The notes under the pieces were generated by a model. The model had not been told where the DNA came from. It did no database searches and saw only the letters and a list, made by a program, of their open reading frames with translations. From NCBI GenBank assembly GCA_012103395.1, contig WLWV01000003.1, positions 1 through 39,295 on the forward strand: a DNA stretch of 39,295 nt, read 5' to 3'. Below are positions 1 to 39,295 of the stretch, piece by piece. Both the position numbers and the translations under genes were made by a program. The stretch comes from Gammaproteobacteria bacterium. GTDB lineage: Bacteria; Pseudomonadota; Gammaproteobacteria; Arenicellales; Poriferihabitantaceae. Numbering within the stretch: the first letter of the stretch is position 1; every line of letters starts with the position of its first letter.

Positions 1-1
1 G

Positions 2-58
2 CCGATGGAAACACTCATCGACGGTAAAGCGATCTGGAAAGAAAAGTTTGTAAACTAA
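2..58 (+). CDS. Possible 3' end of a CDS truncated by the window edge (…PMETLIDGKAIWKEKFVN*), product unknown
   Basis: Frame 2 is open from the window edge to TAA at 56-58 and reads like protein. Too short to identify. Confidence 0.4.
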   Translation, partial: PMETLIDGKAIWKEKFVN

Positions 59-508
59 ACTCTATCTGACAGACAGCTACTGATAAACGGGTAACTGTCA
101 GCTCAAGTCTGAACTTCTACAACTTAGCCAAGTATTTCCATCGTCACATGATTCCTTCGGCATTATACGGTTCGGACATATTCCCTTTATATTCGCATGG
201 TCGGCTTTTGTTGTTAGCTGCCTACTTTGATGGTGCAGCAGCATCGATACCACGTGTGGTGAATGATTCTGTCTCGTGGTTACCGATGATCACTAGTACT
301 TTCTTGTACTTTCGGAGTTAACCATCTATCGCTATCTAGAAAGTATCATTTAGGTGTTTCTTGAGAGGTCAGTACTCTGATGTTTTCGAAACTAACTGGA
401 GTATTTAGGTTATAGCATTGGACGAATGAGATGCTGGCGAATACTGTTTCCGATGCTATCCTCATTTACTCGTTGATCCATGTTTTCGAGTAAATGTCTG
501 ATATAGGG

Positions 509-545
509 GATTCCAACTCTCTTAAAACTAGAGTGAGTTGGAATC
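509..545. terminator. Inverted repeat just downstream of ilvD, possible terminator or stabilising hairpin
   Basis: GATTCCAACTC (509-519) / GAGTTGGAATC (535-545) form a perfect 11-bp stem 21 nt beyond the ilvD stop. No strong U-tract. Confidence 0.5.
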
Positions 546-566
546 ATCTTGAGTTCAGGTGCTGGA

Positions 567-2408
567 TTAGAATTGGTTGACGTCTCGAACCGCTCCTCTT
601 GCAGCGCTCGTGCTAAGTAGGGCGTAGGCTTTTAGGGCCGCGCTGACTTCTCGTACTCGGTCTGGCTTCCAGCCCTTAATCCCCTTGGCATCCATCTGCT
701 CACGTCGATTCTCCAGTATTTCTTCGTCGACAGCGAGATGAATCGACCGATTGGGTATATCAATTTCAATCGAATCAAATTCTTCAACCAGCCCAATTAA
801 ACCACCTTCGGCGGCTTCAGGTGAGACATGTCCAATGGACAAGCCTGAAGTCCCTCCTGAAAAACGACCATCGGTTATCAGTGCACAAGCTTTTCCAAGT
901 GCCTTGGATTTGAGGTAGGTGGTCGGATAAAGCATCTCTTGCATTCCAGGGCCACCTCTTGGGCCTTCATAGCGAATCACGACAACGTCTCCTGCCACGA
1001 TTTTGTTTCCCAGAATGCCATCAACCGCGGCGTCTTGACTTTCAAAAATTCGCGCGCGCCCTGTAAATTTAAGAATACTTTCGTCAACGCCAGCGGTTTT
1101 TACAATACATCCATCTTTTGCAAGATTTCCAAATAGCACGGCCAAGCCACCATCGAGGCTGTAGGCATGTGCAAGATTCCGAATACACCCATTCTCTCGG
1201 TCTAAATCCAACGTTTTGTAACGTTTGCTTTGGCTGAATGCTATTTGAGTCGGAACACCGCCTGGTGCAGCTCGAAAGAAATCTGTTTTTGCTGGATCTT
1301 CTGTGGATCCAATGTCCCATTTCTCGATGGATTCTGCCATGTTCGCCGAATGGACGCTAAGTGCCTCTAGGTTGATTAAGCCTGCTCGACTAAGTTCTCC
1401 CAGTATAGACATGACTCCACCCGCTCGGTGAACGTCTTCTACGTGATACTCCGGAGTGGCGGGCGCAACCTTGCACAAGTTTGGAACGACGCGACTGAGC
1501 CTGTCGATGTCTGTCATCTTAAAATTCACCCCCCCTTCTTCTGCAGCTGCAAGTAGGTGGAGTACGGTATTTGTGGATCCCCCCATGGCAATATCGAGGG
1601 ACATCGCATTCTCAAAAGCGGAGAAATTTGCAATGGATCGAGGAAGGACATCGTAATTGTCCTGTTCGTAGTGGCTTTTGGCTAGGGACACAATGGTTCG
1701 CCCTGCTTCCAGAAACAGATTTTCCCGTTCGCTATGTGTCGCCACGAGGGTTCCATTTCCTGGCAACGATAGTCCTAAAGCTTCTGTTAAGCAGTTCATA
1801 GAGTTGGCCGTGAACATCCCAGAGCAAGATCCACAAGTGGGGCAAGCTGATCGCTCCATGGATTCGGACTCTGCATCGGTGACTGTGTCATCAGCGGCAA
1901 CCATCATGGCGTCAACCAAATCAACGGAACGTTCATGGTCTCTCCACGTGACTTTACCTGCTTCCATTGGTCCTCCAGAGACAAAAATTGCTGGTATATT
2001 AAGTCTCATCGCTGCCATCAACATGCCCGGTGTGATCTTATCGCAATTTGAAATGCAAACTAGCGCGTCTGCACAATGTGCGTTCACCATGTACTCCACC
2101 GAATCGGCAATAATTTCTCGCGATGGCAAAGAATAGAGCATGCCTCCATGTCCCATGGCGATGCCATCATCCACGGCGATGGTATTGAATTCTTTGGCAA
2201 CGCCACCCACTGACTCTATTTCTCTAGCCACCAGCTGCCCCATGTCTTTTAAGTGGACATGGCCTGGAACAAATTGAGTAAATGAATTAGCAACGGCGAT
2301 GATCGGTTTATCAAAATCGTCGTCTTTCATGCCGGTGGCACGCCATAGTGCCCGCGCCCCAGCCATGGTTCTCCCGCGAGTTGTTGTCCAGGATCGATAA
2401 TTAGGCAT
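567..2408 (-). CDS. ilvD: Dihydroxy-acid dehydratase
   Basis: 613 aa with IlvD motifs [38 protein letters not shown] and [18 protein letters not shown]. Confidence 0.98.
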
Positions 2409-2631
2409 AGTGTTTTCTCTATAAGTGTTCTAGTTACATCAGTGGTTCTATTCTATCAAAAAGTGGGTCTGTGTAACCAAAGGAAATCTTTGAAACAAAG
2501 AGTGGGGTCTATCGCTAGCGACTAGCTTAGGTTGCATATAGATTAGTTGTTATTATGTTTGCTCTGTTGATAAATAAGAGGCTTGCCGAGAGAGTGCCTG
2601 CCGATGCCAACTACCTTCGAGCTCTGTTGTA

Positions 2632-3762
2632 CTAGCTAATTTCAATCAACGACTTGAGCTGCACGTCCAGAACATCCAAAATCTCGTTATACCTAAAAGC
2701 ACCTACTTTCTCTCCCTGCTTTTTGAGATTAACGTAATTGGGACCGCACCATAGGCCAAGGTCTGCATCGTCCGTTTCTCCAGGACCGTTAACTCGACAA
2801 CCCATGACGGCGATAGTGATTGCATGTTCTTTAGCATATCGTGTTCGTTCCTTCACTTGTTGCGCCAGCTCAATAAAGGACTCATTTTCTACCCTGGAAC
2901 AGCTGGGACAACTAATCAGATTTAGTTTTTTCTCATCAAAGTGCACCACCGTTTTAACCCTACCATCAGCAATATCTTTCAATATCTGCCGACCCGCGCT
3001 GATCTCCTGATGCTTATCGTCATAGGGTAGGGTGAGAGACACCCTGATGGTATCCCCGATTCCTTTGCCGATCAGTTGCTCGAACGCTATTCTTGTCTTC
3101 TCTATACCTTCTGGAGGCATGCCTGCTTCCGTAACACCGAGATGTAATGGGATGTCGGGCCGCATTCGCGCGTATTCCTGATAGGCACGAATGACTTTCT
3201 TCGGATCAGAGTCCTTCAAGGAAACGCAATATCGAGTAAAACCAAGGGTATCTAGCCAATCACTGTGCTCTAGGGCGCTCTCCACCATGGGTGTAATGGA
3301 GTGAGGGTCGTTTTGATCAATGAGTTTGGCAGGGTCTACTGATCCTGCATTTACACCAACCCTCATTGCGCAATTGTGTTTTTCCGCAATGTCTGCCAAA
3401 AATTGCACTTTATCTTTCCATGGCTTCTTCTTTTCATGGTGATAGAGGTGCCCTGGGTTGTAGCGAATTTTGTCGACATAAGGGGCCAGAGTTTCTGCTA
3501 ATCTATAATTCTCCTGAAGATCGACACTAAGAACGGCATCTGATTCCGCACGAAGCTTAATTAGCGCCTGTGCATCTCTTTTGTTGTCCACCGCAATTCT
3601 AATGATGTCTGCCCCCGCTTTTTCGAGAGAGTTGAGTTGTTTCAGTGTTGCGGGGATATCAGTGGTGGGAGTGGCGCACATGCTTTGCACTGCGATTGGG
3701 TGGTTGTTTCCAATAAAAATATTGCCAATTTTTACTTCTCTGGTCTGATTCCGCTGGATCAT
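2632..3762 (-). CDS. ispG: (E)-4-hydroxy-3-methylbut-2-enyl-diphosphate synthase (GcpE)
   Basis: 376 aa with [40 protein letters not shown] and the C-terminal Fe-S motifs CPSCSR and [11 protein letters not shown]. Confidence 0.95.
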
Positions 3763-3979
3763 AAGTTATGATGACTGGGTTGTTGCAGGGCTGCGTACCC
3801 TATCGTTTCTTCATCGGCGAATCAATCTTTTCTGTGATCAATCGAAAGAGTGTTTTATGATCCAGAAAAAACTTTTCGCTGCCTAAATTTCAAAAAAGCT
3901 AAAATTCAGTGAAAAGTTAAGGAAATGGAGCTTGCCCGTTCACAACCACCACGTTATGTACGTATCACAGTAAACTTTT

Positions 3980-4750
3980 ATGAATTATAGTGTCGACCAA
4001 ATTAGCAACCTTCTGTTGGACCGCGGGCAAAGCGCCAATCATTTAATCGAACATTTTGAATCAATTGAATCCACAAATAGCTATTTGTTGAATCAGAAAA
4101 GTGTGTCGAATCGTGTATGTCTCGCCGAGAATCAAACTGGGGGTAGAGGACGCCGGGGACGCCAATGGCAATCAATGCATTCCGGTTCGATCTTAATGTC
4201 TATGGGTTGGGAGTTGCAGGGGCAAGATGTCAGTGGTTTGTCGCTCGTGATGGGGATTGCTGTTGTCTCTGCGTTACAGGAATTCGGATTGGAAAATGTG
4301 GGGCTGAAATGGCCAAACGATTTGCTTGTTAAGGGCGAGAAAATTGGTGGGATTCTCGTAGAGTTGAGTGGGCGAAACTGTGTGGTTGGATTGGGGTTAA
4401 ATGTTGATACTCCCTTTGATGGACAGGTGAACATTGATCTTCCTTGGACCGATCTAAGCCAGCAGGGCCTGGATGTTGATAAAAACAAGTTGGTGGTTGC
4501 ATTGGTTTCTAACTTTGAAAAATTAATGACTTCATTTATTGTCAGTGGCTTCGCCCAATTTCAATCTCATTGGAATGCTTTGCATGTGTATCAAAACAAG
4601 GCTGTTATAGTCTCGATGCCGGAAAAGGAGTGGATTGGCCTTGCGAAAGGTGTTGATTCTCGTGGAGCGTTGCTAGTCGAAATTGACGGGCAGACCAAGT
4701 GTATTGAGTCTGGCGAGGTGAGTATTCGTTTATGTGATCTACCATTGTGA
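3980..4750 (+). CDS. birA: Biotin--[acetyl-CoA-carboxylase] ligase lacking an obvious N-terminal HTH domain
   Basis: STN, QTGGRGRRGRQW, LKWPNDL, KIGGILVE and C-terminal SGEVS motifs; 256 aa. Confidence 0.95.
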   Translation: MNYSVDQISNLLLDRGQSANHLIEHFESIESTNSYLLNQKSVSNRVCLAENQTGGRGRRGRQWQSMHSGSILMSMGWELQGQDVSGLSLVMGIAVVSALQEFGLENVGLKWPNDLLVKGEKIGGILVELSGRNCVVGLGLNVDTPFDGQVNIDLPWTDLSQQGLDVDKNKLVVALVSNFEKLMTSFIVSGFAQFQSHWNALHVYQNKAVIVSMPEKEWIGLAKGVDSRGALLVEIDGQTKCIESGEVSIRLCDLPL

Positions 4751-5526
4751 AATTACTGATAGATATGGGTAACCAGCGGACCAAGTTAGTGAGCTCAGAG
4801 AGGTTAACTAAGAATTTGGGGGCTCCGCCAAGTGTGGTCAATAATGATTCAGATACCTTTATTCAAGAAGTGAGCATTTGCCTAGATAAGATTGGTGAGC
4901 CTGATGCTGTATGGGTCGCCAGTGTTTCTGATCCGCAAACTGAGCAATGCCTAGTTAATAGTGTTTTTCAGCGCTGGGAAATTATTCCCAAATTTCTTCG
5001 CTCAGCAGATCGGAACAATGGTGTTGTGAATCACTATGCTAATCCCGCGCAATTGGGGGTCGATAGATGGGCTGCGCTTATCGGAGCAAAGTATTTAGCG
5101 CAAGAAAAGAGCGTTATCGTTGTTGACGCAGGAACTGCGGTAACCTTAGATTACATTGATGCTGAGGGAAACTTCAGAGGTGGTGTCATTTTTCCAGGTG
5201 TTCGTGGAATGCAAAAAGCATTGAATATGCAAGCAGAAAAAATTACTATTCCCCCGCCCTGTGATGATGGTATGAGTGGGTTGCTTACCATGATGAACAC
5301 AGATACGGAGTCCGCGGTAAAAAATGGAGCTGAACTCGCTGTTACTGCGGCTATTGAGTCAGGAATTCGGCGATTGTTAACCTCCCAAGACCCAGCTGCA
5401 CAAATTGTCATTACAGGAGGAGATAGTAAGCGAATCATCGAATTGAGTGATTGTCCAATGCGGCTCGAAGCCAATCTGGTGCTGTTGGGAGTAAACGTAA
5501 TATCTGAGGAGGTTGTTGGAGTATGA
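4747..5526 (+). CDS. coaX: Type III pantothenate kinase
   Basis: LLIDMGNQRTK, LGVDRW, VVDAGTAVTLD, GGVIFPG and ITGGD motifs. GTG start overlaps the birA stop (GTGA). Confidence 0.95.
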   Translation: MKLLIDMGNQRTKLVSSERLTKNLGAPPSVVNNDSDTFIQEVSICLDKIGEPDAVWVASVSDPQTEQCLVNSVFQRWEIIPKFLRSADRNNGVVNHYANPAQLGVDRWAALIGAKYLAQEKSVIVVDAGTAVTLDYIDAEGNFRGGVIFPGVRGMQKALNMQAEKITIPPPCDDGMSGLLTMMNTDTESAVKNGAELAVTAAIESGIRRLLTSQDPAAQIVITGGDSKRIIELSDCPMRLEANLVLLGVNVISEEVVGV

Positions 5527-6248
5527 AGTGGGTTGCCGCTTTGTTAATGGTTGTCAATGTAGCGATCTATCTTTCAGTAGGTAGTCGACATGCTGATATT
5601 GACCAATCTGTTTCAGGAGATAGTGTGGATGTCAATATTGAAGGAATGCTGTTGTTAAACGAATCGCCGAAGTCGCCATCAGATCTGCAGGAGGGGCGGC
5701 TTTCGGAACAGAACATTACACCGTTTACACAAGATGAAATTAGTGTGGAGGGAGGAGCAGAAAACTTGTTGCCAAGTCTGCTTGACTCGGAGATTGCGTG
5801 TTATCGAATAGGCCCGTTTAAATCAAAAGATGCCTTGGGCCTTGCGGCAGTATGGATGGATGGGCAAGGGTTCGCTTTTAAGGAAAAAGAAAGTCAGAGT
5901 AGACAGTTAAAAGCAACAAGGGTGTACCTAGGGCCATTCGATGGCGCTGCGTCAGCGGTCCCGACGGTCAATCAGTTGAATGTGAGCGGGCTGGATCATT
6001 TTATGTATAAAGGAGACGATGGATTGACGCGAATCTCTTTGGGTTATTTTACTCAGGAAGGGTTAGCCGAAAAATTCCTTTCTTACTTGGTATCTGTTGA
6101 CATTGAAGCCAAATCACTGCCAGAGTATCGACAGCTAGGCCCCTTTCACTGGTTAGAAGCAAAAATGAAAGAAGGCACTGAAGTGGTAATAGAAACAGAA
6201 TCGTGGTTAGGAAAGGGAAGTTCGATATCTCGTATGGAATGCGTTTAA
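5523..6248 (+). CDS. Membrane-anchored SPOR-domain-like protein
   Basis: Hydrophobic N-terminus plus CYRIGPF, VYLGPF and ISLGYF repeats typical of SPOR-like domains. The position after birA-coaX is common in proteobacteria. Confidence 0.7.
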   Translation: MKWVAALLMVVNVAIYLSVGSRHADIDQSVSGDSVDVNIEGMLLLNESPKSPSDLQEGRLSEQNITPFTQDEISVEGGAENLLPSLLDSEIACYRIGPFKSKDALGLAAVWMDGQGFAFKEKESQSRQLKATRVYLGPFDGAASAVPTVNQLNVSGLDHFMYKGDDGLTRISLGYFTQEGLAEKFLSYLVSVDIEAKSLPEYRQLGPFHWLEAKMKEGTEVVIETESWLGKGSSISRMECV

Positions 6249-6373
6249 GGCTATTCATGTGGCAAGAGCGCTTCAGGTGAAAAATGCGGAGCAGCGTAGG
6301 AGATGCAATTTTCCAATTTGAGAATGTAGTCTTTATTTCTATTTCGAAAATAGCAAATTATGTGATTTACCCA

Positions 6374-6411
6374 TTGCATTTGTTGTATGCTTTTGAGTAC
6401 AATCGCGCTCC
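6374..6411 (+). promoter_or_regulatory. Putative sigma70 promoter of the tRNA-tuf operon with GC-rich discriminator
   Basis: TTGCAT (6374-6379), 18-nt spacer, TACAAT (6398-6403), followed by CGCGCTCC. AT-rich upstream region. Confidence 0.6.
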
Positions 6412-6503
6412 ATTTTGGATTTGGGTGGGTGCTTATGATTGATCCCCTCAAAGTAATTGGCTTGGCATCGGTGTACGGTGTTCGTTTGTATAAGGTTTGT
6501 TTT

Positions 6504-6845
6504 GCCTGCATAGCTCAGTTGGCTAGAGCAGCTGATTTGTAGAAAAATTGCACCTTAATGGGGAAACCTATTAAGTGGAGGCGGCTAAAACGGGGAAACC
6601 TTAACTGACTCAGCGTTTTGAATACTGAAAGCGCTATTCAGCTGGCAATCCCGTGCTATCTGTTAAGCCAGATATTTCTGGTGATGTTGATGGAGAGTGT
6701 AGAGACTTTACACCGCCCACCTAAAGCATATTGATTGTCAGGGTGAAGAGAAAGTCCAGACCCCAAACTCTCAAGTGAGAGGTCGCGAAAGCGATAGTAG
6801 GTAAGAATCAGCAGGTCGTGGGTTCGAGTCCCTCTGCGGGCTCCA
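6504..6845 (+). tRNA. tRNA-Thr(UGU) split by a group I intron (exon 1 6504-6540, exon 2 6806-6845)
   Basis: Joined exons give a 77-nt cloverleaf: acceptor GCCTGCA/TGCGGGC, D arm GCTC/GAGC, anticodon stem GCTGA/TCAGC with loop TT-TGT-AA, T loop TTCGAGT, T73 and encoded CCA. It occupies the thrU position of the Thr-Tyr-Gly-Thr-tuf cluster. Confidence 0.95.
6541..6805 (+). ncRNA. Group I self-splicing intron (IC3-like), 265 nt, no ORF
   Basis: Follows exon U6540 and ends in G6805. IGS GCA at 6550-6552; P2 6554-6575 with GAAA loop; P3 GGCGG 6580-6584 / CCGCC 6713-6717; P4 ACGGGG 6590-6595 / TCCCGT 6649-6654; P7 G-A-GACT 6702-6707 / AGTCC 6753-6757; P8 CACCT/GGGTG; P9 hairpins at 6768-6781 and 6782-6795. 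Confidence 0.93.
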
Positions 6846-6953
6846 CTTATAATAAGAATGCTTATTTGGAGGCGCCTTTTTAATAGATTGAAGATGTTGC
6901 CAGGCTTTAGGCAGGATCTGTATATATAGATAGATTTTAAAGCGTTAGTTATT

Positions 6954-7038
6954 GGAGGGGTTCCCGAGCGGTCAAAGGGGGCAGACTGTAAATCTGCTGG
7001 CTCAGCCTTCGGAGGTTCGAATCCTCCCCCCTCCACCA
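6954..7038 (+). tRNA. tRNA-Tyr(GUA)
   Basis: GGAGGGG/CCCCTCC acceptor, GCAGA-CTGTAAA-TCTGC anticodon arm, long variable arm, TTCGAAT, ACCA end. Confidence 0.97.
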
Positions 7039-7071
7039 TTTCTATTTCAGCTTTAGTCTGAGCGGTAAGTT

Positions 7072-7146
7072 GCGGGTGTAGTTCAAAGGCTAGAACCTCA
7101 GCCTTCCAAGCTGATGATGTGGGTTCGATTCCCATCACCCGCTCCA
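7072..7146 (+). tRNA. tRNA-Gly(UCC)
   Basis: GCGGGTG/CACCCGC acceptor, TCAGC-CTTCCAA-GCTGA anticodon arm, TTCGATT, TCCA end. Confidence 0.97.
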
Positions 7147-7211
7147 TTAAGATTTGAGAAGCTGTTGAGGGCAAATCATGCTTCTCATGAGCAGTTTTTC
7201 TATCTTCTGAG

Positions 7212-7287
<76 letters not shown>

Positions 7288-7370
7288 ATGGTTGTGTTTT
7301 GGGTTAAGTGGGTGTGTTGGTTCGTATCAGTGTGGTTGCTTAGCCGGGCTGGTTGGTTTGATTTGCTGAA

Positions 7371-8582
7371 TTTTCGGAAATTACAATAATGGCGAAAGAG
7401 AAATTTGAAAGAACGAAGCCGCATGTGAATGTCGGCACGATTGGTCACGTAGATCATGGTAAAACGACGCTGACGGCGGCGATGACAAGAGTGTTGTCGA
7501 GCAAATTTGGTGGTGAAGCTCAGGCGTTTGACCAAATTGATAATGCTCCAGAGGAGCGAGAGAGAGGTATAACGATTTCGACGGCCCACGTTGAATACGA
7601 AACAGAAGCCCGACACTATGCGCACGTAGATTGCCCAGGTCACGCTGACTATGTAAAGAACATGATTACCGGAGCGGCCCAGATGGATGGAGCGATTTTG
7701 GTGTGTTCTGCAGCAGATGGTCCAATGCCTCAAACGCGAGAGCACATCCTGCTGGCTCGCCAGGTGGGTGTACCTTACATTGTTGTGTTCCTCAACAAAG
7801 CGGACATGGTGGATGATGAAGAGTTGATGGAGTTGGTTGAAATGGAGATTCGAGAGCTGCTTGATGCTTATGAATTTCCTGGTGATGACACTCCGATTAT
7901 AGCAGGCAGTGCACTGAAAGCGCTGGAAGGCGATACAAGTGATATAGGGGAGCCAGCAATATTGAAGCTTGCGGAAGCGCTTGATGAATATATCCCGATG
8001 CCAGATCGTGCGGTAGATGGCGCTTTTTTGATGCCGGTAGAGGATGTGTTTTCAATTTCAGGACGTGGAACAGTGGTTACCGGTCGTATAGAGCGCGGTG
8101 TGATCAAGGTTGGCGAAGAGATTTCGATCATAGGGATTCACGACACGAAGAACACGACTTGCACAGGAGTAGAGATGTTCCGTAAGTTGTTGGATCAGGG
8201 TGAGGCGGGTGATAACGTGGGAATTCTTCTTCGTGGAACGAAACGAGAAGAGGTTGAGCGGGGTCAGGTATTAGGTAAGCCGGGTTCAATTACGCCGCAC
8301 ACCAAATTTGAAGCAGAGGTGTATATTCTGTCGAAGGACGAGGGTGGACGCCACACTCCATTTTTCAATGGCTATCGCCCGCAGTTCTATTTTCGCACCA
8401 CGGATGTAACGGGAGCGTGTGAATTGGTGGAAGGTGTTGAGATGGTTATGCCGGGTGATAATGTTCAGATGACAGTGGAGTTGATAGCTCCGATCGCGAT
8501 GGAAGAAGGTTTGCGTTTTGCAATTCGCGAAGGTGGTCGAACAGTTGGTGCCGGTGTGGTTGCCAAAATTATTGAATAAGCG
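7371..8582 (+). repeat. Copy 1 of a 1212-bp direct repeat (tuf plus flanks); copy 2 is at 24073-25284
   Basis: Both copies start TTTTCGGAAATTACAATA-ATG and end TAA-GCG. The proteins and the antisense ORF translations are identical. Confidence 0.9.
7389..8579 (+). CDS. tuf: Elongation factor Tu (tufB position)
   Basis: [39 protein letters not shown] and NKAD motifs; 396 aa. Confidence 0.99.
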
Positions 8583-8607
8583 TTGTTCAAGTTTATGCTA
8601 AGTGATT

Positions 8608-8638
8608 GCCCGGTAAGCTTTTGCTCCGCCGGGCTTTT
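8608..8638 (+). terminator. Putative intrinsic terminator after tuf
   Basis: GCCCGGT…GCCGGGC stem followed by TTTT. Confidence 0.6.
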
Positions 8639-8677
8639 GCGCTAGATAAGTTGTAAAAGCTGAAGTAGTTAGCCCGA

Positions 8678-8753
8678 AGGCCAGTAGCTCAATTGGCAGA
8701 GCGGCGGTCTCCAAAACCGCAGGTTGGGGGTTCGATTCCCTCCTGGCCTGCCA
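8678..8753 (+). tRNA. tRNA-Trp(CCA)
   Basis: AGGCCAG/CTGGCCT acceptor, GCGGT-CTCCAAA-ACCGC anticodon arm, TTCGATT, GCCA end; upstream of secE. Confidence 0.97.
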
Positions 8754-8810
8754 TTTCGTGCTAACAACTAATGCTTTGGGCTGCTTTTGAAACGACTTTA
8801 GGTGAATTAG

Positions 8811-9164
8811 ATGATCGACAAGATCAAGTTGGTGGCGGCAATATTGATAATTGTAGTTTCAATTTTTGCTTATTATCGCTTTGCAGATGTTATGCAACTA
8901 GCACGGATCGGGATTATTATTGCTGGTGTCGCTGCCGGTGCTGGTGTCATGCTGACTACAGCAACAGGCCAGTCTGCATTCGCCTTCATAAAAGGGGCTA
9001 ATGTGGAACGCCAAAAAGTGGTATGGCCGACAAGAAGGGAGGCTATGCAAGTTACGATAATGGTAATTGTGCTGACAATCATTTTGGGTCTCCTTATGTG
9101 GCTTTTTGATTCTTTGTCTTTTTATGGTATTTATGATCTTGTTCTCAGGGTGAGAGGTGGTTGA
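8811..9164 (+). CDS. secE: Preprotein translocase subunit SecE
   Basis: Three hydrophobic segments and KVVWPTRRE motif; lies before nusG. Confidence 0.95.
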
Positions 9165-9747
9165 GGTGGTTGATGATATTGCAGTGCAAGACACGGAAAA
9201 AGCTGAAGAGCCAACTAACAAACGGTGGTATGTTGTGCAAGCGTTTTCTGGATACGAAAAGCATGTAAAAAAGGCAATTCATGAGCATATTGAAAGAGCT
9301 GGCATGGAAGCTCTTTTCGGAGAAATTCTTGTTCCTACTGAAGAAGTAGTAGAGATGAGGGGCGGCCAGAAAAGAACAAGTGAGCGCAAATTTTTCCCTG
9401 GATACGTGTTGGTTAATATGGAGATGACTGACGAAAGCTGGCATCTAATCAAAGGCGTGCCCCGGGTTGCTGGTTTTATTGGCGGGACCGAAAACCGACC
9501 TATGCCGATAAAGGACAAGGAAGCGCAGGAGATTATTCAGCAGGTCTCCGATAGTGTAGACAAACCAAAAATGAAGTTTACGTTTGCCCCTGGAGAAATT
9601 ATACGGATTGTAGATGGGCCTTTTCAAGACTTTAATGGAACCGTTGAGGACGCCAATTTTGAGAAGTCCAAATTGCGAGTGTCAGTGACGATTTTTGGTC
9701 GTTCAACTCCTGTAGAGTTAGATTTTACACAAGTCGAAAAAGGTTAG
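9157..9747 (+). CDS. nusG: Transcription termination/antitermination factor NusG
   Basis: [20 protein letters not shown] and KOW domain [10 protein letters not shown]…[10 protein letters not shown]. The GTG start is somewhat uncertain. Confidence 0.97.
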
Positions 9748-9768
9748 TTTTCTTTTTCAGTATTAACC

Positions 9769-9801
9769 GGGGAGCTCTATCCCAATAGGGCGTTTGAACC
9801 C
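9769..9801 (+). promoter_or_regulatory. Putative L1-binding translational operator in the rplK leader
   Basis: GGGGAG-CTCTAT…ATAGGG-CGTTTGAACCC just upstream of the rplK SD (GGAG), resembling the proteobacterial L1 autoregulatory site. Confidence 0.6.
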
Positions 9802-9818
9802 ATTTTGGAGTCAATGTA

Positions 9819-10253
9819 GTGGCAAAAAAAATAGACGCGTATATAAAATTGCAGGTAGCGGCTGGTGAAGCTAAACCCAGTCCACCAGTTGGTCCGGCTT
9901 TGGGTCAGCATGGTGTTAATATCATGGAGTTTTGTAAGGCATTTAATGCAGAAACTCAGGACATGGAAAAAGGCATGCCTGTTCCTGTTGTGATTACAGT
10001 GTACGCAGATAAAAGTTTTACTTATATAAAGAAAACTCCTCCCGCAGCAGTGCTTTTGAAAAAGGCTGCTGGCATTCAAAAAGGAAGTGGTGTTCCCAAT
10101 AAGGACAAGGTTGGCACTGTTACAAGAGAGCAACTAGAGGAAATCGCCAAGATAAAGGAGCCCGATCTGAGTTCTTATGATATGGATAATGCAGTTCGGA
10201 TTATTGCGGGCAGTGCCCGTAGTATGGGTTTAGAGACAGAGGGGGTAAAATAG
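9819..10253 (+). CDS. rplK: 50S ribosomal protein L11
   Basis: [25 protein letters not shown] motif; GTG start. Confidence 0.98.
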
Positions 10254-10254
10254 T

Positions 10255-10956
10255 ATGGCTAATTCAGGAAAACGCATAAGCGCAGCGGCGGCGAAGGTTG
10301 AACGGGAAAAGCTCTATTCCTTAGCCGGTGCATTTTCATTAGCTAAAGAAATTTCTTCTGCAAAATTTGATGAAACCATTGATGTAGCTATCGCTCTTGG
10401 TGTGAATGCAAGAAAATCGGACCAAAATGTTCGTGGCGCCACGGTTCTGCCTAAAGGCACAGGCAAAATAGTAAGGGTGGCCGTGTTCGCCGATGGTGCA
10501 AATGCGGAAGCTGCAAGAGCTGCCGGAGCCGATATTGTTGGTTTGGATGATCTCGCTGATCAAGTGAAGAAAGGTGAAATTAATTTCGATATTTGTATCG
10601 CCACTCCGGATACGATGCGAGTGGTGGGTCAGTTGGGTCAGATTTTGGGTCCTAGGGGCATTATGCCGAATCCAAAAGTTGGTACTGTTACTACAGATGT
10701 TACGAAAGCAGTGTCAGACGCGAAGTCAGGTCAGGTGCAATTTCGTATTGATAAAGCGGGCATTGTTCATTGCCCAGTGGGTAAAGCTTCTTTCTCTTCG
10801 GAAGATTTGCAGGAGAATCTCAATTCTTTGGTTGTAGCGCTGATTCGGTCGAAACCTGCGTCGGCAAAAGGCCAATATATTCGTCGTGTCTCCGTGTCTA
10901 GCACAATGGGGCCAGGAGTGAAAGTGGATCGTTCGACTATCTCGGCGATCAAGTAA
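10255..10956 (+). CDS. rplA: 50S ribosomal protein L1
   Basis: [22 protein letters not shown] and SSTMGPGV motifs. Confidence 0.98.
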
Positions 10957-10997
10957 GTTTTGGGGTTTCATCCATGTTGTTTGGTATTTCGGATGAG

Positions 10998-11080
10998 ACT
11001 GTCAAAGACCGCGGGTGAGCTTCGCTCTTAAGGGTTTGCAATTCTCTATATATTTTTTGTAAATCGCCAGCGTAGACGGT
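10998..11080 (+). promoter_or_regulatory. L10 leader (L10-L12 autoregulatory RNA)
   Basis: ACTGTC/GACGGT outer stem enclosing AAAGACCGC…GCGTAGAC, the conserved L10-leader motif, upstream of rplJ. Confidence 0.75.
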
Positions 11081-11140
11081 GGCCCGAAGTCAGGAATTCC
11101 CCTGATGCAGGACACCATTTTGTTAAATGGGAGTGTGTTT

Positions 11141-11665
11141 ATGAGCTTAAGTCTTGAGCAGAAAAAAGCTGTCATTAGTGAGGTGTCGGATGCAATTGGG
11201 TCGGCACAAGCTGGTGTTCTGGCTGAGTATCGTGGACTGACAGTTGCACAATTAACCGCATTGCGTAAGGAAGCGAGAAATTCAGGTGTTTGGATTAAGG
11301 TCGTTAAAAATAACCTTGCCCGGCGCGTGATTTCAGGCTCAGACTTTGAATGTCTGTCGGAGCACTTTGTCGGACCCGTCATTTTTTCTGCATCCGAAGA
11401 TCCAGTTGCGGTTGCAAAAGTAATGTCAAAGTTTGCTAAGAATAATGATCGTTTGAAGATCACAGTGGGCGCTATGAATGGTTCCCTGATTGATCTGAAC
11501 ACGATTGAAAGTCTTTCGAAGCTGCCGGGTCGCGATGAGTTGCTTGCCAAATTGATGGGTACTATGAATGCACCCGCTCAGAAATTTGTATCGACACTCA
11601 ACGAAGTGCCTACCAAGTTTGTCCGTGCGCTTTCTGCTGTTGCTGAGGCAAAGCAGGCAGCGTAA
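11141..11665 (+). CDS. rplJ: 50S ribosomal protein L10
   Basis: MSLSLEQKKAVI, EYRGLTVAQLTALRK and VVKNNLA motifs. Start moved to ATG 11141, downstream of SD GGGAG. Confidence 0.97.
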   Translation: MSLSLEQKKAVISEVSDAIGSAQAGVLAEYRGLTVAQLTALRKEARNSGVWIKVVKNNLARRVISGSDFECLSEHFVGPVIFSASEDPVAVAKVMSKFAKNNDRLKITVGAMNGSLIDLNTIESLSKLPGRDELLAKLMGTMNAPAQKFVSTLNEVPTKFVRALSAVAEAKQAA

Positions 11666-11736
11666 GGCCTTTGGGTAATTGTGTACTGTTGTTTAAGTAA
11701 TATTTTTTAGTGTTCCAGCTATCAGGAGTAAATACT

Positions 11737-12117
11737 ATGGCTTTAAGTAAAGAAGAAATCCTCGACGCAATCGCCGAGATGTCAGTGCTCGACCTGTCTG
11801 AATTAATCAAAGATATGGAAGAGAAATTTGGTGTATCAGCTGCAGCGGCAGTTGCAGTCGCAGCTCCGGCTGCCGGCGGTGATGCAGCAGCTGCGGATGA
11901 AGTGAAGGATGAATTTGATGTGATCCTTACTGGCTTCGGTGAAAAGAAGGTGGGCGTTATCAAAATTGTTAGAGCTATCACTGGATTGGGCCTTAAAGAA
12001 GCAAAAGATCTTGTTGAAAGCGCCCCAGCACCGATTAAAGAAGGTGTTTCAAAAGCAGATGCAGAAGAAATGCAACAGCAAATTAAAGACGCTGGCGGTA
12101 CCTCTGAACTTAAATAG
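11737..12117 (+). CDS. rplL: 50S ribosomal protein L7/L12
   Basis: [13 protein letters not shown] and [15 protein letters not shown] motifs. Start moved to ATG 11737, downstream of SD AGGAG. Confidence 0.98.
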
Positions 12118-12141
12118 AGTTTCACTCTATCATGGTTTGGT

Positions 12142-12179
12142 GATAGCAGGACGGGCGCCCGCGCCCGCCTTGCTATTTT
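12142..12179 (+). terminator. rplL-rpoB attenuator/terminator hairpin
   Basis: GATAGCAGG-A-CGGGCG / CGCCCG-CCTTGCTATT stem ending in a T-run. The position matches the known rplL-rpoB attenuator. Confidence 0.7.
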
Positions 12180-12341
12180 GCTGTTTAGTAGGATGAGGTT
12201 TGAGTTTGCATTTCTAGCTTGTTGTTTTAACGAATTAGAAATTTGAATTTGATGTTGAAGTAAATCGAAAAACGATATTTTTTGTGCATATCGCTTTTCG
12301 ATTAACACTGTTTTTGGGCGATCTGTACACGAGGACAACTA

Positions 12342-15300
12342 GTGGGCTATTCTTTTACCGAAAAAAAGCGAATCCGTAAGAACTTTAGCAAGCGGTCAGA
12401 TGATTTTAAGGTTCCTTATCTCTTAGCTACACAGAAGAAATCCTACTACCAGTATCTGCAAGCCGACACCCCGCCAGAGCAGCGAATTGATCAAGGTATC
12501 CAAGCTGCCTTTAAATCTGTTTTCCCAATCGAAAGCTATAACGGTAGCGTTATTCTGGATTTTGTTACGTATCGTCTCGAAAAACCAAGATTTGACGTCA
12601 CGGAATGCCAGCAGCGCGGACTGATTTATTCGTGCCCTCTTAGGGTTGTCCTTCGTCTTGTTATTTTTAACAAGAGCGGCAGTGGAAAAAAGCCAAAAGA
12701 TGTAATTGAGCAAGAAGTTTTCTTGGGTGATATGCCTTTGATGACTGATAATGGCACATTCATAATTAACGGCACAGAGCGGGTTATTGTCTCTCAACTG
12801 CACCGTTCCCCTGGTGTAATTTTTGATCATGATGGTGGGAAGACTCACGCTTCACGTAAGCTGTTATTCACCGCTCGCGTCATTCCTTATCGCGGTTCAT
12901 GGTTGGATATGGAGTTTGATCCCAAGGATATGCTCTATATTCGTATTGACCGCCGAAGGAAACTACCAGCAACGATTATCCTCAGAGCGCTTGGATACAG
13001 CACCGAAGAAATACTTTCAATGTTTTTCGAGAATGACACATTTAATCTTGGTGGGAAACTTGCAACTCTAGCTCTTGTTCCTGAGAGACTGCGAGGGCAG
13101 CAACTTGAATTTGACCTGAAGGGTGCCAAGGGTAAAGTATTAGTTGAAGCGGAGAAAAGAATCACTGCTCGTCATATTAAAGAATTAGAAAAATCGGGTA
13201 TCACAAAAATAGAAGTGCCCAAGGAGTTTATTATAGGAAGGACACTTGCCAAAGACATCATTGATAAGTCGACGGGAGAATTACTGGTAGCAGCGAATCA
13301 TGAAATTGTCGAAGAAACCTTAGAAATACTAAATGAGAATAATGTTTCTGAAATTGAAACAATTTATACCAATGACATTGATTGCGGACCATTTATATCT
13401 GACACTTTAAGAATTGATCCTACTTATTCTGGAGAAGAAGCCCAGATTGAGATCTACCGAATGATGCGTCCAGGTGAGCCGCCTACCAAGGAAGCATCAG
13501 CAGCACTATTTGCGAATCTGTTTTTTAATCACGAACGTTATGATCTTTCTGCAGTCGGCCGCATGAAACTCAATCGGCGCTTAGGACGTGAGACCGACGA
13601 AGGCCCTGGAACATTAAGTAAGCAGGATGTCGTTGATGTGATGAAGAAAATCGTGTCGCTAAAAAATGGAAAGGGCGAGATTGATGATATCGATAATCTA
13701 GGTAATCGGCGTGTTAGGTCCGTCGGAGAACTGGTTGAAAACCAATTTCGAATCGGATTGGTTCGTGTGGAACGAGCTGTTAAGGAGCGTTTAAATTTGG
13801 TGGAAAGCGAAAATCTTACCCCCCAAGATTTAATCAACGCGAAGCCCGTTGCTGCGGTTGTTCGGGAGTTTTTTGGTTCGAGTCAGCTCTCTCAGTTTAT
13901 GGACCAAACGAATCCGTTATCGGAAGTAACCCATAAGCGGAGGGTTTCTGCCCTAGGCCCTGGTGGACTAACTCGTGAGCGAGCAGGCTTTGAGGTGCGA
14001 GATGTTCACCCAACCCACTATGGCCGTGTTTGCCCAATCGAGACTCCCGAGGGGCCAAATATTGGACTAATAAATTCGTTAGCTTGTTTTGCCCAGACTA
14101 ACGAATACGGATTTTTAGAAACCCCATATCGAAAAGTCGCTGACGGAAAAGTGACTGATCGGGTTGACTACCTTTCCGCCATCGAGGAGCACAAATACGT
14201 AATTGCCCAAGCTAATGCGGTTTTGGACGCTACTGGTACGTTCACCGACGAATTAGTTTCTTGTCGACACAAAAACGAATTCTCTTTGTCAGCGCCAGAG
14301 CAGATCGACTATATTGATGTTGCGCCGCAGCAGATTGTTTCGGTTGCAGCCTCTCTGGTGCCGTTTCTTGAACACGATGATGCGAATCGAGCGTTGATGG
14401 GAGCAAACATGCAACGTCAAGCAGTGCCTGTTTTACGCAGCGAAAAGCCTTTGGTCGGCACGGGTATGGAGAGAACAGTGGCGGTAGATTCAGGTGTAAC
14501 GGTGGTAGCAAGGCGGGGTGGTATCGTAGATTCTGTGGACGCATCTCGGATTGTTGTGCGTGCGAACGATGATGAGGTCATCGAAAACGAACCGGGGGTA
14601 GATATTTATAACCTTACCAAGTACCAGCGCTCAAACCAGAACACTACTATCAATCAGCGTCCCTTGGTAAAGCTTGGGAATACGGTTTCTAGAGGTGATG
14701 TGCTTGCCGATGGGCCTTCTACTGATATGGGCGAGTTGGCACTTGGTCGCAACGTGCTTATCGCTTTTATGCCTTGGAACGGATACAACTTTGAGGATTC
14801 AATCCTTATTTCAGAAAGGCTAGTTAAAGAAGATGTTTATACCTCAATTCATATTGAAGAGTTGTCCTGTGTGGCACGGGATACCAAGCTAGGCTCCGAG
14901 GAAATCAGTCGCGATATTCCGAATGTTGGAGAGAGTGCTCTGTCTAAGCTCGATGAGTCCGGTATAGTTTATATCGGTGCGGAAGCTCAACCTGGTGACG
15001 TTTTGGTTGGAAAAATTACTCCTAAAGGAGAAACTCAGCTAACACCAGAAGAGAAATTATTGCGCGCAATTTTTGGAGAGAAAGCCTCGGATGTCAAAGA
15101 CACATCTTTGCGCATGCCCGCAGGAATGAAAGGAACAGTAATCGATGTTCAGGTATTTACCAGAGAAGGCTTAGTGAAGGATGCACGGGCAGCGGGCAAT
15201 GATGATGATGATTTGGCATTGGTGCGTAAAGATCTTGATGATCAACTACGCATTGTTGAAGGGGATTCATTCGCTCGAATTGAACGTCTGTTACACAATC

Positions 15301-16421
15301 ATGTGGCTGAAGGCGGACCCAACGGGCTTAAGCCAGGTGATAAAGTCACAAAAGATTATTTGGAGCAGTTATCTCGTAAGGAGTGGTTCGAGATTCGATT
15401 ACGCAATGAGGATGCTAACGAAGCAATAGACAAAATACGCGATCAGCTTGAAGTTCAACGAAAAGAATTCGATCGTCGTTTTGATGAGAAACGGGAAAAA
15501 ATTGAAATGGGCGACGATCTCGCCCCTGGTGTATTGAAAATTGTCAAAGTGTTTGTTGCCGTAAAACGCCGACTTCAACCCGGCGACAAAATGGCGGGTC
15601 GTCATGGCAATAAAGGTGTTATTTCAAAAATTGTTCCGATTGAAGACATGCCATACATGGAAGATGGAACTCCAGTTGATCTTTGTCTAAACCCTTTGGG
15701 AGTTCCTTCTCGAATGAATGTGGGCCAGGTTCTTGAAACTCACTTGGGCTGGGCCGCTAGTAATCTTGGGCATCAAATTGACGACATGCTTCGAAAGAAC
15801 AAAAAGGCGGAACAGGTGCGTAAGTTTTTAGGAAAAATTTATAATACGAGTGGAAAAAAAGAGGCGCTTGATGATTTTAGCGATGAAGAGATTTTTGATT
15901 TGGCGGAAAACCTGAAAAAAGGGGTTCCAATGGCGACACCTGTTTTCGATGGCGCTGAGGAAAAAGAGATCAAGGGTATGTTGAAACTTGCGGGGCTGCC
16001 TGAAAGTGGTCAAACCACACTTTTCGATGGTCGAACAGGAGAAGCGTTTGATAGGCCAGTTACCTGTGGTTACATGTATATCCTAAAGCTGAACCACCTT
16101 GTAGACGACAAAATGCATGCTAGATCTACTGGCCCCTATAGTTTGATTACACAACAGCCGTTGGGCGGTAAAGCACAGTTTGGTGGGCAACGTTTTGGGG
16201 AAATGGAGGTGTGGGCTCTAGAAGCCTATGGCGCGGCATATACGTTGCAGGAAATGTTAACAGTTAAGTCGGACGATGTCGTAGGGCGTTCCAAAATCTA
16301 CGAGAATATTGTTCGAGGTGATCATGGTATGGATGCCGGAATGCCAGAATCTTTTAATGTTCTTGTTAAAGAAATTCGTGCTCTGGGTCTTAATCTCGAG
16401 CTCAAACAAGACGCTATTTGA
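12342..16421 (+). CDS. rpoB: RNA polymerase subunit beta
   Basis: 1359 aa; [25 protein letters not shown] and [13 protein letters not shown] motifs; GTG start. Confidence 0.99.
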
Positions 16422-16454
16422 TTATCAACCGAAAACACACAGAGGCAGCTCAAA

Positions 16455-19400
16455 ATGAGAGATATTTTTAATCTGTTTAAACAGAGTGATACGGTTGAAG
16501 ATTTTGATTCAATTCGTGTCAGTATTGCATCGCCAGAAAAAATTCGGTCTTGGTCCTTCGGTGAAGTCAAAAAGCCTGAAACAATCAATTACAGAACGTT
16601 TCGTCCCGAACGTGATGGTCTGTTTTGTGCAAAGCTATTTGGTCCGGTTAATGACTATGAATGTTTGTGTGGTAAATACAAACGCCTAAAACACCGAGGT
16701 GTTATCTGTGAAAAATGTGGCGTCGAAGTCACGCTATCGAAAGTACGACGAGAGCGTATGGGCCATATCGACCTCGCTGCGCCGTGTGCTCATATCTGGT
16801 TTCTAAAATCATTGCCTTCACGGCTTGGATTGCTATTGGATATGACAGTTAGAGAAATGGAACGGGTTTTGTATTTTGAGGCCTATGTCATCGTTGATCC
16901 AGGTGCCACTGACTTTCAAAGGGGTAGTTTGCTAACAGAAGAATCCTACCTTGATGCAATCGAAACGTTTGGCGATGAATTCGAAGCTGGAATGGGAGCG
17001 GAAGCGATTCGTTCTCTCCTGAGCGAAATTGATTTGGAAGAAGAGGCTTCGCTGTTGCGTGAAGAATTAGATTCAACGAAATCTGAAACGAAAATTAAGA
17101 AGCTAACGAGCCGCTTGAAAGTCGTCGAGGCATTTATCAGTTCTGGAAACAATCCCGCATGGATGATTATGGATGTACTGCCTGTACTGCCGCCGGATCT
17201 TCGCCCGTTGGTTCCGCTAGAAGGTGGACGCTTTGCAACCTCAGACTTGAATGACCTGTATCGCCGGGTGATCAATAGGAATAATCGTCTAAAGCGTTTG
17301 CTTGATTTGAATGCACCTGATCTCATTGTGCGAAATGAAAAAAGAATGTTGCAGGAAGCCGTGGATGCGATGCTTGACAATGGGAGACGCGGAAAAGCTA
17401 TCACCGGTGCGAATAAGCGTCAGTTGAAGTCGATATCAGACATGATAAAAGGCAAGCAAGGGCGATTCCGTCAAAACCTGCTAGGCAAGCGGGTGGATTA
17501 TTCAGGCCGTTCAGTTATCGTGGTAGGTCCTACCCTGAAGCTTCACCAATGTGGTTTGCCAAAAAAAATGGCATTGGAGTTGTTCAAACCCTTTATCTTT
17601 AGCAAGCTGGAGCTTCGGGGCTTAGCGAGCACCATCAAACAGGCTAAGAAAATGGTGGAAATGGAGAGCCCAGAGGTTTGGGATATTCTTGAAGACGTCA
17701 TTCGAGAGCATCCGGTTATGCTTAACAGAGCACCTACACTTCACCGATTGGGTATTCAGGCTTTTGAGCCCGTGTTGATTGAGGGAAAAGCAATCCAACT
17801 ACATCCGCTGGTGTGTACACCTTACAACGCTGATTTCGATGGGGATCAAATGGCTGTGCATGTTCCGCTGAGTATTGAAGCTCAGTTGGAGGCGCGTTCG
17901 TTAATGATGTCTACCAATAATGTTTTATCTCCAGCTAACGGCGAACCCATTATTGTTCCGTCACAGGATATCGTGTTAGGTCTCTATTATATGACTCGAG
18001 AAAGCATTAACGCTATCGGCACTGGGAGCTATTTCTCCGATCTTAACGAATTGCGTCGTGCTTATGAATCACGTCAAGCGCATCTTCATGCGAGAATCAA
18101 GATTCGAATGCCTGCCGTGGATGAAAATGGAGAAGAGAACGGTGAAACCTGCATTCGAGATACCACGGTTGGCAGGGCGCTTCTTTACGAAATCTTGCCT
18201 AAAAAACTAGATTTCAGTTTGGTTGACAGGCCAATGAAAAAGAAGACTATTTCGGAACTAATTGATGTCTCTTATCGTGAGGCAGGTCTGAAAGAAACAG
18301 TAATCTTTGCTGACCAATTGATGTACACCGGATTTAGAATGGCGGCGCTTTCCGGAGTCTCCATCGGTGTTGATGATATGGTTATTCCTGAGAACAAAGC
18401 TAGGATCTTGGATACCGCTCAAAAAGAGGTGGTTGAAATTCAGCAGCAATATAGCGCTGGTCTGCTAACAGATGGTGAAAGATATAATAAGGTTATTGAT
18501 ATCTGGACAAGAACCAGTGAGCAGGTAGCTGATGCAATGATGAACGAATTGGGGGTTGACAAAGTCAGAACCGACGATGGAACCGTTGTTGAGCAGAACT
18601 CTTTCAATTCCATTTACATGATGGCGGATTCTGGTGCTCGAGGCTCGCACGCTCAAATTAGGCAGCTCGCTGGTATGCGCGGTTTAATGGCAAAACCCGA
18701 CGGGTCGATCATTGAAACCCCCATTACTGCGAACTTCCGAGAAGGTTTAAACGTATTACAATACTTTATCTCTACACACGGAGCCCGAAAAGGTTTGGCT
18801 GATACTGCGCTGAAAACGGCGAACTCGGGCTACTTGACTCGGCGTCTTGTTGACGTTTGTCAGGATTTAGTCGTCACCGAAGTCGATTGCGGCACAGTCA
18901 ACGGCCTATCAAGGGAAGCCCAAGTTCAAGGCGGTGAGGTCGTTGTTCCGCTAAAGGATCGTATTCTTGGTCGTTTTGTGACAGAGGATATTATTGACCC
19001 TGTTACCGGGGGGGTGGTTGTAACCAGGGATCAAATGATTAACGAACGGCTGGTCGAGAAAATTGAATCTGCGAATATTCATGAGCTTGTAGTTCGATCT
19101 GCAGTGACTTGCGACACTAGATACGGTGTATGTAAGAAATGCTATGGTCGCGATTTGGGAAGAGGGCATGTCATCAACATCGGAGAGGCAATTGGTGTAG
19201 TGGCTGCTCAGTCGATCGGTGAGCCAGGAACTCAGCTAACTATGCGGACTTTCCACATCGGTGGAGCGGCGTCCGGCTCGTCTGTAATTAGCCAGGTTGA
19301 ACTAAAAAATAGTGGGAGAATTCACTTAAAGGGTGTCAAGCTCGTTAAAAATAGTGAAGGTAAAAGCGTTGTTGTTACTCGATCAAGTGAACTGATCGTA

Positions 19401-20663
19401 CAGGATACCCACGGTCGTGACCGGGAGCGCCACAAGTTACCATATGGTGCCGTCCTGACAATTGAAGAAGCCTCTGAAGTAAATATAGGCGACATTGTTG
19501 CCACTTGGGATCCGCACACTCACCCCATCGTGACAGAGGTTGGTGGAAAGATTGTATTTACTGATATGGTTGAAGGCGTAACCGTGAATATGCAAACTGA
19601 CGATCTTACGGGCAGGAGTACATATGTTGTATTAGATCCTCAGCGTAGAAGAGGAAGCGCTCATGATATTAAGCCAACAATTAGCTTGATCGATCCCGAC
19701 GGAAATCCAGTCAAGATACCGGGCACTGATGTCGATGCTAGATATCAACTACCACCGGACTCTATTGTCATGTTGGAAAATGGCCAGGAAGTTCAAAATG
19801 GTGATGTTTTAGCTAGAATACCTCAAGAATCGTCTAAGACTCGCGATATCACTGGAGGTCTGCCAAGGGTGGCCGAACTATTCGAGGCGAGAAAGCCGAA
19901 GGAACCAGCAATTCTAGCGGAAACTGGTGGCGTCGTGTCTTTTGGTAAAGAAACTAAAAGTAAATACCGTTTGGTTATTACCAGTAAGGACGGGGAATCG
20001 GATGATACACTTATTCCAAAGACTCGCCGAATTAATGTGTTTGAAGGTGAAACTGTGGAGCGAGGGGAGGTAGTTGTGGATGGTCCGCCACTTGCTGCTG
20101 ATATTCTGGCGTATCGGGGTGTGATCGCTCTTGCAGACTACATTGTGAATGAGGTGCAAGATGTCTATCAGCTTCAAGGCGTAAAGATTAATGACAAGCA
20201 CATCGAAGTGATTGTCCGGCAAATGCTAAGAAAGGTTAAAGTAGTTACCATAGGAGACAGTGGGTATCTCCCGGGTGAGCAGGCTGAACGATCCCTTCTC
20301 TTGGACGAGAACGAGAGTCTCGTCAAACAAGGTAAAGAGCCTGCTACTTATGAGCCTGTGTTGTTGGGAATTACTAAGGCATCGCTTACTACAGAATCAT
20401 TTATCTCTGCAGCGTCTTTCCAAGAGACAACTCGAGTTCTGACCAATGCTTCTGTTAATGGCAAGATGGACCGCTTACGTGGCCTCAAAGAGAATGTTAT
20501 CGTGGGTCGCCTTATTCCCGCTGGCACCGGGCTTGCTTTTCATGAAGAGAGAAAGCGTAGTCGGCTTGAAAAGATACAAAAGAAACAGGATCTTGAAGAC
20601 CTGCTGAGTGCGAGTAGTGAAGAGTTTTCTGACGCAGACGAAATCATCGTCTCGGAGAGCTAA
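16455..20663 (+). CDS. rpoC: RNA polymerase subunit beta'
   Basis: 1402 aa; NADFDGDQM catalytic motif and N-terminal Zn finger CLCGKYK…CEKC. Confidence 0.99.
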
Positions 20664-20727
20664 TCTAGCAGTTATATCCGATAGCTTTCCAATCGAATGT
20701 TGAGCGAAGCAATATGTTTGTTATCGC

Positions 20728-20765
20728 TTGACAGGCATTGGCTCAAAGCATAGAATCGCCGCCCC
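20728..20765 (+). promoter_or_regulatory. Near-consensus sigma70 promoter of the str (rpsL) operon
   Basis: TTGACA (20728-20733), 17-nt spacer, TAGAAT (20751-20756), followed by GC-rich discriminator CGCCGCCCC. Confidence 0.85.
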
Positions 20766-20847
20766 GTAGGCCTATTGGGTGAATCGTTGGATTCTCTCTG
20801 TAGCTTGTGCGGAAGTGAAAAAGTTAAACACGAGATAATTTGAACGA

Positions 20848-21222
20848 ATGCCAACACTAAACCAACTGGTTAGAAAATCGCGACAAAAGCAGGTCAAGAA
20901 ATCTAATGTCCCTGCTTTGCAGGCATGTCCTCAAAAACGAGGTGTGTGTACTCGGGTTTATACGACTACGCCAAAAAAGCCAAACTCTGCTTTGCGCAAA
21001 GTGGCTAGGGTCCGGTTAACTAACGGCTTCGAGGTTACCACTTATATCGGTGGTGAGGGTCATAACCTGCAAGAGCACTCGGTGGTGTTGCTGAGAGGGG
21101 GGCGTGTTAAGGATTTGCCCGGTGTTCGATATCATACCGTGCGTGGCGCATTGGACACGTCTGGTGTGTCTGACCGGAGGCAGGGAAGGTCGAAGTATGG
21201 TGCCAAGAGGCCGAAATCTTAG
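20848..21222 (+). CDS. rpsL: 30S ribosomal protein S12
   Basis: [17 protein letters not shown] and [12 protein letters not shown] motifs. Confidence 0.99.
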
Positions 21223-21386
21223 AGTTCATGTTTGCCCGTTTTCGGGCTTGCTTATTATTATGGGTTGACCCTGTCTTCAAGTTCTGACTCTTTAGGTTGT
21301 TCTTGGATTGGGTGGCTTAAGATTGGCCTTAAGTGCGCTTGTAAGGAGCGGTAACAGAAGCTAACTAATAACCTTATATAAGGTAA

Positions 21387-21917
<531 letters not shown>

Positions 21918-21957
21918 ATTTTTGTATTGCTAACAGACACACCTATTAGATAGTCAC

Positions 21958-24048
21958 GTGATCAGGAAAACTCCTCTTAATCGGTATAGAAATATTGGCA
22001 TAATGGCCCATATTGATGCTGGAAAGACGACTACGACTGAGCGAGTGCTATTTTATACTGGCCTCTCGCACAAGATAGGCGAGGTCCACGACGGTAATGC
22101 CGTAATGGATTGGATGGAGCAAGAACAGGAAAGAGGCATTACTATTACTTCTGCCGCTACTACTTGTTTTTGGAGTGGTATGGCCAAACAGTATCCAGAG
22201 CACCGTATTAACATCATTGATACCCCAGGGCACGTTGATTTTACTATTGAAGTAGAAAGGTCGTTGAGGGTGCTTGACGGTGCGGTTGCTGTTTTTTGTG
22301 CGGTCGGTGGTGTGGAACCGCAGTCCGAGACGGTTTGGAGACAGGCGGATAAGTATGACGTTCCAAGAATAGCGTTTATCAATAAGATGGATCGTGTAGG
22401 TGCTGATTTTTTTCGTGTTGTTGAACAAATAGGATCTCGTTTAGGAGCAAACCCAATTCCAATGCAAATCAACATTGGCGAAGAAGAGTGCTTCGAGGGT
22501 GTGGTGGATCTTGTGAAGATGAAAGCTTTGTATTGGGAAGAAGAGAATATGGGTGTTGCCTTTGTTGAAAAGGAGGTTCCCGATGAATTGTTTGAGCTGG
22601 CTAATGCCCATCGAGAGAATTTGATGGAAGCTGCGGCGGAAGCTAATGAGTTTTTGATGGATAAGTATATCGAAGGCGGAGAGCTTTCTGAGAAGGAGAT
22701 TGTGGAAGGTGTTCGAGTTCGTGCTCTAAGGAATGAGCTAATTCCTGTTTTTTGCGGTTCTGCCTTTAAAAACAAGGGAGTGCAGGCGATGTTAGACGGT
22801 GTTGTGGACTTTATGCCTAGTCCTTTGGATGTTAAAGCGATTACCGGTTTGTCATGTGATGGTAGTCGGGAGATTGTGCGAAACTCTGCTGATGAAGAGC
22901 CTTTTGCTGCGTTGGCGTTCAAGATAATGTCTGATCCATTTTTCGGTCAGCTGGTATTTTTCCGGGTTTACTCCGGGGTCATGAATGCCGGAGATGCCGT
23001 ACTCAATTCCGTAAAAGGGAAAAAGGAGCGTATTGGTCGCATCCTTCAAATGCATGCTAATGATCGGGAGGATATCAAGCAGGTTCGTGCTGGGGATATT
23101 GCTGCTGCTGTTGGCTTGAAAACCCTAACCACTGGAGACACGTTGTGTGCCGTTGATGCTGAAGTTGTTTTGGAGCGAATGGAGTTCCCTGAACCAGTGA
23201 TATCTCAAGCTGTGGAGCCTAGAACCAAGGTGGATCAGGAAAAGTTGGGAGTGGCGTTGGGCAAACTGGCCCAAGAAGATCCGTCTTTTCGAGTTCGCTC
23301 GGATGAGGAATCAGGGCAGACGATTATTTCAGGTATGGGTGAGCTGCATCTGGAAATTATCATTGATCGGCTAAGGCGAGAGTTTAGTGTTGATGCTAAC
23401 GTTGGTAAGCCCCAAGTTGCTTATCGGGAAACGATCAGCGAGATTGTTGAGCAAGAACACAAACATGCTAAGCAAACCGGTGGTCGTGGTCAATTTGCGC
23501 ACGTCCATTTGCGATTGGAGCCTCAAGAGCTGGGGGCCGGTTATAAGTTCGTTGATGAAATTAAAGGTGGTGTAATTCCGAGGGAGTATATTCCCTCTGT
23601 GGATAAAGGCATTCAGGACGCGATGCAGTCTGGGGTGGTTGCTGGGTATCCGATGATTGATGTCAAGGCAACATTGTTTTTTGGTTCATATCATGATGTG
23701 GATTCGTCCGAACATGCTTTTAAGGCGGCGGGTAGTATGGCTTTCAGAGAGGGTGCGAGAGCAGCGGGTCCTCAGCTTTTAGAACCCATGATGGCAGTAG
23801 AAGTGGTCACTCCTGAAGAGTATATGGGGGGGGTTAATGGCGACTTGAGCTCCCGAAGAGGGATGATTCAAGAAATGGAGGATTCTGGCGGTGGCAAGAT
23901 TATTCGCGCTGAGGTGCCTCTGTCGGAAATGTTTGGTTACTCGACTTCCCTGCGATCTGCGACTCAAGGCAGGGCAAACTATACGATGGAATTCAAGCAG
24001 TATTCTCCTGTTCCAAAGAATGTTGCCGAAGTGGTTGTGAACGGCTAG
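21958..24048 (+). CDS. fusA: Elongation factor G
   Basis: [22 protein letters not shown] and GMGELHLE motifs; 696 aa; GTG start. Confidence 0.99.
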
Positions 24049-24072
24049 GGCTGTTTGGATTGTTAGATTAGG

Positions 24073-25284
24073 TTTTCGGAAATTACAATAATGGCGAAAG
24101 AGAAATTTGAAAGAACGAAGCCGCATGTGAATGTCGGCACGATTGGTCACGTAGATCATGGTAAAACGACGCTGACGGCGGCGATGACAAGAGTGTTGTC
24201 GAGCAAATTTGGTGGTGAAGCTCAGGCGTTTGACCAAATTGATAATGCTCCAGAGGAGCGAGAGAGAGGTATAACGATTTCGACGGCCCACGTTGAATAC
24301 GAAACAGAAGCCCGACACTATGCGCACGTAGATTGCCCAGGTCACGCTGACTATGTAAAGAACATGATTACCGGAGCGGCCCAGATGGATGGAGCGATTT
24401 TGGTGTGTTCTGCAGCAGATGGTCCAATGCCTCAAACGCGAGAGCACATCCTGCTGGCTCGCCAGGTGGGTGTACCTTACATTGTTGTGTTCCTCAACAA
24501 AGCGGACATGGTGGATGATGAAGAGTTGATGGAGTTGGTTGAAATGGAGATTCGAGAGCTGCTTGATGCTTATGAATTTCCTGGTGATGACACTCCGATT
24601 ATAGCAGGCAGTGCACTGAAAGCGCTGGAAGGCGATACAAGTGATATAGGGGAGCCAGCAATATTGAAGCTTGCGGAAGCGCTTGATGAATATATCCCGA
24701 TGCCAGATCGTGCGGTAGATGGCGCTTTTTTGATGCCGGTAGAGGATGTGTTTTCAATTTCAGGACGTGGAACAGTGGTTACCGGTCGTATAGAGCGCGG
24801 TGTGATCAAGGTTGGCGAAGAGATTTCGATCATAGGGATTCACGACACGAAGAACACGACTTGCACAGGAGTAGAGATGTTCCGTAAGTTGTTGGATCAG
24901 GGTGAGGCGGGTGATAACGTGGGAATTCTTCTTCGTGGAACGAAACGAGAAGAGGTTGAGCGGGGTCAGGTATTAGGTAAGCCGGGTTCAATTACGCCGC
25001 ACACCAAATTTGAAGCAGAGGTGTATATTCTGTCGAAGGACGAGGGTGGACGCCACACTCCATTTTTCAATGGCTATCGCCCGCAGTTCTATTTTCGCAC
25101 CACGGATGTAACGGGAGCGTGTGAATTGGTGGAAGGTGTTGAGATGGTTATGCCGGGTGATAATGTTCAGATGACAGTGGAGTTGATAGCTCCGATCGCG
25201 ATGGAAGAAGGTTTGCGTTTTGCAATTCGCGAAGGTGGTCGAACAGTTGGTGCCGGTGTGGTTGCCAAAATTATTGAATAAGCG
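24073..25284 (+). repeat. Copy 2 of the 1212-bp tuf direct repeat
   Basis: Appears identical to 7371-8582, including 18 nt upstream and 3 nt downstream of the CDS. Confidence 0.9.
24091..25281 (+). CDS. tuf: Elongation factor Tu (tufA position)
   Basis: Protein identical to that of 7389-8579; follows fusA. Confidence 0.99.
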
Positions 25285-25340
25285 ACGCTATTTCAACATA
25301 ACATAGTTATATAAATCAAAGCCACGAGAGAAATAGAGTA

Positions 25341-25655
25341 ATGGTTGAAAATCAAAAAATCCGAATCAGCCTGAAGGCGTTTGATCACAAGATGATTGAT
25401 CGGTCTGCATTGGAGATTGTGGAAACGGCGCGTCGAACGGGTGCTTTGGTCATGGGGCCAATTCCATTGCCCACAAAAATCGAGAAATATACTTTGCTGC
25501 GTTCTCCGCATGTAAATAAGAAAGCCAGAGATCAATTTGAAATTCGAACTCACAAGCGCATTCTCGATATTATTGAGCCAACCGACAAAACAGTTGATGC
25601 GCTTATGAAACTTGATCTCTCTGCTGGTGTGGATGTTGAGATCAAGCTCAATTGA
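25341..25655 (+). CDS. rpsJ: 30S ribosomal protein S10
   Basis: [17 protein letters not shown] and [14 protein letters not shown] motifs. Confidence 0.99.
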
Positions 25656-25702
25656 GTATCAAAAATACGAACAAATATAAAAGCTAAAATAGGTTACTAA
25701 AA

Positions 25703-26359
25703 ATGTCGCTGGGACTAGTTGGAAAGAAAATAGGTATGACCCGAGTCTTCACTGAAACAGGCAGCTCTCGGCCGGTTACAGTGATTGAGGTTTCTCCTAA
25801 TCGTGTTACCCAAGTAAGAACGGTGGAGAACGATGGTTATAATGCGTTGCAAGTTACCGTAGGTGAACGTCGTGCAAGTCGTGTTACCGGTGCAATGAAA
25901 GGGCATTTTGCAAAGGCGGGTGTTGAGCCGGGCAGAGGTGTTTGGGAACTGAGGCTTTCCGAGCCGGTTGAGCATGCTGCCGGATCAGAGTTGACAGTTT
26001 CCCTATTTGTTGAGGGTCAAAAAGTGGACGTGACGGGTCAATCTATTGGTAAAGGTTTTGCCGGAGCTATGAAGAGACATGGTTTTCGCGGCGGTAGGGC
26101 AAGTCATGGTAACTCCAAGGCTCACCGTCTGCCGGGTTCGATCGGTAACGCCCAAGACCCGGGTCGAGTGTTTAAGGGTAAAAAGATGGCTGGACATATG
26201 GGTGCGGCTCAACGAGTACAGCAGAATTTGGAAGTTATCAGAGTTGATAGCGATAGAAACCTTATTCTTGTTGAAGGTTCGATTCCGGGATCTAAAGGTT
26301 CTGACGTAGTTATCAGGTCTTCAGTGAAAGTGGGTCGAAAAAATAGTGACTCTCAATAG
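25703..26359 (+). CDS. rplC: 50S ribosomal protein L3
   Basis: [18 protein letters not shown] and [15 protein letters not shown] motifs. Confidence 0.99.
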
Positions 26360-26379
26360 CATAGCTAAAACGCAGAACG

Positions 26380-27003
26380 ATGAGTATTCAACTTAAAATA
26401 AATAGCGTTTCTGGTGTAGACGCAAGTGATGTTGATGTTTCGGATATCAATTTTGGTGCCGACTTTAACGAAGCCTTGATTCATCAAGTGGTTGTTGCGT
26501 ATCAGGCCGGTGGTCGGTCTGGCACCCGAGCACAAAAAAACCGTGCTGCTGTTAGCGGTGGAGGAGCAAAACCTTGGAGACAAAAGGGTACAGGACGTGC
26601 GAGAGCTGGTACAATACGCAGTCCGATTTTCCGAGGTGGTGGTCGAACATTTGCTGCATCTGCTCAAAGCTTTGAGCAGAAAGTAAATAAGAAGATGTAT
26701 CGAGCCGCTATTCGCTCAATTCTTTCCGAGCTCTGCCGCCAAGAACGACTTATTGTGGTGGATAGTTTTGGTCTGGAAGATCCAAAAACTAAAGCTTTGG
26801 TCGGGCGTTTAAGTGCCCTAGGTGCGCCTGAAGCTCTTTTGGTTCTTGCGGGTTCTGAACACAACGTGGAGTTGTCAGCGAGAAACTTAAAATATGTCTC
26901 TGTTTGTAGTAGTAGTGAGATAAATCCTGTCAATTTGATTAGCCATGAGAAAGTGATCATGACGGCGGATGCGGCAAAAAAAATTGACGAGGCATTACAA
27001 TGA
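26380..27003 (+). CDS. rplD: 50S ribosomal protein L4
   Basis: [14 protein letters not shown] motif. Confidence 0.99.
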
Positions 27004-27302
27004 ACGAAGAACGGCTTTATCAAATTATTTTGAAACCGGTGATTTCGGAAAAGACCACCACGGTGGCTGATAAGCATGGGCAAATTGTGTTTCAGGTTGT
27101 CCCTGATGCAACGAAAACAGAGATTGGCGCAGCTGTTGAAAAGCTCTTTGAAGTCAAAGTTAAGGCTGTGCAAGTTTCTAACGTAAAAGGGAAAGAAAAA
27201 CGATTTGGGAAAGTCCAGGGAAGAAGAAGTAATTGGAAGAAGGCTTACGTTAGCTTGCAGGAGGGTCATGACATCGATTTTCTTGGAATGGCTGGAGCGT
27301 AA
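27000..27302 (+). CDS. rplW: 50S ribosomal protein L23
   Basis: [15 protein letters not shown] and WKKAYVSL motifs. Confidence 0.98.
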
Positions 27303-27342
27303 GTAAAACATTTGCCGAAAAATCAGTATTGAGTAACTAACT

Positions 27343-28167
27343 ATGGCATTAGAGAAACAAAAACCGACTACTCCGGGTCGTCGGGGCATGGTCAAGGTGG
27401 TGACCCCTGATCTGCATAAAGGAAAGCCTCATGGTCCCCTTTTGGAGGCGAAGAAAGCGATAAGCGGCCGTAATAATGAAGGTCATATTACTGTTCGTCA
27501 CAGGGGGGGCGGGCACAAGCGGCATTACCGTCTTGTCGACTTCAAGCGAGACAAGGATGGAATTGGTGCGGTGGTCAAGCACATTGAATATGATCCAAAT
27601 CGTAGCGCCCATATTGCACTGCTTGTCTATAGTGATGGTGAGCATAGATACATGATCGCTCCTCGCGGAATCACCGCTGGAGATAAAGTTATGTCGGGGG
27701 TTGGTTCTGGATATAATTTGGGAAACTGTATGCCCTTGCGCAACCTCCCGATTGGTACAGTGGTTCATTGCGTAGAATTAAAACCTGGGAAAGGCGCCCA
27801 AATCGCACGGTCGGCAGGTGCTTCCGTGCAATTCATTGGTAAAGAGGGATCGTACGCGCAACTAAGACTTAGATCGGGAGAAATGCGTAAGGTTCACCTC
27901 GATTGTCGAGCGACGATAGGTCAAGTAGGGAACTCAGAACATAGTCTAAGAAAGTTGGGTAAGGCGGGAGCTAAGCGTTGGAGAGGGATAAGGCCTACTG
28001 TTCGGGGGGTGGCTATGAACCCTGTAGATCACCCGCACGGTGGTGGTGAGGGTCGTACTTCGGGCGGTCGAGACCCAGTGTCTCCTTGGGGTGTACCCAC
28101 CAAAGGTTATCGCACACGTTCAAACAAACGTACTTCATCAATGATTATACGCAGGCGGAAGAAATAG
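27343..28167 (+). CDS. rplB: 50S ribosomal protein L2
   Basis: EYDPNRSA and [17 protein letters not shown] motifs. Confidence 0.99.
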
Positions 28168-28169
28168 CA

Positions 28170-28442
28170 ATGCCACGTTCAATAAAAAAAGGCCCTTTCG
28201 TTGACCACCATCTGTGGTCAAAAGTTATCAAGGCCAAAGAAGAGAGTTCCCGTAAGCCAATTAAGACCTGGTCTAGAAGATCGATGGTTATGCCCGAATT
28301 CGTGGGTATTACTATTGCTGTTCATAACGGAAGACAGCACATGCCTATTCTCATTAGTGAGAATATGGTCGGACATAAACTGGGCGAATTTGCACCTACT
28401 CGTACTTATCGCGGCCACGTTGCTTCAAAGAAGGCTAAATAA
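28170..28442 (+). CDS. rpsS: 30S ribosomal protein S19
   Basis: [19 protein letters not shown] and [11 protein letters not shown] motifs. True start is ATG 28170; the ORF-track extension overlaps rplB. Confidence 0.98.
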
Positions 28443-28444
28443 TT

Positions 28445-28798
28445 ATGCAAGCTAAATCGATAGCGAAATACATTCGCCTTTCACCGCAAAAATGCCGTTT
28501 GGTTGCGGATCAAGTGAGGTCTCTTCCAGTCGAACGGGCTTTGGAAATTTTGGAGTTCAGTACAAAAAAGGGATCTTTGCCAATGAAAAAGGTTCTGGAT
28601 TCTGCAATTGCTAATGCCGAGCACAATGAAGGTGCGGATATTGATGATCTTTGGATTAATCAAGTTATGGTGGATGAAGCACCTACTCTAAAACGGTTTC
28701 GCGCGAGAGCAAAAGGGCGTGGTACAAGAATTCTTAAACGTACCTGCCACATTACTCTGAGTGTCAGCGACGAACCAAGAATTTCGCAGAAAAAATAG
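28445..28798 (+). CDS. rplV: 50S ribosomal protein L22
   Basis: [19 protein letters not shown] and RARAKGR motifs. Confidence 0.98.
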
Positions 28799-28815
28799 TG
28801 AGCGGAGAATATTAA

Positions 28816-29493
28816 ATGGGTCAGAAAGTACATCCTAACGGTATCCGATTAGGTATTGTTAAAGACTGGAGTGCCAAGTGGTACGCAAACAGTGGTAATT
28901 ATGCCGCGACGCTAGCGAACGATCTAAAGATACGTCAGTTTTTGGCTAAACATCTAGGGAATGCCGCGGTTAGCAAGATTGCTATTGATCGTCCAGCTCA
29001 AAATCTCAATGTAACCATTTTTACCGCTCGTCCTGGTATTGTTATTGGAAAGAAAGGTGAAGATATCGAGCGTCTACGACAGAAGCTTACTAAGATAAAC
29101 GGTGCCCCCGTTCAGGTTGCCGTGGAAGAGATTAGAAAGCCAGAGCTTGATGCCAAATTGGTTGCAGAGAATATATGTCAGCAACTCGAAAAGCGCATAA
29201 TGTTTCGTCGCGCGATGAAGCGGGCGGTGCAGAACTCGATGCGGCTTGGTGCTGAAGGAGTGAAGGTGATGCTTGCCGGACGTCTGAACGGTGCTGAAAT
29301 TGCAAGAACAGAATGGTATCGGGAAGGGCGCGTTCCGCTGCATACGCTTCGTGCTGACATAGATTATGGGGTTCACGAAGCTCATACCACCTACGGGATT
29401 ATCGGCGTTAAGGTCTGGATCTTTAAAGGCGAGGTTTTCGAACAAGTTACGGCTGTGCCCGAAGGCGCAGACCAAAAGAAAGAACTGGTTTAG
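28816..29493 (+). CDS. rpsC: 30S ribosomal protein S3
   Basis: [13 protein letters not shown] and [14 protein letters not shown] motifs. Confidence 0.99.
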
Positions 29494-29510
29494 TTCGGGG
29501 TTAATGGAAA

Positions 29511-29924
29511 ATGCTTCATCCTAAAAGAACAAAATTTCGTAAGCAACACAAAGGTCGCAACAGAGGCTTGGCGAATCGTGGAAGTCGAGTGAGCTTTGGT
29601 GAATTCGGACTGCAGTGCACCACTAGGGGGCGGTTAACCGCTAGGCAGATCGAGGCCGCCCGCCGTGCGATAACTCGTCACGTAAAACGGGGTGGGCGGA
29701 TATGGATTCGTATATTTCCAGATAAGCCGGTTTCGAAAAAACCCCTAGAGGTTCGAATGGGTAAAGGTAAAGGTAATCCGGAGTTTTGGGTTGCGCTAGT
29801 GCAGCCAGGTACTGTGCTTTACGAAATCGAAGGGGTTCCTGAAGAGCTCGCCCGCGAAGCTTTTCGTTTGGCTGGTGCCAAGTTGCCACTACAAACAACT
29901 TTTGTGAGACGTCAGGTAGGCTAA
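29511..29924 (+). CDS. rplP: 50S ribosomal protein L16
   Basis: [12 protein letters not shown] and EVRMGKGKG motifs. Confidence 0.99.
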
Positions 29925-29925
29925 G

Positions 29926-30120
29926 ATGAAAGTTTCTGAATTGAGAGTAAAAAGCGTTGAAGAGCTTAACGAGGAACTATTAGGTCTTCGCAAAGAGCAG
30001 TTTAATCTTCGGATGCAGCGAGGAGCTGGTCAGTTAGCCAATCCAGCTCGTTTTAATGTCGTACGAAAAGACATTGCTAGGATTAAGACGATTCTGACAG
30101 AGATAGCGAGTAATAAGTAA
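29926..30120 (+). CDS. rpmC: 50S ribosomal protein L29
   Basis: KEQFNLRMQ and [10 protein letters not shown] motifs. Confidence 0.97.
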
Positions 30121-30407
30121 TGACTACAGAGACAACAGCCGTGGAAAACTCCGAAGGTGCGAAAAGTGGGCGTTTGGTAGAAGGCAGCGTAACAAGCTCT
30201 TCAATGGATAAGACCATTACAGTTCTCGTGGAACGTAAGATTAAGCATCCGATATACAAGAAATACATTCGTCGTTCAACCAAACTACATGCGCACGATG
30301 AAGAAAACGTATGCCGGGTTGGAGATACTGTTCGTATTGAAGCATGTAGACCATTGTCTAAGTCTAAAAGCTGGCGATTGGTTGAAGTATTGACAAAAGC
30401 GGTTTAG
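30120..30407 (+). CDS. rpsQ: 30S ribosomal protein S17
   Basis: MDKTITV, HPIYKK, HAHDE and RPLSKSKSW motifs; TAATG overlap with rpmC. Confidence 0.98.
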
Positions 30408-30428
30408 CCGTAAGATTGGGAGTTTACA

Positions 30429-30797
30429 ATGATTCAAATGCAATCGATGATGTCCGTTGCTGATAACAGTGGCGCAAAAAAGGTAATGTGTATCAAGGTG
30501 CTCGGCGGATCAAAACGCCGATACGCAGGAATTGGTGACATTGTCAAAATCACTATTAAGGAAGCTTTGCCCAACAGTCGCGTCAAAAAGGGCGATGTTT
30601 ACGATGCCGTTATCGTAAGGACAAGAAGTGGGGTTCGTCGTCCCGACGGTTCATTGATTAGGTTTGATCAAAATTCAGCGGTGTTACTGAATGCGAATCA
30701 TCAACCTATAGGTACACGTATTTTTGGGCCAGTTACACGGGAATTGCGCTCAGAAAAGTTTATGCGCATTATTTCATTGGCGCCAGAGGTTCTGTAA
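30429..30797 (+). CDS. rplN: 50S ribosomal protein L14
   Basis: VADNSGAK and [12 protein letters not shown] motifs. Confidence 0.99.
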
Positions 30798-30835
30798 ACA
30801 GAACATTACTGCACTTTATATTTAGAGTAATAACG

Positions 30836-31156
30836 ATGCAAAGAATCAAGAAAGGTGATGATGTTGTAGTGCTTGCTGGACGCGATAAGGGTAAGCGCGG
30901 CAATGTCTTGAGTACGATTGGTGATAGCAAGGCGCTCGTCGATAACGTTAATATCGTCAAGAAACACACTAAAGGTAATCCAAATACTGGGGAAACTGGA
31001 GGGATTTTGGAGAAGGAAGCTCCTATACATATTTCCAATTTGGCGTTGTACAACCCTGCTAGCAGCAAAGGAGAGCGGGTTGGTTATAAAACATTGGAGG
31101 ATGGGCGTAAGGTGCGGTATTTCAAGTCCAACGGCGAAGTCATTGATCTCGCGTAA
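30836..31156 (+). CDS. rplX: 50S ribosomal protein L24
   Basis: [22 protein letters not shown] motif and EAPIHISN. Confidence 0.98.
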
Positions 31157-31194
31157 ACCGCAGCATCATAACCTGCAAAATAATAGTTATTAGA

Positions 31195-31734
31195 ATGTCT
31201 AGATTACAAGAGCTGTATAAATCAGAGGTTGCGCCAAAACTCCATGAAGAATTTGGCTTTGGAAGTGCCATGCAAATTCCTCGGATTACGAAAATCACGC
31301 TTAATATGGGGCTTGGCGAAGCTGTTGCGAATAAAAATGTACTGCAAAATGCAACAGCGGATCTCGAAAAAATTACCGGTCAAAAACCTGTTGTAACTAA
31401 GGCAAAAAAGTCCGAGGCAGCGTTTAAAATTCGCGAGGGATGGCCTATTGGTGCGAAAGTCACCTTGAGAAAGGAGCGAATGTATGAATTTCTGGATCGC
31501 CTTATTTCAGTTGCGGTTCCTCGTATACGCGATTTTCGTGGACTTTCAAGTAAGTCTTTTGATGGACGGGGTAACTACGCATTTGGTCTAAAGGAACAAA
31601 TCGTATTTCCTGAGATAGACTACGATAATGTTGATGCCTTGCGAGGTATGGATATTTGTATTACCACCTCAACTAACAACGACGATGAAGCAAGAGCTCT
31701 ATTAAGAGCGTTTAACTTTCCTATGAAGAGCTAA
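31195..31734 (+). CDS. rplE: 50S ribosomal protein L5
   Basis: [14 protein letters not shown] and FDGRGNY motifs. Confidence 0.99.
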
Positions 31735-31737
31735 AGA

Positions 31738-32043
31738 ATGGCTAAAAAATCCATGATAGCGCGTGAAGCAAAACGCACAAAGCTAGTTAGCAAGCACGCC
31801 AGTAAACGTGAGCATCTAATTAGTGTTATTTCCAATTTGGAAACATCAGGTGACGATCAATGGGAAGCAATGATTGCCCTCCAGAAATTGCCAAGGGATT
31901 CCAGTAAAGCACGTCAGCGCAATCGGTGCGCGTTGACAGGCCGACCACATGGTTACTATCGAAAATTTGGACTATGTCGAAATAAGTTGAGAGAAGTAAT
32001 CATGCGGGGCGAAGCTCCCGGTGTTGTTAAGTCTAGCTGGTAG
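31738..32043 (+). CDS. rpsN: 30S ribosomal protein S14 (long, 101-aa form)
   Basis: [10 protein letters not shown] and [19 protein letters not shown] motifs. Confidence 0.98.
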
Positions 32044-32062
32044 AGAGTGAGGAGAATATAGT

Positions 32063-32458
32063 ATGAGTATGTCTGATCCAATAGCGGATATGTTGACCCG
32101 AATCCGTAACGGCCTTCGAGCACAAAAATCCAGTGTATCAATGCCTGCATCTAATAGTAAAGCGGCTATCGCCAAGGTACTTCTGGATGAAGGTTATATC
32201 AAGGGTTTTTCAGTTTCCGGTGAAGGTGCGTTGAAGAGTATTTCAGTAGATTTGAAATATTTTCAGGGCGAGGCTGTTATAGAAGAAATACAGCGGGTTA
32301 GTTTGCCCAGTTGTCGTGTGTACAGTAGCTGTGACGAGTTACCCACCGTGAGAGATGGACTTGGTGTTGCATTGGTTTCTACATCTCAAGGTGTTATGAC
32401 TGATAGGGCCGCACGTCAGTTGGGAGTGGGCGGCGAAGTTCTTTGCACCGTTTTCTGA
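32063..32458 (+). CDS. rpsH: 30S ribosomal protein S8
   Basis: [21 protein letters not shown] and GGEVLC motifs. Confidence 0.99.
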
Positions 32459-32492
32459 ATCAAAAAACGAATAGCTTAATAAGAGTAAAATA

Positions 32493-33041
32493 ATGTCACG
32501 TATCGCAAAAGCGCCGATTACCATCCCTTCGGGTGTGGATGTACTAATCGAAGATGGAACAATTCGAGCTAAGGGGCCAAAAGGTGAGCTGAGTTTTAGT
32601 ATTACTCAGGATATTCGTTTGGTTCAAAATGATGGGGTGCTAAATGTGGAAGTTGGCACAGGCAGTAGCAGAATAAATGCCAAGAATTTGGTTGCTATGT
32701 CAGGTACGACTCGGGCTATGGTTAATAATTTGATTATTGGTGTTTCTCAAGGTTTTGAACGTAAACTAAATATTGTCGGTGTTGGTTACAGGGCTCAAGT
32801 GCAAGGTAGTAAAATTAATCTGAGTCTTGGTTTTTCGCATCCCGTTGTATATACCCTACCAGATGGAATAACAGCAGAAACCCCGACCCAAACTCAGATA
32901 GTGCTGCGTGGTACTGATAAGCAGGTGCTCGGTCAAGTAGCCGCTGAGATTCGAGCATACCGACCACCGGAGCCATACAAAGGCAAAGGGATTCGATATG
33001 CTGACGAACACGTTGTTCGTAAGCAAGCGAAGAAAAAGTAA
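32493..33041 (+). CDS. rplF: 50S ribosomal protein L6
   Basis: GVGYRA, LGFSHPV and RPPEPYKGKGIRY motifs. Confidence 0.99.
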   Translation: MSRIAKAPITIPSGVDVLIEDGTIRAKGPKGELSFSITQDIRLVQNDGVLNVEVGTGSSRINAKNLVAMSGTTRAMVNNLIIGVSQGFERKLNIVGVGYRAQVQGSKINLSLGFSHPVVYTLPDGITAETPTQTQIVLRGTDKQVLGQVAAEIRAYRPPEPYKGKGIRYADEHVVRKQAKKK

Positions 33042-33062
33042 ATAGCAAACACTGTAATTATT

Positions 33063-33419
33063 ATGAGCGATAAAAATCGGGCAAGACTCAGAAGAGCCAA
33101 AAAGTCCAGAAGTAAAATAGCAAAGTTGGAAGCGATACGACTGTCAGTTCATCGTACTTCCCAACACTTTTACGCACAAATTTTCGACCAATCGGGACAG
33201 ACTGTTCTTGCTTCGGCGTCTACTCTGGAATCAGATGTTCGTCAACAACTGAAAACCGGCGGAAACTGTGACGCAGCAATTGCTGTTGGGAAATTATTGG
33301 CTGAGAAAGCAAAAGATGCAGGTATCGACAAGGTTGCGTTTGATCGATCGGGATTCCGATACCACGGTAGAGTAAAGGCGTTTGCTGACTCTGCTCGTGA
33401 GCACGGTTTGAAATTTTAA
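33063..33419 (+). CDS. rplR: 50S ribosomal protein L18
   Basis: RLSVHRT and [14 protein letters not shown] motifs. Confidence 0.98.
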
Positions 33420-33434
33420 TACCATATTACTATC

Positions 33435-33944
33435 ATGGCTAAAGCAAGAGAACGCGATAATGCTCGCAAAGACAATTATCAAGAGCAGTTGATAAACGTA
33501 AGACGAGTTTCGAAGGTGGTGAAAGGAGGTAGGATATTCGGCTTTTCCGCACTTACAGTTGTAGGCGACGGGGAAGGCAGAGTAGGGATGGGTAGAGGAA
33601 AAGCACGAGAAGTTCCTATTGCTGTCCAAAAAGCAATGGAAGATGCTCGACGCAATATGTTCAAAGTACAGATGAGAGGATCCACCCTCCAATATCCGAT
33701 GATAGGCAAACACGGTTCGGCTCGAGTTGTTCTAAGACCGGCAACCGAGGGTACTGGGGTTATTGCTGGAGGAACCATGAGGGCAGTATTTGAAGTATTA
33801 GGCTTGCAAAATGTTCTAGCTAAGATTATTGGAACTACGAACCCTGTGAACGTTACACGAGCGACTATAGCCGCCCTGAAAGGTATGAAGAGCGCTAGTT
33901 ATGTAGCTGCGAAACGTGGTAAAGATGTTAAAGAACTGCGTTAA
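33435..33944 (+). CDS. rpsE: 30S ribosomal protein S5
   Basis: [22 protein letters not shown] and GTGVIAGG motifs. Confidence 0.99.
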
Positions 33945-33994
33945 TACCTTGTTCTGCGTTACATAGTATTTTAGAAAAAATTGAGAGTTGGGCA

Positions 33995-34183
33995 ATGGCT
34001 GAAAGTAAAAAACTGCAAGTAACCTTGGTGAAAAGCATGAATGGCCGCTTGAAAAAGCACCAAGCTTGTGCGAGGGGACTAGGGCTTCGACGTATGCATC
34101 ACACTGTTGAAGTTATAGATACTCCAGAAAACCGTGGAATGATAAATAGAATCAGCTACATGCTGAAGTGCGTAGAGATTTAG
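33995..34183 (+). CDS. rpmD: 50S ribosomal protein L30
   Basis: VTLVKS, GLGLRR and DTPENRGMI motifs. Confidence 0.97.
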
Positions 34184-34238
34184 TGCTAGTACACTAATTA
34201 CTATTGACGCTGAATAGAATTACATTAGAGATATAGAA

Positions 34239-34673
34239 ATGCGACTGAACACGATTAAGCCGGCCGATGGGTCTAAGAAAGTAGCTAAGAGAGCTGGGCG
34301 TGGCTCCGGTTCTGGTCTTGGTAAAACTGCTGGGCGGGGAACTAAAGGGCAAAAGTCGAGATCAGGTGGCTACCGTAAGGTAGGTTTCGAAGGTGGCCAA
34401 ATGCCATTGCAAAGGCGTTTGCCGAAACGAGGGTTTCGATCTATGACTAATAAGCATACTTCCGAAATTCGTCTAAATGAGCTTAACAAAATTGATGGCG
34501 ACGTTGCAGATCTTAAAGCATTACAAAGTGCGGGTGTCATTGAATTACATATTGATCGGGCTAAGGTAATACTGTCAGGCGAGATTGATCGATCAATAAC
34601 AGTAAGAGGACTTACGGCGACTAAAGGTGCTCGAAAAGCTATCGAGAGCGCCGGCGGAAAGGTAGAAGACTAG
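34239..34673 (+). CDS. rplO: 50S ribosomal protein L15
   Basis: [11 protein letters not shown] and [17 protein letters not shown] motifs. Confidence 0.99.
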
Positions 34674-36010
34674 TGGCTAAACCAGGATTCCAATCTCCAG
34701 GAATGCTAGGCAATCTGTCTGAGATTAAGCAGCGGATTCTTTTTGTTCTCGGAGCGCTCATAGTTTTTCGACTAGGGACTCATATTCCCGTACCAGGTGT
34801 TGATCCAGCAGCAGTTGCTGCTTTGTTTGATCAAACTAAGGGATCTATTGTTGATGTCTTCAATATGTTTTCCGGAGGCGCACTGAGTCGGCTTTCGATA
34901 TTTGCGCTTGGAGTGATGCCGTATATTTCTGCGTCAATCATCATGCAGATGATGACATCGGTAGTGCCGAAGCTAGAGCAGCTCAAAAAGGAAGGGGAGT
35001 CCGGTAGACGTAAGATTACTCAATATACCAGATACTTCACAGTTGTCCTCGCCATTTTCCAAGGCGTTGGGATTTCCGTTGCGATCGAAAGCCAGCAAGT
35101 CGCTGGAAACCCGATTATTTTGATACCTGGAATCGGATTTAAGATTGTTACAGCTGCGACATTGGTAGCCGGAACGATGTTTTTAGTTTGGTTGGGTGAA
35201 CAAATAACAGAGCGAGGAGTTGGTAATGGAATATCTCTCATCATTTTTGGATCTATTGTTGCTGGCTTGCCTTCAGCGGTCGCGGGTACATTAGAGTTAG
35301 CGCGGACTGGTGCGTTCTCTTCCTTGGGGGTCTTAACTCTGTTTGTTGGTGCTATAGCGGTTACCTATTTTGTGGTTTTCGTCGAACGAGGCCAAAGGCG
35401 GATTACAGTTAATTATGCCAAGCGTCAGCAAGGACGAAAGATGTTGGCAGGACAAAGTAGTCATTTACCTTTGAAACTAAATATGGCAGGGGTTATCCCC
35501 CCCATTTTTGCATCAAGCTTAATACTGTTTCCAGCGAGTATCGGTAGCTGGTTTGGTCAGGCTGAGGGTATGAACTGGCTAGGGGATTTAGCCACTAAAC
35601 TACAGCCAGGAGAACCAGTTTATACGCTGGCTTATGGGGGAATGATTGTGTTCTTCTGTTTCTTTTATACAGCGATGGTCTTCAATCCAAGCGAAATTGC
35701 TGATAATTTGAAAAAATCCGGTGCGTTTATTCCCGGTATTCGCCCCGGTGTTCAAAGTGCTAAGTACATCGATAGCGTGGTTTCCAAGTTAACGCTTGTT
35801 GGTGCTGCTTACATTACATTTGTTTGCCTGATCCCAGAGTTTTTGATTGTGAAGTGGAGCGTACCGTTTTACTTCGGTGGGACCTCGTTGCTGATTATTG
35901 TGGTGGTAACTATGGATCTAATATCTCAGGTGCAGTCCCACCTCATGTCAAGGCAGTATGAGAGTATTTTGAAGAAGTCGTCGCTTACCGGCCCTCAGGG
36001 GATTAGGTAG
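34673..36010 (+). CDS. secY: Preprotein translocase subunit SecY
   Basis: [34 protein letters not shown] and GGTSLLI motifs; GTG start overlaps the rplO TAG. Confidence 0.99.
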
Positions 36011-36050
36011 TGTTCCGGTGAAATGGCAATTTTGATTTAGGAGAATTACA

Positions 36051-36164
36051 GTGAAAGTTAGAGCGTCAGTTAAAAAGATTTGCAGAAACTGCAAAGTTAT
36101 TCGAAGAAATAGGACTGTTCGAGTTATTTGTACTGATCCACGGCACAAGCAGCGTCAGGGATAA
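36051..36164 (+). CDS. rpmJ: 50S ribosomal protein L36 (Zn-ribbon form), missed by the ORF track
   Basis: GTG start after SD AGGAG; translates as [37 protein letters not shown]. Confidence 0.97.
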
Positions 36165-36188
36165 ATTCCGAATAGTATGATTATGCGA

Positions 36189-36226
36189 TTGAAGGAGCAG
36201 GCTAAGTTTGTTAGAATCCGGCGCCC
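36189..36226 (+). promoter_or_regulatory. Putative sigma70 promoter of the alpha operon
   Basis: TTGAAG (36189-36194), 17-nt spacer, TAGAAT (36212-36217), followed by GC-rich CCGGCGCCC; upstream of rpsM. Confidence 0.7.
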
Positions 36227-36273
36227 TTCGAGACACCATCGATATTAAAATAAACTTACCAAGAGTATAAAAC

Positions 36274-36630
36274 GTGGCACGTATTTCTGGAATTAATCTG
36301 CCGAACCATAAGCATATTGAGATTGGTTTGACATCAATTTATGGTATTGGACGTAAAACTGCGCAGAATATCTGTGATGCTGCGGGTATCGATCCAACAA
36401 CCAAAGTTCATAGCCTGAGTGAGGAAGACGCTGAAAAGCTTCGGACAGAGGTTTCAAGGTATGAAGTTGAGGGTGACTTGAGACGTGAAATATCGATGAA
36501 TATTAAGCGACTTATGGACCTTGGCTGCTACCGAGGGCTACGCCATCGTAGAGGGCTACCCGTCAATGGCCAACGTACCAAAACTAATGCGCGTACCCGT
36601 AAAGGTCCGACCCGTGCAGTTAAGAAATAG
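36274..36630 (+). CDS. rpsM: 30S ribosomal protein S13
   Basis: MARISG and [26 protein letters not shown] motifs; GTG start. Confidence 0.99.
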
Positions 36631-36645
36631 TAATAGAGACTTATA

Positions 36646-37041
36646 ATGGCTAAGGTTAGCGCAAAAAATAAGACGAAGACGAAAGTTAGAAAAAACGTTA
36701 GTGAGGGTGTCGCTCATGTCCATGCGACCTTCAATAATACGATTATCACAATTTCTGATCGTCACGGTGATACATTATGCTGGGCGTCAGCAGGGAACTC
36801 TGGATTCAAGGGTTCTAGAAAAAGTACCCCCTTTGCCGCTCAAATGGCTGCGGAGGTATGTGGTAAAAAGGCTCAGGAGATGGGTGTTAAGCAACTTGAA
36901 GTTAAAATTAAGGGTCCCGGTCCAGGACGAGAGTCGGCCGTTCGCTCACTAAATGCACTGGGGTTTGAAATACATGCGATTTCCGATATCACCCCAATCC
37001 CACACAATGGCTGCCGACCGCCCAAGCGTCGTCGCGTTTAG
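36646..37041 (+). CDS. rpsK: 30S ribosomal protein S11
   Basis: [17 protein letters not shown] and [13 protein letters not shown] motifs. Confidence 0.99.
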
Positions 37042-37068
37042 TCTACTGTTTAAATAAGGTAACTGCTA

Positions 37069-37692
37069 ATGGCAAGATATATTGGACCAACCTGTAAGTT
37101 GGCTAGGCGTGAAGGAACGGATCTATTTTTAAAAAGCCCTGTTCGTAGTATCGATTCAAAATGCAAATTTGATCGGCCTCCAGGTGTAAAACCTGGAGGT
37201 CGACGCCCCCGAACTACTGTGTACGGAACGCAGCTGCGTGAAAAACAGAAACTCAGGAGGATTTACGGCATTTTGGAGAAACAGTTTCGTAATTACTATA
37301 AGGAGGCTGCGAGGATCTCAGGCTCCACTGGCCTAAATTTATTACAGTTGCTTGAAAGTCGCTTGGATAATGTTGTATATCGGTTAGGCTTTGGTGTTAC
37401 CCGAGCAGAAGCTAGACAGTTAGTCAGCCATAAATCAGTTTTGGTCAATGGACGAAAGGTCAACGTAGCCTCTTACCAGGTTATGCCCGGAGATGAAATT
37501 CAGATTTCCGATAAGTGCAAAAAGCAACTAAGGATTACCTCGGCGTTGGAAATTGCGGAGCAAATTAGATTTGTTCCTTGGGTTGATGTCGATGTGAAAG
37601 AGGTAAAAGGCACGTTTAAATCTGTGCCCGAACGAGCCGACTTGCCACCTGATATCAACGAAGCGCTTGTTGTTGCTCTTTACTCCAAGTAA
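37069..37692 (+). CDS. rpsD: 30S ribosomal protein S4
   Basis: MARYIGP, QLREKQK and [13 protein letters not shown] motifs. Confidence 0.99.
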
Positions 37693-37748
37693 AGAAAGAC
37701 TGTTTCGATTTTTTGATATTAATTTCGTCTCAATTGCGAGGAGTACAG

Positions 37749-38777
37749 ATGCAGGACCCAACAGTCGAGTTTTTGCGCCCACGGTTAGTGGAAGCAAAAA
37801 CCATCGATGAACAGCTTTCCCGTATTACAATTGAACCTCTTGAACGAGGTTTTGGCTATACATTAGGCAATGCCCTAAGACGTATACTGCTTTCATCAAT
37901 GCCCGGTTGCGCTGTTACCGAAGTGCGAATTGAAGGTGTATTACACGAATACTCCGCGCTAGAAGGTGTGCAGGAGGATGTTATAGACATATTGATGAAC
38001 CTTAAATCCTTGGCCGTAGTAATGCACGATCGAAATGAGGCAACTCTGACTTTGAAGAAAAGAGGTCCGGGTCGTGTTACTGCTAATGATATTGAGTTGA
38101 ATGATGATGTTGAAATAGTAAATCTAGACCACCATATCGCAACACTCTCCAAAGACAGTGAGTTAGACATGGAGCTTGTTGTGAAACGAGGAAGGGGGTA
38201 CGAAACAGCGGAAAGTCGCATGTTAGGCAACGAAGAGACCCGCTCGATTGGTGTGATTCAATTAGATGCTTCATTTAGTCCAATTAGTAAGATATCGTAC
38301 TCGGTGGAAGACGCTAGGGTTGAACAAAGAACGGATTTGGATCGATTGGTACTTGAAATTGAGTCGAATGGTTCAATTGATCCTGAAACAGCGGTGAGAA
38401 GAGCGGCAACGATCTTGCATGATCAAATTTCGGTTTTCGTTAATCTCGAAGAATCTATGGTTCAAAGCAAGATAGAAGATGAGCCAGAAGTCGATCCTAC
38501 ATTGCTGAGACCTGTAGACGATCTCGAATTGACTGTGAGATCAGCTAATTGTTTGAAAGCCGAAAATATATACTATATTGGTGATTTGGTTCAGCATACA
38601 GAAACTGAGTTGCTAAAAACGCCAAATTTGGGTAAAAAGTCGCTAACAGAAATAAAAGATGTGCTCGCCCAACGAAATTTGGTGTTGGGTGTCAAATTAG
38701 AGAACTGGCCGCCTGCTTCGATTGTTAAAGAAGAAGAAGGTAGCAACATTGGAATGGGTTATAGCAATGCGTCATAA
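37749..38777 (+). CDS. rpoA: RNA polymerase subunit alpha
   Basis: [34 protein letters not shown] and [11 protein letters not shown] motifs. Start moved to ATG 37749, after SD GAGGAG. Confidence 0.99.
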
Positions 38778-39156
38778 GATAGCTGGACGAAGTTTAAATC
38801 GAACTTCTTCTCACCGAAAAGCGATGTTTAGCAATATGGCTAATTCTCTGCTTAGACATGAGCAAATCAAGACAACGTTACCTAAGGCGAAGGAGCTTAG
38901 AAAGGTTGCTGAGCCGCTAATTACACTAGCCAAGAACTCAAGTGTAGCTAATCGCAGAATAGCGTTTGCTAAACTTCGAGATCGTGAGATGGTTGGTAAG
39001 CTGTTTGATGATCTCGGCCCCCACTATAAGGCTCGACCGGGAGGCTATCTCAGAATCCTTAAATGCGGCTTCAGGGATGGGGACAACGCGCCTATGGCAT
39101 ATGTTCAATTGGTTGATCGCCCTTTAGAGACTGAGCCAGAGGGTAACGAAGCCTAG
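38767..39156 (+). CDS. rplQ: 50S ribosomal protein L17
   Basis: MRHK…[21 protein letters not shown] and RPGGYLRI motifs. Start is ATG 38767, inside the rpoA 3' end. Confidence 0.98.
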
Positions 39157-39198
39157 AAGCAGATCAGCTGTAGAAGTTTAGACCAAATCTGACACCGT

Positions 39199-39295
39199 AT
39201 TAAATCAATCCGAGCGAAGCGAGGGTTGATTTAATGAGAGTTACCCGTTTTGATGTAGTTACCAAACAATATCAAAACACAACGAGGTAACTCTC
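39199..39295. repeat. Two abutting inverted repeats downstream of rplQ (terminator and/or small palindromic element)
   Basis: First: ATTAAATCAATCC / GGGTTGATTTAAT around GAGCGAAGCGA (39199-39235). Second: GAGAGTTACC / GGTAACTCTC with inner GTTTTGATGT / ATATCAAAAC (39236-39295). Confidence 0.7.

What the first reader, a model, noticed from the sequence alone, without database searches (positions are those of the whole stretch)
6504..6845. tRNA-Thr(UGU) interrupted by a 265-nt group I ribozyme at position 36/37
Seen in sequence: the first tRNA of the conserved Thr-Tyr-Gly-Thr-tuf cluster stops after its anticodon (…GCTGATTTGT at 6540) and resumes at 6806 (AATCAGCAGGTC…TCCA). The insert starts after a U and ends in G, which are the group I splice rules. 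It contains pairable P2, P3, P4, P6, P7, P8 and P9 elements, plus the core strings GTGTAGAGACT and AAGAGAAAGTCC. Established knowledge: the classical bacterial tRNA group I introns are in Leu(UAA) and fMet (cyanobacteria), Ile(CAU) (Azoarcus) and Arg(CCU) (Agrobacterium), and the last two are also inserted just 3' of the anticodon. Inference: Thr(UGU) in an apparent gammaproteobacterium is a host tRNA I do not recognise from that set, so this may be an undescribed or under-reported insertion site. Standard annotation would probably miss this tRNA and leave the region as intergenic or as a spurious ORF. I cannot confirm novelty without a search.
Basis: partly seen in the sequence, partly recalled or inferred. 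Interest (0 to 1): 0.9.

Follow-up and report, generated by a model that had tools for sequence, protein, structure and literature searches.

The report
Group I intron splitting tRNA-Thr(UGU)
The only threonine tRNA gene for ACA codons found in this marine gammaproteobacterium is split by a 265-base probably self-splicing RNA intron that routine annotation misses; related bacteria share it, and it is a new example of a known kind rather than a new mechanism.

Summary
Intron-aware ARAGORN calls tRNA-Thr(tgt) at 6504-6845 with a 265-nt intron at 6541-6805, after U36 and ending in G. Default ARAGORN and Rfam at gathering thresholds miss it. Rfam RF00028 matches full-length at 34.2 bits (cut-off 50), E 3.7e-7.

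A P1-P9 model fits 20 homologs. 97.4% of cells pair, against 37-46% when partners are slid, and 13 pairs carry compensatory changes. RNAalifold recovers the same helices.

The intron sits at the same site in 67 of 68 related loci. It is present in about 64 of 242 other genomes of the order, which record titles name Arenicellales. Orthologous intron-less alleles exist, even within one genus. It is the only tRNA-Thr(UGU) gene found here and in five near-complete (1-2 contig) relatives.

Splicing itself is inferred; the RNA data were inconclusive.

Novelty is limited. A 2020 preprint raised the interrupted bacterial tRNA classes from 4 to 21, but its list is an unreadable image, so I cannot tell whether Thr(UGU) is already included. 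Verdict: real, probably functional, a new member of a known kind.

The parts
6504..6540 (+). 5' exon of tRNA-Thr(UGU): acceptor 5' strand, D arm, anticodon-stem 5' strand, and loop up to U36. The anticodon TGT is 6538-6540.
   Evidence: ARAGORN -i. Exons joined in memory are called Thr(tgt) by default ARAGORN. 75-76 of 77 identical to intron-less orthologs of genus g7.
6541..6805 (+). Group I intron, 265 nt, with no ORF. The longest stop-free stretch is 49 aa.
   Evidence: ARAGORN -i. RF00028 at 6531-6779, 34.2 bits, E 3.7e-7, model positions 1-253. Covariation. ORF check.
6538..6552 (+). P1: 6538-6541 pair with 6549-6552. U6540-G6550 is the wobble pair at the 5' splice site. 6547-6549 (ATT) could also pair with exon 2 bases 6806-6808 as P10.
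   Evidence: 4 pairs, UG 20 of 20 at the wobble position, all invariant. RNAalifold predicts the same helix. P10 is my inference from the sequence.
6554..6575 (+). P2 hairpin, 9 bp, with a GAAA loop at 6563-6566.
   Evidence: 6 of 9 pairs carry changes on both sides in the 20-sequence alignment. Recovered by the MFE fold and RNAalifold.
6580..6584 (+). P3 5' strand; pairs with 6713-6717.
   Evidence: The middle pair is UA in 10, CG in 8 and UG in 2 sequences. Recovered.
6591..6653 (+). P4 (6591-6595 with 6649-6653), enclosing J4/5, P5 (6599-6600 with 6644-6645) and a variable P5 extension.
   Evidence: P4 and P5 pairs are invariant, 20 of 20. The extension varies in length and sequence. Recovered.
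6656..6693 (+). P6 (6656-6660 with 6689-6693) and a variable P6a hairpin.
   Evidence: MFE fold. The five RNAalifold P6 pairs have 4, 12, 7, 6 and 5 sequences with both sides changed.
6702..6708 (+). P7 5' strand: G6702, bulged A6703, then 6704-6708. It pairs with 6752-6757 as a pseudoknot. G6704-C6756 is the proposed guanosine-binding pair.
   Evidence: 6 pairs invariant in 20 of 20 sequences. The strands align with the P7 consensus segments of RF00028. The guanosine-binding assignment follows general knowledge of group I introns, which I recall rather than tested.
6713..6717 (+). P3 3' strand.
6718..6745 (+). P8: proximal stem 6718-6721 with 6742-6745, plus a distal stem. It carries a CCUAA(A/G)-type motif that resembles a GAAA-tetraloop receptor.
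   Evidence: The proximal pair 6719-6744 is AU in 12, GU in 6 and GC in 2 sequences. The distal pairs have 10, 4, 9 and 6 sequences with both sides changed. The receptor reading is inference from memory.
6746..6757 (+). J8/7 (6746-6751) and the P7 3' strand (6752-6757).
   Evidence: Invariant block in 20 sequences. Aligned to the RF00028 J8/7-P7 consensus.
6760..6805 (+). P9 domain: P9 (6760-6763 with 6799-6802), P9a hairpin (6768-6772 with 6777-6781), P9b hairpin (6782-6786 with 6791-6795, GAAA loop), and the terminal G6805.
   Evidence: 4 of 5 P9b pairs carry compensatory changes. P9a pairs have 11, 6, 7 and 8 sequences with both sides changed. The fourth P9 pair is unpaired in 8 of 20 sequences. 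The last intron base is G in 65 of 65 ARAGORN-called homologs.
6806..6845 (+). 3' exon of tRNA-Thr(UGU): A37, A38, anticodon-stem 3' strand, variable loop, T arm, acceptor 3' strand, discriminator and CCA.
6954..7287 (+). Downstream tRNA-Tyr(gta), tRNA-Gly(tcc) and tRNA-Thr(ggt) of the same cluster, followed by the ORF at 7389-8579 that I read as tuf.
   Evidence: The same tRNA order appears in the homologous loci. The tuf name is not from a family search.

Best explanation
The region 6504-6845 is the gene for tRNA-Thr(UGU). A 265-nt group I intron of the bacterial tRNA type interrupts it between nucleotides 36 and 37 of the anticodon loop. That type is classed as IC3 in the literature.

Proposed mechanism (inferred):
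1. The gene is transcribed as the first member of a Thr-Tyr-Gly-Thr tRNA cluster upstream of tuf.
2. The intron folds into the P1-P9 core.
3. A free guanosine bound at the P7 pocket (G6704-C6756, next to bulged A6703) attacks the bond after U6540. That bond is marked by the U6540-G6550 wobble pair in P1.
4. The terminal G6805 then occupies the same pocket, and the 3'-OH of U6540 attacks the bond before A6806.
5. This ligates the exons into a 77-nt tRNA with anticodon loop UUUGUAA and releases the intron.

The intron has no homing endonuclease gene. It is mainly inherited along with the tRNA gene in Arenicellales, with occasional precise loss or gain.

Shown: the gene structure, the splice-site nucleotides, the conserved and covarying helices, the distribution, the empty sites, and that no other tRNA-Thr(UGU) gene was found. 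Inferred: catalysis, in vivo splicing, and the evolutionary history.
For: 1. Gene structure. ARAGORN -i calls Thr(tgt) with a 265-nt intron. The joined exons are called a normal tRNA.
2. Family model. RF00028 matches full-length at 34.2 bits, E 3.7e-7. This and the Arg(UCU) intron are the only two matches in the whole genome at E <= 0.01.
3. Structure.
- 65 modelled pairs on 20 homologs are 97.4% paired, against 37-46% when partners are slid.
- 13 pairs have changes on both sides, against a shuffled mean of 5.6; 0 of 500 shuffles reach 13.
- RNAalifold independently predicts P1, P2, P3, P4, P5, P6, P8, P9a and P9b; 26 of its 88 pairs keep pairing through changes on both sides.
- The MFE z-score is -4.77.
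4. Splice-site rules. All 65 ARAGORN-called homologs have TTTGT|A...G|AATCA.
5. Empty sites. Intron-less orthologs in the same tRNA cluster read straight through the junction and are 75-76 of 77 identical to the joined exons.
6. Selection.
- It is the only Thr(tgt) gene among the 31 ARAGORN -i calls in this 93%-complete genome.
- Five near-complete (1-2 contig) intron-bearing relatives hold no uninterrupted copy. The intron-less query splits into two halves at one locus, and the next-best hit is 86% identical over query 1-63. In four of the five genomes that hit overlaps the CGT-anticodon arm, so I read it as Thr(CGU).
- ACA is 13.2 per 1000 codons in the window's 12 long ORFs and occurs 7 times in the 7389-8579 ORF.
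7. Kinship. The core matches introns in Leu(UAA), Arg(CCU) and Arg(UCU) tRNA genes of other Gammaproteobacteria. The tRNA introns group by host in a tree.
Against: - RF00028 scores below its gathering score of 50, here and in all 19 homolog loci tested. The best is 44.6; 6 of 19 pass E <= 0.001.
- The catalytic helices P1, P4 and P7 never vary in the 20 sequences, so they offer no covariation evidence.
- The homologs are related, so counts across them are not independent.
- The MAFFT alignment is not structure-aware in the variable hairpins.
- The fourth P9 pair is unpaired in 8 of 20 sequences, including the window.
- No ligated-exon RNA from this organism was seen (inconclusive).
- The simple promoter scan found nothing upstream of 6504.
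- The genome is a 339-contig assembly, so 'only copy' is limited to what was assembled.
Confidence: 0.9

Rival explanations
1. The insertion is an inactive relic, so the interrupted gene is a tRNA pseudogene. ACA would then be decoded by another tRNA.
For: There is no direct RNA evidence of splicing. The Rfam score is below the cut-off. The assembly is incomplete, with only 26 tRNAs by default ARAGORN.
Against: - Long invariant core blocks and compensatory changes in P2, P3, P6, P8 and P9 persist across several families of an order. This implies selection on the fold.
- U at -1 and a terminal G are kept in 65 of 65 homologs.
- No uninterrupted Thr(UGU) gene exists in five near-complete (1-2 contig) genomes that carry the intron.
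- ACA codons are in common use.
Confidence: 0.04
2. The intron is a genuine group I intron but cannot splice on its own. It would depend on a host protein cofactor or chaperone for folding in vivo.
For: Protein-assisted splicing is known for other group I introns; the review PMC3984707 says some rely on intron- or host-encoded factors (passages). Nothing here tests autonomy. One P9 pair is mismatched in the window.
Against: - The intron is compact (265 nt).
- It has two GAAA tetraloops (L2 and L9b). L2 is invariant in the 20 sequences and L9b is kept in 19 of them. Such loops are typical of self-stabilised small tRNA introns, which is my recollection rather than a test.
- No candidate maturase ORF lies in or next to the intron.
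Confidence: 0.06
3. The insertion is some other kind of element, or an assembly artefact. Candidates are a protein-spliced bulge-helix-bulge tRNA intron, a group II intron, or a small mobile insertion.
For: None beyond the sub-threshold Rfam score.
Against: - The same insertion stands in single-contig chromosomes of relatives.
- No Rfam family other than RF00028 matches it meaningfully; the next-best E-values are 0.08 or more.
- It lies at 36/37 with U at -1 and G at the end, not at the 37/38 site that PMC4090602 (abstract start) calls canonical for archaeal and eukaryotic protein-spliced tRNA introns.
- It has the group I core strings and a P7 pseudoknot.
Confidence: 0.01

Closest known systems
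tRNA-Ile(CAU) group I intron of Azoarcus and other betaproteobacteria ('Ile2.5Ug' in Williams 2020; subgroup IC3)
   Same: It has the same insertion site, directly after U36 of the anticodon, with U at -1 and a terminal G. It is small and has no ORF. I recall that it has a short P1 built on the anticodon and GAAA loops on P2 and P9. The site nomenclature comes from Williams 2020.
   Different: The host tRNA differs, so the guide sequence differs. The Thr intron has longer, variable P5, P6, P8 and P9a extensions, giving 234-343 nt.
tRNA-Arg(CCU) group I intron ('Arg.5Ug'; first described in Agrobacterium)
   Same: It has the same 36/37 site. It occurs in relatives of this organism: G024, G016, G012, G007 and G005, at 214-261 nt with CCT|...G|AAGCG. 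Its P7-P9 part and 3' exon match the window's gene at 67-75%.
   Different: In the tree the three class-sample Arg(CCU) introns fall on the other side of a branch with support 98, together with the Leu(UAA) introns. The Arg(CCU) introns of the five close relatives were not in the tree. No group I-interrupted Arg(CCU) gene was seen in this genome: ARAGORN lists two cct calls, one with a spurious-looking 11-nt 'intron', and RF00028 finds only the Thr and Arg(UCU) introns.
tRNA-Arg(UCU) group I intron in this same genome (contig C221:6867-7257, minus strand)
   Same: It is the nearest outgroup of the Thr introns in the tree (joint branch support 98). Its RF00028 score is similar at 33.4 bits. Default annotation misses it too.
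   Different: It is inserted two nucleotides earlier, after U34 (CCTT|...G|CTAAG). BLAST finds only a 28-nt stretch alike at 93%.
[quoted passage not shown]
   Same: It has the same catalytic core type. It is the commonest host among the class-sample genomes whose introns matched the window's core: 11 of 20 genomes.
   Different: It is inserted between U34 and A35. It forms a separate clade.
The 17 further interrupted-tRNA classes of Williams 2020 (bioRxiv 10.1101/2020.01.27.920355)
   Same: These are the same kind of object, found by the same logic of Rfam model plus ARAGORN with introns. A 'Thr.5Ug' class may be among them.
   Different: I cannot tell. The classes are listed only in Table 1 and Fig. 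3, which are images and not held, and the text never names Thr. That survey used January 2017 genomes, and I expect that most of the MAG records found here are more recent.

Membership tests
Group I intron (Rfam RF00028) | The 5' splice site follows a U that forms a U-G wobble pair in P1. | tested here: met
   U6540-G6550; UG in 20 of 20 aligned homologs. Exon 1 ends TTTGT in 65 of 65.
Group I intron (Rfam RF00028) | The last intron nucleotide is G (omega G). | tested here: met
   G6805; G in 65 of 65 homologs.
Group I intron (Rfam RF00028) | Conserved core of P3-P4-P6 and P7-P3'-P8-P7', with a P7 pseudoknot, a bulged A and an adjacent G-C pair. | tested here: met
   All helices can be drawn and are 100% paired in 20 sequences for P3, P4, P7 and proximal P8. 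P3, P6 and P8 covary. P4 and P7 are invariant, so they are consistent with the model but add no covariation support.
Group I intron (Rfam RF00028) | The covariance-model score reaches the curated gathering score (50 bits). | tested here: not met
   34.2 bits, E 3.7e-7, full model 1-253. The homologs score 32.7-44.6 bits. Williams 2020 notes that none of the 12 Rfam seed sequences is bacterial, and used cut-offs of 18-20 bits for such introns.
Group I intron (Rfam RF00028) | Guanosine- and Mg-dependent self-splicing. | not testable with these tools
   This needs an in vitro assay or junction-spanning RNA reads. The RNA contigs laid were inconclusive.
Bacterial tRNA anticodon-loop introns, subgroup IC3 | Located in the anticodon loop of a bacterial tRNA gene and related in sequence to the classical tRNA introns. 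| tested here: met
   The site is 36/37. The core matches introns in Leu(UAA), Arg(CCU) and Arg(UCU) genes. See also the tree.
Bacterial tRNA anticodon-loop introns, subgroup IC3 | Assignment by a subgroup-specific model (the GISSD IC3 model or Williams' gpI_bact_tRNA model). | not tested
The IC3 label rests on kinship with introns that the literature calls IC3 (Williams 2020 text; GISSD passages).
Mobile group I intron with a homing endonuclease gene | An ORF for a homing endonuclease lies inside the intron. | tested here: not met
   The longest stop-free stretch in the 265 nt is 49 aa. The homologs are 234-343 nt long.
Protein-spliced (bulge-helix-bulge) tRNA intron of archaea and eukaryotes | A short intron at 37/38 removed by a splicing endonuclease. 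| tested here: not met
   The site is 36/37, the length is 265 nt, and the intron has a group I core.

The most novel reading that the evidence does not exclude
Thr(UGU) at 36/37 may be a host-and-site class that no catalogue yet lists, including the 21 classes of the 2020 preprint. It would be an anciently fixed, endonuclease-free intron in the single-copy tRNA for ACA across much of an almost uncultured order of marine and sponge-associated Gammaproteobacteria. Its closest relative sits at a different anticodon-loop position (34/35) in tRNA-Arg(UCU) of the same genomes. That would document transposition of a group I intron between tRNAs and between loop positions within one lineage.
Probability: 0.35. 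Interest if true: 0.5.

Novelty: new member of a known kind. Interest (0 to 1): 0.35.

Why it matters
1. Annotation. Default tRNA finders and Rfam at its curated threshold miss this gene and the Arg(UCU) gene. Genomes of this order will therefore appear to lack the decoders for ACA and AGA, and tRNA-based quality counts for these MAGs will be too low.

2. Intron biology. The set of about 48 distinct natural variants offers ready comparative data for a small ribozyme. It shows an invariant core, variable P5, P6, P8 and P9a arms, empty-site alleles within one genus, and a sister intron at another loop position. It also gives a case for studying gain and loss of an intron that has no homing endonuclease.

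3. It adds nothing new about mechanism. Group I introns after U36 of bacterial tRNAs have been known since the 1990s (my recollection).

Tried and rejected
RNA evidence for splicing
- No run held more than 0.34 of the sampled words, and the RNA runs held 0.04-0.07.
- Only contigs could be laid (X5, X15, X18, X19, at 85% likeness).
- One X18 contig and one X19 contig cover the intron's 3' half contiguous with exon 2 of a relative. These could be precursor RNA or carried-over DNA.
- Joined-exon tRNA-Thr contigs exist in X18 and X19, but with other stem letters and other flanks, so they come from other organisms.
- Nothing here supports or refutes splicing.

Promoter and terminator scan
- No promoter-like site lies upstream of 6504. 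The single terminator-like site, 6464-6482, is within chance expectation. Nothing was learned.

Literature
- No paper in the held library names a bacterial tRNA-Thr group I intron or tRNA introns in Arenicellales.
- PMC5733544 (passages) reports 22-49-nt 'group I introns' in cyanobacterial Arg, Gly and Lys tRNAs, not Thr. I did not rely on it.
- PMC3984707 (passages), PMC8450103 (passages), PMC11915505 (passages) and PMC2238919 (passages) do not mention a Thr host.
- Table 1 and Fig. 3 of Williams 2020 and its supplementary alignment could settle the matter, but they could not be seen.

Spread beyond the order
- One class-sample genome of another family (G534) has the Thr intron in an unrelated context.
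- None was found among the other 398 class-sample genomes scored. The phylum sample of 400 other genomes gave only two partial core matches.
- The host call for G669 (L109) by ARAGORN looks unreliable.
- Two hits are labelled Acidiferrobacterales (L027) and Parasphingorhabdus (L045). I could not show whether these are real spread or mislabelled or mis-binned MAGs. Their flanks resemble other hit loci at 70-75%, and their introns nest inside the Thr clade.

Backup-copy check
- Of the roughly 15 two-mismatch hits that keep TGT in the loop, I fetched only the five whose stems stayed mostly complementary. None is a tRNA. One search is the stronger test.

Rows left out
- L028 and L055 (ARAGORN mis-registered them as Tyr) and L065 (ARAGORN made no call there; the pattern match lies near the end of the stored DNA) are not in the tree.
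- The two locus sets L004-L022 and L023-L071 overlap in genomes, so the 68 loci are not 68 species. They give 46 distinct intron sequences besides the window.

No covariance model of my own was built. The alignment exceeds the 400-column limit, and the question was answered without one.
Full report
**Observation.**
- Default ARAGORN finds only Tyr, Gly, Thr(ggt) and Trp in the window. Rfam at gathering thresholds finds the same four tRNAs and no intron.
- With introns allowed, ARAGORN calls a 77-nt tRNA-Thr(tgt) at 6504-6845, split by a 265-nt intron at 6541-6805, 'tttgt-Intron-aatca'.
- In standard tRNA numbering the cut lies between U36 and A37.
- Shifting the cut by one base would leave the same joined product, because both the first intron base and the first exon-2 base are A. 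Only the stated cut puts U before the 5' site and G at the intron's end.
- The exons joined in memory are called tRNA-Thr(tgt) by default ARAGORN.

**Is it a group I intron?**
- With permissive filters on 6450-6900, RF00028 matches 6531-6779 over the whole model (1-253) at 34.2 bits and E 3.7e-7. This is below the gathering score of 50.
- Against the whole 3.36-Mb genome the same match has E 6.6e-7. The only other match at E <= 0.01 is a second tRNA intron.
- I drew a P1-P9 model by hand (coordinates in 'parts') and had it counted on a MAFFT alignment of the window plus 19 homologs. 97.4% of 1300 cells pair, against 37-46% when the 3' partners are slid by 1-3 columns.
- 13 of 65 pairs have changes on both sides, against a shuffled mean of 5.6; 0 of 500 shuffles reach the observed value on any of the five measures.
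- The compensatory pairs are six in P2, one in P3 (UA 10, CG 8, UG 2), one in P8, four in P9b and one in the acceptor stem.
- P1, P4 and P7 never vary, which is expected of a catalytic core but gives no covariation evidence.
- RNAalifold, run without my model, predicts P1, P2, P3, P4, P5, P6, proximal and distal P8, P9a and P9b. 26 of its 88 pairs keep pairing through changes on both sides. Because it cannot draw the pseudoknot, it replaces P7 with invariant alternatives.
- The single-sequence MFE fold recovers P2, P3, P4, P5, P6, P9a and P9b, with z = -4.77.
- The alignment shows the usual group I pattern of long invariant core blocks between hairpins that vary in length and sequence.

**Distribution.**
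- The 342-nt gene finds full-length or split matches in most genomes of the same family and in several other families of the order.
- ARAGORN -i calls Thr(tgt) with an intron at the same site in 19 of 19 loci, followed by Tyr-Gly-Thr(ggt) wherever the contig runs on.
- An exact-pattern scan of one genome per species finds 49 records. All are MAGs. Their titles read Arenicellales, Ca. Poriferihabitaceae, Ca. Spongiihabitans, Ca. Poriferihabitans or unclassified Gammaproteobacteria, plus one Pseudomonadota, one Acidiferrobacterales and one Parasphingorhabdus label.
- Over both locus sets, 65 of 68 loci are called Thr(tgt) plus intron. Two more are recovered after correcting an ARAGORN one-base mis-registration, and ARAGORN made no call in the last, where the pattern match lies near the end of the stored DNA.
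- Introns are 234-343 nt long (median 294). All 65 have TTTGT|A...G|AATCA.
- In an order-wide search of 243 genomes including this one, 64 of the 242 others have a best E below 1e-15, which exon-only matches cannot reach. One more has a match running into the intron.
- By family the counts are f1 48 of 68, f9 6 of 7, f13 2 of 2, f3 3 of 3, f8 2 of 2, f7 1 of 1, f6 1 of 20 and f2 1 of 46. There are none in f12 (36), f4 (4), f5 (2), f11 (49), f10 (1) or f14 (1). I counted these from the table.
- Genus g7 holds four genomes with the intron and four without.
- The intron-less genes lie in the same tRNA cluster. They are 75-76 of 77 identical to the window's joined exons, and their anticodon arm reads straight through the junction.
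- Outside the order, one genome of another family (G534) carries a 218-nt Thr intron in an unrelated context. None was found in the other 398 class-sample genomes scored or in the phylum sample of 400 other genomes. These are samples, so this means 'not found in those searched'.

**Is the gene needed?**
- In this 93%-complete, 339-contig genome the interrupted gene is the only Thr(tgt) among the 31 intron-aware calls.
- In five near-complete (1-2 contig) relatives that carry the intron, an intron-less Thr(UGU) query splits into two halves (95-100% identical) at one locus. The next-best match is 86% identical over query 1-63. In four of the five genomes it overlaps the CGT-anticodon arm listed, so I read it as Thr(CGU).
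- ACA makes up 13.2 per 1000 codons in the window's 12 long ORFs and occurs 7 times in the 7389-8579 ORF that I read as tuf.
- The tRNA must therefore be made from this gene, which implies splicing. That step is an inference.

**Kinship with other tRNA introns.**
- Partial core matches in 20 of the 399 other class-sample genomes scored lie in these hosts: tRNA-Leu(taa) in 11 genomes, Arg(cct) in 3, Arg(tct) in 1, doubtful Ser calls in 2, the G534 Thr gene in 1, and no tRNA call in 2.
- Five relatives in the same family also carry the classical Arg(CCU) intron at 36/37.
- This genome carries a 314-nt intron in its only tRNA-Arg(tct), inserted after U34. RF00028 scores it at 33.4 bits.
- I built a quick maximum-likelihood tree of 63 introns on 245 columns. 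The 48 Thr introns fall on one side of a branch (SH-aLRT 90). Their sister is the pair of Arg(UCU) introns, and the joint branch has support 98. Leu(UAA) and Arg(CCU) lie on the other side.
- The tree rests on a short MAFFT alignment and is unrooted, so 'single origin' is not excluded rather than shown.

**Mechanism.** The steps are given under Best explanation. They are the standard two-step transesterification of group I introns, which is established knowledge that I recall rather than tested. I mapped it onto this sequence as follows.
- The 5' site is set by the U6540-G6550 wobble pair.
- The guanosine pocket is at G6704-C6756, beside bulged A6703.
- The terminal G is G6805.
- A possible 3-bp P10 forms between 6547-6549 and 6806-6808.
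- The GAAA loops on P2 and P9b probably dock into helical receptors in P8 and P5, as I recall for the small tRNA introns.

There is no room for a homing endonuclease. The patchy distribution therefore needs precise loss, or transfer of the whole interrupted allele.

**Known or new?**
- The kind is well known.
- Williams 2020 (whole text read) gives the four classical classes as Leu.3Ug, Arg.5Ug, fMet.2Ug and Ile2.5Ug, all IC3. It adds 17 more from 80,413 genomes, but lists them only in a table and a figure that are not held. The text does not name Thr.
- Seven literature searches found no paper naming a bacterial tRNA-Thr group I intron or tRNA introns in Arenicellales.
- I therefore file it as a new member of a known kind. 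The chance that the class is already in that table is roughly even, or somewhat better.

**Limits.**
- There is no direct RNA evidence.
- The homologs are related and are not independent.
- The subgroup label is by kinship only.

Noticed in passing
own genome contig C221:6867-7257, minus strand (locus L002:1403-1793); not in the window: The only tRNA-Arg(tct) found in this genome is also split. The intron is 314 nt and follows U34 (CCTT|...G|CTAAG), within a Pro-Arg-His-Leu tRNA cluster. RF00028 scores it at 33.4 bits, below the cut-off. The same host and site occur in G338 (L090). In the tree these introns are sister to the Thr introns.
   Followed up: partly
L098-L102 (G024, G016, G012, G007, G005): Relatives in the same family also carry the classical tRNA-Arg(cct) intron at 36/37 (214-261 nt). 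Some genomes of this family therefore have at least two split tRNA genes (Thr UGU and Arg CCU), and possibly a third (Arg UCU), which I did not check in them.
   Followed up: partly
L028, L055, L072/L092: ARAGORN -i mis-registers some Thr(tgt)+intron genes by one base and reports them as tRNA-Tyr(gta) with an intron. Re-splicing at U|...G| restores Thr(tgt). Automated surveys could mislabel the host tRNA in this way.
   Followed up: yes
genus g7: G007, G154, G155, G157 against G018, G156, G158, G159 (L093-L095): The intron shows presence/absence polymorphism within one genus, with exons 75-76 of 77 identical to the window's. This points to recent precise loss or gain without a homing endonuclease.
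   Followed up: partly
L072 (G534:C76), another family of the class: A 218-nt Thr(UGU) intron nests inside the Arenicellales intron clade. Its flanks are unrelated and it has no Tyr-Gly-Thr cluster beside it. This may be lateral transfer of the interrupted gene, or a taxonomic or binning problem.
   Followed up: partly
window 6656-7219 (minus strand) and 6251-6511 (minus strand): Mechanical ORFs of 187 aa and 86 aa overlap the intron, three tRNA genes and exon 1. They are almost certainly spurious, but a gene caller that misses the split tRNA could call them as genes.
   Followed up: no
window 6698-6845, as laid from run X18 (record 6) and run X19 (record 13): Metatranscriptome contigs hold the 3' half of a relative's intron contiguous with exon 2. 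The P9a hairpin is replaced by one like that of G017. This could be unspliced precursor or carried-over DNA.
   Followed up: no
L027 and L045: Two records that carry the intron are titled Acidiferrobacterales and Parasphingorhabdus (an alphaproteobacterial name). Their introns sit inside the Thr clade, so mislabelling or mis-binning seems likely but was not shown.
   Followed up: partly
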